A DNA stretch of 64,000 bases, from NCBI GenBank assembly GCA_965208905.1, contig OZ242365.1, positions 736,001-800,000 on the forward strand, given 5' to 3'. Below the pieces are notes generated by a model that saw nothing but the letters and a program-made list of their open reading frames with translations, had not been told where the DNA came from and did not search any database. The stretch is from Nitrosopumilaceae archaeon (GTDB lineage Archaea > Thermoproteota > Nitrososphaeria > Nitrososphaerales > Nitrosopumilaceae). Positions within the stretch are counted from its first letter, which is position 1. The number at the start of each line of letters is the position of its first letter. Made by a program: the position numbers and the translations under genes. Of the stretch, positions 1 through 64,000 are shown piece after piece.

Positions 1-6
1 AATAAT

Positions 7-3000
7 GTGAAATACATATGCAAGTTTATGTGGACGTGGTTTGCGTTTGTATTGCTTATCATATCTGGAGTGTCTATCCCTGTATTGGCGCTCGAGTACC
101 CTGATTTTGCGCAAGATGCACCCAACTACACATCAAATATAGTACAGTTTGATCCCAGCACGTTTCAATCGTATAATCTACACCGCTATATCACAGATAC
201 TGGTATAGTGGTGCAGGATGACTCTTGGCCAAATGTACTATTTGGCGCCATGCGTGACATAAAACTGACACAGCACAATCAGGCAGCAGATATAGGACAT
301 GTTACCGGCTCCACAGTTGCCAATAATATGTATAATGCCACCGGTAAAGGTGTTGTAGTGGCCGTAGTGGACTCGGGTGTGGACTTTTCCAATCCAGACC
401 TGATACATGCAATAGCCAGGGATAAGAACAACTATCCTATAATGCTGGACCCTGACGGGCAGGGCATAGTGATAACAAATGCAACCTTTGCATCCAACAT
501 AGATGACAACGGTATAATACGAAATATCGAAGATATTGGAAATCACACATCAAGAGTGTATGTGGATGACGCCGGCGTATATCTGGATGTGTACCAACAA
601 GGGGTGGGAACCGAACTAGCTGTATACAATACATTTTACCCAATGCTGGGAAGTTCGCCAATACTGACAGGTTTGATGGATGATGATTTGAAGATCGGTG
701 ACAACAACCGAGACTTTATACGGTCCCAGAGCGGAGTGTATCACTTTGGTGTCGCACTGTTACTTAGTGGGAATCAAATTCTGGTGGTACCATTGTTGAT
801 AGTGGATTCGCAGACTGCTGGCATATATGATACAGTAATACCTGACATGTCTACATCCTGGGCAGACTTTATGCTACGTATAGGCTCAGATGACTCTCCA
901 AAACTAGACTTTGACTTTACTGATGAGACGCCCATCATACTGGGTAGCGGAAATGAAGTACTAGTGTATGATCACAATGATGATGGCTACGGAGACTATA
1001 GCGCTGGCGTGCTGGGCGCCCGAGTCTTGGATGTATATGGTGCAATATCAAATACTACTACCCCTGACGACTACATCACTGGGTCCATAAATGCAACACT
1101 ACTAGAACCTCTGGATGTGGACGGCAATTATCTAGGTATAATGACTGACTATAGTTACCATGGCACGGCAGTGGCTGGCGTCATATCATCTAGAGGCAGT
1201 CAATCGTATGATATATACAATGATACTGAACTTTACACAATTCCAGGAGTCGCTCCTGATGCCAAAATATTACCCGTCAAGGCGTTATGGTATGGTAGTG
1301 TCGAATACGGCTGGCTGTGGGCTGCTGGTATGGAGAATGATGGTGGTGGATGGGAGTACACCGGCGAGGAACGCGCTCATATAATAACGAACAGTTGGAG
1401 CGTACCTACATTTCCCAATGTAGAGGAGGCGCCCGGCTATGACCAGCTATCTACATTAGCCAACACATTAACCACGCCCGGCGCCCTGCATCAGAACCAT
1501 CCTGGTGTAGTAATGATAGCCAGCGCCGGAAATTCAGGTCATGGATATGGTACCATCAGCTTACCTGGCGCTGCATCATTGGTATTATCGGCCGGAGCGA
1601 GCACCAGCTCTGCATACGTAAACACTCCGATATTTGAGGGACAGCCTCGATTTGGCAACTCTACCATACATGATAATCATTTGGTGGACTTTTCCAGTAG
1701 GGGTCCGGGTATAATAGGTGATACAAAACCAGATCTGGTATCCATGGGAGCTTATGGTTTCTCACTTGGTATGGTAACCAAAACTGATGTAGACTCCGAA
1801 GACGAACCATACAGACTATTTGGAGGTACATCCATGTCTGCACCCCTGATTGCTGGAGTTGCTGCCATTATAATCGAGCAGCTAACAACAAACGATATGC
1901 CGTATACGCCATTTACAATAAAGAATATACTAATGTCAACTGCCAACGACATGGGAAATGACCCCCTTGTACAGGGGGCCGGACTTGTAAATGCAACCAG
2001 AGCATCTGAGTATGTGGCCGGTGATGGGCCGTTCCTGGTCACTAATGATATGTCGTATACAAACATTCGTGAGGCGACACTACCTGCCATCCAGTCATTG
2101 AACAATACAATATTTGGAATTGATCATATTGCAGTACCGCCAAAGTCGTACCCCATGAGTAGTTGGTTTGCTGGCCATCTACAACATAACCAAAAGAGTG
2201 CAACTACATTTACAGTAACAAATCCCACAGACCGGCCCATCACAATACAGGTACAACCACAGACCGTTTCAATATTACAGCAAGGAGATGTGAATCTAAC
2301 CACTATCCCCCGCCAACAAGATATTGTAATGAACGATGATGGTGTATATGCCCCCAATTACGTACTGTTGTCGGATGTACGACAGACATCAACACTATCT
2401 GAGATATTTGCTCCCAACGACATACCAGAGTCCTCACTCTTGGTCTTGAATGTCAACTTTGACTTTGATGAATTTCTAAACTCTACTGCAGATGTATTCG
2501 CCGATGACTTTGTAATATCCTCATTATATCTATACGACTGGATTGATCGTAACGGTGATGGCGAGATAGAGGCTGGCGAGCTGGCCATGGTGAATAGAGC
2601 TGGAAATTGGGGAACTGTCCAAGAGATGAGAGTATCACATCCGCATCAGATATTTGACGGCATACCCGTTGTGGGGGTATACCCGGTACCTGTAAAGGCA
2701 TCATACTGGCGTGGGATTACCGATGTCAACGCCACTGCCATGGACTATACAATTACCGCCACATACTATGATAGGGTACACTGGCCGGATGTGTGGCTGG
2801 AGTCCAGCAGTATTGTGGTGCCTCCACAGTCCGAATATACAATAAACGCTGCCATCTCGGTTCCGCCCAACGTGGACAGCGGCATATATCAGGGATTTGT
2901 CACGTTCATGTCAGATACACATACAGTAAACGTACCTGTGTCATATGCTGTCACGCAACCAGTTACAGATGGTATGATACACCTTGTATCGGGCAATGAT

Positions 3001-3441
3001 GACAATGATACACTACTGTACTCACCTGGAATGGTACGGGGTTCATTTGATATGTCCGGGCGATACATGGCCGGAGAGTGGCGCCACCAATATGTGGATG
3101 TGCCCGAGAATGTCACCTCGGGTGTGATAGAGGTATCCTGGCAGTCCAATAATACCAGTATAGGAGTCTTTGTTGTAAGTCCTGAAGGAGACATAGTACA
3201 GAGTAATGCCAATCCGGGTGTCTTTGGACACTTTGCAGGCTGGCCTTCGGATGACTGGCTAGGATATAGCGTATTTAGCGAGGGTGGCGGATTCTTCCCG
3301 GTCAGCGGATGGAACGACACATCTACTACATTTAGTGTATTGATTGACGAGCCTGGCATATACTCGATAATGACTCATACAACACTATATGGAGGAGAGT
3401 CTCCTACCGAGCCCATTGTGATAACGGCTAGATTCGACTAG
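7..3441 (+). CDS. Secreted S8 (subtilisin-like) serine peptidase
   Basis: N-terminal signal peptide; catalytic motifs VVDSG (Asp), HGTAVAG (His), AGNSG (oxyanion Asn), GGTSMSAP (Ser). Confidence 0.9.
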   Translation: MKYICKFMWTWFAFVLLIISGVSIPVLALEYPDFAQDAPNYTSNIVQFDPSTFQSYNLHRYITDTGIVVQDDSWPNVLFGAMRDIKLTQHNQAADIGHVTGSTVANNMYNATGKGVVVAVVDSGVDFSNPDLIHAIARDKNNYPIMLDPDGQGIVITNATFASNIDDNGIIRNIEDIGNHTSRVYVDDAGVYLDVYQQGVGTELAVYNTFYPMLGSSPILTGLMDDDLKIGDNNRDFIRSQSGVYHFGVALLLSGNQILVVPLLIVDSQTAGIYDTVIPDMSTSWADFMLRIGSDDSPKLDFDFTDETPIILGSGNEVLVYDHNDDGYGDYSAGVLGARVLDVYGAISNTTTPDDYITGSINATLLEPLDVDGNYLGIMTDYSYHGTAVAGVISSRGSQSYDIYNDTELYTIPGVAPDAKILPVKALWYGSVEYGWLWAAGMENDGGGWEYTGEERAHIITNSWSVPTFPNVEEAPGYDQLSTLANTLTTPGALHQNHPGVVMIASAGNSGHGYGTISLPGAASLVLSAGASTSSAYVNTPIFEGQPRFGNSTIHDNHLVDFSSRGPGIIGDTKPDLVSMGAYGFSLGMVTKTDVDSEDEPYRLFGGTSMSAPLIAGVAAIIIEQLTTNDMPYTPFTIKNILMSTANDMGNDPLVQGAGLVNATRASEYVAGDGPFLVTNDMSYTNIREATLPAIQSLNNTIFGIDHIAVPPKSYPMSSWFAGHLQHNQKSATTFTVTNPTDRPITIQVQPQTVSILQQGDVNLTTIPRQQDIVMNDDGVYAPNYVLLSDVRQTSTLSEIFAPNDIPESSLLVLNVNFDFDEFLNSTADVFADDFVISSLYLYDWIDRNGDGEIEAGELAMVNRAGNWGTVQEMRVSHPHQIFDGIPVVGVYPVPVKASYWRGITDVNATAMDYTITATYYDRVHWPDVWLESSSIVVPPQSEYTINAAISVPPNVDSGIYQGFVTFMSDTHTVNVPVSYAVTQPVTDGMIHLVSGNDDNDTLLYSPGMVRGSFDMSGRYMAGEWRHQYVDVPENVTSGVIEVSWQSNNTSIGVFVVSPEGDIVQSNANPGVFGHFAGWPSDDWLGYSVFSEGGGFFPVSGWNDTSTTFSVLIDEPGIYSIMTHTTLYGGESPTEPIVITARFD

Positions 3442-3444
3442 TAA

Positions 3445-3933
3445 CTAAAACGGCGATACTACTGTTGGTGTACCAAGTGCAAAGACTACCGTATACGTCA
3501 AGACCCATATGAACAGAAACAGAAAGATATAACTGAATATACCCTGCGTGACAATCTTCTTTCTGTCTGACTTTGGTAGCGGTATACGCATGGATTTTGC
3601 CACAAATATGGTGGCCAGAAACAGTAATGCCATATATCCAATGGCGGCCCAGCGCCTCTCCTCACCCTCTACGGACTCAAAGATAAAGACGGCTGTCACT
3701 CCTGCAACTACTGCTAGTATGATTCGCAGCCAGAACAACTGGTCCAGCTTGCGGTTCTTGTCTAGCACATCAAAGTCTTTTACATCTGTGGGAGGCAGGG
3801 CACCCTCATCTATTGGCTGTGGTTTTGTGATGTCTTCTCCGGGGTCGGCAGGTTGAGGTTCTTCCTTTTCTATGGGCTTTGAGGGCTTATCGGGAAACCT
3901 TGGCGGCGACTTGCGTTTTTTATGTTTGGCCAA
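3445..3933 (-). CDS. Membrane protein with three TM helices (possibly EMC6/Rab5ip-like)
   Basis: TTG start; Lys/Pro-rich N-terminus followed by three hydrophobic segments; family assignment from recall only. Confidence 0.6.
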   Translation of the reverse strand: MAKHKKRKSPPRFPDKPSKPIEKEEPQPADPGEDITKPQPIDEGALPPTDVKDFDVLDKNRKLDQLFWLRIILAVVAGVTAVFIFESVEGEERRWAAIGYMALLFLATIFVAKSMRIPLPKSDRKKIVTQGIFSYIFLFLFIWVLTYTVVFALGTPTVVSPF

Positions 3934-3960
3934 TACAAAGTATTATCCTTTGCACTAGTC

Positions 3961-4485
3961 TTAATAGCTTTTGTCTTTTGAGTCTAAACGACGATCCTTT
4001 TTTACTGTATGATTGACCTTACCGTGTACGCGTCCAGTTCCCTGACACACCTTGCACGTGTTTATCTTCTCTATAAAGAGAAATCTACGCGTTATGTATC
4101 CGCGTCCATCACAGGATGTGCACTTTATTACATTGCTTGATTTTGGTTTGTTCTTCTTTTGCAGTGCTGCCTGACGTCGGGCGGCCTTACCGGGCTTGTA
4201 CGGATTGACTCTGGTCTGACGTGCCGAATTACTCTTCATCGTTCCATCATTGTTGTAATACTGTGGATACTCTGTATCTTGTGTGTCTGATTTATCACCA
4301 GGCTTGTGCTGTCTTTGTATGTAGTCCCAAGAGTGTCTTATGCGTTGAAGGTGTTCAGCAGCATCATCAGAGTCATTTCTGTCTGGGTGGTACTGCTTTA
4401 CCAACATACGATACTGCTGCTGGCACTCCTCATATGATGCCCCCCGCCGGACTCCCAACGTTTCATAAGGATCATAATCTCCCAT
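3961..4485 (-). CDS. Short J-domain protein with one DnaJ-type zinc centre
   Basis: DPYETLGV...YHPDRN J-domain; two CxxCxGxG motifs (CTSCDGRG, CKVCQGTG). Confidence 0.85.
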   Translation of the reverse strand: MGDYDPYETLGVRRGASYEECQQQYRMLVKQYHPDRNDSDDAAEHLQRIRHSWDYIQRQHKPGDKSDTQDTEYPQYYNNDGTMKSNSARQTRVNPYKPGKAARRQAALQKKNKPKSSNVIKCTSCDGRGYITRRFLFIEKINTCKVCQGTGRVHGKVNHTVKKDRRLDSKDKSY

Positions 4486-4536
4486 TATTATACTACATTT
4501 TACATATGGTATATTAGTACATGTTGGAGACCTACG

Positions 4537-5838
4537 TCAACGTAAGATGCCGGCCTGCGTTATCACAGATGTTGGCGGTGAACCGCCATTCAGAGGAGCT
4601 CTACTGAGATGTTCCTTGATGGTTGGACTTTGACGCCCATCCTTTGGACAGCCTGTGCCGGCCATCACGTCGTTAGCACTTGGGGGAAGCGTGCAAGTGC
4701 CAAGATGTATCTTTCCTCTCAAGACCACTCCGGCCTTGGTTTGCAGTGAATAAACGGCCTGCGCACGCTTACTCCACTGCACTGCATAAAAAGTGAATAA
4801 TATATTGAATGCCGCGTTTATATCAGCGTGCACCAGAACACCACAATCATGACACCGAAACTTACTGCTTTTGCGACATGTGTTTGTGCTGCCACACATG
4901 CAACATAGTTGTGAGGTGCCTTTCTGGTCTATTTCCATGTACTCGGTGTTATGTTGCAAAGCCTGCTGCGCTAGCAAGGCCCGCGCCTCACCACACTTAC
5001 TTTGTCGCATCAATCTATTCTTGGCTTTCTGACCCTTCCCTTTTGTGGTCATGGTGTGGAGATTCATGCCCTCCATGATGATTTTGTCACACTGTCTCAT
5101 CAGTTTCTTAGAGAACTTGCGCAGCTGGTCTTTCTGCTTATTCTCCATCTTTTTGTAGACTGATTGTAGCTGTGCATGCAGGCTGCGCCACTTGTGAGAA
5201 TAAAGTTTACAACGAGACATCTTTTTCTGTATTCGCGCGATATTCCGCAATGTGTCCTTCTCTCGAAGCGTAAGCATGGCAATACTGCCGTCTGACTTTC
5301 CAACAATAAGTGTGTGCTTGCCACCCATGTCAATCCCCGCATGTATACCGGTCGCTACGCGGTCCGGTATATGTTCACGTATAGTTACATGTAGTTCAAA
5401 TTGCCTTTCCTTATCAGCATGGTTTGTAACATCCACAAGCTTATATGACTGTGATGTGTGGGGGAGTGTACCTTTCTGCAGTTTGAAGGGCATGTTGCAC
5501 CTTGGGAGGTACACTATATCATCTTTGGACTTTTTACCCAACGGTATAGCGCTGTACAAAGGATATATCTTGCTCCCGTACTTCACATGACTGCAGCCTT
5601 CCATCGCGTGGCCTTCCTGGATTGCGCCACGAACCCAGGCCTGGGGAATGGTCTGAAGCAGTGTTGCTATTGTCATGGTGTCAAATACCGACAATCCAGC
5701 CCGCCGCGCCTCAATCCCCGCATTGAGCCACATATGTGATTCAGAATACATGGAGTTAAAGTACTTGGTGAGTTTGGTTGATGTCTTTAAACGGTACCGA
5801 AGGGTTCTAATAACGTATTGTGTACCATTGTACTTCAT
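4537..5838 (-). CDS. tnpB: TnpB RNA-guided endonuclease (copy 1)
   Basis: RuvC-I GIDMG, RuvC-II IIMEGMN, zinc finger TSQLCCMCG...CHDCG, RuvC-III HADINAAFNIL; no adjacent tnpA; close paralogue at 32109-33407. Confidence 0.92.
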   Translation of the reverse strand: MKYNGTQYVIRTLRYRLKTSTKLTKYFNSMYSESHMWLNAGIEARRAGLSVFDTMTIATLLQTIPQAWVRGAIQEGHAMEGCSHVKYGSKIYPLYSAIPLGKKSKDDIVYLPRCNMPFKLQKGTLPHTSQSYKLVDVTNHADKERQFELHVTIREHIPDRVATGIHAGIDMGGKHTLIVGKSDGSIAMLTLREKDTLRNIARIQKKMSRCKLYSHKWRSLHAQLQSVYKKMENKQKDQLRKFSKKLMRQCDKIIMEGMNLHTMTTKGKGQKAKNRLMRQSKCGEARALLAQQALQHNTEYMEIDQKGTSQLCCMCGSTNTCRKSSKFRCHDCGVLVHADINAAFNILFTFYAVQWSKRAQAVYSLQTKAGVVLRGKIHLGTCTLPPSANDVMAGTGCPKDGRQSPTIKEHLSRAPLNGGSPPTSVITQAGILR

Positions 5839-5859
5839 ATATGGTTTATCACTTGGTGA

Positions 5860-5869
5860 TATTTAAGCG
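5860..5869 (-). promoter_or_regulatory. TATA box of tnpB copy 1 (likely leaderless transcript)
   Basis: Minus strand CGCTTAAATA, 22-31 nt upstream of the ATG; same motif at the same spacing upstream of copy 2 (33429-33438). Confidence 0.65.
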
Positions 5870-6004
5870 TCTTGCCTGACTAACATCTATACCACAGACT
5901 GGTATGTTAGTTTGGTCACTGCACCACCGTACACCAGGTCACCAAGATGCACCAGTTCCGAAAAGAACCAAGATTTATAACCAAATCGACTCGTATATAT
6001 ATAG

Positions 6005-6604
6005 ATGGCAGAGGTACAACAAACCGGTGGTCTGTCACGCCGTGATTTTCTAAAACTGATGGGTGCTGCTGGAACGGGATTGGCGTTTGCACCCTTTGTG
6101 CCTTGGGGAAATTTTATGCCAAATCCCAGCGGAGCAACCCTAGAGAAGGTTCCCGTAGAGTTGCCTGATGGTACACAGGCAAATGTAAAGACATTTCCAA
6201 CCAATTATGCCGAGGTCATTACATATCCCAAGACCGGCGACAGGGTACTAGACGAGGAGGCATTTAGAAAGTGGCAGTTCATAAGACTACCAGAAGAGAT
6301 GGGGGGCTCTGCCAATGATGTATCGGCCTTTAGAGCGTTCTCCATGGTCTGCCTGCATCTGTGGTGTCTGTGGAAGTACTATCCATCTGAAGATAAGAAG
6401 AGGGGTGAATGCCCATGCCATGGTTCGATATATGATCCCATAACTGGTACTGCTGTGGCCGGACCCGCATCCCTGCAGGCGGCCCCTTCGGATACATTAC
6501 CTAAACTGGACTTTGAGGCTGATGCAGATGGCTTTTTGTGGATTCTTCCCCCGGTGTGGGGTATCAATGAAAATGGTGTAGTAGGATATGGCCGTCTCAC
6601 TTAG
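6005..6604 (+). CDS. Rieske 2Fe-2S subunit of bc-type complex III
   Basis: Tat signal SRRDFLK; CLHLWC and CPCHGS motifs. Confidence 0.95.
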   Translation: MAEVQQTGGLSRRDFLKLMGAAGTGLAFAPFVPWGNFMPNPSGATLEKVPVELPDGTQANVKTFPTNYAEVITYPKTGDRVLDEEAFRKWQFIRLPEEMGGSANDVSAFRAFSMVCLHLWCLWKYYPSEDKKRGECPCHGSIYDPITGTAVAGPASLQAAPSDTLPKLDFEADADGFLWILPPVWGINENGVVGYGRLT

Positions 6605-8060
6605 CCGACGAACAGGCGCCGTCGCCTTCTTCTACTGGATATGGGATGGACTGGACAGAACAATATTTACTGCCATAAAATTCTCATTTCCGGCTAGGTT
6701 TGTCAGCCCCTTTGGCTTTTTGGGCATGCTCACCTTTATTGTATTTGTAATACTTGGAGTCTCTGGGGCTCTGTTGATGTTCTATTACCAACCTATACTA
6801 GATAGGGCGTGGGACAGTGTAGAGTTCATCAACAATGAAGTACCATTTGGCTTCCATATACGCAACATTCACTATCACGGCTCAAACGCAATGGTGCTCT
6901 TGGCGGTTCTACACATGTACTATCAATACTTTAGTGGCCGCTACAAGATACGCAATGAAATACTATGGGTTACTGGCGTCATACTAGGTACTGTGACGAT
7001 ACTGGAGGCCTTTACCGGCTATGATATAATATTTAGTGAACGCGCCGAGCTGGCTATCAGCATTGCCGCATCTCTAACTAACTCGATACCTGTTGCCGGG
7101 CCGCTCATACGCGACGCTATGTTCGGCAGTGGATTCTCGGACTTTGTATTGAGATTCTATGCGCAACACGTCTTTATCTTGCCTTTGGTGATGTTGGGCC
7201 TTATGGCTGTACACTTTCCTAGGTTTCTGGTATTTGATGTCCCGATGGTCTTTGCCATTGGCGGCGCCATAATGTTGACGGGTGGTGTCTTCCCCATAGA
7301 TTTGGGTTTCAAGTTCCAACCCAATGTGCCGCCGGGAATCACGGTTCCAGAATGGTATCTGACTGGATTGTACGCATTTCTGCGCACTCAATATGACAAA
7401 TTTGTTACTGGCGTGTTGTGGCCCGGTCTCTTCATAGCCTCGTTGCTTTTGGTCCCATTTCTGGACAGATACAAAAAGTTCTCCTGGAAGGATCGTCCCA
7501 TGATTACAGCATTTGGTATTACAGGAATTGCGCAGATAATGGTGACCACCTATTGGGGCTTTTACATCCCTGCAGACACCACCTTGGCACTGGTAGACCG
7601 GCTGGTAATAGACCCTGTATTCTTGTATCTTGTAATGATACTCTTGGTTCCGATGAGCTTTGGATTCACGTACATGATGATAAAACTGGCCAAGGAGGCT
7701 GAGCGCAAGGCAAAGCTTGCCAAAGAGAAGGGACCCAAGCAGGTGTCCACAATTCGCCTATCTCAACAGTGGATAAACTGGCTTGTGGTGGCACTATTGG
7801 CATTCCAGGTCTTTTTGAACATAGCTGCGTATAATGCGGCCTTGACTGGCATGAAGAATATCGAGCTCTTCTTGGTGGGTATGATAATGATTACCTTTGC
7901 TGGGTTCTTCCACCTGTACAGGTATAGCATGAACGAGTCAAAGAAGGCTCCCCCGCCCCCGCCACCAAAGACTGATATGCCACAACTGGCTGAGGCCGAA
8001 AAGGTACCTGAAGTTGAGTCCGAGAAGGCCGTACCTGAAAAGCCACCCATCACCAAGTAG
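6588..8060 (+). CDS. petB: Cytochrome b of complex III
   Basis: Haem-ligating His residues (RNIHYH, VLHMY, AQHVF, AVHFP); PEWY motif; many TM helices. Confidence 0.95.
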   Translation: MAVSLSRRTGAVAFFYWIWDGLDRTIFTAIKFSFPARFVSPFGFLGMLTFIVFVILGVSGALLMFYYQPILDRAWDSVEFINNEVPFGFHIRNIHYHGSNAMVLLAVLHMYYQYFSGRYKIRNEILWVTGVILGTVTILEAFTGYDIIFSERAELAISIAASLTNSIPVAGPLIRDAMFGSGFSDFVLRFYAQHVFILPLVMLGLMAVHFPRFLVFDVPMVFAIGGAIMLTGGVFPIDLGFKFQPNVPPGITVPEWYLTGLYAFLRTQYDKFVTGVLWPGLFIASLLLVPFLDRYKKFSWKDRPMITAFGITGIAQIMVTTYWGFYIPADTTLALVDRLVIDPVFLYLVMILLVPMSFGFTYMMIKLAKEAERKAKLAKEKGPKQVSTIRLSQQWINWLVVALLAFQVFLNIAAYNAALTGMKNIELFLVGMIMITFAGFFHLYRYSMNESKKAPPPPPPKTDMPQLAEAEKVPEVESEKAVPEKPPITK

Positions 8061-8218
8061 TGACCTCTCCCAAAGAGAGAGAATGGTCTCAATTCCTTGA
8101 AACTATGTCCACCCATCATGCACACCATACATCGTATTATAAGACATCTGAAGCTACATCTGCAAGACACCTTAGTTTTTTCTAGAAAGATTATATTAGA
8201 TTGTAAGTACGCAAAAAC

Positions 8219-8686
8219 GTGAGCCAAGTTAGTACTACTAGTCCTGCATATGGTATAGGACTGATTACAGTCATTGTTGGCGTAGCCGCCAGCTTGGTAT
8301 TTTATCAAGTATTCTATCTGCCTGAGAGTCTACTAAAGCCCAGCGTTGATGAGCATATACTACATCCGGTAGGCCAAACAGAGGTGGAGATGATTCTAGG
8401 CTCTTCGGATGCCAACCAGGATGCTAACTTTGTTCCAAAGCAACTGAACATACAACTTGGTATAGACAACCACGTAATATGGAACAATGTGGACGATACT
8501 GCGCATACAGTAACTCCTGATCACCGTGTAGAAGACTCATACAGTGGTGAGTTTGGTAGCGATGGGGTCATAATGCCAGGAGACTCTTATGAGTTTCTCT
8601 TTACAGAGGATGTCGAGACCGGCTACTTTTGCATTCCACACCCATGGATGACTGGTGAGCTGATCGTAACAAAGCAGAGATTCTAA
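8219..8686 (+). CDS. Membrane-anchored plastocyanin-like blue copper protein
   Basis: N-terminal TM helix; HTVT and YFCIPHPWM type-1 copper ligands; lies downstream of Rieske/cytochrome b. Confidence 0.9.
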   Translation: MSQVSTTSPAYGIGLITVIVGVAASLVFYQVFYLPESLLKPSVDEHILHPVGQTEVEMILGSSDANQDANFVPKQLNIQLGIDNHVIWNNVDDTAHTVTPDHRVEDSYSGEFGSDGVIMPGDSYEFLFTEDVETGYFCIPHPWMTGELIVTKQRF

Positions 8687-8773
8687 GCACTACATGGTTT
8701 ATCTAGTATATGTTGTTCCATATTTGACATTTCAGACATACCTTTATGATACATATACACTAACCATACACGA

Positions 8774-9685
8774 ATGAAGAGATTATTGATAACCGGCTCA
8801 TCGGGCTTTATAGGACACAATCTGACTCAAAAATGTCAGCAGGCCGGCTATGACACATATGGGTTGGAGAGGCGAGCCTCTAATCTACCAAATATTATAC
8901 ACGGTGACCTCACTGACCCATCACTATCTGTTGGCGAGCATACCTTTGACTGTGTATTTCATCTTGGTTCTGCAACACCATTGGAGCGTGACACAAAAAG
9001 GCTACATCAAGTAAACGTAGATGGCACCAAAAATCTCTGGAATGCGATATCTGATAAAACCAAATCTGTGATATATGTCTCTGGTTTAGGCATATACGGC
9101 AATGTCAAAGGAGCCATATCTGAATCTACACCATATAACCCAGATACCGAGTTTGCGCGCATGCGCCTAGAGTCTCATGCATATCTGCAAGAGCAGTGCA
9201 AAAATTCAGGCATAAAGTTTAGTGCTGCAATTCTTGGTGATGTGTACGGGCCCGGAGGCTGGTTTAAGAATATCATAGTGGATAAACTACAGAACAACAA
9301 CCCATTTCTGATGCCGGGAGGAGGCAAGTACCAAAAGGCATTCTTGAGTGTGGATGATGCTGCCGGGAGCATACTGTCAATATATGAGAGCGGACTACAA
9401 CTGCCACTATACGTGGTGGCCAGTCCAGAGCAGGTTACATTCCGGGAGTTTTTGGAGTATGCCGCCAGACTGTTGAATGTTGGCCGCCCTCGTTCCATTC
9501 CAAAGTTTGCAGCCAAGATGGCTCTGGGCCCTGATCTGGTAAAGCTTCTCTGCACTCCTACATCCGTATCGAATGATGCTATATCGGAGATATACGAATT
9601 TGCACACCCACAATTTCAAGATGGTCTAACTGATACCATACAAAAGTTGCGCAACAACACATCACTGGACTATAACCAGACTTGA
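8774..9685 (+). CDS. NAD-dependent epimerase/dehydratase family protein
   Basis: LITGSSGFIG Rossmann motif; extended SDR layout. Confidence 0.85.
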   Translation: MKRLLITGSSGFIGHNLTQKCQQAGYDTYGLERRASNLPNIIHGDLTDPSLSVGEHTFDCVFHLGSATPLERDTKRLHQVNVDGTKNLWNAISDKTKSVIYVSGLGIYGNVKGAISESTPYNPDTEFARMRLESHAYLQEQCKNSGIKFSAAILGDVYGPGGWFKNIIVDKLQNNNPFLMPGGGKYQKAFLSVDDAAGSILSIYESGLQLPLYVVASPEQVTFREFLEYAARLLNVGRPRSIPKFAAKMALGPDLVKLLCTPTSVSNDAISEIYEFAHPQFQDGLTDTIQKLRNNTSLDYNQT

Positions 9686-12169
9686 CTTCCAAGGATGGAC
9701 CATACAAAAGTATGGATATTCGCCCTTCTCATCAAATGTATGGATAAACATGCTCCCCGGCATTATAAGACCACTATCAAAGTTGTCATCGGGACCTTCT
9801 GACAGACTGCCACTAGTGACGCTGTGCAGAACAGTGTCATGATTGGTCCAACTTACAGTCTCCCCCTCACTTATGTGGACTATCTGTGGCCTAAAACATC
9901 CGATTTTTCTATCACACTCGGGTGTTGAGGCATTTAGTATGCCAATATGTGTTGCTTGTGCTGGTATAACATGAAACTGTACGTCTGTAACAAAGCCACC
10001 TGTGTGATCATACAGAGATATACCATATGTGCCATCATTGCCCGCCTGCACCTGAGTATTAAAGAGATTATCTGTGACATCGACATCTAGTATCTCTACA
10101 ATCTGTCCGTCTTGGTTGGTTATCATAATAGTACTGGATTCATCGTACATCTCGTTATAGTGACCATCAATCAGCACTGTATCGCCAGATATGTACTGTA
10201 TATGATCAGTGTATATCTTACCTGTATAAGATACTGATGGTGCATCAACAACATAAAATATAGTATCGGCTATGAACTCTCCGTCTTTGTCATACACCTG
10301 TATGCTGTATGTACCTGCATCATCATACCCATGAGTATACGTCTTGATTCTACCATCATCAGTGTGGATGTAAAGACTCTCCACAACGTATCCACTTGAA
10401 TCTGTTATGGTTATATCTGAAGACCCTTCATACTCGTGTGAATATAGTACTGTGATGTGTATGCCGCTTTTAGGCATGTACACTAAATCACTGGTGAACA
10501 CCACTCCAGAATCCGGAGGGGTGACATCCGGACCAGTTACCTCAAATGCACTATTCGCTGAAAGATTACCATCATTATCATACATCCGGACTTTGTATGT
10601 TCCAGATGTGTAATATCCTGCTATGCTCTTATCAAAACCATCGTATAATGTTCCTGCATCTTGGCCGGTTACATCGGTGTGGCTGTCTAAAATGTCTACA
10701 TCAAACACATCTGCTATCATATTATTTGGATCAATTATCACTATCTTTGCTGTACCTCTATATTCGTCCCAGTACCACCCGCGTATCTGTATGCTGTCTC
10801 CGGGCTCGTACGCAGACGGTACCGCCCTAATCTCCCCCAGATCCGACGAATAACTACTATCTGATATCTCCACCAAATGTAACTCATTCTGGTAGTCCTT
10901 TGCAGTAAATACTGCGTCTGGTGTTGGATTATTGGGAGTCAAAAACCCATCTGTACCATACATTAGAACAATGCCTGCCAGTGTAATCTCTGATGTGTAA
11001 TTGATATCACTTGGCATGTTGAATGCATGGCCCATACCTATGGCATGCTTGAATTGATGCAGTGCCGCATCTTTGATGTCCATACTAGTGTCATCTATGC
11101 AGACTGTTACCTGCACAGGCCTTGATGTTATATCTTCATTCGTATAGTATTCACATGTCTTGGGTGTTATCACATGCATTATGATATCAGGCTCTACCTG
11201 ATGGAATAACTCATTACCTGTAATTATGCCAAACTCGACATCCCAACTCCCACCATATCTCTCTTTTAATTTGGCCGTAAGTGATGTTATACTCTCTATG
11301 ATCTCTGTGTAATGATCTTCTGTATCTGATATGATTGCCACCTTGGGCGTTGACTCAAACTTTAAGGGTTTGTATATCTCTATGTATCTTTCACTTGTTA
11401 TGGGGCTTACGGTAACTTGAGTGGGCGATTGAAGTATCTTTACATCTTGACATGACTGATGACTAGTCACTGTGGGGCCCATATCACATGTGGATATTTT
11501 ATGGTACATGTCATTGCCCTCAAAGACCGCATATACCTCCATTGATTCATCCGAGTCTGTATTGACTGCAGACCAACTTGTGCTAAAGCGTCCTGTATCG
11601 TTGACATATGCGTTGCCTAGAATGTCATCTTCACCGGTGGTATCCCTCTCTTTTATGTATATGATGGCACCCTTGGTGTCTCTACCATCCAGGTTTAACA
11701 TACCCGAGAATGTAATGATATCTCCCTCATACGCCTCATGCGGTATTGCATCCAACACAAGATATCCACCATGCTTTAGAATTCTCAAGTTATATGTCCC
11801 ACTCTTGTCGGAACGATAGTCTGCATCCCCATCAAATACAGCATATATGTCAAAATCTAATGTATCGGACTCTACAATCCACGGTATGGCAAACTGCCCT
11901 TGTGAGTCGGTCTTACCACTTGCAAAACACTCATCAGGTGCATACATGTTGTGTCTGCATATCTGTATACTCTTGTCTGGTAGGGGCTCATCCTCACTGT
12001 ATAATGTGCCTGTAAATGATATCTGCTCGCCTATGTATGACCCATCTTGTATGGCATCAAATGTTATGCCTGTGATATATTGGGTGGTATCGTATTGAGC
12101 GTTGGCATTTACCATACATGATACAACAATCAATGATATGATCGATGGTAACGCCCATAACATACTCAT
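9662..12169 (-). CDS. Secreted multidomain protein: Ig-like repeats, degenerate metzincin motif, C-terminal cupredoxin
   Basis: Signal peptide; repeated beta-rich modules; HQFKHAIGMGH; C-terminal HSVT...YFCMVHPW. Confidence 0.75.
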   Translation of the reverse strand: MSMLWALPSIISLIVVSCMVNANAQYDTTQYITGITFDAIQDGSYIGEQISFTGTLYSEDEPLPDKSIQICRHNMYAPDECFASGKTDSQGQFAIPWIVESDTLDFDIYAVFDGDADYRSDKSGTYNLRILKHGGYLVLDAIPHEAYEGDIITFSGMLNLDGRDTKGAIIYIKERDTTGEDDILGNAYVNDTGRFSTSWSAVNTDSDESMEVYAVFEGNDMYHKISTCDMGPTVTSHQSCQDVKILQSPTQVTVSPITSERYIEIYKPLKFESTPKVAIISDTEDHYTEIIESITSLTAKLKERYGGSWDVEFGIITGNELFHQVEPDIIMHVITPKTCEYYTNEDITSRPVQVTVCIDDTSMDIKDAALHQFKHAIGMGHAFNMPSDINYTSEITLAGIVLMYGTDGFLTPNNPTPDAVFTAKDYQNELHLVEISDSSYSSDLGEIRAVPSAYEPGDSIQIRGWYWDEYRGTAKIVIIDPNNMIADVFDVDILDSHTDVTGQDAGTLYDGFDKSIAGYYTSGTYKVRMYDNDGNLSANSAFEVTGPDVTPPDSGVVFTSDLVYMPKSGIHITVLYSHEYEGSSDITITDSSGYVVESLYIHTDDGRIKTYTHGYDDAGTYSIQVYDKDGEFIADTIFYVVDAPSVSYTGKIYTDHIQYISGDTVLIDGHYNEMYDESSTIMITNQDGQIVEILDVDVTDNLFNTQVQAGNDGTYGISLYDHTGGFVTDVQFHVIPAQATHIGILNASTPECDRKIGCFRPQIVHISEGETVSWTNHDTVLHSVTSGSLSEGPDDNFDSGLIMPGSMFIHTFDEKGEYPYFCMVHPWKSSLVIVQ

Positions 12170-12275
12170 AATTGTATGGTGTTTTTTGCGCTATTTATTC
12201 CGGTTCCTCCCCCAAAGTTGGGTGATGGTCGATATATTGTTAGATAGTGTTGAATACATTATTAAACCGTACTAT

Positions 12276-12596
12276 ATGATGACTTTTATAAAAAATAGTA
12301 GGGCAGTAACACGCCCATACACAAAAAATTTGGACATACAATACGTGTTTGAACATGTCAGGAAGGTGGCAGAAGTAGCATATGTTATAGCAAATAACAC
12401 AGGGAAGAATACCTATGATGTTGACGCATTGATATACCATACGATGCGCGGTCCCAATCCCAAAGTATATTCGTCCATAACGCAGACCGCTATACGGGAC
12501 GGGGTTGCCGCCCATAAAACGTACAGGACAAAGGCTGCGCAGGGCATGAAAGTGTCTGAACCCGTATTCCGCAAGTCTGATATGGACTTGTTCTGA
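12276..12596 (+). pseudogene. Probable N-terminal TnpB fragment (different subfamily from copies 1/2)
   Basis: YHTMRGPNPKVYSSITQTAIRDGVAAHKTY...SEPVFRK resembles the TnpB REC region; ends before any RuvC motif. Confidence 0.45.
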
Positions 12597-12779
12597 CCAT
12601 CAATTGTGCAATTTCAAAAATTAGTTAATCAAACTTCGAGAGAACCAAAAGCGTGCCAAATTGTCTAGGATTGTATCATTTGTGTGACGACACCTGTGGT
12701 TACATCTGCCCACCTGGCAACCTTGGGCTTCATACTTTATACCTGATCAGTAATGTCTCCGCAATAACCATCTATTTGA

Positions 12780-13091
12780 CTAGTCGACTATTAGCTCGCC
12801 AGCTATTACATCATCAATGATTGCCTCTCCAGCTGCTACTGCCACAGTCAATGATATGGCCAGCGGAATGATGAGTAGTATCCCCACCAGCAGACAGTTT
12901 TTTGCTTTGTCTAGATCATCGTGCCTGATGGCAAGGAATGCTATTATGCCTCCTGGCAGATTAAACAACACTGGCAGTATAAACCAGAGCCTACTTCTAT
13001 ACCTGTTGGCCATGTGTTCCTGTACAAATATCCACAGCATGCCATTTCTGACTTTGTGTAGATGTTGCATCTCCATGTATATAGTACTCAT
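12780..13091 (-). CDS. Small membrane protein (start codon uncertain)
   Basis: Two to three hydrophobic segments (WFILPVLFNLPGGIIAFLAI; CLLVGILLII); upstream CTTAAATA. Confidence 0.6.
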   Translation of the reverse strand: MSTIYMEMQHLHKVRNGMLWIFVQEHMANRYRSRLWFILPVLFNLPGGIIAFLAIRHDDLDKAKNCLLVGILLIIPLAISLTVAVAAGEAIIDDVIAGELIVD

Positions 13092-13558
13092 CTGGGGTAT
13101 TTAAGATAACACCGACCAATTTGGCGTACTTTTCGTTGTACGTCTTTGTTCTGGAAGGGATGATACTCAGGTATGATTATGAGACCGCGTTGATCCTCTC
13201 ATTTTTATAAGTAATTACATTAATTGGTACATTGAAGGCAGCCGTACTGTATAATAAAAAGACCATCGACCTTCAATATGTAATCAAAATTTATGGTGCG
13301 GCCACTATAGAGCACTGTAATCCAGAGACCATCAACAAGGTGATCCCTACACTTGAGACGAGCAGTCACATAATTTGCCCCATCGACATAGAGTACACTC
13401 TAAATGACATACCCGTCTTGGATGGGTTTGAGCAGCTGAAAGCCGAACAGTATGGCCCCCACAACCACATTCTGGAAGACCATCTGACGGGAAGGTGCTG
13501 CTTGCCTTGGCGTTTCACGAATACTCCACACCCCAGAGGCAAGCCGGTGAAGTAGGAG

Positions 13559-15208
13559 ATGTCCAGTACAGTCGAGACCACCCTAAAGCGTGTCGAAGAG
13601 TCGTTTCGTATGACTCCTGACAAAAAAGCATCCTTATCTAGGCGCGGAATGGTTGCAACGGCATTTCCAGATGCCACCTGCGCTGGGGCCGAGATGCTTC
13701 GGCGCGGAGGCAATGCGGTGGATGCCGCCTGCGCAGCCTCTCTTGCCTTGGCAGTATGCGAGCCGCAAGCATCCGGAATAGGTGGGCAGACCATCGCCCT
13801 AATACATGTGAATGGCAGAACCGTTGCGATAGATGGTTCTAGTCGGGCGCCGTCCCTGGCACACTCTTCCAGATTTACCACGCAACAGACGCGGTTCCTC
13901 GGATATGGAGCTTCCACCGTACCTAGCACTATTGCAACCATCGGCTACCTGAACGATCACTATGGCTGTCTAGACTGGGAGACGATTGTGGGGCCGGCGA
14001 TACGCATAGCCAGGCGCGGATACAGAATCACCAAGCTGCAGCACAGGTGTCAGGTGGATAACCTAGACAAATTCCTCTCTGTGGAATCCCGGTCAGGAGC
14101 AAAGTACTTTCTCAAGGATGGGCTGGCTCCCTACGAAGTGGGCGACCTGTTCATACAGGAGGAATTGGCCGAAACGCTGGACCATCTTGGCAAGTACGGA
14201 TACCACTCGTTCTACCATGGAGATATGGCGGATCAGATAGACGCAGACATGCGCAAGAACGGCGGCCTACTCCGGAAAGAGGATCTAGTCCTAGTCCCCA
14301 CACCGGTGGAGAGAAGGCCCATCTCCCGGAAGTATCGGGGAATCCGCGTCTCTACGATACCCCCACCTGGCGCGGGAGACACGATGCTCTTGGTCCTGAT
14401 GATACTAGACAATATTCCACGAAAGTACGTAGGCGAGAAGAGTCATAACTCCTATCACTATCTGGCCGAGACGTTCAGGAAGGCCCTCCTGTACAGGACA
14501 CAGAGGCCCTTTGATCCTAACACATATCACCATATTACCAACAAGACCCACTTGAGCGTTGATTTTGCAAGAAGACTGGCCAGATCTATAAAAGACAACG
14601 TTGATCCCACCCTTCCGTTGCGGGAACCTCCGGCAGATCCCGAAGATACCACCCACCTGTCTACCATGGACGAGGAAGGAAATGCGGTCAGCATGACCCA
14701 GTCCATAGAACTGGTCTATGGATCCAAGGCAGCGGCAGACGGACTGGGATTCTTGTACAACAATTACATGTCGGCATTTGAGATCAGCAATCCCGTACAT
14801 CCGTTCTATCTAAGGCCCAATGCCGTGCCATGGTCGTCAGTCTGTCCTAGTATAGTATTCAATGGTAGTGAGCCGTGGATCACTGTGGGCAGCCCCGGAA
14901 GCGAGAGAATATTCAGTACGATGAGTCTGTTCCTGTCGAGACTCTTTGATGAAGAGAACTCCATATATGATGCCATGGCAAGATCGCGTATTCACTGCTC
15001 TCTTGGAGGCCAGATAAGCCTAGAGACTGACGGTGCCGGGGACGGCCTGGCGGCATACCTAAAGAAGCGCGGGTACAAAGTGAACGTACTGGACAGATAC
15101 TCGTTTTATCTGGGGACGATACATGCGGCGATGAGATGTCTAACCAGAGAAGGCTTTCAGGGAGTGGCAGACATCAGGCGCGACGGGACTGCAGAGGGCA
15201 TTCCATGA
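13559..15208 (+). CDS. ggt: Gamma-glutamyltransferase
   Basis: GGNAVDAA and SGIGG motifs; autoprocessing site EDTTHLS (Thr nucleophile); GSPGS. Confidence 0.92.
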   Translation: MSSTVETTLKRVEESFRMTPDKKASLSRRGMVATAFPDATCAGAEMLRRGGNAVDAACAASLALAVCEPQASGIGGQTIALIHVNGRTVAIDGSSRAPSLAHSSRFTTQQTRFLGYGASTVPSTIATIGYLNDHYGCLDWETIVGPAIRIARRGYRITKLQHRCQVDNLDKFLSVESRSGAKYFLKDGLAPYEVGDLFIQEELAETLDHLGKYGYHSFYHGDMADQIDADMRKNGGLLRKEDLVLVPTPVERRPISRKYRGIRVSTIPPPGAGDTMLLVLMILDNIPRKYVGEKSHNSYHYLAETFRKALLYRTQRPFDPNTYHHITNKTHLSVDFARRLARSIKDNVDPTLPLREPPADPEDTTHLSTMDEEGNAVSMTQSIELVYGSKAAADGLGFLYNNYMSAFEISNPVHPFYLRPNAVPWSSVCPSIVFNGSEPWITVGSPGSERIFSTMSLFLSRLFDEENSIYDAMARSRIHCSLGGQISLETDGAGDGLAAYLKKRGYKVNVLDRYSFYLGTIHAAMRCLTREGFQGVADIRRDGTAEGIP

Positions 15209-15975
15209 ACAGGCTGCCCGTGGCAATATCTATCCCACATGGCGGAACTGCCATACCCGCAGAGCTTGATGGTCGTCTTTGTATATCTCCCTGTGATATT
15301 TTACATGATGCTGACCCCTTTGCCATCCAGCTGTACGACCTAGGAGATAGGGTAAGTCGTGTCATCAAAACCGAAACAGCGAGAACTTTTGTTGATTTAA
15401 ACCGCTCGTTACATGATCTTCCACCAGACCACCCCGACGGTATAATAAAGACCTCCACGTTCCACGGACGGCCCATATATCTAGAGGGGATGGAACCTGA
15501 TGAGGGTGTCCAACGAAGACTGATGGAACTATACTACATGCCATATCACAGAGCGATACAGCGTAGTATGATGGAGCTGGACCTGCAGCTGTGTCTGGAT
15601 TGCCATACCATGGAAGCTATCGCTCCCAAGATATCTCCTGATGCCACAGGCAAAAAACGGCCGGTATTCTGCCTGTCCAACAAAGACGGTCGCACATCCT
15701 CCTCAGAGATGATAGAACTATTGGCCTCATGCATGGCCGAGTCGTATGGTATAGACTCGACCCAAATATCCATCAACAACCCCTTCCATGGAGGACACAT
15801 AACGACTACCTATGGCAACAATCCGGTACCGTGGATTCAGGTGGAGATGAACCGCAACCTCTACCTGACAGAGCCATGGTTCGATGCAGAGTCGTTGTCC
15901 ATGGACCATACGCGCCTACAGGACCTGAACAAGCAATTCAGTGACGCGCTAAACATCTTCTTTGCTCGAATCTAA
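15205..15975 (+). CDS. N-formylglutamate amidohydrolase family protein
   Basis: SIPHGG, VDLNR, PYH, LDCHTM, NPFHGG, IQVEMNR motifs; ATGA overlap with ggt. Confidence 0.9.
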   Translation: MNRLPVAISIPHGGTAIPAELDGRLCISPCDILHDADPFAIQLYDLGDRVSRVIKTETARTFVDLNRSLHDLPPDHPDGIIKTSTFHGRPIYLEGMEPDEGVQRRLMELYYMPYHRAIQRSMMELDLQLCLDCHTMEAIAPKISPDATGKKRPVFCLSNKDGRTSSSEMIELLASCMAESYGIDSTQISINNPFHGGHITTTYGNNPVPWIQVEMNRNLYLTEPWFDAESLSMDHTRLQDLNKQFSDALNIFFARI

Positions 15976-16237
15976 GCCACTTCTGCATGTTACTCCCACC
16001 AGGATGTTATTCTCAGCAGTCTGAATGTGGTTTAAATTATACAATTGATGTCAAAACAGGCCCATATCAGACATATTTTTCTGGACAAAATCATAGCCTG
16101 GTACCACTGCGACATTCTGCATGATACATCTGTATCTTGGTGACCTCGGCTGGGTTTCTACCACCAAAATTTGGCGCGATACAATCCCTCGCCCCTCTGG
16201 AGGACTTGCAGATTATCTAAAGGGATACAGTGCATCA

Positions 16238-16606
16238 TCATCTGATTTTGGAAGAGGAACCTGGTGTATATTCAACAAACACAATTGTACTGTCTACCTC
16301 TTTGTGCTGCTCTATTATGGAGGCTCGAAACTTTACTTCATAACTGCGGTCCGCTTCAAACTTGGCCTCGGCTTCAAACTCTGCAGAGTTGTCTATAACA
16401 TCACTATGCGGTATGAACAGCCGAGCAATGTTGGATATCTTTTTACCATTATATGATGTGTATACGATGTGGTGATTTGAGTCTAGTACCTGTGCATTTA
16501 TGACTATGCCATCGTAGCGGCCCGGATATGATACTGATATTACACCTTTTATGACATCCGTACTACAAAACTTTGCTGGCTTTACCTTTAATGTGATATC
16601 CATCAT
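16238..16606 (-). CDS. Hypothetical protein (beta-rich)
   Basis: Open ORF co-oriented downstream of the ABC transporter genes. Confidence 0.6.
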   Translation of the reverse strand: MMDITLKVKPAKFCSTDVIKGVISVSYPGRYDGIVINAQVLDSNHHIVYTSYNGKKISNIARLFIPHSDVIDNSAEFEAEAKFEADRSYEVKFRASIIEQHKEVDSTIVFVEYTPGSSSKIR

Positions 16607-16641
16607 ACATCTAAACAACACAGAGGCTTATAATTTGCGCA

Positions 16642-17430
16642 TTAGAACGGCCTGCTGACATCTCTGGTAAACGTCCAGCCCGCCACCAGTATTATCGCAC
16701 CAACAAAGACACCCAGCACTCCTAGACTTAGTGATACTGGTATGCCTGACTCTACTCCGGTCATCATCTCTCGAATCAGCAGAATCGTGTATGTTGCGGG
16801 ATTTATTTGAGCCAATGATGACAGCCAATCTGGCATCAACTCCAACGGAAATAGTGCCGGGCTTATCATGAATAGGGGCATTCCTAGAAAGTTGATTATC
16901 CCCCAGAATGCCTCCTGTGACTTGGCAGTGGCCGCCACAATAACCGACACTCCGGAAAATCCCAAGGAAAACAACGTTACGATGGCCATAATGGGGATGA
17001 TCATTGCATAATCGATAAAACTAACACCAATGATCAACGATATTGCGATAATCAGTGAGGCTTGCAGTGTTGCCACTATTGCTATGGCCAGCATCTTACC
17101 TAATGCCAACGATGATCTGAATATGGGTGAGACAAGAGCCTTGTTCATAAAGCCATATCGACGGTCCCACAAGGTGTTGACCCCACCAAATATACTGGTA
17201 AATATGGCCGTCAACACAATAACTCCCGGCGCCATAAACTCGATATACTCCCCATCAAACCCTGCCGCCTGTATCAGAGGTTTTGTACCCGAGAAGGTGT
17301 GCCCTATAACTACAATCCAGACTGCCGGCTGTATCAGTCTTATCAATACACCACTCTTCGATTTACGATACCGCATCATCTCCCGCCAGAATATGGCATA
17401 TGTATCAGTAGCAAACTTGCGCATTACCAT
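16642..17430 (-). CDS. ABC-2 type exporter permease
   Basis: Six TM helices; YIEFMAPG, FPLELMPDWL and NPATY motifs. Confidence 0.9.
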   Translation of the reverse strand: MVMRKFATDTYAIFWREMMRYRKSKSGVLIRLIQPAVWIVVIGHTFSGTKPLIQAAGFDGEYIEFMAPGVIVLTAIFTSIFGGVNTLWDRRYGFMNKALVSPIFRSSLALGKMLAIAIVATLQASLIIAISLIIGVSFIDYAMIIPIMAIVTLFSLGFSGVSVIVAATAKSQEAFWGIINFLGMPLFMISPALFPLELMPDWLSSLAQINPATYTILLIREMMTGVESGIPVSLSLGVLGVFVGAIILVAGWTFTRDVSRPF

Positions 17431-18392
17431 CTCCTCTTGCGACGGGGCTCCGGACCCTGTTCGCGTATCTGATGTCCCGTATATGATATGTATACATCAT
17501 CTAGTGTGGGACCTGTCATCGATACAGACTGTATCTGTATGTTTAATGACTGAGCCTTTTGAAATATTATGGGTATAGTCTGCGGACCATCACTGACATG
17601 TATCTGTAATGTGTCATTTGTGCGTCGTATATCCTGTACGCCATCTATACTCGATATATTATCGGAGAGCAGAACTGCATTATCTGAACGCATATTTATC
17701 ACCTCCTGCTCTAGATTCTCCTTCATCTGACTTGGTCTGCCTACAGCCTTTACCTTGCCTTGGTCTATAATACATATCCTATCACAGAGCATATCGGCCT
17801 CTTCCATGTAGTGTGTTGATATAAAGACAGTCATATCGTACTCTTTGTGCATTGTATGTATGTGCTCCCATATGCGATGGCGAGTCTGTATATCCAGGCC
17901 TACAGTGGGCTCATCAAGAAACAGTATGGTGGGTCTGTGTAATAGTCCAGATGCAATATCCAGACGCTTCTTCATGCCGCCTGAGTATGTGACTGTGGCA
18001 TCATGCTGTCTGTCCGCCAGACCTGTAGTCTCCATCAACTCATCTATGCGCCTCTCGGCGACTGCAGGTTCTAGACGGCTTAGTCGGGCCTGCAAGATGA
18101 GATTCTCGCGTCCTGTCAAATACTCATCTATGGCGCTCTCTTGTTGTACAAATCCTATATGTTCTCGAACGCTGGACTGCTGGGTTGCTATATCATATCC
18201 GGCTACACGCGCCGAGCCTGATGTGGGCCGCAGTAGAGTGGTTAACATCTTCATTGTGGTACTCTTTCCTGCACCATTGGATCCCAAAAAGCCGTACACC
18301 TCAGACTGCTCCACATCTATTGTTATGTTATCCACAGACTGTATGTCTCCAAAGCGTTTGGAGAGCGAATCAGTCTTGATGGTATAACTCAT
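17424..18392 (-). CDS. ABC exporter ATP-binding subunit (DrrA-like)
   Basis: Walker A GSNGAGKST; signature YSGGM; Walker B LFLDEPT; H-loop. Confidence 0.93.
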   Translation of the reverse strand: MSYTIKTDSLSKRFGDIQSVDNITIDVEQSEVYGFLGSNGAGKSTTMKMLTTLLRPTSGSARVAGYDIATQQSSVREHIGFVQQESAIDEYLTGRENLILQARLSRLEPAVAERRIDELMETTGLADRQHDATVTYSGGMKKRLDIASGLLHRPTILFLDEPTVGLDIQTRHRIWEHIHTMHKEYDMTVFISTHYMEEADMLCDRICIIDQGKVKAVGRPSQMKENLEQEVINMRSDNAVLLSDNISSIDGVQDIRRTNDTLQIHVSDGPQTIPIIFQKAQSLNIQIQSVSMTGPTLDDVYISYTGHQIREQGPEPRRKRRW

Positions 18393-18426
18393 GTACTTTA
18401 GCCACATTTAACTAAATTAAAAACTA

Positions 18427-18501
18427 CGGGCCCGAAGGGCTTCGATCCCTTGACCATTGGATTAGAAGTCCAACACTCTATCCATACTGAGCTACGGGCC
18501 C
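18427..18501 (-). tRNA. tRNA-Arg(TCT)
   Basis: Cloverleaf GGGCCCGTAGCTCAG...TTGGA-CTTCTAA-TCCAA...CGGGCCCG. Confidence 0.93.
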
Positions 18502-18518
18502 GTTTAAAAAACAGACGA

Positions 18519-19334
18519 TTACCATTTTAAGGGTTTTTCAGACTCGTCCCGAGCCATCTTGAAGAGATACTGTTGCGCATAACCTGCGTATGGCCCTAGC
18601 ATATCTACTATATCATCATGTAGTGTATCGTATTGTTGTGCTGTACGTGGAGCAGTACCATCACCTATACTGTAATACTCATGCATCATACGAATGATCC
18701 AACGATCCAAGGGGACTGCCTCTAGGTGACCGCAGCCAAACAACAGTATGCAGTCTGCAACCTTGCGGCCCACCCCTGATAACATACACAATCTCTCCTG
18801 CGCATCCTTATACGACATGCTCTGTATATTACTGCATGAGCCATCACGTATCATACATGATGCCTCTTGAATGTACCTGGCTCTATACCCCACGCCACAC
18901 TCTTTGATCTCTTGTATGTCTGCATCAGCCAGAACGTCTGGGGTTGGAAATATGCGAAACATTATACCGTCATACTCTATCTCATCTCCAAATTTGTGGC
19001 ATATCTCTTGGAGGTTTCTGCGAATTCGTGGTATGTTGGAGTTGGCTGATACTATAAAAGATATTGTACACTGAAAGAGGTCTTGATGTGTAATTCTCAG
19101 ACCCGCATACCTATCTAATAACTCTGATAACAGTCGGTCTTGCCTGAATGTATCATGTATATGTTGAATATCATCACTGCATCGAAAAAAGTCTGCTATG
19201 GTACATGTGGCATCCACCACACCCGTACTGTCTGCTTTTAGCACATTCTGCCCATCTATGATATACCAAAATCTGCCTACCTCTCTCCACAAGAATACCT
19301 GCCCGCTACATAAAGTACCATATACATCCATCAT
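18519..19334 (-). CDS. 8-oxoguanine DNA glycosylase (HhH-GPD family)
   Basis: TLCSGQVF, GVGYRA, HhH motif LSGVGRKVADC, PLD, YAGYAQQYLF. Confidence 0.88.
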   Translation of the reverse strand: MMDVYGTLCSGQVFLWREVGRFWYIIDGQNVLKADSTGVVDATCTIADFFRCSDDIQHIHDTFRQDRLLSELLDRYAGLRITHQDLFQCTISFIVSANSNIPRIRRNLQEICHKFGDEIEYDGIMFRIFPTPDVLADADIQEIKECGVGYRARYIQEASCMIRDGSCSNIQSMSYKDAQERLCMLSGVGRKVADCILLFGCGHLEAVPLDRWIIRMMHEYYSIGDGTAPRTAQQYDTLHDDIVDMLGPYAGYAQQYLFKMARDESEKPLKW

Positions 19335-20599
19335 ACAGTTACAGTTTGGGATGCCTCGCCGGCAAAGGCCTTCAGCCCAAATCTCTCTTGTATCTGCTGC
19401 GCAAACATTGTACATGACTCGGCATCGCCGTGTACTGTCATGACTTGAGGGTTCCCCTCTATTTTTTTGAGCATATCAAACAAATCCTTACTATCCGAGT
19501 GTCCTGAAAACTGGAACTGGCGTACTGCGGCGACCACCGACGCATCCTTACCCCTCACGGCGACCACGCCCTCGTCCAGTAGACGCTTACCTGGAGTACC
19601 ATCGCCCTGATATGATACCATGGCTATGCCATTCTTCTTGTCTAGTGCTAACTCTTGCAGATAAAACACAGCATTTCCTCCCACTAGCATACCTGCTGGT
19701 GATATTATGACGCAGGGGTCTGATATGGCGTTTTTACGATCACGGTTGTGTTTCACTGAATGCGCACCATTGACTGCATCCTGAAAGACATTTGGGTCTC
19801 GGTGAAACTCTGGATACCTCAAAAGTATCTCATTGACCTTGAGTGCCATCCCATCCATCACAATTTTGTGTTTAAAGCCGTACGCTCTTAGTATACACAA
19901 CATCTCTTGCGCCCTCTCGACCGAGAATGATGGTATGAACAATCTACCTTTGTTGTCTATTATCTCATTGGCAAAGTCAACTAGTGCCCTCTCAGACTCT
20001 TCCCGCGGTACCTGTTCTGACTGTGAGTATGTACTCTCTGTTATCAGCAAGTCTATGGCTCCTATATCCAAGTCTGCAGGACCCAACAGCCTAGAACCCG
20101 AAACCTTGATGTCTCCTGTATAAAATAGCCTTTTGCCATCAGCCTCCATCAGTATGGTACTTCCGCCAATTACATGGCCGGACTGGCGTAGCTCAAGTGA
20201 TATAGGACCAATCTGAATCTTGTCTCCATACGGTACATCTATGGCGCTGCGCATCATGTTGTATAGCTGATTCGCATCAAAGGGGTACTGTTTTGATTTA
20301 CTCAGTTTTAGCATATCTGTGATTAATAACTCGGTGAGATCAAATGTTGGTGCAGTTGCAAATATGTCCACACTGCCCGTCTGAAACAGAGATGGCATAA
20401 AACCCGAGTGGTCTAGGTGTGCATGTGTGATTATTGCCCCATCCAAATCTCTGGACTGTACCTGTACGGGAAACTTTGGTGGCTCGCCCCTGCGCTCAAA
20501 CATCACACCATAATCCATCAATACTTTGGTGTTGCCCTCCTGAACTAGAAATCCAGAGCGTCCTACCTGTCTAGCAGCTCCCAATACAGTAACATTCAA
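19331..20599 (-). CDS. Beta-CASP metallo-beta-lactamase ribonuclease
   Basis: THAHLDHSG, GHVIGG, YTGD, ESTY, FSGH and VHGD motifs; TTG start. Confidence 0.92.
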   Translation of the reverse strand: MNVTVLGAARQVGRSGFLVQEGNTKVLMDYGVMFERRGEPPKFPVQVQSRDLDGAIITHAHLDHSGFMPSLFQTGSVDIFATAPTFDLTELLITDMLKLSKSKQYPFDANQLYNMMRSAIDVPYGDKIQIGPISLELRQSGHVIGGSTILMEADGKRLFYTGDIKVSGSRLLGPADLDIGAIDLLITESTYSQSEQVPREESERALVDFANEIIDNKGRLFIPSFSVERAQEMLCILRAYGFKHKIVMDGMALKVNEILLRYPEFHRDPNVFQDAVNGAHSVKHNRDRKNAISDPCVIISPAGMLVGGNAVFYLQELALDKKNGIAMVSYQGDGTPGKRLLDEGVVAVRGKDASVVAAVRQFQFSGHSDSKDLFDMLKKIEGNPQVMTVHGDAESCTMFAQQIQERFGLKAFAGEASQTVTV

Positions 20600-20719
20600 G
20601 ATTTAATCGTTCATTTTGGCGATTATATATCTATGGTATTTTGTACTTGTGTAATATGAGATTGTAACAAAGATGTAATACTCATAAGATTTAATTATTA
20701 ATGCGAAATCTACTAACTC

Positions 20720-20941
20720 ATGGGAAGAACTTACGAACAATGGATTAACCAACAAGACCCTGCATTGGTTGCTCAAGTGAGAGCTGGTGACGAGAACAAT
20801 CCTCCACTTTTGAACCAGATAAACTGGATATGGGTTAAGAACCTAATGGCTAAAAAGTCAGAACTCAATCCGTCTGCAGCAGAGTTGCTTGACTGGGTAA
20901 CATCAGGTCAAATCGAAGCAGTGAGACAGACAAAGAAATAG
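20720..20941 (+). CDS. Small hypothetical protein (recalled as conserved in Nitrosopumilaceae)
   Basis: Biased codon usage; AT-rich promoter; T-rich terminator; LLNQINWIWV...ELLDWVTSGQIEA. Confidence 0.75.
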   Translation: MGRTYEQWINQQDPALVAQVRAGDENNPPLLNQINWIWVKNLMAKKSELNPSAAELLDWVTSGQIEAVRQTKK

Positions 20942-21063
20942 TTATACTCACTTCGTAAACTCTTTTTATTTTAATTATAATACATGACGATTGCTGCGTG
21001 TTATCATAACGGGGTTTTGGATTTTGATTATAGTTTAAATATTATCACTGCGCATCATACAGT

Positions 21064-21459
21064 ATGCCAATAGCAATACTTCCAGACATTGACGCTCAGA
21101 GATGTATAGGCTGCGCACTTTGCGTACAAATTTGTACAGCCCTGACACCCGATGTCCTTAGAATGAAGTCCCTTGAAGGCTGGAACAGAAGCAAGGCGTT
21201 CGTCTTTTATCCAGAGAGATGTATCTCTGATGGCGCATGCATTGGAGTGTGTCCTACAAAGTCCATCTTTTGGATGAGACCGATGAAGTACACATCTGGC
21301 CAGCCAGTACCTCTGCACCAGGGTGGCGTATTCGCCAACGGCTGGGCCGAGGATGCAGCTCTTGACAATGATGGCAAGAAGGCAGTAATCTCTGCACAGA
21401 TGGATGAGCAGAACGCTGCTGGCGCTGCCCAGATCGCAGCTGCCCAAGGCGGCGCATAG
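21064..21459 (+). CDS. 4Fe-4S dicluster ferredoxin
   Basis: CIGCALCVQIC and CISDGACIGVCP motifs. Confidence 0.9.
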   Translation: MPIAILPDIDAQRCIGCALCVQICTALTPDVLRMKSLEGWNRSKAFVFYPERCISDGACIGVCPTKSIFWMRPMKYTSGQPVPLHQGGVFANGWAEDAALDNDGKKAVISAQMDEQNAAGAAQIAAAQGGA

Positions 21460-21482
21460 AGGGAAATCTCGCTTTTTTCTTT

Positions 21483-22973
21483 TTATATAGTAGTGTGATG
21501 CTTGGCGCACTTTACATCTTTGAGAAAGTACGCCAGAAAGACATCCTTGTGGTCGTAGTGTATGGACGTAAAGCTGTTGTTGCTCAGGAATGCCATTAAC
21601 GCCTCTCCAAATGTACCATATCTATCTGGTGTATGAGAGACTCGTGCATCGAGGTGGTGGGAGGCCGGATACATGTCCGACAACTCCAATGGTATTATAC
21701 CCAGATATGGGTTGTATATGCAGATTTGGGCATCATCGGGTATCTTTGCATACTTCTTTAACAGGTATGCCGGTTTGGTTTGAGGCTCTGGCAGTACGTA
21801 TAATGTGTCTTTTTTGGTTCGAAACTTGGATATAATACGGCGGAACTCTACTACTTCGGGTCTGTACTGGTCTGTATGATCAAACAGAAAGATGGCCTTG
21901 TCTTTGAATCGAGGTGTACCCACATGTAGTATCGCGTTATTTCCAGTCAAGACTCGTATCGCCTCAAAGAGGCGGGGATGTGCTCTGGCCTTCTTTAATG
22001 TGTACTCCCAGAGGCGTCCCTCATAAATGGCCTGTCTTGTGGCATCCACCTCTAGTCTTATGGCTGCTAGATTGTGTAGTGCCAAAAGGTCTGTTCTCTC
22101 TTTTTGTTCTGCAGATATCAGCTCCGCCGGAGTATATTTGGTACAGACATCACAGTTGCACGGAAATACGCGAATCTCACTTAGGTTGCGTGTCCCGTCC
22201 TGTGTTATGTATCTGCCCTCCTTTGCGTACAACATGTATGATGCAGAGTCAAATGTATCACACCCCAAAGATATTGCCAGTGGTATTGTGATGGGATGGC
22301 CGGCACCAAATAGATGTAGGGGTATTGATGGCGGGAGTATGCTTCGCGCCTGTACTATCATGGATGCCAGCTTGTAATATTCGTACGACTCCATAAATTC
22401 TACTGGGCTGCCCAGCGCCATGATCTGAAAGCCATACTCCAGGAGACTCTTTGTTGAATGTTTTACCAAGTCTTGGTGCTCGCCGCCTTGTATGGGGCCC
22501 ACCCACAACTGGCCATTATCTTTGGCGGACTGTATGGTGTCATGACAGGCCTGTAGTGTTCTGGATACATATGATGATGCTGTATCATGCGGAAGGCCAA
22601 ACCCTGTTGGCTTGTCCAGTGGAATGGGGATATCTGTCATTATGCCCATCTCAAACTCGGCCATCTGACTGGGTGATATATCCAAATCCCCATACTCCAA
22701 CACTTGATAGCCTCCCGAGTCTGTCATTATGGGACCATCAAATCCGACTATATCATGAATGCCGCGCCGTATGGCCTCATCCCCCCACCGCTTCATTGTT
22801 ATGTATGCGTTGGTTATGATCATCTGAAACTTCATCTTCTTTAGCGTATCCCCTGATATGGTCTGCTTAACCGGATGCATTACTGGTATATAGGCGGGTG
22901 TGTCCACTATGCCATGATTTGTGTGCAGTCTACCTATACGTCCTGCCAGATCTGATTTTATTATCTCAAACAT
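21483..22973 (-). CDS. tgtA: Archaeosine tRNA-guanine(15) transglycosylase
   Basis: MTDSGGYQ, HLFGAGHP, DTFDSASY; zinc motif CNCDVC...H. Confidence 0.93.
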   Translation of the reverse strand: MFEIIKSDLAGRIGRLHTNHGIVDTPAYIPVMHPVKQTISGDTLKKMKFQMIITNAYITMKRWGDEAIRRGIHDIVGFDGPIMTDSGGYQVLEYGDLDISPSQMAEFEMGIMTDIPIPLDKPTGFGLPHDTASSYVSRTLQACHDTIQSAKDNGQLWVGPIQGGEHQDLVKHSTKSLLEYGFQIMALGSPVEFMESYEYYKLASMIVQARSILPPSIPLHLFGAGHPITIPLAISLGCDTFDSASYMLYAKEGRYITQDGTRNLSEIRVFPCNCDVCTKYTPAELISAEQKERTDLLALHNLAAIRLEVDATRQAIYEGRLWEYTLKKARAHPRLFEAIRVLTGNNAILHVGTPRFKDKAIFLFDHTDQYRPEVVEFRRIISKFRTKKDTLYVLPEPQTKPAYLLKKYAKIPDDAQICIYNPYLGIIPLELSDMYPASHHLDARVSHTPDRYGTFGEALMAFLSNNSFTSIHYDHKDVFLAYFLKDVKCAKHHTTI

Positions 22974-22993
22974 GTAACTGTAGAGATTATCAC

Positions 22994-23530
22994 CTATTTA
23001 TTAAATTCAAAGAATCGTTGCATATCTTTATTCTCTGATATTTGATGTAGCCATTGCACATCATCTGATTTAATATTGTATTTAATGGCCTGTAAAACCC
23101 TCTGTATGTTGTCTTGTATGGTGTTGTTGGTTGTATCTATCTGAGTTACCACACCAAATGTATTACGTGCGTCTGAGTATACTATATCTAGTATCTCAGC
23201 TCCTAAATTGTCTAGTATCTTTTGGTGTGAATATTTACGGTCTTTGTATATGTTGTATAGCTCGTAGGGACTGCGTCTTAATACTACTGTTTTTTTTATT
23301 ATATGTTTTTTTGATATTACATACGGTGCTAGATGGCCTACTATAATACTGGATTTTTGTATATTTATGATATCGGCAAGTCTGTCGGTATCTACCTCGC
23401 CATCAAATATGAGATTTGATTCTCTGGCTATAATATTGATGTCAATTATATCTAAATTTAATATACGCGATATGGCATCTGCAATTGTGTGTTTTCCAGT
23501 TCCGGGGCTGCCGGTTATCACATACGACAT
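22994..23530 (-). CDS. Adenylate kinase, AK6/Fap7-like
   Basis: ITGSPGTGKHT P-loop; IIVGHL motif. Confidence 0.8.
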   Translation of the reverse strand: MSYVITGSPGTGKHTIADAISRILNLDIIDINIIARESNLIFDGEVDTDRLADIINIQKSSIIVGHLAPYVISKKHIIKKTVVLRRSPYELYNIYKDRKYSHQKILDNLGAEILDIVYSDARNTFGVVTQIDTTNNTIQDNIQRVLQAIKYNIKSDDVQWLHQISENKDMQRFFEFNK

Positions 23531-23654
23531 TATAATGTGTATTGCATCATAAAAAAATAAAACATTTTTGCATAACTACATTACAAATTCAAATATTATG
23601 GGTTTTAGAAATAATTTGGGAATTATCTCCTTAATTCGCAAACTGAAAAAACAT

Positions 23655-24030
23655 GACACCTTTAGATAATGTAACACTATATGGTACAAGGGTAGCAAAC
23701 ACATCATAAAGATACTACGATACAAGGTGAGCACATACTCACATGTTACATACGTAGCAATATGATGCACTCTGAAGTGAACGCGGACTATGGCATATTG
23801 TATAATACAAGTATAGTAGAATGGTCAAGGCGTGCGCAACACAACATCAGACTATACAAGTCGTACGACAAGGTCGGACTGGCCTTGCAAGACAAGATAC
23901 ATCTCAGTAGATATATTATATCTCCAGTTACTAGAGACGGGGCTGATGGCGCAGGCGACCCTCAGCGACATCTTAATAGAGGCATCTCTGAGTGGCGAAC
24001 TCGCCAACAGATGTATGGTAGTTCTGCGAA
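23655..24030 (+). mobile_element. Internally deleted, decayed derivative of the copy 1/2 tnpB element (boundaries approximate)
   Basis: 23682-23735 reads WYKGSKHIIKILRYKVST (cf. MKYNGGKYIIKTVQYRLRT). It is joined to LTCYIRSNMMHSEVNADYGIL...WSRRAQ...KVGLALQDKIHL (cf. FRCHDCGVLVHADINAAFNIL...WSKRAQ...KAGVVLRGKIHL). Conserved 3' hairpin at 23993-24006. Confidence 0.8.
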
Positions 24031-24081
24031 CTATGTATATGATTCCCAATAATTTTATAAAGTTCTATCTTTGTGTAATGC

Positions 24082-25182
24082 GTGGAGATGAAAAAGACTG
24101 CCATACCAGGCTTTTATAAGAAAACACCAGATGAACGTCTGGATATAATCTCAAATATTGCCAATCTGAACAAGACTGAAAGAGATGCACTTCGAGCCGA
24201 ATTAAATGTAGATGTGGCAGATGGTCTAATAGAGAATACAATTGGAACTTTTACACTACCACTGGGCATTGCTACAAATTTTAGAATAAACAACCGCGAT
24301 TATATCATACCCATGGTAATAGAGGAGCCCTCAGTTGTCGCTGCGGCATCTGCAGGAGCAAAGGCAACCGATAACGTCACAGTTACAGGTGGTAATTCAC
24401 ATGTAATAGGACAGATACAGGTTTTGAATCCGGATGCAGATGCAATTGCAAAAGTTCTATCAAGAAAATCTGACATACTTGATGCTGCAGCCAGTATACT
24501 CTCCGGGCACATGTCTGTTGTGGATGTATACAGTAGTATGCTTGATGTACAGTCAAGGATGCTAAAGGTGGAGATTGTAATTGATACTGGTGAGGCGATG
24601 GGGGCTAACGCAGTAAATACCACCTGTGAGGGTCTGGCCCCCATAATAGAAGAGATAACCGGCGGACGTGTGCTGTTGCGCATACTGTCTAATGCTGTTC
24701 CTGGTGTGGTATCTGCGCAGGCTCACTTTAAGACAAGTGACTCTGTCGCCAGAGATATTGTATCTGCATACGAGTTTGCCCATATTGACAAACTTCGTGC
24801 CGTGACACACAACAAGGGAATAATGAATGGAATAACTGCTGTGGCGATGGCAACCGGTCAGGATACTCGTGCCATAGAAGCGGCAGCGCATATGTATGCG
24901 GCCGAGTCTGGCGTTTATGGACCTCTCTCAAAGTGGTATATGCAAGATGATAGACTATGTGGCGAGCTACACCTGCCCATACGTGTGGGAACCGTTGGTG
25001 GCCTTACTACACATCATGATACAGCTGCAACATGTCTCAAAATACTGGGTAATCCTACCTCGCAGGAGCTGGCAGGTATAATGGTATCTGTTGGACTATG
25101 CCAAAACTTCTCGGCCTTAAGGGCACTATCTACAGACGGCATACAGAAAGGACATATGAAACTCCATGCGCGGCGTCTGTGA
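24082..25182 (+). CDS. HMG-CoA reductase, class II
   Basis: IENTIG, EEPSVVAA, EAMGAN, THNKGIMNG, GQDTRA and GHMKLH motifs. Confidence 0.92.
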   Translation: MEMKKTAIPGFYKKTPDERLDIISNIANLNKTERDALRAELNVDVADGLIENTIGTFTLPLGIATNFRINNRDYIIPMVIEEPSVVAAASAGAKATDNVTVTGGNSHVIGQIQVLNPDADAIAKVLSRKSDILDAAASILSGHMSVVDVYSSMLDVQSRMLKVEIVIDTGEAMGANAVNTTCEGLAPIIEEITGGRVLLRILSNAVPGVVSAQAHFKTSDSVARDIVSAYEFAHIDKLRAVTHNKGIMNGITAVAMATGQDTRAIEAAAHMYAAESGVYGPLSKWYMQDDRLCGELHLPIRVGTVGGLTTHHDTAATCLKILGNPTSQELAGIMVSVGLCQNFSALRALSTDGIQKGHMKLHARRL

Positions 25183-25217
25183 TGTTATCTCAAAATCACC
25201 CTCTAGTATGATATCTG

Positions 25218-25273
25218 ATACTGATGTGGTGATAACTTGGTATCCCAAAAGGCACCCCTCTAAGATTTTAGTG
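25218..25273 (-). mobile_element. Decayed 5' end (TIR + promoter region) of the TIR-tnpB element
   Basis: ATACTGATGTG..ATAACTTGGT..GGCACCCCTCTAAGATTT aligns with ATACTTCATGTG..ATAACTTGGT..GGTATCCCCCTAAGATTT at about 33399-33455. Confidence 0.6.
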
Positions 25274-25499
25274 TAAAAATGTGAAGGCTTGAGAGCCCTA
25301 TATGTCCACACAACGACAAGTTATCAACTCATGATGTGTAACTTGGATCGTGAGTGGTAATCAGAGCAGCATATGCCATGTGCTGCCTAGACACCTAGGT
25401 TCACATTCGGGTAGCGCAGACATGCCTATGCAGAACCACTTGGAACTTCTCAGCAGAGTGAGCGGAGCGATTATATGCATTTGTACGCATAACCGGCAT

Positions 25500-25934
25500 A
25501 TGAAACGCGACGAGCACACTGACAGACAAATCCGTACAATGCTGATGAGCGCCCGCAGGGTGGCAGTGGTGGGCATGTCCCGGAGCACCGCCAAGGCGGC
25601 GGGCCAGATTCCTAGGTATCTGGCCGGGCGTGGATATGACGTAATTCCCATCAACCCAAACGCTGACTGTATATGCGGCAGGAGATCATACGCCAGCATT
25701 ACCGAGGTGGAGGACCAAATAGATATTGTGGACGTATTTAGACCGTCTGACCAGGCAGCGGCGGTCGTCCGCGAGGCGCTGACCAAGAGGCCTAAAATGA
25801 TATGGCTGCAAGAGGGAATATACAGTGACGAGGCAGAGAAGCTGGCTCGGCAGGAGGGCATCCCGCTGGTCTACAACAGGTGCATAATGGTGGAACACCA
25901 GAGGCTAGTGGGCGCCGACGGGCATCAGGTATAA
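25500..25934 (+). CDS. CoA-binding protein (YccU-like)
   Basis: VAVVGMS, IPINP, DIVDVFRPS, IWLQEG, NRCIMVEH motifs. Confidence 0.9.
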   Translation: MKRDEHTDRQIRTMLMSARRVAVVGMSRSTAKAAGQIPRYLAGRGYDVIPINPNADCICGRRSYASITEVEDQIDIVDVFRPSDQAAAVVREALTKRPKMIWLQEGIYSDEAEKLARQEGIPLVYNRCIMVEHQRLVGADGHQV

Positions 25935-26090
25935 TAATACTGATGCGCAAACCTATCTTGGACCGCACCGGCCCACCAAGATATGTTTTGACCACACTGC
26001 TGACATTCATCCCTGTCGTGAAAATATGTCCTTGTCATCAGACTGGTAGTTCGCGTACGATATTTAACCTCCTGTTTTACAAGGAGTATA

Positions 26091-27800
26091 ATGGCAGACT
26101 TGGACTATGATGTTATAATATGTGGTTCTGGTTTGGCTGGATTGAGGGCGGCCATTGAGGCGGCCAGCACAAGCCCCAAACTACGTGTAGCTGTGGTATC
26201 CAAATTACAGGTGATGCGCTCCCACTCGGTCTCGGCCGAAGGTGGTACTGCGGCAGTTCTATACCCTGAGAATGGAGACTCGATAGAGTCGCACATATAT
26301 GACACCGTCAAGGGCAGTGACTTTCTGGCGGATCAGGACGTTGCCGAGCGACTCTGCAATGAGATGCCTCAAGAGGTGTACAATCTGGACCGCTGGGGCA
26401 TGCCTTGGTCTCGTCGAGAGAACGGAGAGATTGATCAGCGTGCATTTGGAGGATACTCGTATCCCAGAGCTACATATGCCTCTGATAAAGTGGGATTCTT
26501 TGAGATGCAGACACTATATGATGCCTGCCAAAGGTTTGACAACATCGAGTACTATAACGAGTGGTTTGGCACCTCCATACTGCATGATGGCAGTAAGGTT
26601 CGCGGCATAACAGTGATTGAGCTCTCATCGGGGCAGTTTAGTGTGATGTCCACAAAGGCGCTTATAATGGCAACCGGGGGTGCGGGCAGACTGTATAGTT
26701 TTTCAACGTATGCGCTATCTTCCACACCTGATGGTCTGGACATGGCGTACCGCGCAGGCATGGCGCTTAAAGATATGGAGTTTGTGCAGTTTCATCCCAC
26801 CGGAATACTGCCTTCGGGCATACTGATAACTGAGGGCGCCCGGGGAGAGGGTGGCTACCTGTTAAACAACAAGAACGAGAGATTCATGAAGCAGTATGCC
26901 CCCGGAAAGATGGAGCTGGCTCCCCGAGATATAGTGTCTCGCTCAATAATGACTGAGATAAATCAGGGACGGGGGTTTATCAACGAGACAGGTGTAGAAT
27001 GCATAAAACTTGACCTTAGACATATAGGAGATGAGACTATAAAGGAGAAGCTGGGAGGAATCCGTGAGATATCTATAAAATTTTCAGGCGTGGATCCTGC
27101 TACTGAAATTCTGGATATACGGCCTGTCTGCCATTATATGATGGGAGGTATACATACAAACATCGATGGAGCCACCGAACTAACTGGAATGTGGGCCTCT
27201 GGGGAGGCCGCATGCAGCTCCGTCCATGGCTCAAACCGCTTGGGCGCCAACTCTACATCCGAATGTATAGTTTGGGGCAAGATAACTGGCAAGATGGCTG
27301 CCGAGTATGCATTGGGTAGTATACCCTCAGAACCATTCCCCCATGATTTGGTGAAACTCGAGGAGAAGAGAATATACGATGGTATATTTCGAGGTCGGGG
27401 TGAGGTAAATCCATATGAAGTACGTCAGGAATTATCAGATATGATGACCGAGAAGGCGTATGTGTATCGAACCCATGATGAACTTGTTGAAGGCCTAAAG
27501 ATATTGCGCAATCTACAGTCTCAGACTTGGAAGCATGTGGACGACTCTGCAAAAGAGTACAACACCAACTTTGTCAATGTTATGGAACTGGACTCTATGT
27601 TTAGGGCTGCTGAGACGATACTTGTGGGCGCCATAAACCGTAAAGAGTCTCGTGGAGCTCACGCCAGAATAGACTATCCCAGCAGGGACGATGACTCCTT
27701 TCTTCATCATACACTAGCGTATATGGGACCTGACAAACCCATCATGAGGACACATCCCGTAACAATTACAAAGTACGAACCAGTGGAGAGGAAGTATTAG
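26091..27800 (+). CDS. sdhA: Succinate dehydrogenase flavoprotein subunit
   Basis: GSGLAG, RSHSVSAEGG (covalent FAD His), QFHPT, HYMMGG, HGSNRLGANS. Confidence 0.96.
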   Translation: MADLDYDVIICGSGLAGLRAAIEAASTSPKLRVAVVSKLQVMRSHSVSAEGGTAAVLYPENGDSIESHIYDTVKGSDFLADQDVAERLCNEMPQEVYNLDRWGMPWSRRENGEIDQRAFGGYSYPRATYASDKVGFFEMQTLYDACQRFDNIEYYNEWFGTSILHDGSKVRGITVIELSSGQFSVMSTKALIMATGGAGRLYSFSTYALSSTPDGLDMAYRAGMALKDMEFVQFHPTGILPSGILITEGARGEGGYLLNNKNERFMKQYAPGKMELAPRDIVSRSIMTEINQGRGFINETGVECIKLDLRHIGDETIKEKLGGIREISIKFSGVDPATEILDIRPVCHYMMGGIHTNIDGATELTGMWASGEAACSSVHGSNRLGANSTSECIVWGKITGKMAAEYALGSIPSEPFPHDLVKLEEKRIYDGIFRGRGEVNPYEVRQELSDMMTEKAYVYRTHDELVEGLKILRNLQSQTWKHVDDSAKEYNTNFVNVMELDSMFRAAETILVGAINRKESRGAHARIDYPSRDDDSFLHHTLAYMGPDKPIMRTHPVTITKYEPVERKY

Positions 27801-28235
27801 ATGGACACCAACAAAGATAATCGGGAAGGTATAGGTGGAATGGCAAATCCGGGCCGATACGGAATTGAGCGTGTGGCGTACTGGTTGATGAGGCTCAGCG
27901 GACTGGGCCTGTTGGTGTACTTTATAGCCCACATATACGAGACCAGCAGCATTCTCCGGGGCGAAGTGGGTTGGAATGAATTGATGGCAATGACCGATAC
28001 GCCAGAATTTCATATTGTTCTTATTATTGTGATAGGTATGTGCGTCTTTCATACGGTCAATGGGATACGTGTAATGCTAGGACATGGCGGTGTCGGAGTG
28101 GGAAGACCTACCCGTCCAGACTACCCGTACGCGCCAGCATCCCAGAATACACGTCACAAGATAGCCATATACTCGGCAATCGTACTGGCCGCAATCGCCA
28201 TGGTGTATGGCTCTACTGTACTGTTTGGTGTATGA
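27801..28235 (+). CDS. sdhC: Succinate dehydrogenase cytochrome b subunit
   Basis: Three TM helices; FHTVNGIR motif; operon position. Confidence 0.88.
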   Translation: MDTNKDNREGIGGMANPGRYGIERVAYWLMRLSGLGLLVYFIAHIYETSSILRGEVGWNELMAMTDTPEFHIVLIIVIGMCVFHTVNGIRVMLGHGGVGVGRPTRPDYPYAPASQNTRHKIAIYSAIVLAAIAMVYGSTVLFGV

Positions 28236-28236
28236 T

Positions 28237-28581
28237 ATGCGCGAAAGTCACATCATGAAGATACATTACGGCACGGCACTTGCAGCCGTGGGGCTGGTCG
28301 CTGTTCACATACTGATGCGCATGGCTGATGGATATCACCAGTCTCTAGAGTTTGCCAATGTACTGGCAAACTATCAGTTTGTACCATATGCGGGCCTATT
28401 GGAGATAATACTGATACTACTCTCAATACATGGTTTTAACGGACTGCGTGTAATACTGTTGGAGTTGCATCAGGGCCACTCTTATGAGAAGGCCGTCTCG
28501 TATGGCTGCATAGCTGGCATGATAGGTTTAATTGCGTATGGTTCACGTACAATTGTTATGGCAAATATGGGGATGATATGA
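28237..28581 (+). CDS. sdhD: Succinate dehydrogenase membrane anchor
   Basis: Three TM helices; IHGFNGLRVIL motif; operon position. Confidence 0.85.
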   Translation: MRESHIMKIHYGTALAAVGLVAVHILMRMADGYHQSLEFANVLANYQFVPYAGLLEIILILLSIHGFNGLRVILLELHQGHSYEKAVSYGCIAGMIGLIAYGSRTIVMANMGMI

Positions 28582-29270
28582 ACAACACAATAAAACTACG
28601 TGTAAAGCGCTCGGCAACTGACGATTTTGATGAGTTCACAATACCCGTCCAAAAATGGACTACCGTTCTGGAGTGTATACTACACGCAAAACATCAATTT
28701 GATCACTCCATTGCAGTACGATACTCTTGCCGGCAGGCCACCTGCGGTAGTTGTGGAATGAAGATAAACGGCAAGCCGTCCTTGGCATGTTTCACCAAAG
28801 TCTCTGAAATAGATAGTGATACCATTACAGTAGAGCCGATGAGCAACTTTCCTATAATTCGGGATCTGGCAGTAAAGTTTGACAGGCTATTTGAGAACCA
28901 TCGCAAAGTAATGCCATACATGGACAATACTCCCCCCGAGTCTAGCAGAATGCACATACAGAGTCCTGCTGAACTAGACAAGTTCATACAGTTTGCCAAC
29001 TGCATAAAGTGTGGACTGTGCAACTCGGCATGTCCTACCATGGCAACTGATACATCATTTACAGGTCCGCAGGCTTTGGCGCAGGCGTATCGTTATGTGG
29101 CCGACAGCCGTGATAAAGATAAGGACAAGAGACTGCGTATAATAGACGACTCACATGGAATATGGCGTTGCCACTTTGCTGGATCTTGTAGCCAGGTCTG
29201 TCCAAAAGGTGTTGATCCCGCCATGGGAATACAACTATTGCGTGGATACATGTTAGGCTTGAGTGATTAA
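28578..29270 (+). CDS. sdhB: Succinate dehydrogenase Fe-S subunit
   Basis: CRQATCGSC, CIKCGLCNSACP, CHFAGSCSQVCP motifs. Confidence 0.96.
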   Translation: MNNTIKLRVKRSATDDFDEFTIPVQKWTTVLECILHAKHQFDHSIAVRYSCRQATCGSCGMKINGKPSLACFTKVSEIDSDTITVEPMSNFPIIRDLAVKFDRLFENHRKVMPYMDNTPPESSRMHIQSPAELDKFIQFANCIKCGLCNSACPTMATDTSFTGPQALAQAYRYVADSRDKDKDKRLRIIDDSHGIWRCHFAGSCSQVCPKGVDPAMGIQLLRGYMLGLSD

Positions 29271-29272
29271 AT

Positions 29273-29590
29273 CTACTTTTTGGGTTTTGGACTGTTGTTT
29301 ACCTGATTGTTTATCTGTTCTGCCATAAAGTGATTAGATACGTTGACCTTTACTTCTTCTACACCATCAATCATCAAAAGGTTGTCATGTATATCCTGAC
29401 ATATTTTAAAGCCAAAGACCGCCGGACAGAACGGACTGGTCAGATGTAAGTCCACCTTGACATCACTATCCTGTATATCCACCTCATCAATCAATTCCAA
29501 ATCCGTGATGGATGTGTCGATCTCTGGGTCCTTTATCTTTGATAACTCATCAAATATGCGTACTCTCATCTTTTTGATGTCTTGAGACAT
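29273..29590 (-). CDS. Fe-S cluster assembly protein (DUF59/SufT-like)
   Basis: DPEI...TSPFCP motif. Confidence 0.88.
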   Translation of the reverse strand: MSQDIKKMRVRIFDELSKIKDPEIDTSITDLELIDEVDIQDSDVKVDLHLTSPFCPAVFGFKICQDIHDNLLMIDGVEEVKVNVSNHFMAEQINNQVNNSPKPKK

Positions 29591-29830
29591 ACGTGTAGGT
29601 GGCATTAAACTATATTTAAATTCATTTGGGATGCCGAGTGGCGTTTCGTGGTTTTAATAACATCCGTACAATACGTTATAATTCCAGCGCTAATATCACA
29701 AAAGATGTGCGTATTTATTCTGATATCGTCGAACCTGCATGTATAATCATCTGTGAATGAGATACCAATTATAAAATACTGTTTTGTATGGCACAACTTT
29801 TAATTTAACTACACACTGTACTGTATTATC

Positions 29831-30700
29831 TTGGGATTGGTGGATGATATACGCAATAAGAGACCAATGGTGGTTCCAGGCGTATATGATGCTCTAGGCG
29901 CCAGAATGGCTCAATCTGTGGGGTTTGATGCAATGTTTCAGACTGGATATGGTACATCTGCAACACTGTTTGGAATGCCTGATTATGGGTTTGTAGGTGC
30001 TGCCGAAACCTTGGATAATGCTCGCCGTATATGCTCGGCTATCTCTACACCAGTTATCGTAGATGCTGATACCGGGTATGGTGGAGCGCTAAATGTGCGG
30101 CGGCTTGTGCAGCAGTTAGAGTCGGCGGGAGCTGCGGGCATGTTCTTGGAGGACCAGATATGGCCAAAGAGGTGCGGTCACATGCAGGGCAAGGATGTCA
30201 CTCCGCATTCCGAATATACAGAGAAACTGGGGGCGGCTCTTGATGCGCGCCAGAGCAAAGACTTTGTGGTTGTAGCCCGCACAGATGCCCGGGCCACTTT
30301 GGGATTAGAAGATGCAATACAGAGAGGAGTTGACAACTACAAGACTGGTGCAGATGTAATATTCATCGAAGCGCCCCTCTCCATATCTGAGATGAAACAG
30401 ATTGGCTCATCAATTAACGCACCTCTAGTGGCTAACATGATTGAGGGCGGCGCGACCCCATTACAACCGGCCAAATCACTTCATGATATGGGGTTCTCTC
30501 TGGTGCTGTACCCACTCTCCGTTTTGTACGCATCTACAGCTGCATCCCTGCGAGTGTTGCATGAGTTACACAAGAGTGGTACTGTTGCATCTAAACCATC
30601 TGATATTGTATCATTTGATCAATTCAATGAGATAGTTGGACTATCCGAGATGCGTACTCTGGAAGAACACTATCGAACTTTGCATCGTGACGTGACATAA
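29831..30700 (+). CDS. Isocitrate lyase/PEP mutase family enzyme (PrpB-like)
   Basis: DADTGYG, EDQIWPKRCGH, VARTDA, ANMIEGG motifs. Confidence 0.9.
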   Translation: MGLVDDIRNKRPMVVPGVYDALGARMAQSVGFDAMFQTGYGTSATLFGMPDYGFVGAAETLDNARRICSAISTPVIVDADTGYGGALNVRRLVQQLESAGAAGMFLEDQIWPKRCGHMQGKDVTPHSEYTEKLGAALDARQSKDFVVVARTDARATLGLEDAIQRGVDNYKTGADVIFIEAPLSISEMKQIGSSINAPLVANMIEGGATPLQPAKSLHDMGFSLVLYPLSVLYASTAASLRVLHELHKSGTVASKPSDIVSFDQFNEIVGLSEMRTLEEHYRTLHRDVT

Positions 30701-30736
30701 AAATAACCAATATAAAACAAAAAACAGAATGCAGAG

Positions 30737-31024
30737 TTACTCTGCGTTCTTCTTTACTTCGATTTCGATGGTTGACACATTACGTGCTTTTCCGTCGTTT
30801 GATTCTAGCGACTCGGATCCTATTCTGATGTCTCCAATGGAGTATCCTGCATTTTCAGTCTTGCGAGATATGATTTGAGCCACATCTACGGCGCGACCAA
30901 TACTCATGCCTCTTGCTTTGATATTTACCGTCGGTACATTAGTCAACTGAATGAGCGTAGATGTAACATACGCCATCAGAGGCTTTTTACCGATAAAGAT
31001 GGTATCGCGTGCTTCGTTCGACAT
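30737..31024 (-). CDS. albA: DNA/RNA-binding protein Alba
   Basis: IGKKPLMAYV, IKARG, AVDVA, VSTIEI motifs. Confidence 0.95.
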   Translation of the reverse strand: MSNEARDTIFIGKKPLMAYVTSTLIQLTNVPTVNIKARGMSIGRAVDVAQIISRKTENAGYSIGDIRIGSESLESNDGKARNVSTIEIEVKKNAE

Positions 31025-31496
31025 TGGGAGTGAATAAATATATTGCTAATTTAAATCAAACATTTTTTGCCTTCTTTGGCAAGTATGACTGGCCAACCCT
31101 TCCTGTAACTATTGCACACATCCACACACCAGACACTGATGATTTATGATATCGTACCTAATCAACTTGCTTTTTTACTAGTTCCCCCACAAGTTTGGGC
31201 GTTAGCCAGTAAAATTGAATTAATGATCTTAAATTCTAGGAATAACTATCGCAAATATGTAGTTAGACACGGAAGTACAGAAATCTATAACAAAGACGTA
31301 CATACAAGAGCGGTCAAATCAATAATAACTGATGTAACGTGACATCTGAGAGTAAAGCGGCGTATGGTCTCGTTGCACGTAATAAACCTCAATGAAGCCG
31401 TCAATATGATGTAATTTAGATCATGTTCTAACTTTGGAGGAAACCCACAAACAACAATCCTTTTATGATACAAATATGTAACAACTATGCAGTGCC

Positions 31497-31877
31497 ATGG
31501 CGAAGAACACATCTTGGGGAAACGTGCGTGTCCGCCAGGACTTGATTGACCGAATGACCAAAGCCCTCCATACCGCCGAGCTACAACGTGAGGGATTCAC
31601 AAATGTTGCGCAGCTTACAGATAATATAATACGCAAGGCCCTGGCATCCCTTGAAGCCAAACGATTTGAACATATAAACATGTATGAGGACCATGTCAAA
31701 ATACTAGATAACCACATAGGCCGTCAAGGCCGTATAATATCCGTATACTATAAGGAAAATATGGACCCCATATGTGAATACTGCGAGGATAGCGACTGCG
31801 TACATATACAGTACGCCTGGGAGATAGGTGCAGTACGAGACATACTAAAGCAGCATGGCTTTAAGCCACCATCATGA
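31497..31877 (+). CDS. Hypothetical protein with RHH-like N-terminus and CxxC-x4-CxH zinc site
   Basis: N-terminal strand-helix-helix pattern; CEYCEDSDCVHI. Confidence 0.65.
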   Translation: MAKNTSWGNVRVRQDLIDRMTKALHTAELQREGFTNVAQLTDNIIRKALASLEAKRFEHINMYEDHVKILDNHIGRQGRIISVYYKENMDPICEYCEDSDCVHIQYAWEIGAVRDILKQHGFKPPS

Positions 31878-32094
31878 TGTGATGCCCCAAAAGTGTTGTT
31901 TTTTAGACGGTTGACCTGTTATCGTCTCCATTAGCATCTTCATATATCCCAAAAATTTTACAGTACCGTCTTCCCACTACACACTTGGTAAACAGTAGTC
32001 TAGAACTAGCGCGCTGACGCCACACAATCAATTCGCCATCCATGTATGGACTCGGGCATGGGCGTTATTGAGTATTCATAGATTATGTTGTCAA

Positions 32095-33464
32095 GGAGCT
32101 GTCAAATCTTAGAGGGATATGACAGCCTGCCGTACGGCAGATGTTGGCGAGTTACCATCCAGAGGAGATTCCATGAGATGTTCCTTGTTGGTCAGGCTTT
32201 GATGCCCGTCCTTTGGACAGCCTGTGCCGGCCATCACGTCACCAACGACACTGGGTATAGTGAGTGTCGCAAGATGTATCTTCCCTCTCAAGACCATTCC
32301 GGCCTTGGCTTGCAGTGAATAAACGGCCTGCACGCGTTTACTCCACTGCACTGCATAAAAAGTGAATAATATGTTGAACGCGGCGTTGACGTCCGCGTGC
32401 TGTACAACATCGCAGTCATGGCACCTGAATCGGCTGCCGTCGCGCCACGTGTTTGTTCTGCCGCATACACAGCACTGCTGCGATGTGTATTTCGGGTCAA
32501 TCTCGGCATATTCGGTGTTGTGCTTGAGTGACTGCTGCGCCATGTGGGACCGCGCCTCACCGCACTTGGACTGCCGCACCAGACGGTTCTTGTTCTTCTG
32601 GCCTGGGCCCTTGGTCGTCATGGTTTTGAGGTTCATGCCCTCCATGATTATTTTGTCGCATTGCGCGAACAGTTTTTTGGCAAACTTGCGCAGCTTGTCT
32701 GTCTGCCGGTTTCCCATCTTGCGGTATATGCTTTGCAGCTGCGCGTGCAGTGTACACCACTTGTGGGAGTGAAGTTTGCAGTGAGACATCTTCTTTTGAA
32801 TACGCGCGATGTTTCGTATAGTGTCCTTCTCGCGCAACATCAGCATCTCTATTCTGCCGTCCGATTTTGCCACCACAAGCGTGTGTTTGCCGCCCATGTC
32901 AATTCCCGCGTGTACGCCGGTACATACACGGTCCGGAACGTGTTCGCGTATAGTTACATGCAGCTCAAACTGTCTTTCCCTGTCCGCATTATTCGTCACA
33001 TCCACAATTTTGTACGACTGTGATGTGTCGGGCAGGCGTCCTTTCTGGAGTTTGAAGGGCGCGCCACACTTTGGGAAATACACTGTATTACCCTTGGACT
33101 TTTTGCCAAGCGGCATATTACTATACAGTGGGTAAACCTTCTTGCCATACTTTACGTGAGTGCACCCCTCCATCTTGTGGCCTTCCTTGATGGCTCCGTG
33201 AACCCAAGCCTGTGGTATGCCCTGACATATGGTGGCTATTTTGTTGGTGTCAAACACCGACAGACCGGCCCGGCGCGCCTTTATCCCTGCATTGAGCCAC
33301 ACATGACTCTCCGAATACATGATGTCAAAGTATTCTGTCAGCCTGGCAGATGTCCTTAAACGGTATTGGACAGTCTTTATAATGTACTTTCCACCATTAT
33401 ACTTCATGTGTAGTTTATAACTTGGTGCTATTTAAGCGGTATCCCCCTAAGATTTGACAGTGCC
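32095..33464 (-). mobile_element. Non-autonomous TIR element carrying only tnpB
   Basis: TIRs GGAGCTGTCAAATCTTAGAGGGATA (32095-32119) and GGCACTGTCAAATCTTAGGGGGATA (reverse complement of 33440-33464), 22/25 identical; flanked by direct repeats GTTGTCAA at 32087-32094 and 33465-33472. Confidence 0.9.
32109..33407 (-). CDS. tnpB: TnpB RNA-guided endonuclease (copy 2)
   Basis: GIDMG, IIMEGMN, TSQQCCVCG...CHDCD, HADVNAAFNIL; D-E-D triad intact; stop codon lies inside the TIR. Confidence 0.92.
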   Translation of the reverse strand: MKYNGGKYIIKTVQYRLRTSARLTEYFDIMYSESHVWLNAGIKARRAGLSVFDTNKIATICQGIPQAWVHGAIKEGHKMEGCTHVKYGKKVYPLYSNMPLGKKSKGNTVYFPKCGAPFKLQKGRLPDTSQSYKIVDVTNNADRERQFELHVTIREHVPDRVCTGVHAGIDMGGKHTLVVAKSDGRIEMLMLREKDTIRNIARIQKKMSHCKLHSHKWCTLHAQLQSIYRKMGNRQTDKLRKFAKKLFAQCDKIIMEGMNLKTMTTKGPGQKNKNRLVRQSKCGEARSHMAQQSLKHNTEYAEIDPKYTSQQCCVCGRTNTWRDGSRFRCHDCDVVQHADVNAAFNILFTFYAVQWSKRVQAVYSLQAKAGMVLRGKIHLATLTIPSVVGDVMAGTGCPKDGHQSLTNKEHLMESPLDGNSPTSAVRQAVISL

Positions 33465-33638
33465 GTTGTCAAACTCTTTATCACTTCTATAAACTGCAGG
33501 AATGGTTCAGGTGGTGTATAACTCTAAACTTCTACCGTACAATCTCTGTAGTCGTATATACATGAGTCTGAATCGAATATTTGAAAGATGGTGGATCGGG
33601 TAGGGTATGTTGGATAGTGGAACAATGCAGCCAAACTT

Positions 33639-33992
33639 TTAACGACCCTTTTGCTCCAGTATGGCTCGGATTTTCCCCACCACCTTGTCAACAACCTGGC
33701 GTGTAGCGCGGCCTGCAAACTCGGCGTGTCTAGCACGCCAGTCCAAGCTCTTGATTTGATCCGCTAAAATCACTCCTCTGACACTGCCTGCATCTGGAAG
33801 ATCTACCTCAAACGGGTAGCCCTTGATCTTGGATGTAATGGGGCAAAATAGCGCCAACCCAACCTTCTCGTTATACGCGCTGGGGCTTATCACCACGGCG
33901 GGTCTTCTTCTTGCCTGCTCATGGCCAGCCTGCGGCATGAAATCAATCCAAACTATGTCGTCCCTTTCCGGCACGTAGCCTGCATCTACCAT
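33639..33992 (-). CDS. mazF: MazF/PemK endoribonuclease toxin
   Basis: YVPERDDIVWIDFMPQAGHEQARRRPAVVISP, CPITSKIKGYPFEV, ADQIKSLDW. Confidence 0.93.
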   Translation of the reverse strand: MVDAGYVPERDDIVWIDFMPQAGHEQARRRPAVVISPSAYNEKVGLALFCPITSKIKGYPFEVDLPDAGSVRGVILADQIKSLDWRARHAEFAGRATRQVVDKVVGKIRAILEQKGR

Positions 33993-34153
33993 TCTTCTTT
34001 GCCCTGAGCCGAACCTGATTCGTGTTCGGGATGGCAATTGGTTTGGTCCACATGAGACAGCATGCTTGCCAAGTCGTACTTGTCCGTGTTAGTGTGATGC
34101 GCGCTATCAGACCTGCGTAACTCCGTACCCTTTCCAGCTGCATGCTTCATCAT
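33986..34153 (-). CDS. MazE-like antitoxin of 55 aa (below the ORF-track cutoff)
   Basis: MMKHAAGKGTELRRSDSAHHTNTDKYDLASMLSHVDQTNCHPEHESGSAQGKEEW; C-terminus resembles the MazE toxin-binding tail; overlaps the mazF start; TTATATA about 25 nt upstream. Confidence 0.7.
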   Translation of the reverse strand: MMKHAAGKGTELRRSDSAHHTNTDKYDLASMLSHVDQTNCHPEHESGSAQGKEEW

Positions 34154-34396
34154 AACACTTGTACCGCATGCAGGTATATAATAATTACAAAGACTGGTGT
34201 TCTGGCGACCTGGTGAATACTGGGAGTCGTCAAGACATCATAAATCTACTATGGGTGCTCCTGCTGTGGCGTTAGAGTGGGAAACCTTGCCACGCTCGCC
34301 GCAGTTAGACAGTTGATACGGTTGGATAGTTTATCTCGTCAACCTCTGCGGCGATAGGTGCAGCTGGCGGGCACTCGCCTTGATGTCATATGTAAG

Positions 34397-34470
34397 TGGA
34401 CCGGGTGGGATTTGAACCCACGATCTGATCCATGCCAAGGACCCATCCTACCAGTCTAGACGACCGGCCC
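34397..34470 (-). tRNA. tRNA-Ala(GGC)
   Basis: Cloverleaf with a G3:U70 pair; anticodon arm GGTCC-TTGGCAT-GGATC. Confidence 0.93.
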
Positions 34471-34515
34471 GCACTTGATATGAAGTATACTAACTGATAT
34501 TAACATATGTACAAT

Positions 34516-35115
34516 TTACCATCCCTTCTTTGGAAACTTCATACCCAAAACTCGTATGGTATCATCTGGAGATGCCGCAAACTGGCGTACTGTGTCCCAT
34601 CTTTCATGTATTATATCAACTACTGGCTCTGGTACTTGACTCTTCCATGCGTCTATACTGTCAGTAGTTGCTGATCTGTACAGTAGTGATTTTACTGATG
34701 TGGCCGATATGGGACGTCGCTCGCCCACCCGGGGCCGTAGCCTGTACAGTCTTAACATTACACCTTCAGACTTGTCTCCTGTATATGAGAAAAAGTCACC
34801 ATGTACATTATTGAGTATCTTTGATCGCAACGACCAGGATTTTTTAGATATTACTGGCGGAATATACTTTTTGAACGGTGCCTCAAAGGTATAGTCGTCA
34901 CTTATACAGATAGTGTCCCCAAAGACCGACTCTAACATTCTCTTTCGAGTATTGTAATCAAATGGAAAGCTACGGCTGTTTAACTCGATATTATCATACT
35001 TGAACACCACCGGCATCACTTTTATTGTATCTGCCTCTTTGATTAGGTCTTGAATTATATCCACGTGGGCGTTTGTCACCGGGTTTAGATGAGCTAGATA
35101 AAGAGCAGTCGCCAA
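34516..35115 (-). CDS. Nucleotidyltransferase of the cytidylyltransferase-like (HIGH) superfamily
   Basis: LYLAHLNPVTNAH and ISATSVK motifs. Confidence 0.75.
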   Translation of the reverse strand: MATALYLAHLNPVTNAHVDIIQDLIKEADTIKVMPVVFKYDNIELNSRSFPFDYNTRKRMLESVFGDTICISDDYTFEAPFKKYIPPVISKKSWSLRSKILNNVHGDFFSYTGDKSEGVMLRLYRLRPRVGERRPISATSVKSLLYRSATTDSIDAWKSQVPEPVVDIIHERWDTVRQFAASPDDTIRVLGMKFPKKGW

Positions 35116-35129
35116 TCTACATCATACAG

Positions 35130-35203
35130 TGGGGACGATGGGACTTGAACCCATGCTCTCCAGTACCCGAAACTGGCAGTATACCAAGCTAACCTACGTC
35201 CCC
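35130..35203 (-). tRNA. tRNA-Pro(CGG)
   Basis: Cloverleaf GGGGACG...CCAGT-TTCGGGT-ACTGG...GTTCAAGTC...CGTCCCCA. Confidence 0.93.
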
Positions 35204-35233
35204 AAAGTACGTACTAATCAAAGATATTTTATC

Positions 35234-36073
35234 CTACCCGTAGGACTCGAACTTGACTTCAAAGCTGCCATCATCACGCTTTTTACGACTAGTTACAAAA
35301 CCCTTTGGTTCCAAGTAGTTCATGGCACCATCAATCGTTCCTTGCCAACCACATATGTAGAATATTGTATTGTCTTTGGTTATCTTCTCTCCCACCAACT
35401 CTTCCAATGCCGAAACACCATTACTGTTGGGCTTTAGAAATGACTCGACTCGCCCCACCTGTCCTCTCCAGTCACGGTTCTCGGTGGGCCTACTTATGGA
35501 GGCTCTATACGTAAAGTTCCACTTGTCTTTGCCCACGTCTTCACTCTCACGCTCCAAATCCTCAAAGAGTCTTCTGTACCCCAGCTCATCTGTATAGCTG
35601 GCTCCATGCAATACTATAATTTCACGCTTATCTCCAACTTCATGCAGGTGCTGTGCAAAGCTCACAAACGGCGCTAATCCTGTTCCGCCACCTAGACAGA
35701 CTATGCGCCGTTCATCCTTTTCACCATTGTGCAGTGTCTCATTAATTAAGAGATCATCTCCTCGTGGTGTCATCCACTTTAGTGATGTACCCACTTTGGA
35801 GTTGAACAACTGAGTCGTCAATCTACCTGGAAGTGGTTTTCGCACCCAGCGTATGTATAACTCAAAGTAGTCTTTATTCTCTGGATGTGATGATATTGAG
35901 TACGCTCGACGAACCATTCTGTTATTCTCATTGGGATTTGGCATTCCTATTATGATGTATTGACCCGCCTTATACTCTGGGATCTCTTTATTCTCTGGCA
36001 CTAGTCTGCATACCATCAAGTCATCCTTTAACTTCTCTATGTATGTCAACGTTGAGGTACTTTCAACTACCAT
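35234..36073 (-). CDS. Ferredoxin-NADP+ reductase
   Basis: RRAYSISS, GRLT, GGTGLAPF, YICG motifs and C-terminal ESYG. Confidence 0.9.
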   Translation of the reverse strand: MVVESTSTLTYIEKLKDDLMVCRLVPENKEIPEYKAGQYIIIGMPNPNENNRMVRRAYSISSHPENKDYFELYIRWVRKPLPGRLTTQLFNSKVGTSLKWMTPRGDDLLINETLHNGEKDERRIVCLGGGTGLAPFVSFAQHLHEVGDKREIIVLHGASYTDELGYRRLFEDLERESEDVGKDKWNFTYRASISRPTENRDWRGQVGRVESFLKPNSNGVSALEELVGEKITKDNTIFYICGWQGTIDGAMNYLEPKGFVTSRKKRDDGSFEVKFESYG

Positions 36074-36398
36074 ATTCCATCCTTTTTTCCACTGCTTAAA
36101 TATTTTGCTAAATGAGTTCTGCAGATTGTGTGCCGTGTTACCAAATACCCGCGGCTTATACATGACTGTACTATGCCCAAAATTCGACTAGTCAGTCTAT
36201 CGGCCTATCTATGTTCTCTGCAGATTCCCTGAGGAGACGCGCCAGTTCAGAATACTTTCTTTCTTCTTGACTGACGAACTCAGACAATCTACATTTTTTT
36301 ATCATAATGTGAATCCCTCACAACTGCATATGGTAGACTGCCTTCTATACAAAATCCCTCTCAACATTAAATAATGTTATCTAAAATGTGTAAATTAT

Positions 36399-37307
36399 AT
36401 GAGTATTCATCCAAGTGATATAGTCTGGTTTGATGGTAGATTCATGAATCGTAAAGATGCCTTGGTACCTGTCACCACTCACGCCCTTCACTATGGTACA
36501 TCTGCCTTTGAGGGAATACGGGCGTATTGGACCGGGGATAACCTGTATGTCTTTCGATTACATGATCATATAAAACGTCTGCGCAGATCAGGTGCATTTT
36601 ACAAGATGGAATTACACTATACTGATGAGCAACTAACCGATGCCATAACAGGTACGTGCAGTAAGAACAACCTACAACAGAATACGTATATCAGACCACT
36701 ATACTTTGTGGGGGATTGGGGCATTCGTCTGGAGATTGACAAGAGCGCCCCCATAATATCTGCAGTTATAGTATTTCCACTACAGAGTATATTTGATGGC
36801 GATGGCATAGACGTGAGCATAGCATCATGCCGTCGCCTCAATGATCAATTCCTGCCGACTCAGGCAAAGGTGGGCGGCAACTATCTAAACTCTATAACGG
36901 CCACCATGGAGGCAAAGATGGCCGGCTACGATGAGGCAGTCATGCTGGACTTACATGGAAATGTAAGCGAGACTCCCGGAGCCAACATATTTCTGGTTCA
37001 GGATGGCGAGCTTATAACCCCCGACAAAGCATCATCTGCTCTTGATGGTATAACTCGGGATACTGTGGACTATTTGGCAGCACAGGAAGGCATACGTACC
37101 ATATATAGACGCGTAGCTCCCAGCGAGTTGTACCTATCTGATGAGGTATTCATAGTGGGCACTGCTGCGGAGGTGACTCCCATAAAGAGCGTGGGTGGCA
37201 GACCGATAAATCGTGGCAAGATGACTGAACGTATAAAAGAGATTTATGCAGACGCGGTGACTGGTCGCCGCCAGGTTCCTGATGGGTGGCTTACACCCGT
37301 ATACTGA
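36399..37307 (+). CDS. ilvE: Branched-chain amino acid aminotransferase
   Basis: LHYGTSAFEGIR, AKVGGNY (PLP Lys), LDGITR, GTAAEVTP. Confidence 0.93.
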   Translation: MSIHPSDIVWFDGRFMNRKDALVPVTTHALHYGTSAFEGIRAYWTGDNLYVFRLHDHIKRLRRSGAFYKMELHYTDEQLTDAITGTCSKNNLQQNTYIRPLYFVGDWGIRLEIDKSAPIISAVIVFPLQSIFDGDGIDVSIASCRRLNDQFLPTQAKVGGNYLNSITATMEAKMAGYDEAVMLDLHGNVSETPGANIFLVQDGELITPDKASSALDGITRDTVDYLAAQEGIRTIYRRVAPSELYLSDEVFIVGTAAEVTPIKSVGGRPINRGKMTERIKEIYADAVTGRRQVPDGWLTPVY

Positions 37308-38233
37308 TGATTCGCACCGTTCTAGTGGGTGTTGGTGGCTGGGGTAAGAATCATGCCCGTGTCCTACATGACACCGGAACGCTCGCTGCAATCTGTGATG
37401 CAGATAATACACTAGCAGAGCAGTTTGGTGCACAATATAAAGTGCCCTACTATACTGATGTGCAAAACATGCTGTATAGCGAGTCATTTGATGCGGCCAT
37501 AGTGGCCACGCCCACAAAGACACATTTTCAGATAGGCAAGATGCTATTGCAGTCCAAAAAGCATCTGTTACTGGAGAAACCATTCACATACGAACCTACA
37601 GAGGGTCGTGAACTACAATCTATGGCAAAAAAGGCAGGAGTCATTCTTACATGCGGTTACATAGAGCGATTCAACCCGGCCATTCAGACTACACGCAATA
37701 TAATACAGGACAAGACTCATGGGGATATCGCCCTTCTGGAGTTTCATCGTGAGAGCAACATACCTGTACACATAAAGGATGTGGGTATAATACATGATAC
37801 CGCCGTACATGATATAGATACGGCAAACTGGCTCTTTGATCAGATGCCTCAAGTCGTCTTTGCCCGGGCCGGCCACATACGTCACACCCACGAAGACTTT
37901 GCCACCGTAATGTTGGGATATGCTGACAACCGCACCGCCATACTGGCCTGCAACTGGCTCTCTCCGATCCGCTCCCGTATGTTTCGCGCGGCCCTTACAG
38001 ATGCCATTATTACAGGCGACTTTATAACAAGACACGTACAGATAAACGACAAGACCGCACCCGTCACAGAAGGAGAACCATTAAAACGTGAGATTGACTC
38101 ATTTTTAGAGGCCATAAAGACAAACTCTGAACCTGTTGTAACTGCCCATCAGGCCATATCTGTCAGTGAGATAGCCAAAGCTGCGCTTTTATCTAGCCAA
38201 CGCGGAGTTCCCATATACTTGGATTTGCGATGA
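37307..38233 (+). CDS. Gfo/Idh/MocA family oxidoreductase
   Basis: VGVGGWG, LLEKP, ERFNP, DTAVHDID motifs. Confidence 0.9.
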   Translation: MIRTVLVGVGGWGKNHARVLHDTGTLAAICDADNTLAEQFGAQYKVPYYTDVQNMLYSESFDAAIVATPTKTHFQIGKMLLQSKKHLLLEKPFTYEPTEGRELQSMAKKAGVILTCGYIERFNPAIQTTRNIIQDKTHGDIALLEFHRESNIPVHIKDVGIIHDTAVHDIDTANWLFDQMPQVVFARAGHIRHTHEDFATVMLGYADNRTAILACNWLSPIRSRMFRAALTDAIITGDFITRHVQINDKTAPVTEGEPLKREIDSFLEAIKTNSEPVVTAHQAISVSEIAKAALLSSQRGVPIYLDLR

Positions 38234-38496
38234 ACAGAAGACTACTAGACATATTGGCCTGTCCCATGGACAAACACTACCCGTTGGAGCTATACGGAGA
38301 TGACAACTCCGATACCATACAGACTGCTCTGTTGTATTGTACAGAATGTGGCCGGTTCTATGTTGTAGATGGCGGCATACCCATACTGCTCCCCGACGAT
38401 CTTCGAGACAGAGATGCCGAAATAAATGTAATAAAAAATATACCCAATCTACCAGACAAAATTACATTACACGGCAAGCCTTGGAAGATCACTTAA
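38230..38496 (+). CDS. Trm112-like protein
   Basis: LLDILACPMDK...CTECGRFY..GGIPILLP. Confidence 0.88.
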   Translation: MNRRLLDILACPMDKHYPLELYGDDNSDTIQTALLYCTECGRFYVVDGGIPILLPDDLRDRDAEINVIKNIPNLPDKITLHGKPWKIT

Positions 38497-38683
38497 AGAT
38501 ATATCTTGTCAGTCTGACTAGTATGAACACCCACAATATCACCAAAAGTATGGCTACTCCTCCCTTTACCACTGCATTTATGCTGTATACACCCAAATCC
38601 AATGGTCCTAGTACTGTGACGGCCAGACCTCCGCCTATTATTATCAGGCCCCACATGCCACCCAAGAATGCATAAATCCTCAT
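38489..38683 (-). CDS. Small two-TM membrane protein
   Basis: Hydrophobic 64-aa ORF coupled to the upstream gene. Confidence 0.65.
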   Translation of the reverse strand: MRIYAFLGGMWGLIIIGGGLAVTVLGPLDLGVYSINAVVKGGVAILLVILWVFILVRLTRYIFK

Positions 38684-39669
38684 TATATCATCATCATTAT
38701 ACCTGATATTATAGCCAGAATGGCCGCAAAGACACTCAACTTTAGTATCTGTCTTACTACGCCGCCCTCACTCAAGGGCCCCTGCCGTAGTATTAGACGC
38801 ACCAAGGTTATTGGGGCTTGTGGATCACCTGTATCATGTAGTATCATGTCATCATCGCGATATACGGGACTGCGTTTTATCTGGCGGTGCTCTACTATCC
38901 TCCTTACACTATACAGAAAGAAGAATGAGTTTGCTATGGCTGGCAGCAGGGCAACAGCAGCTACGACCTCCACTCCTCCGTATATGGCTACGCAACCATA
39001 GGTGACTCCCAATACCAAGACTCCCGAATCTCCTGGAAATATGCGACTTGGCATACGGTGATACTTGTAGAATGCCAAAGATGCCGCTACCAAAATAATA
39101 CACAGTCCAAATGCCTCCCAGCGCCCTAATAGTGCCAGTATGATGGCAACGGCCACACCTGCAATTATCATGTATCCGCTGGCCACACCATTCATTACAT
39201 CTATGGAGTTTACCGTGTTTCCCATTATTGGCATCATGACCAGTATGACTCCAATGTATAGTATGGGTATATTCACAGTACCAAAGAGAGGAAACTCCAA
39301 GTCTGTACTGTATTGGCCAAATAACACCAATGGTATGGCTGCTACCACCAGTAATGCGGGTTTGAACCAGCCGGGCATCACCTTGAGATCGTCCACATAC
39401 CCTATGATGCATGCCATGACTATGGTCGGTACAGTTGCCAGGACCGCCAGCTGACCCGTTCCCAGATATAGTGCTATGATCCCACCTACTATGCCTGCCA
39501 ATATGGCCGGACCTCCAGGCCGAGCCACCATTATGTTATCTTTTTTGTTTACATCAGGTACATGCATGTTCTTTTTGTTTAGTATGGATATCAGTGGGGG
39601 TGTTATACCATACACTATACCAAATGATATGCATCCGCCAACTATTATGGTCAAAAAGTCTGCCGTCAA
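38683..39669 (-). CDS. UDP-GlcNAc:polyprenyl-phosphate GlcNAc-1-P transferase (MraY/GPT family, AglH-like)
   Basis: GYVDD, NTVNSIDVMNG, IFPGDSG motifs; multiple TM helices. Confidence 0.88.
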   Translation of the reverse strand: MTADFLTIIVGGCISFGIVYGITPPLISILNKKNMHVPDVNKKDNIMVARPGGPAILAGIVGGIIALYLGTGQLAVLATVPTIVMACIIGYVDDLKVMPGWFKPALLVVAAIPLVLFGQYSTDLEFPLFGTVNIPILYIGVILVMMPIMGNTVNSIDVMNGVASGYMIIAGVAVAIILALLGRWEAFGLCIILVAASLAFYKYHRMPSRIFPGDSGVLVLGVTYGCVAIYGGVEVVAAVALLPAIANSFFFLYSVRRIVEHRQIKRSPVYRDDDMILHDTGDPQAPITLVRLILRQGPLSEGGVVRQILKLSVFAAILAIISGIMMMI

Positions 39670-41735
39670 CGTCCCGCTTTTATGGATTTGGCCATCCTCA
39701 AACCGACCTTACATATGGCTTGTATCTTTTCCAGCGGCATATCTTTGATATCTGAAACACTCCGGACTCCCACCCTGTATAAGGCCCGCGCCCGCACCCT
39801 GCCCACATTTCTGACCTGTACCAGAGGCACTAATTCATCCCGCACACCATTCATTACGCGTATGCGCAGCTCCTCCAACTCACTCTGCGCATGACCTGTC
39901 TTGGCGTATCGTGCCAACTCTGCCATACATCTTAGTAGCCAACGGCTCATCTCTACGGCCCGTCGTATATCTCCAGACTCCAAACTGTAATTCTCGGCTA
40001 TGCTCTTCTCGGTCTCTTCTTCTATCCAACCGTATAGTCCTAGCAGTGATCGGGATATGTCATATGAGTATACATCTTCCTCTATCAGCTCGCTTCTATG
40101 TGTCTCTAAGAATGCGTGAACCACCTCGAACTGATCACTTAGTTGAGCCATCTTTGGAAAGAACTCCTCGCTCTCAGATATTGCGTGCAGAAATCCCAGC
40201 GTATTCTTTCTCTTTTTATGCGACTTTTTTATCACACGTAAAAACCCGCTGGCCGTATGGGGCTTTATGTAGAGCTTGCTGGTGAGCTCTCCTAGTTTTG
40301 TAGCTGCATACCTGTTTTTATCTAATGTATCTATCATCTTTAGATTGTACAGACCTTCTAAATCATAGTCGACCTCTATATCGCCGTAGATGCCGCCCAA
40401 TGTACCATCAAAGAACTCGTTTATCTGTTGTAATGTAATACCTGGCTGTGACACAATCAGGCTGAGGAGATGTATGTCCAGCTGACCGTATATCTGTGAG
40501 TGTATGGGCTCGGGCTCGCCGTGTATGTATGCATCTAGTATGTCATCAGCGTCTCTCTTTGCAACCACTACTGCCTCACCTATCTCATCGTACTGGGGCC
40601 TACCTGCCCTACCACAGAACTGCTTGTACTCCATTACACTTATGGGCATATTTCTTCCATGGTCTATGTCATATCTGGTTATATCTGATATTACCACCCT
40701 CCGGGCAGGCAGGTTTACTCCCGCCGCCAGAGTTGGCGTGGCCGTCAATATCTTGATGTGCCCTGCGCGAAAATGCTTCTCTATTATGTCCCGACATGTC
40801 GAGTTTAAGCCTGCATGATGGAACGCTACACCATCTTTTACCAGTTGTGAAAGACGTACAATCAACTCTGTGTCTTCATTTCCACTTAGTATGGAACCTG
40901 ATATTTCATTTAATCTCTTTTTATCTATATTATTTAGCATCTTTCTTACGGCTACTGCGGCTTTGGTTGCTTGGGAGGGTGCGCCCCGTCGTGTATTGAC
41001 AAATATCAATGACTGATGGCCACTCTTTACACTGTCCAAAGCCAAGTCTATGGCCAGTCCCCGGGAACTTGTCTCTATCTGGGACTTTTTGTTGTTCGAC
41101 CATCGTATTGTATGGCCCTCGCATACCCCTTCAGTCAGTTTGACCGGTCTCCAGCTGCTCTTTACCAATTTACAGTCCAACCATTGGGCTATCTCTTTGG
41201 CATTGGATATGGTAGCTGAGAGTCCAACAATCTGCCGTTTACCTCTTAGTCTGGTCAGCACCATCTCAAGGACCGGGCCTCTATGGACATCTCCGACTAG
41301 ATGTATCTCATCGGTTATGACTAAATCTATACTGTCTACCCAGCCCTCGTCACGGCGAAGTGCCAAATCCATTCGCTCATTGGTCATGCATAGTATGTTT
41401 CCCAACAGACGGTCACGAACATTCAGGTCTGCTATGGATATGGATGGTCTTATGGGGTCTGGCATACCTTTGAACTCATTGTACTTTTCGGCGGCCAATG
41501 CCTTTAGGGGACTCAGATATACAGCTTTTCGTCCCCCGCGCTTTAGCATGGACAGTAAGGCCAAGAGTGCAATCAGACTTTTTCCACTGGCTGTGGGTGC
41601 CGATACCAGTATGCTTTTGCCACCCATCAATCCTGCCTTTACGGCCATCCTTTGGGGCGGATAGAGCGTCTCTATGCCATTGCTGTTCAGATGTGCAACT
41701 ATGTCATCTGGTATCTCTAGATCTCTGACCTTCAT
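39666..41735 (-). CDS. hel308: Hel308/Ski2-like DNA helicase
   Basis: PTASGKS, DEIH, SAT, FHHAGL, TLAAGVNLPA, GRAGRPQYD. Confidence 0.93.
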   Translation of the reverse strand: MKVRDLEIPDDIVAHLNSNGIETLYPPQRMAVKAGLMGGKSILVSAPTASGKSLIALLALLSMLKRGGRKAVYLSPLKALAAEKYNEFKGMPDPIRPSISIADLNVRDRLLGNILCMTNERMDLALRRDEGWVDSIDLVITDEIHLVGDVHRGPVLEMVLTRLRGKRQIVGLSATISNAKEIAQWLDCKLVKSSWRPVKLTEGVCEGHTIRWSNNKKSQIETSSRGLAIDLALDSVKSGHQSLIFVNTRRGAPSQATKAAVAVRKMLNNIDKKRLNEISGSILSGNEDTELIVRLSQLVKDGVAFHHAGLNSTCRDIIEKHFRAGHIKILTATPTLAAGVNLPARRVVISDITRYDIDHGRNMPISVMEYKQFCGRAGRPQYDEIGEAVVVAKRDADDILDAYIHGEPEPIHSQIYGQLDIHLLSLIVSQPGITLQQINEFFDGTLGGIYGDIEVDYDLEGLYNLKMIDTLDKNRYAATKLGELTSKLYIKPHTASGFLRVIKKSHKKRKNTLGFLHAISESEEFFPKMAQLSDQFEVVHAFLETHRSELIEEDVYSYDISRSLLGLYGWIEEETEKSIAENYSLESGDIRRAVEMSRWLLRCMAELARYAKTGHAQSELEELRIRVMNGVRDELVPLVQVRNVGRVRARALYRVGVRSVSDIKDMPLEKIQAICKVGLRMAKSIKAGR

Positions 41736-43840
41736 GGAACTCTATTATAGTGCCCAGGCTTGGACTCATAAATCATTCCCGTACTCTTTATCTTGTCTAG
41801 GAACTGCCTGGCCTCTACACTATCGAACATGTTGGTCTTTGTTAGTTCATCTAGTAGTGTCTTTTCAGGAACAGGCTGTCTCTCATCACCTTCTAATGAA
41901 CGCAATATATCTGTGAATATCTGCTGTTTGTTTACCTGTGTGCTACCTTTGCCGTATAGCGTCCGGACATCCACCGTATTTGCGCTAGCATCATATCCGG
42001 CTTCGGTCAACATCGAATCCATTAGAAATATGGCGCGTGTAGCATCCTCCTCCTCCACCAAGTCTTTCATTAGTAGCCTGGCGCGCGCCGTCGCCAAACG
42101 TATGATTCCCTCTAGTTGTCTTGGCGTGGCCTGTATGTTTCCTGTATCCTGCTCAAAGTTACTGCGTACCTTTAGGTAGTGATCAATTATCACCTTTACG
42201 GCCTCATCGGTGAGCTCGGGGGTGAATCTCTTTGCATATGCAAAGTACTTTGTCAGTATGTCCGGATCTACAATGTTGCGGTTGATGGAACGTCGACTAT
42301 GATGCCGTGTTATGATATGTTTCGCTATACTCCTATCTTTAGCTGTGGTTGGTATATCCCGTATTATGTATATCAGGTCAAATCTAGTTAGTAATGGCAG
42401 GGGTATGTGTGCATTATCTACGATAGTCTTGAATGGATCATAGCGACCCCCCACCGGATTGGCTGCTGCCAGTATTGATGTGCGGGCATTTAGTGTGGCA
42501 ACAATTCCTCCCTTTGCGATACTAGCTGACTGCTGCTCCATCACCTCATGTAAGGCTGAACGGTCCTCATTCTTCATCTTGTCAAACTCATCTATGCATA
42601 CAAGTCCTTGATCCCCCAACACAACGGCCCCTGCCTCAAGCATGAGCATTCCTGACTTGTCTTTTACCACTGCCGCAGTTAACCCGGCCGCTGTACTGCC
42701 CCGACCACTGGTGTACAGCCCTCGGGGAGCTATGCGAGCGCAGAACTTTAGCATCTCGGACTTGGCGGTTCCCGGATCTCCCACCAAAAACACATTGATG
42801 TCGCCCCGGGTATTGGAGCCGTCCGGTAGCTGTCTTCGGTTGGAGCCCACCAGCAACAGTACGATGGCCTCCTTGATGATCTCATGTTCGCTTATGTGTG
42901 GTGCAAAGGACTCTACGAGTCTTTCGTATATGCCTGGGCTGCGCACCAAACCTTGAATTATCTTCTCCTCTTCAGGTGATATCTCTTCGCGTTCCATCTT
43001 GCGGGATGTCTTTGTTCCCCGTCCTCCCAGAAATTCAATATTGTTTCCCTCTATTCTAAGACGGTGTAGTCCACTACGACCCTGAGAGACTCCGCGGACG
43101 GGCTCTTGCTCTATGCGAACTATGCCTGTCAGAACAATTCGGTCACCAGGACGTGCATTGTCCACCAAATCCTGCTTTATGTTTACATCAATATAATGGG
43201 GAATCTGGCCCGGAGGTAGATCTTCGGGCAACTCTTGCAGGCGCAGTATCTGAAAATCAATAAATTCACTCTCTTTGAAGCTCATCTCTAAATTCCGATG
43301 CTTGCAGTCAGGGTTGGAGCAGACTGTCGGTGCATCCACTGACATGCCTTGTGTTGTAGTTGTAGTTGTACTGTGCCCATCTGGACATTTGAAGACAAGT
43401 TTCTTTGCCAGTGGCTTTATCTCGGATGCCCGAACTACCATGCCCGAGACACTTGTAATACGTGATATGGTCTCGGAATTTATCTCTCGTAGGCTTCTGT
43501 GTAAGGGAAAGTTGGCTATACGGGCGCGTATGGCGCCATGTATGCTCTCAGCATATCCGGGAAACCGTGTCCTTAGGACCTCGCCTATTGCCTGCGAAAA
43601 GGCATTAAGTATGCGGTCCGGCTCTGTGTGAAAGAACTTTTCTATCTTTGGTTCCTCTACTAGATCATTATAATTTATAACTATATACTTTGAACTCTTG
43701 GGCATCATGCCGTCTATCTGCTCTAGATACTTGTAGTTATTGTTTACATCCTTGTGATGTGTCAGGAACATTCGAACCTCATCGGCTAGGCCATCTTCTG
43801 TATACTCGGGCTCCTCTGATATGATATCACTCATCGGCAC
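41732..43840 (-). CDS. mcm: MCM replicative helicase
   Basis: GDPGTAKS, IDEFDKM, LTRFD, TPRQLEG; N-terminal zinc motif; no intein. Confidence 0.96.
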   Translation of the reverse strand: MPMSDIISEEPEYTEDGLADEVRMFLTHHKDVNNNYKYLEQIDGMMPKSSKYIVINYNDLVEEPKIEKFFHTEPDRILNAFSQAIGEVLRTRFPGYAESIHGAIRARIANFPLHRSLREINSETISRITSVSGMVVRASEIKPLAKKLVFKCPDGHSTTTTTTQGMSVDAPTVCSNPDCKHRNLEMSFKESEFIDFQILRLQELPEDLPPGQIPHYIDVNIKQDLVDNARPGDRIVLTGIVRIEQEPVRGVSQGRSGLHRLRIEGNNIEFLGGRGTKTSRKMEREEISPEEEKIIQGLVRSPGIYERLVESFAPHISEHEIIKEAIVLLLVGSNRRQLPDGSNTRGDINVFLVGDPGTAKSEMLKFCARIAPRGLYTSGRGSTAAGLTAAVVKDKSGMLMLEAGAVVLGDQGLVCIDEFDKMKNEDRSALHEVMEQQSASIAKGGIVATLNARTSILAAANPVGGRYDPFKTIVDNAHIPLPLLTRFDLIYIIRDIPTTAKDRSIAKHIITRHHSRRSINRNIVDPDILTKYFAYAKRFTPELTDEAVKVIIDHYLKVRSNFEQDTGNIQATPRQLEGIIRLATARARLLMKDLVEEEDATRAIFLMDSMLTEAGYDASANTVDVRTLYGKGSTQVNKQQIFTDILRSLEGDERQPVPEKTLLDELTKTNMFDSVEARQFLDKIKSTGMIYESKPGHYNRVP

Positions 43841-44339
43841 CCACTCTCTTCTTTAGGGTCTCGCCTTCCCGGTTTATGGACTCGAAGAATACCCGCTCCT
43901 CTATACTTATGCGGGATTTTATGTCCGCGGTCAGTCTTGTGGAGTCGGCTAGTCGCACTATCTTTCCCCGCCGCATTCTGAACAGTCCGATCATCATGCT
44001 CTCAACACCATCCCGGTCTCGCTGTCGCAGTTTGTTCATCTGGCTTTGCAGTCGTATATAGAATAAATCATCTAGTGTGGCTAGTTGATACTCTCCAACC
44101 ATCTGCTCTTTTACAGTAGCCTGCTTCAATTCGGTTATGGTGTCGGGCGCATCTAATGTAGCCATCTTATTCTCTTCAAGTATCTCTCCGACCCATATGG
44201 GAATGTTGATGACCTCCCCCTCTTTTCCACTTATTTCCGTGTCGCCCACCTTTAGGTTGATATTCTTTTGTAGTGTGGTCTTTACATCATCTAGAGAGTA
44301 CCCAATCTTGTGTAGCTCTTGAATATCTTCTCCCCACAT
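43827..44339 (-). CDS. GINS subunit (Gins23-like)
   Basis: B-domain IPIWVGEIL then helical domain (FYI, RRGKIVRLA, EERVFF); directly upstream of mcm. Confidence 0.8.
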   Translation of the reverse strand: MWGEDIQELHKIGYSLDDVKTTLQKNINLKVGDTEISGKEGEVINIPIWVGEILEENKMATLDAPDTITELKQATVKEQMVGEYQLATLDDLFYIRLQSQMNKLRQRDRDGVESMMIGLFRMRRGKIVRLADSTRLTADIKSRISIEERVFFESINREGETLKKRVGADE

Positions 44340-44446
44340 GATATATCATCTTCGTATTTGTATATTACATATCTTGTAAAGAAAATTTGTTTTATTTGTC
44401 AAGTTATTTAGTACGGTATATTATCGTATAAATCTTTGCTATACAT

Positions 44447-44488
44447 AGGAACCGATAACTTGTTGTGTGATGACTAGGGGTGTTAAGC
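44447..44488 (+). repeat. Dispersed 42-bp repeat, copy A
   Basis: 37/42 identical to the reverse complement of 63839-63880. Confidence 0.8.
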
Positions 44489-44677
44489 ATCACGGCAATT
44501 CGCAGGACATCCAGTGGATTGTCCGTGTATGCTCTTCTCGTATAGTTTGGCCGACGATGCTAACCAAATTATATAATTAGATACTATGTGTAGACGTTTT
44601 TAGTCTGAACGTGGTATCTGCCTTGTTGGACCCGAGAGTCGTATTGAACTTGCCACGTATGAGGGCGTTAATTAGAT

Positions 44678-47590
44678 CGCTCATCTATCTAATGTTGGGG
44701 GTGGCAATTACGCCCATAGGGCTCGGAGTTGGCGTTCAGTGCAGAAAAAATATGTATCCAGCAGGATGCCACGCGCCTGCAGAATGGGTTTTGCGGAAAA
44801 TAATTACGGCGCAAAAAACATCCCGGTCAGGCCTGCCTCCCGGGATATTGGTCAAGGATGGCGGCCGGCGCAGCCGCGAACCTGCCATTGATGCCATAGT
44901 GCCTGTGGTTGTGGACGAACTGGAAAGGCTTGACGTACCGTTCCAGATGCCATTTGCTCACGCCGCGGTGTTTTTTCAGCCATCATATACAGCAGGCCTA
45001 TCCGGCACTCGCAGTTGTTGGTATGAATATCGTTGTGCTCGCCTGATGCGTACTCACCCTCGCTGTGGTTGATGGCCAGGTGGCAGTATCCCATCTCTCC
45101 AAGGCTCTTGTAGGCGGGATGCTCGTCGGTTATTACAGTCGAACCCGGTTCGAACTTCCCGGCCACCATTTCGGCCAGCGACATGCGGTTACCGCGGGGA
45201 ACCTCAAAGATGGTCACATCCGGTTCGTCTCCTGTGGCCCGCTGATGGTAGATGGTGACCATAGGTACATTCTTCTTGAAGGTGCCCCTGCCCGGACCGC
45301 GGGGCAGCCGGCGGCGGCTGGGGACAGTCCGGTTCTCGCCGTTGCTGCCCAGTGACGCCCCCTTGGAGCCGGCCCTGGTGTATCCCTCACCGGTCCAGGA
45401 CAGCTTGTCCTCCGGCAGCTCGCCAATCTTCCGCATGATGTCGCGGTACATCTGGTAGACGGCCCCGTAGGCGCGGCCTATCGAAGTTGCAATGTCAGTC
45501 TATGAAAAAGTACTCCGTACATTTATCTAATTCGTATTAGGCCAACCACGCTTAGGTCAATAATAACAATGTAGGAGGTATAAAATTATTGAAATGGGGC
45601 ATATAAGGCCGGTGCGGATTAACAAGTTGGTCATGAAAACCACGCACCGAGAAATAGTAGAAAAATTCGTATATAAGGACATGCAGGCGGCGCTGCGCCA
45701 AATATGCTCTGCCTTTGTATCAGACAAGCACAACGCCATATATGGGGCAGCGGATTTCGTGGACGCGGCGCTAGCCGTGGCATCAAAAAACGGGTACGTG
45801 GGCGCCGTCCTGAAAAATCTGAGGGGTGATGACAAGGAGGCAAACACAGACATCCCGCACTGGGTTGAGGACGGCTCTGAATCTCCAAGTGTGCCAAAAT
45901 ACGCCCGGGTATCTCCCACCCCGCAGTGGTTTTTAGGCCGGCTGGACGGGCATTCGGGTGATGAACTGTCTGAGATGGGCGCCGACATGCTGGATGCGTC
46001 GCTACAGGCGGTGCGCAGCATGGGGGCGGCTACCGGCAAGGGACACGCTGGCAGTGGACGGGCACGACCGGCCCTGCCACGCCCCCATGGACGAGGATGT
46101 CATGCGGCGGAGCAAGCCAAAGGGCGGAACCTCAAAGATGGAATCGTACCTGACCATGCATGTGGCAAACGATGTGCACCTGACCACCTCGGCATACCCG
46201 TACACTACAGGCGATTCTGCCGCAGAGATAGTGCGCCGCATGATACACCACACCCAGCGCATTGGAATCAAGATTGAAAAGCTGCTGCTGGACCGCGGGT
46301 TCTATACGGTTGAGATGCTGCGCATACTGCGCGAGGAGAAAATACCATACATAATGGCCGTGCGCATGACCAAACCCATCGGGGCCATGGTGGAGGCGTA
46401 CCATGATGGCCGGGGTAGGGCCATAGTGAGCCACACGGTGGGCAGTGGAAAGGGCGCCCAAGAAGGCCACCCTACTGATACACAAGAGGCGTGATGCGGA
46501 CAAGCACGAAAAAGTCACAGACAAGTACATTGTGCTGGCCTTTGCGGGGGTGTGGCCCAGCGAAAAGGCCGTGACAAGCAGCATACCAGAAGAGTACCGC
46601 AGGCGCTGGTCAATAGAGACCGGCTACCGCAACACAAAAAACATGAGCATCAAGTCGCGCAGCATGATACCCGGAGTGCGCTGCTTCCTGTTCAAGTTCT
46701 CGCTGGCCCTAACCAATTTCTGGGCCCTGGCCAACGCCGCCGTGTCCCCTTCCAAAACAGGCGTGGTGGTGCCGGTCATAACCATAGCCTTCTTTGTGCA
46801 CCACATCTACCAAAGGGTAGCGGGGTTAACGGCGGCCAGGTACGGGCTGCGCGCCGGCCCGGGCCCGCCGGCGCGGTAACGAACCGTGTGGCGCGGCCGC
46901 CACCCACACCCCGTACAATTTCGCGCATGCCACCCCGCGCCCGTCTGCGCATCCTGTGTAGCCATATCGGAGCTGAGACGTACCTGATGAAACAGGACAG
47001 GTCCAGGACAGGCGCCAAACACACATCCATGTCGCATGCAGCCTGATGAGGGCTGCCATTGGCCGCACACAAATTTTTTATTCCCGCCGGATCCACATTT
47101 CCCTCATACACGGCATAATTTTACCACATTTACCTAATTTTTACGGCTGTACTTTTTCATAGACTGATGTAGTTTATCGATATCCCGTTGGGCGGCCCGC
47201 ACAGGAACATTCAGACCAGTATCATCCGGTCTCCCATCCGGACGTGCCGGTAGTGAAGAATAGTCCCGGTCTTGTCGTTGAAGGTCCGGCAGCAGCCCTT
47301 GCACGTGTACCTCCGGATGTGTCACTGGTATCGGCAGTACCGGATGATATCAACCCCGCCGCAACGCGGGCAGAACAGGCCGTTGGCCCACCGGACCGTC
47401 CTGAACAGCTCGGCTGTAGCCGCCATATCAGCAAACAATGCCAGCAGGAGCAACAGGGGACCGGACTCTTTTTGTTTTTGCGTCTTGCCACACGCCATGG
47501 AGGTATGGAGGGATCTACCCTATAGATCTTTTTCGATTATACCTACTTGGTGCGGGGCTTCACTTACTTCCAACACTCAACAGATGAGCG
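44678..47590 (-). mobile_element. IS1595-family element (ISH4-like ends), degraded and interrupted by an ISH3 element
   Basis: Imperfect TIRs CGCTCATCT..TGTTGG..GT at both ends. N-terminal zinc ribbon (RWANGLFCPRCG...YTCKGC) at about 47170-47490. DDE part VITDEHPAY...NHS..EY...HTNNCE at 44852-45495. Contains stops and frameshifts; no TSD seen. Confidence 0.85.
45496..47166 (+). mobile_element. ISH3-family (IS4-like) insertion sequence with frameshifted transposase
   Basis: Perfect 18-bp TIR CAGTCTATGAAAAAGTAC; 4-bp TSD ATGT (45492-45495, 47167-47170); motifs LAVDGH, LLDRGFY, YRRRWSIETGYR spread over three frames. Confidence 0.92.
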
Positions 47591-47676
47591 ACAAAAGAAC
47601 CCTGAGATGTATGTGACCGCTGGGTTAGATTGGTATCTTTTTCAACTTTATATGTGGTATATGTGGGATTTAGTAT

Positions 47677-49323
47677 ATGCTTAGAGGCTTTTTAGGTGTT
47701 ACATTCGCAGTATTATGTGTAGTTGGCCTTGCACCTTTGGCATTTGGACACGGACTGGGTGGCGACCAGGCCCCGCCGATAAGCTTCGGCGGAATGGAGG
47801 TCACTGTCCGTACGGATCTGAGCCCATCTGATATTACAGTTGGTGATCTGGACACTGCAAACATGAAGATTCGATTCTTTGATGTATTAACGAATCAAAC
47901 CTTACCACAAGTGACGTACCGTGTTGAGATATACCAGAACAACGCACTCTTGGCACGAAGCTTATTCTATGACAACGATGGTGTATTAGACGTTGAGATA
48001 CGACCTCGCGGAGGTTGTACTGAGACTGATCTCTGGCGATGTACCGTCTATTATGGCTCTGAACATGTCAGCGCACCTGGCGCCTTGTACGCGGAGGGCT
48101 CACAAAGACCTGTCATTACAGGGCCGATATTTGAAAAGGGTGGACTGTACAATATTCGTATAGATATAGAGGGTGCCACAAGCCCCAAGGCGTTGTTGTC
48201 GGACGTTCTCTCTTATGATACGTTTGTGAGCGTTGCGCAAGATCAGTTCTTTACTATACAGGATGCCAATGCCAATGAGTACCCTACAGTAATAAAGACA
48301 TACTATGATGAGGTCTCAAACTTTTCATTTGACAATTCAGATAACTCCATATACTTTGAGATGCCATTTGACTGGGCCCCCGACTATGTGGAACAGGTGT
48401 TTGTTGTACATGAGGAGGTTCGAGTCCCCAAAGAGTTTACGCCATACTCGGACGGCAAACAGTTCAAGGGTTATGTAAACGGCGTTGAGTTGGGCTCTCG
48501 AGCTTTGATCAATGACCCCTACTCGTATACAGATATGAACGTCATTCACTTTTTGGTGACCAACGCTGATTTGAGTCGCATAAATGAGCAACTGGGCCCT
48601 GATCACTATTCAAACAAACTGATGACGCTAAAACTAGTACCTCAAGAAGATATAGTCGTGAACTCTCAAGAGTTCTATCTTGTTGATGCTGTTAACTTTG
48701 AGCAAATCCCCACAGATGTTAAAGTACAGTGGGATGCATCATATGGTGCTGGTGATGAGATATCCTTTGAGATAGCCTTCTTTGATGATGGCACTCTCAT
48801 CAAGGATGTCTATTATGGATACTGGCTTATAGATGGCGATGAGATTTTGGGTGAATTTCATGGTGAGGATAATACTGGAATACTGTCTGTTGAAGGGATA
48901 GACACACAAAATATTGTGATTCCTGATGCGGGGCAGTACCGCTTAGACATTATAGTGTATGGTACTGGCCTAGACTATGACCCCACATATGCAGGTGTGG
49001 GAACAGCACTCTTGGAGATTGGCCCTTCTAGTAATGATGTACCAGTATCTGTAATACCTGACTGGGTACGGAATAATGCAGGTTGGTGGGCCGATGGCTC
49101 CATTGATGATGCATCATTCCTACAGGCACTACAATTTCTCATCCGGGAGGGGATTATAGTTGTAGAGTATACATCTGATGATGCTCTGGAGACATCTGAA
49201 TCTGTAATACCTGACTGGGTACGGAATAATGCAGGTTGGTGGGCCGATGGCTCCATTGATGATGCATCATTCCTACAGGCACTACAATTTCTCATCCGGG
49301 AGGGTATATTGGTGGTACAATGA
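47677..49323 (+). CDS. Secreted/surface protein with duplicated thaumarchaeal C-terminal IPxWxxNNAGWW motif
   Basis: Signal peptide; acidic beta-rich body; two copies of [34 protein letters not shown]. Confidence 0.85.
49047..49304 (+). repeat. Identical 105-bp direct repeat with a period of 153 bp
   Basis: 49047-49151 equals 49200-49304. Confidence 0.9.
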
Positions 49324-49532
49324 CTATTCGTGACATAAATGACATAATGCCCAAGATAGACAATATGCGCTGGGGAGCCTTAATGAACCGTCCCCCCACA
49401 AATAAAATTATCAAAGATATGAATGCTATATTTCCTGACAATGGTCGATGGCACACTGTCTTTGAGGAAGATGATTTTATAATCGTCGATGGTAAAGAGG
49501 TGCGTAAAAGAAGCCCCAAGAGCTGGACCTGA
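49320..49532 (+). CDS. Small hypothetical protein
   Basis: ATGA overlap with the upstream gene; globular-looking 70 aa; recalled as conserved in Nitrosopumilaceae. Confidence 0.7.
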
Positions 49533-49548
49533 TATGTGATGGATTGGC

Positions 49549-49755
49549 ATGTATGATAAAGATGACTGGGAGTCGATGGGCTGGAGTACAGCAGATGCTG
49601 CCTTTGGTGGCTTTACCGCTGGTAGAAACTCGTCTGTAGTATGCGAGCGTTGTAACATATCTGGTCCTTGGAACATACGAATTCTTCAAAATGACAAAGA
49701 TGGCTCATCAGGATTATGTGGTGAGTTGAGCCGCATAAGTGCCCCTTTGGCCTGA
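49549..49755 (+). CDS. Hypothetical protein
   Basis: Fills the gap between co-oriented genes; one CxxC; stop overlaps the next start. Confidence 0.35.
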   Translation: MYDKDDWESMGWSTADAAFGGFTAGRNSSVVCERCNISGPWNIRILQNDKDGSSGLCGELSRISAPLA

Positions 49756-50459
49756 TGAACCAAGACCCTGACACGACAAAAATGGACGAATCTGAGACTA
49801 GAATGATATCGTTACAGGAGGATGTTTTAAACTGTGTTAGATGTCCGCGGTTGGCAACGTATATTCGTAATGTTGCCAAGACTCGTACTCGCCGGTTCAT
49901 TAACGAGACGTACCATGGCAGGCCACTGCCAGGCTTTGGTGATGTGCATGCAAGACTGTTGATAGTGGGTTTGGCCCCGGCCGCCCATGGCGGAAATCGT
50001 ACAGGACGGATGTTTACAGGCGATTCGTCTGCAGACTGGCTGGCCCGCGTCATGTACAAATACAAACTGGCATCTACTCCTACTAGTATTGACAAGTCTG
50101 ATGGCCTGACACTGCGCAACGCATATGTGACCGCCGCGGCTCGATGCGCCCCCCCACAGAACAAGCCTACAGCAACAGAGTTACGTAACTGCCTGCCGTT
50201 TCTACAGCGTGAGTTGGATATACTGTATAATGTGCGGCTGATTTTATGTTTAGGCCAGATCGGATACAGAGCTACCTGCCAGGCTCTAAACGTCAAACCT
50301 GCTAAATTTGGTCATAATACACTACACAAGTATGATGGCACAAAGATCAGCATACTGACATCGTACCATCCATCTAGACAGAACACACAGACTGGCCGGC
50401 TCACTTGGGAGGCATGGGATAGCGTCTTTGCCCGCGCTTTGAGCATAATTGGTGTATAG
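49755..50459 (+). CDS. udgB: Uracil-DNA glycosylase, family 5
   Basis: CVRCPRL Fe-S motif; GLAPAAHGGNRTGRMFTGD; YHPSRQNT. Confidence 0.93.
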   Translation: MNQDPDTTKMDESETRMISLQEDVLNCVRCPRLATYIRNVAKTRTRRFINETYHGRPLPGFGDVHARLLIVGLAPAAHGGNRTGRMFTGDSSADWLARVMYKYKLASTPTSIDKSDGLTLRNAYVTAAARCAPPQNKPTATELRNCLPFLQRELDILYNVRLILCLGQIGYRATCQALNVKPAKFGHNTLHKYDGTKISILTSYHPSRQNTQTGRLTWEAWDSVFARALSIIGV

Positions 50460-50474
50460 TATGCTTTATGCTTA

Positions 50475-52137
50475 GTACTCTGCAAAAAGATCCGATATTT
50501 TTCGGTGCCCGACGATAACAGAATTTCTTGCCAGAAGGGATTGGTTTGGGCCGCCCTTCTGCGTGGCAGTCGGCGCCCTACTCAATACGATGTCGGGTGC
50601 AGGGCCGTTGCGGACGGGTCTTGGCATGTTACAACTCAACTTGACATGAATGTAAAATTAGTTTGACATTGCCACGTTTAAACTAGAAGTGTGCCACCGG
50701 TAGTATGTACAAAACCAGTGTAGCACAAAAGGAAACCACAGAAACAGTATTTAACCCTACAGCACCCCGCAGAACCACAGCCAGGGGCAGCGAGCGCCTT
50801 CTGAAGGGTGATGACTTTATGCCCGACTATAAAATCGAGGTAATGGAGGTGTACGTACAGGGCCTCAGGGAGGGCAAGGAGCGAAGCGTTGGGACCGCGT
50901 GCATCAAGAGTAAGCAGAACAAGACCATGAGGACCATATCACAGGAGATGCTCCAGCCACCCGGTACGATTCGAGGCTGGCTGGCCAGGGGGCGGGATCG
51001 GGGCCTGCATGGTTTGGCAGACAAAAAGTCGCCGGGCCGGCCACCCATGATATGCGGCAGGGTTGATGAAACCATTCGGGAATGGCTGTCCAAATCCCCC
51101 GGCGACTTTGGGTTCGAGAGGAAGAGGTGGCAGCTGAACATGCTGCAAAAGAAGCTCAGCAATATGGGAATCAAGTGTAGCAACAGCACTGCAAGGAGGG
51201 CCATGCGCCGCGTCAGGTTCTCCTTCCGCAAGTCACGGCCGGTCCCATACAAGTCTGCATCCATGGAAGAGCAAAAAAGTTCAAGGAGGAAAAGTCAATC
51301 GTACTAAGAAATCTTGCCATACTCGGATATGTGATAATGGCACTTGATGAGGCAACATGCATGATAGGCGGTTGGAACGGCTACTCGTGGCTGCCCAAAG
51401 GCGGACGTGAGACCTCTCCTGTATCATGGTCAAAAAAATCAGTACGCCTGATAGGCGTGCTGGCAGACGGTTGGTTTCGTATTGCAATAATTGATGCCAC
51501 CAACTCTAAAACACTCAAGAACTTTCTGGATACCATAAAGGCAGGTATCGGCAAGGCGGCCATAATAATGGACAACGCATCATACCACAAATCAGAAAAG
51601 ACAGACGAATATCTGAACGGCTCTGATGGAATGTTTGAGTGCATCTTCCTTCCGGCGTACACGCCCCAGCTTAACCCAATCGAGGTGCTGTGGCGCGATC
51701 TCAAGCGCGCGCTGGCAGGCAGATACTTTGAATCTATAGACGACCTAAAGAAAGCCATCACAGATATAGTAAACAGTGGCGAGTTGCAGCCCCCCAAACT
51801 GTTCGGCTATATGCTACCAGATGGCATCCCACCCCCCAAACCCGTACCCTGCACCATACTGGACCTAACAACTCCGGAATCCAAGACCGAAACTGCCGCC
51901 GCCTGAGCGGGCCGTATAGTGCTGTCATGCCACGCACATGTTACCTGCACATCTTGCAGCCGGCCAGTATCGTGTTGATACTCCACTGCTCCCGACTTTA
52001 TACATACAGCCTGTCCTGTAATGGTTTGACTGGATAATGTGGTCCAGATAGCCCGATACCTGCCCGAATTCGGCCCTAATGGCACGATATTTTTGAATCA
52101 ATAAGATCGAAAAATATCGGATCTATCCACAAACGAC
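50475..52137 (+). mobile_element. IS630-family insertion sequence
   Basis: TA on both flanks (50473-50474, 52138-52139); inverted AGATCCGATATTTTTCG 13 bp in from each end; HTH orfA (50705-51307) and DDE orfB in the -1 frame (to 51906; ALDEA, IMDNASYH, LNPIE). Confidence 0.92.
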
Positions 52138-52392
52138 TATGCTCATATGCAAACATATTATCAATATGCCATTACATCTAATGGTACCTAAAATCCATTA
52201 TACCTTACTCATCTTGACAGAGTTCTACAAGCGCTATGCGAACTATATTGCATTTTACTAAAAAAAGTCATAATCTGTTTGCCAGGCACATCATGCATTT
52301 TACCTTTAGGGTTTAGAGCGATTTTGGAGCATCTCTAAACAGACAAGATTTCCCGCAACAACGTAAATAACAATCCTGCCCTTATACACAGT

Positions 52393-52911
52393 ATGGATAC
52401 CTTTGATGGCATCTTGCTACTGTTGTACTGTAAGGGAGATGCCCACATAGGGAGAATAGCACTACAAAAGTTGGTATATGTCGCAGGCCACAAAATTCCC
52501 ACATTGGAGATCCCACCATACAAACTACAGTATTATGGGCCGTTCAGCGAGAAACTGGGTCGTATATTGGAGAGGTTGGTCTCAACATCATTTGTAACTG
52601 AGAATATGACACCTGGCGGTCACTATGAATCATATGATTACTCTTTGAATGATGACGGAGTCGATATATCTAATGATCTAAAGAGCAAGCCTGAATATAT
52701 GACAATACAGTCATTTATGGATGTCTGTCAGAAGACATGCAACTTTGATGTGGCCGCCCTCTCATATGCCTCAAAGATACTATACTTGATGGCTGACCGC
52801 TCTTATGATGATGCTGTAATTGATGCTAAAAAGTCTGATTGGGGGTTGTATAGGGGTAATATCAAGACGGGCATAAAGACACTACAGCGATTAAACTTGG
52901 TGAAGCATTAG
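52393..52911 (+). CDS. YwgA/Panacea(SocA)-like protein
   Basis: GRIALQKLVY...YYGPFS motif; one base separates it from the HD gene. Confidence 0.7.
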   Translation: MDTFDGILLLLYCKGDAHIGRIALQKLVYVAGHKIPTLEIPPYKLQYYGPFSEKLGRILERLVSTSFVTENMTPGGHYESYDYSLNDDGVDISNDLKSKPEYMTIQSFMDVCQKTCNFDVAALSYASKILYLMADRSYDDAVIDAKKSDWGLYRGNIKTGIKTLQRLNLVKH

Positions 52912-52912
52912 T

Positions 52913-54172
52913 TTGACCTACAAGTCTGTCCATGATCCACTGTATGGCTTTATAGATTTGAGCGAGCTTGAGATTCGTGTAATTGATTCGGCGGTATTTC
53001 GACGCCTACACCGAATAAAACAGTTGGCTCAGGCCAGTGCCGTATATCCGTCGGCCAGCCATGCTAGATTTGAACATTCATTGGGAGTATGTCATTTGGC
53101 AGGTCGCATGGCGAAACATCTCGAATTTGATGATAAAATGATACGAGCCGTTCGTTTAGCCGCATTATTACATGATGTGGGCCATGGCCCATTCTCTCAC
53201 ATCTTTGAGCCTGTACTGTCTAGTATCAACCATCAGGAGATAAGTCACGAGGAAATATCTCAGATGATGATAACAAAAGACCCCGAACTGTCTGGCATTC
53301 TAGGAGAGTTGGCGCCCCAAGTGGCCAGCATTCTTGCTCATAAACCTGTCCCTGGCTGGACACTTCAGAAGAGTATGCTGGCCGCTGATGTGATATCTGG
53401 CCCTTTGGATGTCGACCGCATGGACTATCTGCGCCGGGACTCGTACCATCTGGGAGTGGATTATGGTCACTTTGATCTTGATCAACTACTACATACGATA
53501 ACCACCACCAAAGATACCGGCGAGAGATGGGTGGCCGTAAACATCAAAGGGTGGGGAGCAATTGAACAGTACCGACTGGGCCGTTACCTAATGCATGCGC
53601 AGGTATACCAACATCATACCATAGTGATAGCCAACAGAATGTGTATGGACTCTATGCTGCGCGCCGTGGGTAGCGTGATAGATCCTGATGAGTTATTGGT
53701 CGGTTCACCAAACTTTTTGGAAAATTATACAAAACTAGATGACCAATCACTGAGTGACAGAATACTGTCATCGAATGGTGTAGCAGCAAAGATAATGGGC
53801 CGTCTACGGCGCCGCGACCTACTAAAACGTGTCTGTGAAATCTATCCTGGTAGTGACATACCAGACCCTAAAGCCCGCCTGAAGATGGCAAAGATGAATC
53901 ATACCACACAACAGAAGGTTGCCTCGGAGATTGCCCACACACTACATCTGGCCGAACATGATATAGTGGTGCATACCTCTCATATACCAGTACACCACAT
54001 CGAAGATCAAATTCTTGTAATACGCGATGGTGTACCCAGACACCTGAACGACTCCTCACCTATAATATCAAGTCATTCACCCATAGACAAATTTTACATA
54101 TTTGGTCCCGACAACAATAGAGTTCGAGATACAGTACGTGACTACATGTGTAGTGAATTTGGCATATTATGA
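52913..54172 (+). CDS. HD-domain phosphohydrolase, SAMHD1/YwfO-like dNTP triphosphohydrolase
   Basis: DPLYG, RLHRIKQL, HARFEHSLG, LLHDVGHGPFSH, DVDRMDYLRRD, VYQH. Confidence 0.9.
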   Translation: MTYKSVHDPLYGFIDLSELEIRVIDSAVFRRLHRIKQLAQASAVYPSASHARFEHSLGVCHLAGRMAKHLEFDDKMIRAVRLAALLHDVGHGPFSHIFEPVLSSINHQEISHEEISQMMITKDPELSGILGELAPQVASILAHKPVPGWTLQKSMLAADVISGPLDVDRMDYLRRDSYHLGVDYGHFDLDQLLHTITTTKDTGERWVAVNIKGWGAIEQYRLGRYLMHAQVYQHHTIVIANRMCMDSMLRAVGSVIDPDELLVGSPNFLENYTKLDDQSLSDRILSSNGVAAKIMGRLRRRDLLKRVCEIYPGSDIPDPKARLKMAKMNHTTQQKVASEIAHTLHLAEHDIVVHTSHIPVHHIEDQILVIRDGVPRHLNDSSPIISSHSPIDKFYIFGPDNNRVRDTVRDYMCSEFGIL

Positions 54173-55117
54173 TATAGGTTTGTTGGATGTCAGTTCCGCG
54201 AGCATAGCAGACAACTGTATCTCAGAGTTGGCACCAGATAATATACGATAGTCATATTCGGCTATTATGCGCACCACCCAAGCGGGATCTATGCGCTCCA
54301 TCTTGAATGCTGCGGCGGTTATATACTTTAAAAAGTCTGACTCGGACATTCCGTACACTTTTATCAGCTCGACAGTCTTTTGCCGTGCCTCTGTAAACTT
54401 GCCGTCTATGGCCATCTGTAGTATACGATCAACGTCGGTAACCTTTGCTAGTCCGGCCATGGCCCGTACACTATCTGCAGTCACACTAGAATCAGTCACA
54501 GACGCCTGCATTAGATTTATGGAGTGTCTCATGTCTCCACCAGAGTAGTCGTATATCATATCTAGGGCATTATCATCTATGGATGCGCCCTCGGATTTGG
54601 CTATCTGTCGTAGCTTACCTGTCATATCTTCTTTGGATATGGATGTAAATCTAAAGTTGGCGCATCTAGACTGTATGGGTTCTATTATCTTTGATACATT
54701 ATTGGCTATTATGATGAATCTACAATACTCGGCGGCATCCTCAATTATGCGGCGCAAGGCAGTCTGCGCACCTGATGTCATCTCGTCGGCTTCATCTAGT
54801 ATTATTATCTTAAAGGGTATGTCTCCCATCCCTGCATATCTGGAGAATCGTTTTACCTTTTCCCGTACCATATCTATGCCCCTCTCATCTGAAGCATTCA
54901 ACTCTAGCGTGTAGTTGGAACGGTTATCCCCTAGTATGTGTCGCGCTATACACAGGGCAGTTGTAGTCTTGCCAACACCTGCAGAACCCGAGAAGAGTAG
55001 ATGCGGCATCTGTGATACATTCTCTAAAAGACTCTGTATACTGTTTATGGTACCCTTCTGCCCTACAACATCTGAGAGCTCTGTAGGTCGATATTTTTTA
55101 ACCCACATGTTATCCAT
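54167..55117 (-). CDS. rfcS: Replication factor C small subunit
   Basis: WVKKYRP, GSAGVGKTT, ELNASDERG, LDEAD, QSRC. Confidence 0.95.
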   Translation of the reverse strand: MDNMWVKKYRPTELSDVVGQKGTINSIQSLLENVSQMPHLLFSGSAGVGKTTTALCIARHILGDNRSNYTLELNASDERGIDMVREKVKRFSRYAGMGDIPFKIIILDEADEMTSGAQTALRRIIEDAAEYCRFIIIANNVSKIIEPIQSRCANFRFTSISKEDMTGKLRQIAKSEGASIDDNALDMIYDYSGGDMRHSINLMQASVTDSSVTADSVRAMAGLAKVTDVDRILQMAIDGKFTEARQKTVELIKVYGMSESDFLKYITAAAFKMERIDPAWVVRIIAEYDYRILSGANSEIQLSAMLAELTSNKPIS

Positions 55118-55200
55118 ACTGTATCAAATTTAGCTCCCATACTAATACTCTCCTAAACATAGAGGTGAATTTAATACTACTATACATTACACGTGTATAC

Positions 55201-55623
55201 ATGCCATACAGGTTCCTTGATCACTCCAGCGATGCACTAGTTGAGGTTCGTCACACTGATATGCGAGGTGCGCTGACTGATGCCGCCTTATCTACAATAG
55301 ATATAATGCTGGATAGAGATGCAATTCAAAACAAGACAGTGCGCCACTTTGATATAAAAGATGATGCAGTACATCGTTTATTGTATCAGTGGTTGGATGA
55401 TATTATATTTGTGACACTCGCCGATAACTTTGCCATCAAAGAGATCACTGTGGATGAATTTGATGACTCTGATCATATAATAATGAAGGCTAGGGCATTT
55501 GGTGAACCATTAGATCTGTCCAAACATAGATTCCGAGTCGAGGTGAAGGCTCCCACATATCATGAGATGAAGATTAACTGTGACAAGAATGGTATAGTAT
55601 TGCAGTTCTTGTTGGATTTATAA
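55201..55623 (+). CDS. Archease
   Basis: YRFLDHSSD, EVKAPTYH and C-terminal LDL. Confidence 0.9.
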   Translation: MPYRFLDHSSDALVEVRHTDMRGALTDAALSTIDIMLDRDAIQNKTVRHFDIKDDAVHRLLYQWLDDIIFVTLADNFAIKEITVDEFDDSDHIIMKARAFGEPLDLSKHRFRVEVKAPTYHEMKINCDKNGIVLQFLLDL

Positions 55624-55645
55624 GAGAATTATATGGGGATTATAT

Positions 55646-57033
55646 GAGGTTGGTGCGTAATTCAATATTGGGATGAAAAGATACGACACTAGTTGCTTTC
55701 TTATCAATCATAAAATCATGTCTAGTTGGTCTTGTAAGGTGTTCCAGGGGGGGGGGGGTAGGCGACGGGAGAGTGTTGAGTCTTGCACATGCGCTTCAAT
55801 GCACGCCTATATAATGGGAGCATGCACCTAGTTGGCTCGCACAACAGTACTAGGTCAGGCACACTCTACATGTACCGAGCGACCATAGGAGGGTATTGGT
55901 ATGCCCAGTTTTTTGGCGCACTCAAACCTGTTGAGGACACGTATGTTCCAGGCGATTGCCCTGCCCTTGCCGAATCGACGCCTGTTGTCTTTACGAATGA
56001 ACCTGCAGCACAGCTGATGCTGCCTAGTCTCCTCTGCGCCAAATATGCCCTCTATAAGGGACCTCAGCGGGTATTCGGCGCGGTTAAATATACCTGCGGC
56101 CTTCTTCCTACTTGGCTTGTCCTCGCTGACGGCGCCCATACGTTGCTTGATGTTGGGCATCATGTTCATGCAGAATACCTCTTCAAAATTGTAATCCGCA
56201 TCGTATCGTGGGTGTTTCGCTTTTTGAAGTTGATCGTGCGTAAAAACGTTGACATATGTACTAAATGAAAAATAAGGGTTTTTGTTACCAATGATTGGTG
56301 TTTGAGACGATTTTTTTGACATTAAATAACAATCATTGGTTGTTTATGGTACTTCAAAAAGCAAAACAGTTACATCGTATCCACGATCCGCATTAAACGT
56401 ATTCCCCTTAAAATCAAACCCGTGATTTTTGTACCGGGTGGTCTCCACACCGCTGCTGTCTGCCGCCAGCGGCCCGCTCGCCCCGTCTGCGGCCCTGATG
56501 CAGCGGCGGGCCGTCTCTGCCAATATATAATCCATCTAGTCTTCGGGTATGGTGTATAGATGTCTGCACAGCCAGCTGTGGTCCGGAGCGGGTTCATCGC
56601 TCCACGGCGTATTCATGGTGCGCAAATCTGATTCCGCATTGCGGCAGGTGTCGTTGCTGGCCATCATGTATAGACAGGCAAAGTCCATCTTATCCTTGGA
56701 GTGTATGGGCGGACGACCTCTTGTTGGTTTTGTGCGCGGACAGGGGTTCTTTGTGATTACGTCAATCAACGTTTTTTGGAGGTGGACTGTCTCAACGGTC
56801 TTTGCCAGTTCATAATACTGCCAGTACCCTTCGCGCCTAGTATGTTGGCTTATACATGTGTATGGGGATGCCGATCTTTAAAACTTTCCTACGATCAAAA
56901 GTGTATACAAACGATCAAACGCCCTAAATTTAGCCGGGCGCGATATGCCGTGCGGCCATACAAGGTTGTTGGCACAAGAGTTCATACATTACACATCTTA
57001 AGGCATACCTGACTCGAATTACGCACCAACCTC
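55646..57033 (-). mobile_element. TIR-bounded region containing a degraded IS5-like transposase
   Basis: Perfect 18-bp inverted repeat GAGGTTGGTGCGTAATTC (55646-55663 and 57016-57033). Transposase pieces GRPP, AADSSG, ADRGYD, RSLIEGIFG, with a TAG stop at 56536 and an apparent internal deletion. G12 run at 55747-55758. No TSD seen. Confidence 0.8.
56208..56373. mobile_element. 166-bp MITE
   Basis: 23-bp imperfect TIR GTnnnTGTTTyGCTTTTTGAAGT; 8-bp TSD ATCGTATC (56200-56207, 56374-56381); removing it restores ADRGYDADY in the transposase. Confidence 0.9.
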
Positions 57034-57446
57034 TCTCATACCACAACTTTTTCAGGGAGCACAAGGGTCTGAAGAACAACATGACCCCCGTAGAAGCAAT
57101 CGTAATAGACATTATATCGGTACCAGACTCGGACTTGGCACCTGATTGTGACAAGTGGATCACTTTCATTCAGAATGCGGCCATCCACGCCATGGCCTGA
57201 CTGACATACCCGCAACCCGTCCGGATTTATCCGTATGATGTCACGCGCGTACTCAAGATTATACCCGTATGCGTACCACACTACTACTGCACTACGTGAC
57301 ACTGCAAAGTACATGGCGTTGTTATACAGATTTAGACTCTTGCTATGCAGATTCTTACAACATATTCATATGAACATTCATCAACCGCGTTTGCAAGAGA
57401 ACCAATTATTCAATTGTTTATAAACAAATAAAAAAAAAAAATAAAT

Positions 57447-57935
57447 TTATTTTCTGAGAATCTTGTTGTTCTCTTTCAGTATGGTATTATTCTCGGTTAA
57501 CATGCCGTTGTTCTCTTTCAGTATGGTATTATTCTCTTTCAACATGCCGTTGTTCTCGGTTAGTGTACTGCGGTTCCCTTTCAGTATGGTATTATTCTCG
57601 GTTAACATGCCGTTGTTCTCTTTCAGTATGGTATTATTCTCTTTCAACATGCCGTTGTTCTCGGTTAGTGTACTGCGGTTCCCCGCTAGTATTCCGTTGT
57701 TCTCTTTTAGTATTCCGTTGTTCTCTTTTAGTATTCCGTTGTTCTCGGTTAGTGTACTGCGGTTCCCTTTCAGTATGGTATTATTCTCGGTTAACATGCC
57801 GTTGTTCTCTTTCAGTATGGTATTATTCTCTTTCAACATGCCGTTGTTCTCGGTTAGTGTACTGCGGTTCCCTTTCAGTATATCATTATTTTCTTTAAGC
57901 AAAGCAAGGATCTCTGCTAATGCATTTTCAGACAT
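57447..57935 (-). CDS. Heptad-repeat coiled-coil protein
   Basis: 21 tandem heptads L-[KTA]-[EG]-N-[NR]-x-[IMT] encoded by 21-bp repeats; poly-T tract after the stop. Confidence 0.8.
   Translation of the reverse strand: MSENALAEILALLKENNDILKGNRSTLTENNGMLKENNTILKENNGMLTENNTILKGNRSTLTENNGILKENNGILKENNGILAGNRSTLTENNGMLKENNTILKENNGMLTENNTILKGNRSTLTENNGMLKENNTILKENNGMLTENNTILKENNKILRK
57455..57900. repeat. 21-bp tandem repeat array with a 105-bp higher-order unit
   Basis: Block (K/A)GNRST-LTENNGM-LKENNTI-LKENNGM-LTENNTI occurs three times with near-identical DNA. Confidence 0.9.
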
Positions 57936-57986
57936 TGAATGATAATTACAGTATCAATATATATACTATTGTTATACGTAAAGGGT

Positions 57987-59189
57987 ATGGCAAATGAGGA
58001 AAGCCAGGATGACAGTAAAATACAGCCTGAACAAGGATCCGAGCTGGTAGATACAGATGCTGATGATGACTCAGCCGAGAATGGAGACTCATATGAACCA
58101 CCACGTCTAACCACAGGGTTGTTTAACATAGTCGACACAGTGCGAACGCTAAGCAATGTAGGTGTCGCAAAGACGAAGGTTAATCCGGCTCAGGGATTAC
58201 TTCTGGGATGGCAGTCTGCCACGTATTTGGGCTTTGCTGCGTTCCTGGCGTGGATGATAATGTCCGCAATTGCCCCAGATATATCAGTAGGATTGGCCAA
58301 GTTTGCTGTATTCATAACATTTGGCGCCTCGGCACTCGTTCTAGTGATATTATATGGAACAAATTTAGTAACAGGCGACTACATGACCTCGGGAATATCC
58401 CTGATGACCAAGCAGGCCCGATGGCGAGAAGTGCTTTGGGAGTGGTCGATAGCCCACGCCGGGCATTGGATATCTGGATTCACCATCTCGTGGATGATAA
58501 TAATTGGGGCCGACCAAGTTGGTGGATTGGGTTCTGCGCTAACTACAATGCTTGCCGATGTGGGCAATACCAAGGTGAATGACCTATCTTGGGATCAGCT
58601 CTTCTACCGCGGTATATTTGCCAACTTGTTGATTGCTATGGGTGTGTGGGGCGCCTACAGGACAAAAGAGACGATAGCCAAGATCTTTTTAATTGGTATT
58701 CCGGTGGGAGTCTTCTTTGCTATTGGGTTTGAACATAGTATAGTGAATCACTTTGCTCTGGCGGCCGGCATCTGGGCCGGTGGCGACTATACTTGGGGCG
58801 AGGCGTGGTTCAAGAACCTTGTTCCTGTCACACTAGGGAACATAATAGGTGCGATGATCTTTCAAGGCATGGTTTATTGGTATATCAGTGGGATGCAGAG
58901 GTGGGTTGGGCCCGGAAGATGGAGGGTACCGCACGGAACATACAGGGACTTGGCGCGCGCAATCAGGGATACTGGCACCCTCATGTTATTCTTCGTAGGC
59001 ATGGCCCCGTTGATGGCGGGGTCAATATTCGTCTTTGGTGTGGAGCCGTTAATGGGTGTGGTCCCCGGCACCAATAACCAAAACTGGGTAGAGCCAATTG
59101 GAATTGCGGTTTATTTGGTGGTTACTGCGCTAATCATAAAGTGGGCTTTCATGCCACGTAAACCATGGCACAAAATACCAGATTCATAG
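57987..59189 (+). CDS. Formate/nitrite transporter (FNT) family channel with C-terminal extension
   Basis: NLVTGD, RGIFANLLI, GFEHSIVN, NLVPVTLGNIIGA motifs; two extra hydrophobic helices after the core. Confidence 0.9.
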   Translation: MANEESQDDSKIQPEQGSELVDTDADDDSAENGDSYEPPRLTTGLFNIVDTVRTLSNVGVAKTKVNPAQGLLLGWQSATYLGFAAFLAWMIMSAIAPDISVGLAKFAVFITFGASALVLVILYGTNLVTGDYMTSGISLMTKQARWREVLWEWSIAHAGHWISGFTISWMIIIGADQVGGLGSALTTMLADVGNTKVNDLSWDQLFYRGIFANLLIAMGVWGAYRTKETIAKIFLIGIPVGVFFAIGFEHSIVNHFALAAGIWAGGDYTWGEAWFKNLVPVTLGNIIGAMIFQGMVYWYISGMQRWVGPGRWRVPHGTYRDLARAIRDTGTLMLFFVGMAPLMAGSIFVFGVEPLMGVVPGTNNQNWVEPIGIAVYLVVTALIIKWAFMPRKPWHKIPDS

Positions 59190-59831
59190 GAAGAATCTAC
59201 ACATGATGCTACGTGACCTCTGCACCATACAACTCCTAGCTGCCCAGCGTTACTATAATATTCTTGCTTAGAATCACTACAATAACCACCCAGCAAACTA
59301 CTGCAACCACACCTGCACCACTGCGCGGAGCCCAGCAGAGCTGCCATGGTGTGGTTTGGCGGCCGGTATCTACCCGTAGTGATTTGAAAAAGGATCCGTA
59401 TAAAAATTATTGAATTAAGATCGTTTATATGTTCTGTGTCGTTTGACATGGTATTACAAACTTGTAGAATAAATCGAAACGTTTAGACCCTCCATCCCCC
59501 GGACCCTAATGCCAAAGACAATGAAGGTAAAGCAGGGGTCAGACTATCTGCAGTGAATTACACCAAAACGACGTGAACAGTTACGTCGTTGGGATGTATG
59601 GCCGGGTGTACAAATTACGAGTATGTCCCACTTATGGAAGGATTCGGTATACGTGTCCCACACCCACATGTCCGGCGACATGAATAACAACTAGTTTAAC
59701 AGCCCAACCCCTCCCCCCATAACTTACCACCTTCGTATTTTATGCCTGGGCCCCAAAATAGAGGAATTATGTTACAATGTTCATTCATGTATATAATTCC
59801 CATTTATAACCATACATGTGATATACTTGTC

Positions 59832-60224
59832 ATGGATGCTGACCCAGAGATAGCGCGAATTATGGCTAAAAAGATGCGAGATAGAATGTTTAACACTACG
59901 CGCACAATTATGGATGCTACCGACAACACACTGGATAAAATACTAGACACAAACAGTTTGGTCTTACTGGACTTTTGGGCGGAGTGGTGTGGACCTTGCC
60001 GAGCCCTCCATCCTGTATTTCAGACTGTTGCTGGCGAGTATAACACCATACAGTTTGCTCGATTAAACATTGACCAAAACCCTATCATGCCCGCCAAGTA
60101 TGCTGTTCAGGCCATACCCACTCTTATACTGTTTCACAAAGGCCGACCCATCCATCGAATGACCGGCATGGTGGGCGCGTCTGGCATACGTGATGTATGT
60201 AAAAAGTTCGATCAGTACGCGTAA
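59832..60224 (+). CDS. trxA: Thioredoxin
   Basis: DFWAEWCGPC and AIPT motifs. Confidence 0.92.
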   Translation: MDADPEIARIMAKKMRDRMFNTTRTIMDATDNTLDKILDTNSLVLLDFWAEWCGPCRALHPVFQTVAGEYNTIQFARLNIDQNPIMPAKYAVQAIPTLILFHKGRPIHRMTGMVGASGIRDVCKKFDQYA

Positions 60225-61990
60225 GCGGCATCCTGCCTTCGTTGTACCTCTATTATGTGGTCTAACATGCTTATCTGTTCGGGACTTAACCTGTCGATGA
60301 ATCTACCTTTCAGATTTTTTGCCTCTTTGGAAGTGGGTAGAGTATGATATGTATCCTCCTCGAATATCTGTCTGTCTATTGTGACATTGCGGACCGAACA
60401 GGCCACCTCCTGTCCTGTATGAGCCTCCTGTATGGTCTTGCCATCATGTTGTAGTTGATGGACGGCCCCTACTTTGCGGCCTTTCTGATTCATAAAGGGC
60501 GTCTTTGAGCGTAATGTGCCACCATCTATTCGTATCCCAAAGACGGCTGGATTGCTGTTCCGAAAGACATATCCCTTAAGAAAAGTGAATTTGGCCAGTG
60601 GCGTTATCTCTGCAAATACGGCATCCTCCTCATGTATAATATCCTGACGTACCCATTCTGTATAGTCGTCTATCAACTTGTATATGACACGTTCCTGAAA
60701 TATGCGCACATGTCCTATCTCAGCCTCCTCGGCAGCATCCGGAAGCACCTTGACACTAAATGCCAAGACCACTCCTAATCGCCTATCGACATCTTTGGTG
60801 GCTCGCGCCTCCATTACATCACGACGGTTTACAGGACCGATGTCTGCTTTTGCTATCTTTACTCCCTTCTCATTTAACATTTGAACCATCGCCTCCAAGG
60901 ATCCTATGGTGTCACACTTTAGCGTCACACCCCGTGTCTGCGTGTCTATAAATACAGACTCCATCTCCGAGCGTATCATCTCACTATACCTTTTGATATC
61001 TTTGTCGGTTTTAGCTATGTATAGTGTGCTTCCTGGCAGCACTCCCTCCAGATCTGGAGATGCTATCTTGAGTCCTGCTGCGGCAATCACTGAATCTGTC
61101 GTCTGGAATTTATCTCGCGGATCCCGCATCTCATCTAGTGGTTTTGGCAGCAGTATGGCCTTTGGTTTTGTTACTATGACGCCATCCCGCTTAGCCATGA
61201 GTATGTAATCGTCCTTCTTTATGGTACCATCAATCAGTATTATGTTGGCTGTCCCCCCCAGCCCTGTCTCGTGATTTGCTTCCAATACTATACCTCGCGA
61301 CTCTTTCTCCTTCTGCTCTAGCCTACCTTGCATGTACTGTTGTGTGAGTGCTACTAGAACTGTAAGCAGCTCAGGTATACCTACACCAGTCTTGGCGGAT
61401 ATGGGTATTATCGACACCTCGGACTTGAAGTCTTTTACCCGGTAGAATGCCTCGGACTTGTATCCTAGAATTGAGAGTGTGCCCACTATATCGTATATGC
61501 TTTTATCTAGTTCTGTGCGTACCATTTGGTCCTGTTCTTTGACTGCTTCGGAGATGAAGGATGTTGATGTATCTCTCCAACCTGATATCTGATCACACTT
61601 GTTGAGCGCAACTACAAAGGGAACCTTTCTGGACTGCAGTATCTTGAAACTCTCTTGTGTCTGAGGCTGGAAACCTCGAGCAGCATCAATCACTAGAATC
61701 GCTATATCTGCTGCTGAACCCCCACGACTTCTTAGGTTCTTGAATACTTCGTGGCCTGGCGTATCGATGACCAAGAGTCCGGGTATCATTGAGTCTGATT
61801 TTAGACGATCATATAAACGACCACATGCCTTTCGTACCGTGTCGTTGGGGAGAAAACTAGCACCAATATGCTGTGTAATGCCACCAGCTTCTCTCCCTTG
61901 AACTCCAGTACCCCTTATGTTGTCCAGTAATGATGTCTTTCCCGAATCAACGTGCCCTAGTACTGCTACTATGGGCTGCCGTATGACCAA
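60212..61990 (-). CDS. infB: Translation initiation factor aIF5B (IF-2)
   Basis: RQPIVAVLGHVDSGKT, GGITQHIGA, DTPGH, NKCD; probable TTG start. Confidence 0.95.
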   Translation of the reverse strand: MVIRQPIVAVLGHVDSGKTSLLDNIRGTGVQGREAGGITQHIGASFLPNDTVRKACGRLYDRLKSDSMIPGLLVIDTPGHEVFKNLRSRGGSAADIAILVIDAARGFQPQTQESFKILQSRKVPFVVALNKCDQISGWRDTSTSFISEAVKEQDQMVRTELDKSIYDIVGTLSILGYKSEAFYRVKDFKSEVSIIPISAKTGVGIPELLTVLVALTQQYMQGRLEQKEKESRGIVLEANHETGLGGTANIILIDGTIKKDDYILMAKRDGVIVTKPKAILLPKPLDEMRDPRDKFQTTDSVIAAAGLKIASPDLEGVLPGSTLYIAKTDKDIKRYSEMIRSEMESVFIDTQTRGVTLKCDTIGSLEAMVQMLNEKGVKIAKADIGPVNRRDVMEARATKDVDRRLGVVLAFSVKVLPDAAEEAEIGHVRIFQERVIYKLIDDYTEWVRQDIIHEEDAVFAEITPLAKFTFLKGYVFRNSNPAVFGIRIDGGTLRSKTPFMNQKGRKVGAVHQLQHDGKTIQEAHTGQEVACSVRNVTIDRQIFEEDTYHTLPTSKEAKNLKGRFIDRLSPEQISMLDHIIEVQRRQDAAYAY

Positions 61991-61991
61991 G

Positions 61992-62393
61992 TCACGAAAA
62001 CACCACACCGGATTCGTACTTGAAACTCTCCAGCGAGTCTGATGCATGTATTATATTTGCGGATATGCCAAGTCCAAAATCTCCCCGTACAGAGCCGGGT
62101 TGCGCCTCATATGACCGTGTACTCCCAATCATCAGGCGTGTTGCATCTATTGCGTGGTCTCCTTCTATTATGGCAGCAACTGCCGGGCCAGACGTTATAA
62201 ACGAGACTAACTCCTCAAAGAACGGCTTTTCTTTGTGTACATTGTAGAACTTTGTTGCTAGTTCACGGTTGAATTGAAGCATCTTTAGGTTAATTATTGT
62301 AAAACCCTTGGATTCGAATCGTTGTATGATTTGACCAATTAATCCCCGTGATGCTGCATCAGGCTTTATGATGAATAGTGTTCTCTCGGACAT
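61992..62393 (-). CDS. ndk: Nucleoside diphosphate kinase
   Basis: IIKPDA, KPFF, PGSVRGDF, NIIHASDS. Confidence 0.96.
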   Translation of the reverse strand: MSERTLFIIKPDAASRGLIGQIIQRFESKGFTIINLKMLQFNRELATKFYNVHKEKPFFEELVSFITSGPAVAAIIEGDHAIDATRLMIGSTRSYEAQPGSVRGDFGLGISANIIHASDSLESFKYESGVVFS

Positions 62394-62399
62394 GTGATC

Positions 62400-62603
62400 T
62401 TAACCACCCCGTTTGATACCGCCCTTTACATACTTCTTGGTCCACTTTAGCTTTCTAGGGTCCCTCTTTAATACCAGAGCGTTCTTCTTGCACTTTGATG
62501 AGCAGAACCACAGTATGCTCCCATCATTCTTTGCAAGCATTGTACCTGAACCCTTTGCAACTGACCGATTACAAAAGTTACAGGATTTTACTAAAAGACT
62601 CAT
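62400..62603 (-). CDS. rpl24e: 50S ribosomal protein L24e
   Basis: CNFC...FCSSKC; PRKLKWT. Confidence 0.95.
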   Translation of the reverse strand: MSLLVKSCNFCNRSVAKGSGTMLAKNDGSILWFCSSKCKKNALVLKRDPRKLKWTKKYVKGGIKRGG

Positions 62604-62617
62604 TATACATAATACAC

Positions 62618-62830
62618 CTACTTTATCTTCTTGGCCTCCCTCTCGGTCTCTCGTAGCATTAGTGTCTCCTGTACACGTACGGACCCCTTTACATTACGGG
62701 TGAGTATGCGCCCTTTGTCTTTACCATCTAGTATGCGCACACGAACCTGTATGACTTCACCTGCGATGCCGGTCCTACCAACTATCTGTATCACCTCGGC
62801 GGGGGTTACCTGATCCGTCTCAGCACTCAT
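62618..62830 (-). CDS. rps28e: 30S ribosomal protein S28e
   Basis: [25 protein letters not shown]. Confidence 0.95.
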
Positions 62831-63207
62831 TTGTTAGCGCCTCGCATGGCCGCCAGTGACTCAATGATCTGATCAACAATATGTTTCGCATCTCCAGAGT
62901 CCATAATTGCTGTAGCGGCAGATCTTGTCTCCAATCCAAGTGATTTGCCCATCTCTTGTTGACTGGGCACAAATGCAAAAGGGATCTTTTGCTCATCACA
63001 CAATATGGGAAGATGTGCCACTACCTCGGGCGGGTCTACGTCTTCGGCTATTATGACCATCTTGGCAGTATTTCGCTCTATCGCCTTTGTCACCTCGTTG
63101 GTCCCCTTCTTGACTTTGCCACTACTAGAAGATATTCGAAGGGCCTCGTATATTGGATTAACCAGATCGTCGGGCACTTCAAATTTTACATAATACCCTT
63201 TGGCCAT
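62827..63207 (-). CDS. rpl7ae: 50S ribosomal protein L7Ae
   Basis: [13 protein letters not shown] and [15 protein letters not shown]; true start MAKGYYVKF at 63207. Confidence 0.95.
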
Positions 63208-63465
63208 AGGGTAATTACTCGGATTTGGTTTTAAAAGCGTTTGCAAATAAAAACAGGGGATTATACCGATAAGTACGCATCGCGGAGTGCTTATTTGACG
63301 ATATAATCCCCGGATCGTACTCCAACGCACATCTGTGCACCACTGTCTATCCGGATCATTGGACTCAAGCGCTGATGGGACTGATCCATCGGGGGGTGGA
63401 GGGTTCTTTCGGCGCCTGTTTGAATGGGGCGCCACATACCGTCCAGATGAACCTAGAATGAGCCG

Positions 63466-63774
63466 TTGGCGGTGGGGGTGTTTGGGTTTCTGTCACCGAT
63501 TGCGTTGTTTATCGTATGGAAGGACAAGAAGTTCCTCAAGCAGATGGCACTTGTCATATTCTATGTGAGTACCTTAATTATACTGGTGTATCTCTTTGGT
63601 ATGGCATACGTCAGTAGCGCAGCTGGCTATGACATGCCTAGCTGGAGGAACGTTCTACTCCCTGCAGTAATGCCCTGGATGGTGGTCATGACGTTTGGCC
63701 TCCTCATAACTGTGTACGCGCAACACGCAATCATCAAGACGGAGGAGCGTATCCGGAACGGCGCGGATACGTGA
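63466..63774 (+). CDS. Hypothetical membrane protein, possibly frameshifted from ORF 63335-63568
   Basis: Three hydrophobic segments; the upstream overlapping frame looks like a hydrophilic N-terminus; strong hairpin follows at about 63796-63832. Confidence 0.5.
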   Translation: MAVGVFGFLSPIALFIVWKDKKFLKQMALVIFYVSTLIILVYLFGMAYVSSAAGYDMPSWRNVLLPAVMPWMVVMTFGLLITVYAQHAIIKTEERIRNGADT

Positions 63775-63838
63775 TGTCGAGACTGTAACAACTCAAGTGC
63801 CGGGCAGATGGCGGTCTCCCGCGCCCGGCACTACACAC

Positions 63839-63880
63839 GCTTAACACCACTGTTCATCACACAACAAGTTACCAGTTCCT
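63839..63880 (-). repeat. Dispersed 42-bp repeat, copy B
   Basis: 37/42 identical to 44447-44488. Confidence 0.8.
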
Positions 63881-64000
63881 CCAAGCACCAAGGTCGGTTT
63901 GGCTTGATACTCATTTTGCATTTACTATGGAAACTATTGATGAATGATCATATTTGTACTACAATTAGCTGATGATGTGTTGTATTATTATTATATTGTG

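Follow-up and report, generated by a model that had tools for sequence, protein, structure and literature searches.

Which transposase moves a tnpB gene that lies between inverted repeats and is flanked by a target-site duplication? The role usually ascribed to TnpB is to put the transposon back at its donor site once a Y1 or serine transposase has excised it without a scar, and elements moved by serine recombinases make no 8-bp target duplication. IS200/IS605 elements, as described in the relevant parts of PMC13565253 and PMC3119063, lack inverted ends, leave no duplication and need the Y1 transposase TnpA. In the window, by which we mean the whole 64,000-nt stretch of archaeal DNA analysed here, a first-pass annotation had described a tnpB gene as the sole cargo of an element with terminal inverted repeats (TIRs) and an 8-bp target-site duplication (TSD), and had proposed that a DDE-type transposase mobilises this element in trans. 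We examined the element, its relatives in the same and related genomes, and the transposases encoded alongside it. The reading that we favour, and that we regard as quite probable, is that the element is a non-autonomous TIR transposon of an IS6-like family, with a tnpB/omega-RNA cassette as its sole cargo, moved by an IS6-like DDE enzyme encoded elsewhere.

Structure of the element and its insertion site

The element is a 1370-bp unit (window 32095-33464) whose 25-bp inverted ends, read directly from the sequence, are identical at 22 of 25 positions (Table 1). A repeat search of the window returned a 21-nt TIR core with 95% identity, and the pattern of this core occurred at two sites in the whole window, both of them ends of the element, where none was expected from 100 shuffles. 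Direct reading, the repeat search and the shuffles together bore out the description of a 1370-bp unit with 25-bp TIRs and a perfect 8-bp TSD. An unassigned 126-aa ORF lies on one side of the element and a PemK/MazF-type toxin gene on the other, with a tRNA-Ala beyond. The motif around the TATA-like box is kept in all tnpB subfamilies, as judged by reading of the sequences.

Table 1 Coordinates of the features of the tnpB element and of complete transposase-bearing elements in the same genome
Feature	Position	Strand	Basis and remarks
TSD, left copy, GTTGTCAA	window 32087..32094		Sequence; single copy at the G005 empty site
TIR, tnpB 3' side (right end in the tnpB sense), includes the tnpB stop codon	window 32095..32119	+	Repeat search; aligns with ends of IS6-like elements
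tnpB, 432 aa, intact, RuvC D/E/D motifs and Zn ribbon	window 32109..33407	-	ORF, profiles, alignment to structure chains
Candidate omega-RNA scaffold, from an overlap with the tnpB 3' end to the element end; terminal hairpin formed by the repeat tip and an inner complement	window 32095..32316	-	Conservation, RNAalifold; putative RNA
TATA-like box, + strand reading TATTTAAG, some 25 nt ahead of the tnpB ATG	window 33429..33436	-	Sequence reading; putative promoter
TIR, tnpB 5' side (left end in the tnpB sense)	window 33440..33464	-	Repeat search; end alignment
TSD, right copy, GTTGTCAA	window 33465..33472		Sequence; single copy at the G005 empty site
Complete IS6-like element	genome 18695-22054		16/16 tips, ~50-bp repeats, perfect 8-bp duplication GAATTTTT
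Complete IS6-like element	genome 157876-161563		16/16 tips, ~50-bp repeats, perfect 8-bp duplication GTCAATAC; ends start GGAACTGTCAAA
IS1595-like transposase elements	genome 675271-677401, 1211856-1213986, 1043578-1046414, 1770047-1772736		GGGAATTAT tips, perfect 8-bp duplications

Thirty-one related genomes were searched with window 31000-34600, and the sister genome G005 was found to hold the empty allele that the first-pass annotation had suggested looking for. Its two flanks, 87-97% identical to those in the window, are contiguous and joined around one GTTGTCAA, the end of the left flank and the start of the right flank being the same 8 bases. Since the empty site has a single GTTGTCAA, the 8-bp duplication was made at insertion. 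Two studies (X3 and X7, of which X3 may be the source sample of the window assembly) have public DNA runs with contigs that bridge the right junction. At the left junction the contigs from public runs extend only 29 nt into the element, where our rule was 31 nt.

An intact TnpB as sole cargo

The only long ORF of the element runs on the minus strand and ends with its stop codon in the left repeat. Its 432-aa product matched the Pfam families OrfB_IS605 (39.1 bits, cut-off 30.5) and Cas12f1-like_TNB (52.5 bits, cut-off 26.3) and the NCBIfam model guided_TnpB (113.6 bits against a cut-off of 100). The segments GIDMG, IMEGMN and HADVNAAFN aligned opposite the three RuvC motifs of solved TnpB chains, at positions that we take to be the catalytic RuvC residues. 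The protein therefore combines the split RuvC D, E and D, the Zn ribbon and the family profile by which a TnpB is recognised, and the claim that an intact tnpB with three RuvC motifs is the only cargo, with its stop codon inside the TIR, holds in full. The protein is probably active as an RNA-guided nuclease. Its family is narrow: 41 proteins were found at E <=1e-20 among 1471 candidates from a large protein collection, and close relatives occurred in G000, G005 and G008 only among the 31 genomes searched.

Copies of the element in its own genome

The genome that carries the element is a single contig of 2.21 Mb, 99.6% complete, and contains 26 matches to the element DNA. Two of these are copies 94-95% identical to the window element with the same ends; one is flanked on both sides by CGTGATCA, and the second has no clean duplication. 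Both contain an in-frame stop, the window copy being the sole intact member of its subfamily. About nine further full-length copies are 72-82% identical, and several of the remaining matches are fragments of the 3' end only. When the ends of 12 long copies were read by eye, the duplication was 8/8 in four, 7/8 in two and not clear in three, and the ends of the other three stayed unresolved. The four perfect duplications (GTTGTCAA, CGTGATCA, TTAGTCTA and CTCTGAAC) were all recovered by the automatic test as well.

What the diverged copies have in common is a body bounded by the promoter motif and, close to the 3' end, by a conserved hairpin. Each subfamily has terminal repeats of its own, most of them starting GGnnCTG or TGnGCTG, and the exact 25-bp repeat was found in the genome at three copies and one fragment and nowhere else. 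Further copies with the same TIRs and other 8-bp TSDs, as the first-pass annotation had anticipated, do exist (for example the copy flanked by CGTGATCA). The scenario that it had set against its own reading, a one-off insertion of tnpB into a MITE, was not seen: no tnpB-less mini-element with the ends of the window element was present in the own genome, and the flanks of the other tnpB copies are related.

An IS6-like transposase as the likely partner

In the own genome neither Y1_Tnp (PF01797) nor Resolvase (PF00239) gave a match, with controls positive in 6 of 14 and 12 of 14 genomes, respectively, and Y1_Tnp rose above its cut-off in none of the 31 related genomes. DDE_Tnp_IS240, by comparison, was above cut-off at 13 places in the own genome, in open frames of 356-501 aa. 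These 13 proteins join a long extra, Zn-finger-rich N-terminus to an IS240/rve core. Their best NCBIfam model was the IS6 family transposase, covered over profile positions 1-202 of 202; because their scores of 92-103 bits fall below the cut-off of 125 for this model, we call them IS6-like and not classic IS6. Proteins of this type were found in 17 of the 31 related genomes and in all nine of the other genomes of the genus.

A TSD-anchored scan combined with a 3.5-kb search found paired long inverted repeats for 5 of the 13 IS6-like genes and no repeat pair for the other eight; a repeat search confined to 500-bp flanks gave spurious short repeats only. Two complete elements were delimited (Table 1), both of them cargo transposons of 3.4-3.7 kb that carry DNA methyltransferase genes and other ORFs. 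In an ungapped, terminus-anchored alignment of the two ends of the window element with the four ends of these two elements, 14 of the first 24 columns were invariant, and the tip of the window element agrees with that of the element starting at 157876 at 11 of 12 positions. Each end of the tnpB element has one repeat unit, against two in the autonomous IS6-like elements. The likeness extends beyond the window subfamily: five further end types of the window tnpB family each resemble the end of the element of another IS6-like gene, and the flanks of other IS6-like genes end in mirrors of the ends of other tnpB subfamilies (GAACTGTCCCA, TGGGCTGGTAAC, GGAACTGGTGCATC and CTGTTAAGTTA).

In the own genome no transposase-bearing element has precisely the 25-bp ends seen in the window element, so that cross-recognition of similar ends has to be assumed. 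The expectation of an autonomous transposase element with these ends was accordingly confirmed for related IS6-like ends and failed for exact ones. Of the three families that had been named as candidates, IS6, IS1 and IS1595, the ends single out IS6-like as the likely partner, whereas the IS1595-like repeat does not align.

We also considered whether any element holds both a tnpB and an IS6-like gene. The sole adjacency (genome 2094881-2097160) was rejected as such, because the IS6-like tip GGTTCTGGGAAATC at the junction suggests that an IS6-like element has jumped into a tnpB element there. Separately, two directly oriented copies were found with swapped flanks, in the arrangement GTCCGTTG-[copy]-AAAATAAC ... 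AAAATAAC-[copy]-GTCCGTTG. This is the pattern that a cointegrate leaves and may have arisen in that way; other histories would fit too.

The 8-bp duplication, the absence of Y1_Tnp and Resolvase, the 13 IS6-like genes, the homology of the ends and the copies with other TSDs all support the proposal of a non-autonomous DDE-type element. Most likely, as far as comparison of sequences can indicate, the tnpB element moves with a borrowed transposase, and we infer mobilisation in trans by an IS6-like enzyme. Under this model, one 25-bp transposase-binding repeat would be kept at each end and the unit would be unable to move alone. An IS6-like DDE transposase from elsewhere in the genome, for which the element at genome 157876-161563 is the best candidate, would bind the ends and join them to staggered cuts 8 bp apart.

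Other tnpB families and other carriers

We defined a strict test as an exact 8-bp duplication together with tips that match at no fewer than 10 of 12 positions. In the own genome this test was passed by 22 of 63 tnpB-like ORFs as compared with 2 of 300 control ORFs, and several more tnpB ORFs failed it by one mismatch. The TNB domain of TnpB had 75 matches in the own genome and was present in 18 of the 31 related genomes. A tnpB family of about 1470 bp has the tips GGGAATTATATAC and perfect 8-bp duplications at many sites, and families of 1.5-1.65 kb with GGTTCCTCCC tips (GGTTCC-type) also have 8-bp duplications. The repeat of IS1595-like family 6 is unrelated to the window element and matches other tnpB families.

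In G005, members of the window TnpB family that are 67-75% identical lie in GGGAATTAT-type shells, one with the duplication TAACTATA, and one member lies in an IS6-like shell with TTTATTTG. The ends of three of the G005 copies (L069, L070 and L071) were read by eye, the automatic search having given short repeats only; two others (L062 and L068) end in a GGGAATTAT-type tip on the 3' side of tnpB. In a quick tree the copies with IS6-like shells formed one group and the GGGAATTAT-shelled copies lay nearer the outgroups, with moderate support; the tree is to be taken as a hint only, and its row G005_10k (a wrong ORF on a long branch) is to be disregarded. Taken at sequence level, this distribution suggests that the tnpB cassette has switched carrier.

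The same observations bear on the alternative that survives best, namely that the mobilising DDE transposase belongs to a family other than the IS6-like one, either the IS1595-like family of the own genome or another. IS1595-like elements of the same genome combine GGGAATTAT tips, which are common to many tnpB elements, with perfect 8-bp duplications; G005 members of the window TnpB family have ends and a duplication of this kind; and a third class of tnpB ends (GGTTCCTCCC) has no transposase matched to it. The ends of the window element itself, however, align with IS6-like ends and not with the IS1595-like repeat, which starts GGGAATTATAG, and we consider it unlikely that another family is responsible here.

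A wider form of the IS6-like reading can be put forward tentatively. Perhaps the whole tnpB complement of the genus (about 60-75 copies per genome) lies outside the TnpA world, as a portable tnpB/omega-RNA cassette passed among three or more mutually unrelated classes of TIR-bearing, 8-bp-duplicating DDE shells (IS6-like, IS1595-like and GGTTCC). Such a cassette would span the region from promoter to terminal hairpin, take up the local end repeat and rebuild its 3' hairpin from it, and TnpB may drive insertion into unoccupied copies of the chromosome.

Age of the insertion

The element could also be an immobile relic, a single DDE insertion whose ends are recognised by no present enzyme and whose tnpB, if maintained in any way, would serve the host or a selfish end other than mobility. 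The close copies are 94-95% alike and not near-identical, two of the three contain in-frame stops, the exact-end partner is missing from the genome, and a run from a second organism has the same site occupied at the right junction, where 19 of 325 nt differ, as though the insertion were old. On the other side, the site is empty in the closer sister G005, and with flanks at 87-97% identity this places the insertion after the two genomes diverged, unless it is polymorphic; moreover, the window copy is intact with all of its motifs. On balance we regard a relic as improbable, slightly more so than mobilisation by another DDE family. The 94-95% likeness, the stops in the two close copies and the one unclean duplication leave recent activity of the window subfamily unsupported.

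A candidate omega-RNA at the 3' end of tnpB

Between subfamilies, the last ~220 nt of tnpB are far more conserved in nucleotides than the remainder of the gene. RNAalifold predicted 33 pairs in the 3' region, nine of them with compensatory changes, from an alignment in which the L070 row is misplaced and poorly aligned. In the window element, the hairpin at the tnpB 3'-side end had a predicted energy of -20.6 kcal/mol as compared with -6.5 at the other end. The same asymmetry was found in most tnpB families, where the 3'-side end folds strongly, its tip pairing with an inner complement in a hairpin that stops 3-15 nt from the terminus, and the other end does not; the exception is a case in which the other end repeats the 3' end at length in inverse orientation. 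While not proof, the end hairpin fits a guide RNA with a scaffold that extends to the element end and a guide taken from the flank.

No Rfam family matched 31900-33700 at E values as high as 1. Coverage by two public metatranscriptome runs is confined to 31600-31841, which lies in the gene next to the element, and is uninformative on a guide RNA. No TAM-like motif was conserved upstream of the duplications among seven sites of the window tnpB family, and in view of this no TAM can be named. From the conservation and the predicted folding we infer a guide RNA and its 3' limit: it would begin in the 3' end of tnpB, cross the end repeat and continue into the flank. With such a guide, TnpB could cleave the insertion site of the element wherever that site is still empty, which would favour retention or spread of the element.

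In a different arrangement the guide portion would lie inside the end repeat itself, and TnpB would cut element ends, in excision or in conflict between elements. Homology between subfamilies does stop right after the conserved hairpin, the repeat is subfamily-specific, and the other end bears the same sequence inverted. In three end classes, however, the tip takes part in a hairpin that only the tnpB 3' end forms and that stops 3-15 nt short of the terminus, as fits a scaffold that reaches the end and a guide from the flank, and the sequences before the two repeats differ, with no common TAM apparent. A guide within the repeat is very improbable on this evidence. The idea of an ordinary IS200/IS605-type (IS1341-group) element moved by a Y1 TnpA, with coincidental repeats and duplication, is in keeping with the classical TnpB carriers, which are such elements, and with the hairpin at the tnpB 3'-side end, but is for practical purposes refuted by the duplication proven at the empty site, by the recurrence of the same architecture with other duplications, and by the absence of Y1_Tnp from the own genome and, above cut-off, from all 31 relatives.

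Discussion

The IS6-like reading places an intact TnpB family solely in DDE-type, target-duplicating shells, with a best-matching partner from a copy-in family. The IS6 family is known for copy-in (replicative) transposition without excision. Since IS6-type elements copy without excising, TnpB under this reading could not serve the repair of an excised donor site, and if it is active in a copy-in setting its benefit to the element must differ from donor repair and might, for example, consist in homing into empty alleles. The interest of the locus lies in this lack of an excised donor site to repair under copy-in, in the new carriers, and in what may be a lineage-wide tnpB complement free of TnpA. 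The known prokaryotic carriers of TnpB and the range of IS6-like cargo are both widened. The many natural insertions with known flanks also form a ready data set for the rules of guide and TAM.

Comparison with known systems

The principle of DDE-associated TnpBs with inverted ends, whose solo copies are mobilised in trans, has been in print since 2023 (Altae-Tran et al. 2023, PNAS; PMC10691335). The parts of that paper on which we draw describe six TnpB branches associated with DDE transposases (DDE-1 to DDE-6), all with inverted terminal repeats, as well as solo TnpBs with the ends of transposase-bearing elements, some TnpBs mobilised in trans, and a TnpB function that is transferable between transposons. 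As in those systems, the window TnpB lies inside a TIR element with the 3' end of tnpB close to the transposon end; unlike in the systems as described there, no element with both tnpB and a DDE gene was found in the own genome. The same parts of the main text name IS630, and the corresponding section of a 2026 review (PMC13565253) lists ISL2, IS630 and IS1031 for this work, with IS6 and IS1595 absent from that section. Our literature search returned no description of a tnpB case like that of the window element. IS6-like and IS1595-like carriers of tnpB and a wholly TnpA-free tnpB complement appear to be undescribed, and the window clade may be among DDE-1 to DDE-6.

With the IS6/IS26 group the tnpB element shares 8-bp direct target repeats, and its ends have homologues at the termini of elements with a gene for an IS6-type DDE enzyme. 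Varani et al. 2021 (PMC7986276), in the sections used here, report 8-bp duplications, 14-bp repeats, GG starts and an IS240-type DDE domain, with classic members of 700-890 bp, transposases of 213-254 aa and two MITEs, and record a passenger gene in only one member; the paper mentions TnpB 0 times. The 8-bp duplications, the short repeats starting with GG, the IS240-type DDE domain and flank patterns of the kind that a cointegrate would leave agree with that account, in which MITEs are rare. The IS6-like transposases of the own genome differ from it in their greater length of 355-440 aa, with extra Zn-finger domains, and in scoring under the NCBIfam IS6 cut-off, and their elements in having ~50-bp two-unit repeats and kilobases of cargo.

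The element resembles the IS1341 group of IS200/IS605 in its single tnpB of about 1.3-1.5 kb, in the multiple diverged copies per genome and in the structured RNA region over the 3' end of the gene. It differs in its inverted ends and duplication, in a genome without TnpA; IS200/IS605 elements of the IS1341 group have neither TIR nor TSD and rely on a Y1 HUH TnpA supplied in cis or in trans. Membership in IS607, which would call for a serine recombinase TnpA, finds no counterpart in the own genome, where PF00239 had 0 matches.

Finally, the arrangement recalls the eukaryotic Fanzor proteins, which Bao and Jurka 2013 (PMC3627910), in the part of the paper considered here, place in inverted-repeat DNA transposons. 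In both cases a TnpB-type nuclease would be the passenger of DDE transposons that make target duplications, whereas the Fanzor hosts are eukaryotes or viruses and the transposon superfamilies are others. The likeness is one of analogy only, and in that sense the window element may be regarded as what corresponds, among prokaryotes, to a Fanzor carried by an inverted-repeat transposon.

End repeats of other tnpB families

Inverted repeats and 8-bp duplications also enclose further tnpB families across the genome that holds the window (G000, single contig C1), outside the window itself. Under a strict test that combined an exact 8-bp duplication with at least 10 of 12 matching tip positions, 22 of 63 tnpB-like ORFs in G000 passed compared to 2 of 300 controls. 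One tip type of these families, GGGAATTAT, is that of the IS1595-like transposase elements. The second is GGTTCCTCCC, a class that includes a 585-bp MITE and for which no transposase was identified in G000.

The bases beside the duplications were compared in the small sample of 11 GGGAATTAT-class tnpB elements of G000. Read in tnpB orientation, G lay directly upstream of the left-side duplication in 9/11, often as ..TAG or ..ATG, while C occupied the mirror position downstream in only 1/11. With the caution due to n=11, a bias that depends on orientation in this way would be expected from a TAM and not from a symmetric preference of the transposase.

Coordinates of elements, fragments and neighbouring genes (window, positions in the 64,000-nt stretch; G000, genome positions)
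Feature	Coordinates	Strand	Remarks
tnpB-family element	G000 33496-34967		Inverted repeats, 8-bp duplication
tnpB-family element	G000 239554-241169		Inverted repeats, 8-bp duplication
tnpB-family element	G000 2062478-2063897		Inverted repeats, 8-bp duplication
MITE	G000 999540-1000124		GGTTCCTCCC class
GTCAA-containing duplication	window 32087-32094		IS6-like class
GTCAA-containing duplication	G000 157868-157875		IS6-like class
GTCAA-containing duplication	G000 about 157841-157848		IS6-like class
L041	G000:C1:2094881-2097160		tnpB element truncated by an IS6-like insertion
L044	G000:C1:1336000-1341800		3.6-kb IS6-like copy
L033	G000:C1:1850033-1853455		3.6-kb IS6-like copy
Second intact tnpB	window 4537-5838	-	433 aa, 75% identical to the window element's, same family
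PemK/MazF-type toxin gene	window 33639-34037	-	Right neighbour of window element; Pfam E = 4e-27
tRNA-Ala(GGC)	window 34396-34470	-	Next after toxin gene
tnpB 3'-end fragment	G000:C1:424610-424747
tnpB 3'-end fragment	G000:C1:822346-822747
tnpB 3'-end fragment	G000:C1:1136480-1136841
tnpB 3'-end fragment	G000:C1:902561-902767

Target sites and flank exchange

GTCAA, which forms the core of the repeat tip CTGTCAA, occurs in three of about 12 duplications of IS6-like-class elements (GTTGTCAA, GTCAATAC, TGTCAAAA); this hints at a transposase preference for targets resembling its own binding site. At locus L041 a tnpB element is cut off by an inserted IS6-like element with the tip GGTTCTGGGAAATC at the junction, and thus tnpB and IS6-like elements insert into each other.

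A 3.6-kb IS6-like cargo element is present in two direct-orientation copies about 510 kb apart (L044 and L033), and their flanks are swapped: GTCCGTTG-[copy]-AAAATAAC ... AAAATAAC-[copy]-GTCCGTTG. Judged from the sequence, this is the pattern that a replicative cointegrate or element-mediated replicon fusion would leave. An additional right end lies 351 bp beyond the first copy (L044). The ends at G000 157840 and 1116874 have the flank TGTCAAAA in common, resembling the L044/L033 sharing, and two tnpB copies (G000 1455264 and 2049469) have TAATTTCC in common.

Surroundings of the window element and tnpB remnants

An end of IS6-like type lies close to the second tnpB of the window, around window 5957. 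Beyond the 5' side of this gene the sequence terminates in GGAACTGGTGCATC, which is also the tip found on the 3.6-kb IS6-like elements, and the gene's 3' side carries a different tip. The tRNA-Ala(GGC) to the right of the window element is the best-conserved part of the region across all 31 related genomes.

Four fragments in G000 retain just the last 140-400 nt of tnpB and the end repeat, which is to say the candidate guide-RNA scaffold with the nuclease absent. Either they arose by decay or they serve as stand-alone genes for guide RNA, a kind reported for OMEGA systems; both readings are possible.

Follow-up and report, generated by a model that had tools for sequence, protein, structure and literature searches.

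The inverted repeat of an archaeal tnpB element was most likely borrowed from an IS6-type transposon and probably forms the last hairpin of the guide-RNA scaffold

In contig OZ242365.1 of a Nitrosopumilaceae archaeon, a tnpB gene, here called copy 2, lies between short inverted repeats, and the locus raises the question of where the guide of its omega-RNA begins. The window analysed, a stretch of 64,000 nucleotides, holds a second, related gene (copy 1), and a sequence-only reading of it had offered two answers: either the scaffold stops short of the repeat, which would then itself be the guide, or the repeat counts as part of the scaffold and the flanking sequence beginning with TTGACAACATAATC serves as guide.

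The copy 2 protein carries the Pfam domains OrfB_IS605 (PF01385; 39.1 bits, cut-off 30.5) and Cas12f1-like_TNB (PF07282), a zinc-ribbon TNB domain (52.5 bits, cut-off 26.3), and it matches solved chains of ISDra2 TnpB with an E-value of 1.1e-5. In a solved TnpB-like chain, the counterparts of GIDMG, IMEGMN and HADVNAA are GVDLG, AVEDLN and DRDENAA, and we take the acidic residues at these three RuvC motifs to be the catalytic D-E-D. The family comprises 11 full-length copies, nine of which have no internal stops. In-frame stops were found in loci L002 and L003, two of the three copies in the subfamily of copy 2 (locus L001).

The coordinates of the element and of its parts are collected in Table 1. 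At 32094|32095, joints are found in the contigs of other copies that carry different flanks. When the DNA of copies 1 and 2 is aligned, similarity starts at CGCTTAAATA and stops at GCAGGCTGTCAT in copy 2 and at GCAGGCCGGCAT in copy 1, i.e. at the inner repeat edges, as the sequence-only reading had described. The core arms of the repeat (32099-32119 and 33440-33460) are 21 nt long and match at 20 of 21 positions (95% complementary); the arm length becomes 25 nt once the outer GGnn tips are counted. This 21-nt pair is the sole long flanking inverted repeat within 31800-33800, and a comparable pair (at most one mismatch, arms at least 500 nt apart) did not arise in any of 300 shuffles of this interval that kept the mononucleotide composition. 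The box next to the left repeat, CTTAAATA, is common to 10 of the 11 family copies. Copy 2's repeat is present at both ends of L001-L003, at three sites with unrelated flanks. Since it flanks two further genomic copies, the inverted repeat belongs to the mobile unit and is a transposon end. At the ends of copy 1 (L010), no matching flanking repeat was found.

Among 16 elements examined, a target duplication of 8/8 bases is seen for L001, L003, L006, L011 and L050, the last of these in a sister genome, and one of 7/8 for L007, L008 and L009. None was seen for L002, L004, L005, L010, L047, L049 and L051, and the case of L052 is ambiguous. Among the contigs of four DNA runs, no joint skipped the copy 2 element as an empty-site allele would.

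Table 1. Features of the two tnpB copies in the window, with positions in the 64,000-nt stretch
Feature	Position	Strand	Remarks
tnpB copy 1 (locus L010), 433 aa	4537..5838	-	protein 75% identical to copy 2
Left end of copy 1: inward-facing inverted repeat (40 nt) as in an IS6-type transposon	5921..5960	-	two 3.6-kb elements with a DDE_Tnp_IS240 transposase match it at either end with 92-97.5% identity
Candidate guide in the flank (TTGACAACATAATCTATGAA), favoured	32075..32094	-	directly after the terminus; putative guide role
8-bp target-site duplication, right-flank copy	32087..32094	.	plus strand reads GTTGTCAA, gene strand TTGACAAC
Whole mobile element (tnpB copy 2, locus L001)	32095..33464	-	right terminus 32095, left terminus 33464; bounds are the limits of similarity among the closest copies L001, L002 and L003
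Single-stranded tail UCC, 3 nt	32095..32097	-	between terminal hairpin and flank
Right terminal inverted repeat, 25 nt	32095..32119	-	reads GGAGCTGTCAAATCTTAGAGGGATA inwards; IS6-type end (GG tip, CTGTC, CAAA)
Omega-RNA scaffold region (predicted)	32095..32362	-	overlaps the tnpB 3' end and extends to the element terminus
Terminal hairpin	32098..32126	-	5' arm GCUGUCA (32120-32126), 3' arm UGACAGC (32098-32104), loop of 15 nt (32105-32119)
Candidate guide in the repeat (ATCCCTCTAAGATTTGACAG), disfavoured	32099..32118	-	inside the covarying hairpin
tnpB copy 2 ORF, 432 aa	32109..33407	-	stop codon within the loop of the terminal hairpin
Last family-wide conserved scaffold hairpin (CUGCCG-UA-CGGCAG)	32127..32140	-	helix 10; 4/5 pairs changed on both sides
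TTAAATA box, presumed archaeal TATA element	33429..33435	-	about 30 nt upstream of the ATG; putative promoter
Left terminal inverted repeat, 25 nt	33440..33464	+	reads GGCACTGTCAAATCTTAGGGGGATA inwards; adjoins the promoter-like TTAAATA box
8-bp target-site duplication, left-flank copy	33465..33472	.	8-mer identical to 32087-32094

The features of the ends bear on the question of which transposase moves such an element. A Y1 TnpA (PF01797) was not found in the genome, which is 99.6% complete. The ends GGAGCTGTCAAATC and GGCACTGTCAAATC carry GG tips and the motifs CTGT and CAAA, as described for the IS6 family, which has terminal repeats of 15-20 bp and produces 8-bp target repeats (PMC7986276). 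The genome contains a cluster of 12 IS6-type transposase ORFs, and all three of those scanned are DDE_Tnp_IS240. A naive search for inverted repeats around the 12 genes gave nothing clean; the link to these transposases was found by searching with the tnpB ends. An IS6-type transposon end forms the left end of copy 1 (Table 1), and the left repeat of L008 agrees at 38 of 42 positions with an end beside an IS6-type transposase gene (L008/L004 type). The idea of a helper transposon with shared ends, which had been suggested from the sequence, is supported by these two tnpB elements but not by copy 2's own repeat: no transposase-bearing element with that repeat was found in this genome, where its 21-mer matches only at tnpB elements, besides two loose matches with 3-4 mismatches. 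Copy 2 is most likely moved by an IS6-family helper transposase encoded elsewhere in the genome. IS1595-type transposases were considered as helpers of copy 2 and rejected, the ends of the 11 PF12762 matches being unlike its repeat. As a separate observation, the shared start of the IS1595-linked elements, TTTTGGGAATTATA, resembles the repeats of other TnpB families in the genome.

On the RNA level, the region downstream of the RuvC motifs has the properties of a conserved scaffold. Rfam gave no match in 31500-34000, even at E-values up to 1. In an alignment of 19 sequences (A2), 96.4% of the cells pair compared to 31.8-49.9% when slid; 16 pairs have changes on both sides, and none of 500 shuffles reached the observed values. 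The last helix of this alignment (helix 11) is the terminal hairpin, with four of its five basal pairs changed on both sides, and its loop and 3' arm are the inverted repeat. RNAfold predicted it in 16 of the 18 right ends folded, two further sequences (S877 and S1531) being left out because their terminus is undefined. We additionally used a fixed register in which the 6 nt after the last conserved hairpin are compared with the 6 nt before the final 3 nt of the element: across 25 right ends from three genomes (20 distinct arm pairs), which are related sequences and include L004, L006 and L008 with the 5' arm inside the inverted repeat, 95 of 120 cells pair compared to 33-57 when the 3' arm is slid, and 0 of 20000 permutations reached the observed pairing. 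The arm pairs include GCUGUC/GACAGC, GCUGUU/AACAGC, GGUGUU/AACACC, ACUGGU/ACCGGU, AUUAUG/CAUAAU and GCCGGU/ACCAGC. In the same 25 right ends, the stretch between the arms varies from 9 to 42 nt, and the tail reads TCC in 20, TCA in three and CCC in two. Four elements are off the fixed register with only 1-3 of 6 pairs (L007, L011, L009 and L010); the first three of these pair in RNAfold in a shifted register only, and L010 and S1674 do not form a terminal hairpin. Full pairing of the 5' arm with any one upstream stretch occurs in at most 6 of the 19 sequences, and no covarying pseudoknot partner was found for the UCC tail. For the candidate pairing of GG (columns 21-22) with the terminal CC that RNAalifold proposed, the adjacent position shows no covariation, and GGA sites elsewhere fit equally often. 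In four other TnpB families of the genome (c0, c9, c1 and c8), a hairpin using the inner repeat is likewise followed by a tail, here of 6-11 nt, and then by the flank. The compensatory changes indicate that the terminal hairpin is kept by selection.

Complementarity between the arms might alternatively be a by-product on the DNA level, caused by nested inverted repeats that the transposase needs or by gene conversion between the ends, with no role of the RNA. In L004, L006 and L008 the inverted repeat extends over 53-135 nt and includes the 5' arm, and a closely similar long end is present on an IS6-type transposase element; part of the arm complementarity of these three copies could be inherited DNA symmetry. 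Against this origin, the short-repeat copies L001-L003 have no 5' arm at their left end, so that the hairpin of copy 2 is specific to the right end. Moreover, differing termini within one TnpB family (...ACAGCTCC, ...ACACCTCC, ...ATAATTCC and ...CCGGTTCC) keep matching 5' arms, and the stem is retained although the distance between the arms varies freely. We consider it very unlikely that the complementarity arose at the DNA level alone. The inverted repeat is most likely a borrowed IS6-type end that folds into the last hairpin of the guide-RNA scaffold.

A repeat that is part of the scaffold would place the guide outside the element. If the scaffold instead ended at ...GGCUGUCA(U), the guide would be the repeat-derived 20-mer ATCCCTCTAAGATTTGACAG, and TnpB would be permanently directed to the left repeat, next to the promoter of its gene, and to further ends of the subfamily, for autoregulation or for end cleavage. 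Family-wide sequence conservation does end at ...GGCUGUCA(U), and the resulting order of a hairpin, about 7 nt and the guide mirrors stem 4, about 6 nt and the guide in the description of ISDra2 (PMC10097598). The match of the 20-mer to 33441-33460 at 19 of 20 positions, noticed in the sequence-only reading, was confirmed; the left repeats of L001-L003 match with one mismatch each and adjoin the TTAAATA box, and further matches lie at the right ends of the same subfamily. In this subfamily the 5' neighbour is TAAGCGGT at the left target and GCTGTCAT at the right end that encodes the guide, so self and target could be distinguished there. In L004, L006 and L008, however, the repeat reaches into the scaffold and its left and right copies share the 5' neighbour, so that a neighbouring motif could not separate self from target, and the inverted repeat of L007 and L011 does not cover the ~40 nt directly downstream of the scaffold, which are not repeated at the left end. 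The 7 nt that would be needed as a pseudoknot strand show covariation with the terminus and with no upstream stretch. The single mismatch to the left repeat falls at guide position 6, presumably in the motif-proximal part of the guide. A related idea, RNA-guided excision by a repeat-derived guide that cuts at both ends, was rejected. TnpB is expected to cut 15-21 nt from the inner edge, and the distance from the cut to the tip would differ widely between 25-nt and 53-135-nt repeats. Above all, the 20-mer makes up the loop and the 3' arm of a hairpin that compensatory changes have preserved, and a guide in the flank is therefore favoured over the repeat itself, which we regard as quite unlikely to be the guide. 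With a covarying hairpin that leaves only 3 nt to the flank, the guide is probably flanking DNA starting at the duplicated target bases, which was the second of the two answers proposed earlier. The corresponding candidate TTGACAACATAATCTATGAA has itself as its sole match in the genome at up to two mismatches. The left flanks showed no clear neighbouring motif; only a G at position -2 was noticed post hoc at seven of eight sites.

With moderate confidence, we propose the following overall account. Copy 2 would be a non-autonomous element whose cargo between the inverted IS6-type ends is limited to tnpB and its omega-RNA, moved by an IS6-family (DDE_Tnp_IS240) transposase from elsewhere that produces the 8-bp target duplications. 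Its right repeat would have two jobs: as DNA, it would be the end used by the transposase, and as RNA, it would contribute loop and 3' arm to the last scaffold stem-loop, in which it pairs with the 7 nt directly downstream of the last conserved hairpin. After the 3-nt UCC tail, the scaffold would finish at the element terminus, and the guide would be the next 16-20 nt of flank, taken from the duplicated target bases onwards (TTGACAACATAATC...), where the 3' end of the RNA would also lie. As in the canonical model, TnpB would then recognise, beside whichever neighbouring motif it may need, the site of its own insertion in the form without the element and presumably cleave it. Transposition of the IS6 type is described as replicative (PMC7986276) and does not empty the donor site, which makes the benefit of a flank guide less obvious in this case.

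The missing empty donor that could be re-cut (PMC7986276) would also agree with a real hairpin that has nothing to do with a guide. The hairpin might shield the mRNA or omega-RNA at its 3' end, mark a processing site or hide the transposase site in transcripts, with no working flank guide and with TnpB as decaying cargo or recruited for another use. In-frame stops in two of the three copies of copy 2's subfamily would fit such a role, as would the fact that neither a neighbouring motif nor a pseudoknot partner could be defined. Still, the frame of copy 2 is open over 432 aa with acidic residues opposite the nuclease motifs, the order of hairpin, tail and flank is also seen in other TnpB families of the genome, and a covarying scaffold together with 11 full-length copies, nine without internal stops, argues for selection on the RNA-protein pair. 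We consider a hairpin without a guide function unlikely.

The flank-guided account, if correct, suggests a guide start for TnpB proteins on inverted-repeat (DDE-type) transposons, which is a prerequisite for reprogramming them. One short sequence seems to be of dual use, being bound by the transposase as an end of the DNA and forming a stem-loop of the scaffold in the RNA. More tentatively, the last stem-loop of the omega-RNA might be an exchangeable adapter built from whichever transposon end the tnpB cassette rides on, a proposal that we rate as somewhat more likely wrong than right. A single TnpB family has IS6-like termini (...ACAGYTCC) in this genome, whereas its termini in a sister genome include the GGAATTAT type (...ATAATTCC), the latter resembling the IS1595-linked ends of the genome studied here; the 5' arm of the scaffold changed with each type of terminus and the hairpin was retained. 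If the adapter reading were true, an RNA-guided nuclease could switch between DDE transposon families with its guide always at the edge of the new element, and TnpB would benefit replicative IS6-type elements by converting uninserted copies or alleles of the chromosome, not by repairing excisions. A flank-guided nuclease on replicative IS6-type elements also tests how general the excision-repair ('homing') explanation is. In each of the tnpB families examined, this one and six others out of 72 tnpB matches in the genome, most copies lie between inverted repeats. A genome with inverted-repeat tnpB families and without a Y1 transposase would be a good natural system for this question.

How do these elements compare with known systems? 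ISDra2 TnpB (PDB 8BF8, 8EXA, 8H1J) has a RuvC nuclease and the same Pfam families as copy 2, and its omega-RNA overlaps the 3' end of the gene and the right end of the element, with a last stem-loop, about 6 nt and then a guide just outside the element, as described for that system (PMC10097598). Copy 2 differs in having inverted repeats and 8-bp duplications in a genome without Y1 TnpA; its last stem-loop is made from a DDE-transposon end, its tail has 3 instead of ~6 nt, and no pseudoknot partner was identified. More generally, IS200/IS605 elements including the IS1341 type have no terminal inverted repeats or target duplication, end in hairpins and are moved by Y1 TnpA (PMC13565253), an architecture that does not apply to copy 2 with its 25-nt inverted repeat and 8-bp duplication in a genome without PF01797.

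TnpB in inverted-repeat transposons was already described in 2023 (Altae-Tran et al. 2023, PMC10691335). Copy 2 shares with the branches DDE-1 to DDE-6 and the solo TnpBs of that work the inverted terminal repeats and a tnpB 3' end within 250 bp of the transposon end; the solo TnpBs described there have ends in common with transposase-bearing elements (PMC10691335). The transposase partners named are different: IS630 (PMC10691335) and ISL2, IS630 and IS1031 in a 2026 review (PMC13565253), with IS6 not among them in the accessible parts of these sources. Fanzor RNAs similarly overlap the terminal inverted repeat with their scaffold (PMC10530073). Fanzors, however, are eukaryotic or viral proteins of other transposon superfamilies, and a covarying hairpin built from the repeat is not among the features in the accessible part of their description (PMC10530073).

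With IS6/IS26 elements, copy 2 has in common the GG tips, CTGT and CAAA motifs and 8-bp target repeats (PMC7986276), and the genome encodes DDE_Tnp_IS240 transposases. Copy 2 differs in having no transposase, and some repeats of its family reach 53-135 nt compared to the 15-20 bp given for IS6 (PMC7986276). Ends of other tnpB elements of the genome are shared with transposase-bearing elements (the left end of copy 1 and the L008 type).

TldRs are TnpB-derived, nuclease-dead repressors with fixed natural guides, and they would be a working analogue of a repeat-derived guide fixed beside the promoter. Copy 2 differs from them in that it keeps acidic residues at the three nuclease motifs, and its candidate fixed guide is buried in the terminal hairpin.

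The protein encoded by tnpB copy 2 matches chains of solved ISDra2 TnpB structures (E 1.1e-5), and acidic residues are kept at all three nuclease motifs. The single-contig genome (2.21 Mb) contains 72 TnpB matches, 11 of which are full-length copies of the copy 2 family (L001–L011). The nearest relatives of copy 2 (L001), L002 (95%) and L003 (93%), have one in-frame stop each (TGA, TAG), leaving copy 2 as the sole intact gene of its subfamily.

The inverted repeat around copy 2 is a transposon end. Its 21-nt arms agree at 20/21 positions, and none of 300 shuffles yielded such a pair. As the sequence-only reading had described, copies 1 and 2 resemble each other in DNA up to the inner edges of the repeat: the similar stretch opens at CGCTTAAATA and closes with GCAGGCTGTCAT in copy 2 or GCAGGCCGGCAT in copy 1. 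Elsewhere in the genome, the same 21-mer borders L002 and L003, and it also occurs at one further right-end fragment. L001–L003 share sequence from GGnACTGTC to ...GACAGCTCC with unrelated flanks; perfect 8-bp direct repeats enclose L001 (TTGACAAC) and L003 (TGATCACG), but not L002. Contigs with other flanks from public DNA runs join at 32094|32095, the inferred terminus. The search for runs covering this stretch turned up no RNA run. In two runs (X5 and X6), contigs covering 31500-32123 and 33277-33601 represent a related strain with a flank differing by about 1.5% and the same right junction; there the sequence departs from the window at 33601 into tRNA-like sequence.

Flanking inverted repeats of 20 to ~135 nt, differing between subfamilies, were found in 9/11 family copies; L005 has only an 11-nt flanking match and L010 (copy 1) none. 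Target duplications were scored in 16 elements from two genomes. They were complete (8/8) in L001, L003, L006, L011 and L050, 7/8 in L007, L008 and L009, ambiguous in L052 and absent in L002, L004, L005, L010, L047, L049 and L051.

Features in the window and, where prefixed G000, in the whole genome of the same archaeon
Feature	Position	Strand	Remarks
tnpB copy 2 (L001)	32109-33407	minus	432-aa ORF with OrfB_IS605 and Cas12f1-like TNB domains above Pfam cut-offs
tnpB copy 1 (L010)	4537-5838		75% protein identity to copy 2
Copy 2 element	32095-33464	minus	
Inverted repeat of copy 2	32099-32119, 33440-33460		
Terminal hairpin of copy 2	32098-32126	minus	
TnpB C-terminal/scaffold match	23732-23965	plus	short (35% identical to residues 325-399); likely left over from another element
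PemK/MazF-like toxin ORF	33639-34037	minus	Pfam E 4e-27; ~170 nt past the left end of the copy 2 element
tRNA-Ala, tRNA-Pro	34396-34470, 35129-35203		beyond the PemK/MazF-like ORF
L037	45017-45343	minus	second, weaker DDE_Tnp_IS1595 match type (53.7 bits); the 215-aa open frame holding it may encode a truncated transposase
L031–L034	G000 1045415-1046377, 676506-676940, 1213091-1213525, 1770522-1770953		IS1595-type transposase genes
Two 3.6-kb IS6-type transposons	G000 1337692-1341293, 1851327-1854930		IS240-type transposase, DNA-methyltransferase-like frame, 281-aa frame
L012	G000 2094877-2097109		IS6-type transposase element inserted in a tnpB copy of the L001–L011 family, of which only codons from ~136 on, scaffold and terminus are left
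Tandem array	G000 1691070-1691354		5-nt unit (CTACA-type, ~57 units), immediately downstream of the L005 right end
Three IS6-like tips	G000 2129151-2129290		GGGGCTGTAACATC..., GGGACTGTAACAAG..., GGGCTGTAAAGTT... inside ~140 nt

We collected 20 scaffold-bearing right ends from the genome; no terminus could be defined for two of them (S877, S1531). All others follow one order: a conserved hairpin (CUGNNN-NN-NNNCAG), about 7 nt (GCUGUCA in copy 2), a stretch varying in sequence and length between subfamilies, the conserved terminus ...ACAG[C/T]TCC or variants, and unrelated flank. In 16/18 of these ends, RNAfold paired the ~7 nt with the terminus so that some 3 nt stayed unpaired; L010 and S1674 gave no such terminal hairpin. 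We added seven right ends from two genomes of the same genus, the only two of 40 other genomes matching at E 1e-60, and compared, in fixed register, the 6 nt that follow the conserved hairpin with the 6 nt lying just before the final 3 nt of each element. Among 20 distinct arm pairs, 95/120 cells paired, compared with 33–57 when the 3' arm was slid by 1–3 nt, and permuted 3' arms never attained 95 (0/20000); L007, L011, L009 and L010 fit this register poorly (1–3/6 pairs). The arms include GCUGUC/GACAGC (copy 2), GCUGUU/AACAGC, GGUGUU/AACACC, ACUGGU/ACCGGU, AUUAUG/CAUAAU and GCCGGU/ACCAGC. In a 19-sequence alignment, four of the five basal pairs of the terminal helix change on both sides, and 96.4% of cells pair across the whole scaffold versus at most 49.9% when slid. 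No alternative upstream partner of the 5' arm was consistent, the best column fitting 6/19 sequences, and no covarying partner was found for the 3-nt tail of copy 2. Since the 5' arm is absent from the left end of copy 2, the hairpin is a right-end structure. In long-repeat subfamilies, part of the arm complementarity could be inherited DNA symmetry.

The sequence-only reading had offered two guides for copy 2: the repeat itself (20-mer 32099-32118), or the flank beyond 32095 if the scaffold spans the repeat. The first draws on the match of its 20-mer to 33441-33460, which we reproduced at 19/20 positions. However, this candidate consists of the 15-nt loop and the 3' arm of the terminal hairpin, and a stem kept by compensatory change around a freely varying interior would behave as scaffold rather than guide; the repeat is therefore disfavoured as guide. 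We favour a guide predicted to start at TTGACAAC... (32094 downward), because the rival lies within the hairpin, the geometry fits ISDra2, reports on Fanzor and DDE-associated TnpBs agree, and the arrangement recurs in other TnpB families. Families c0, c9, c1 and c8 have inverted repeats at their borders together with 8-bp duplications, and they fold into a hairpin using the inner repeat, followed by a 6–11-nt tail and then flank. Apart from itself, nothing in the genome closely matches the flank 20-mer, as would be predicted from the lack of an uninserted site there. In the left flanks of eight elements with clear duplications, the second base ahead of the duplication is G in 7/8, and the base immediately ahead of it is T or G; no clear neighbouring motif and no mirror of the G on the right were seen. 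This pattern (n=8, noticed after the fact) could come from either a short motif beside the target or a preference of the transposase.

Copies between inverted repeats occur in all six other TnpB families examined (c0, c9, c8, c1, c11, c23), with 8-bp duplications in some copies of all but c11; their repeats mostly read GGGAATTATATAC... or GGTTCCTCCCGCAA.... What the four IS1595-type genes L031–L034 have in common begins at TTTTGGGAATTATA, ~50 nt ahead of the start codon, and ends with the stop codon. This shared beginning resembles the repeats of c0, c9, c23 and the sister genome's members of the copy 2 family.

A search of the genome for Y1 transposase domains gave no match. Self-comparison of all ORFs of at least 150 aa placed 12 transposase-like frames in one cluster, and the three scanned were all DDE_Tnp_IS240 (IS6 family). 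Passages of PMC7986276 describe this family as abundant in archaea, with GG tips, CTGT and CAAA motifs, 8-bp target repeats and replicative cointegrate formation; the copy 2 ends, GGAGCTGTCAAATC and GGCACTGTCAAATC, agree with that description. The left flank of copy 1 (5921-5960) is 92–97.5% identical to the ~55-nt repeats of the two 3.6-kb elements, and the left repeat of L008 matches an end adjoining another IS6-type transposase gene at 38/42 positions. The 8-mer GTCCGTTG flanks opposite ends of the two 3.6-kb transposons (left in one, right in the other), an arrangement such as recombination or intramolecular transposition between the copies would leave. The nearest non-tnpB relative of the copy 2 repeat is the GGGGCTGTAACATC tip (3 mismatches/21). 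Because no transposase-bearing element in the genome has the inner repeat of copy 2, we infer from the shared tips that its helper would be an IS6-type transposase. As IS6-type movement is described as replicative, re-cutting of an emptied donor, the usual rationale for a flank guide, does not directly apply; such a guide may instead serve to convert chromosome copies or alleles that lack the insertion.

A 2023 paper (PMC10691335) already reported TnpB within DDE-type transposons that have inverted ends. Neither an IS6-family association of TnpB nor a covarying terminal hairpin made from the repeat was seen in the literature passages searched. Passages of that paper place the inverted ends of DDE-associated TnpBs close to the 3' end of the gene, as in copy 2. 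Fanzor guide RNAs are likewise described, in passages of PMC10530073, as overlapping the terminal inverted repeat, which agrees with a copy 2 scaffold reading through it. The ISDra2 omega-RNA runs from a stem-loop through about six nt into a guide encoded by DNA beyond the element (PMC10097598). Copy 2 fits this general layout, with a conserved hairpin abutting the terminal hairpin, a short tail and flank, although its tail is only 3 nt.
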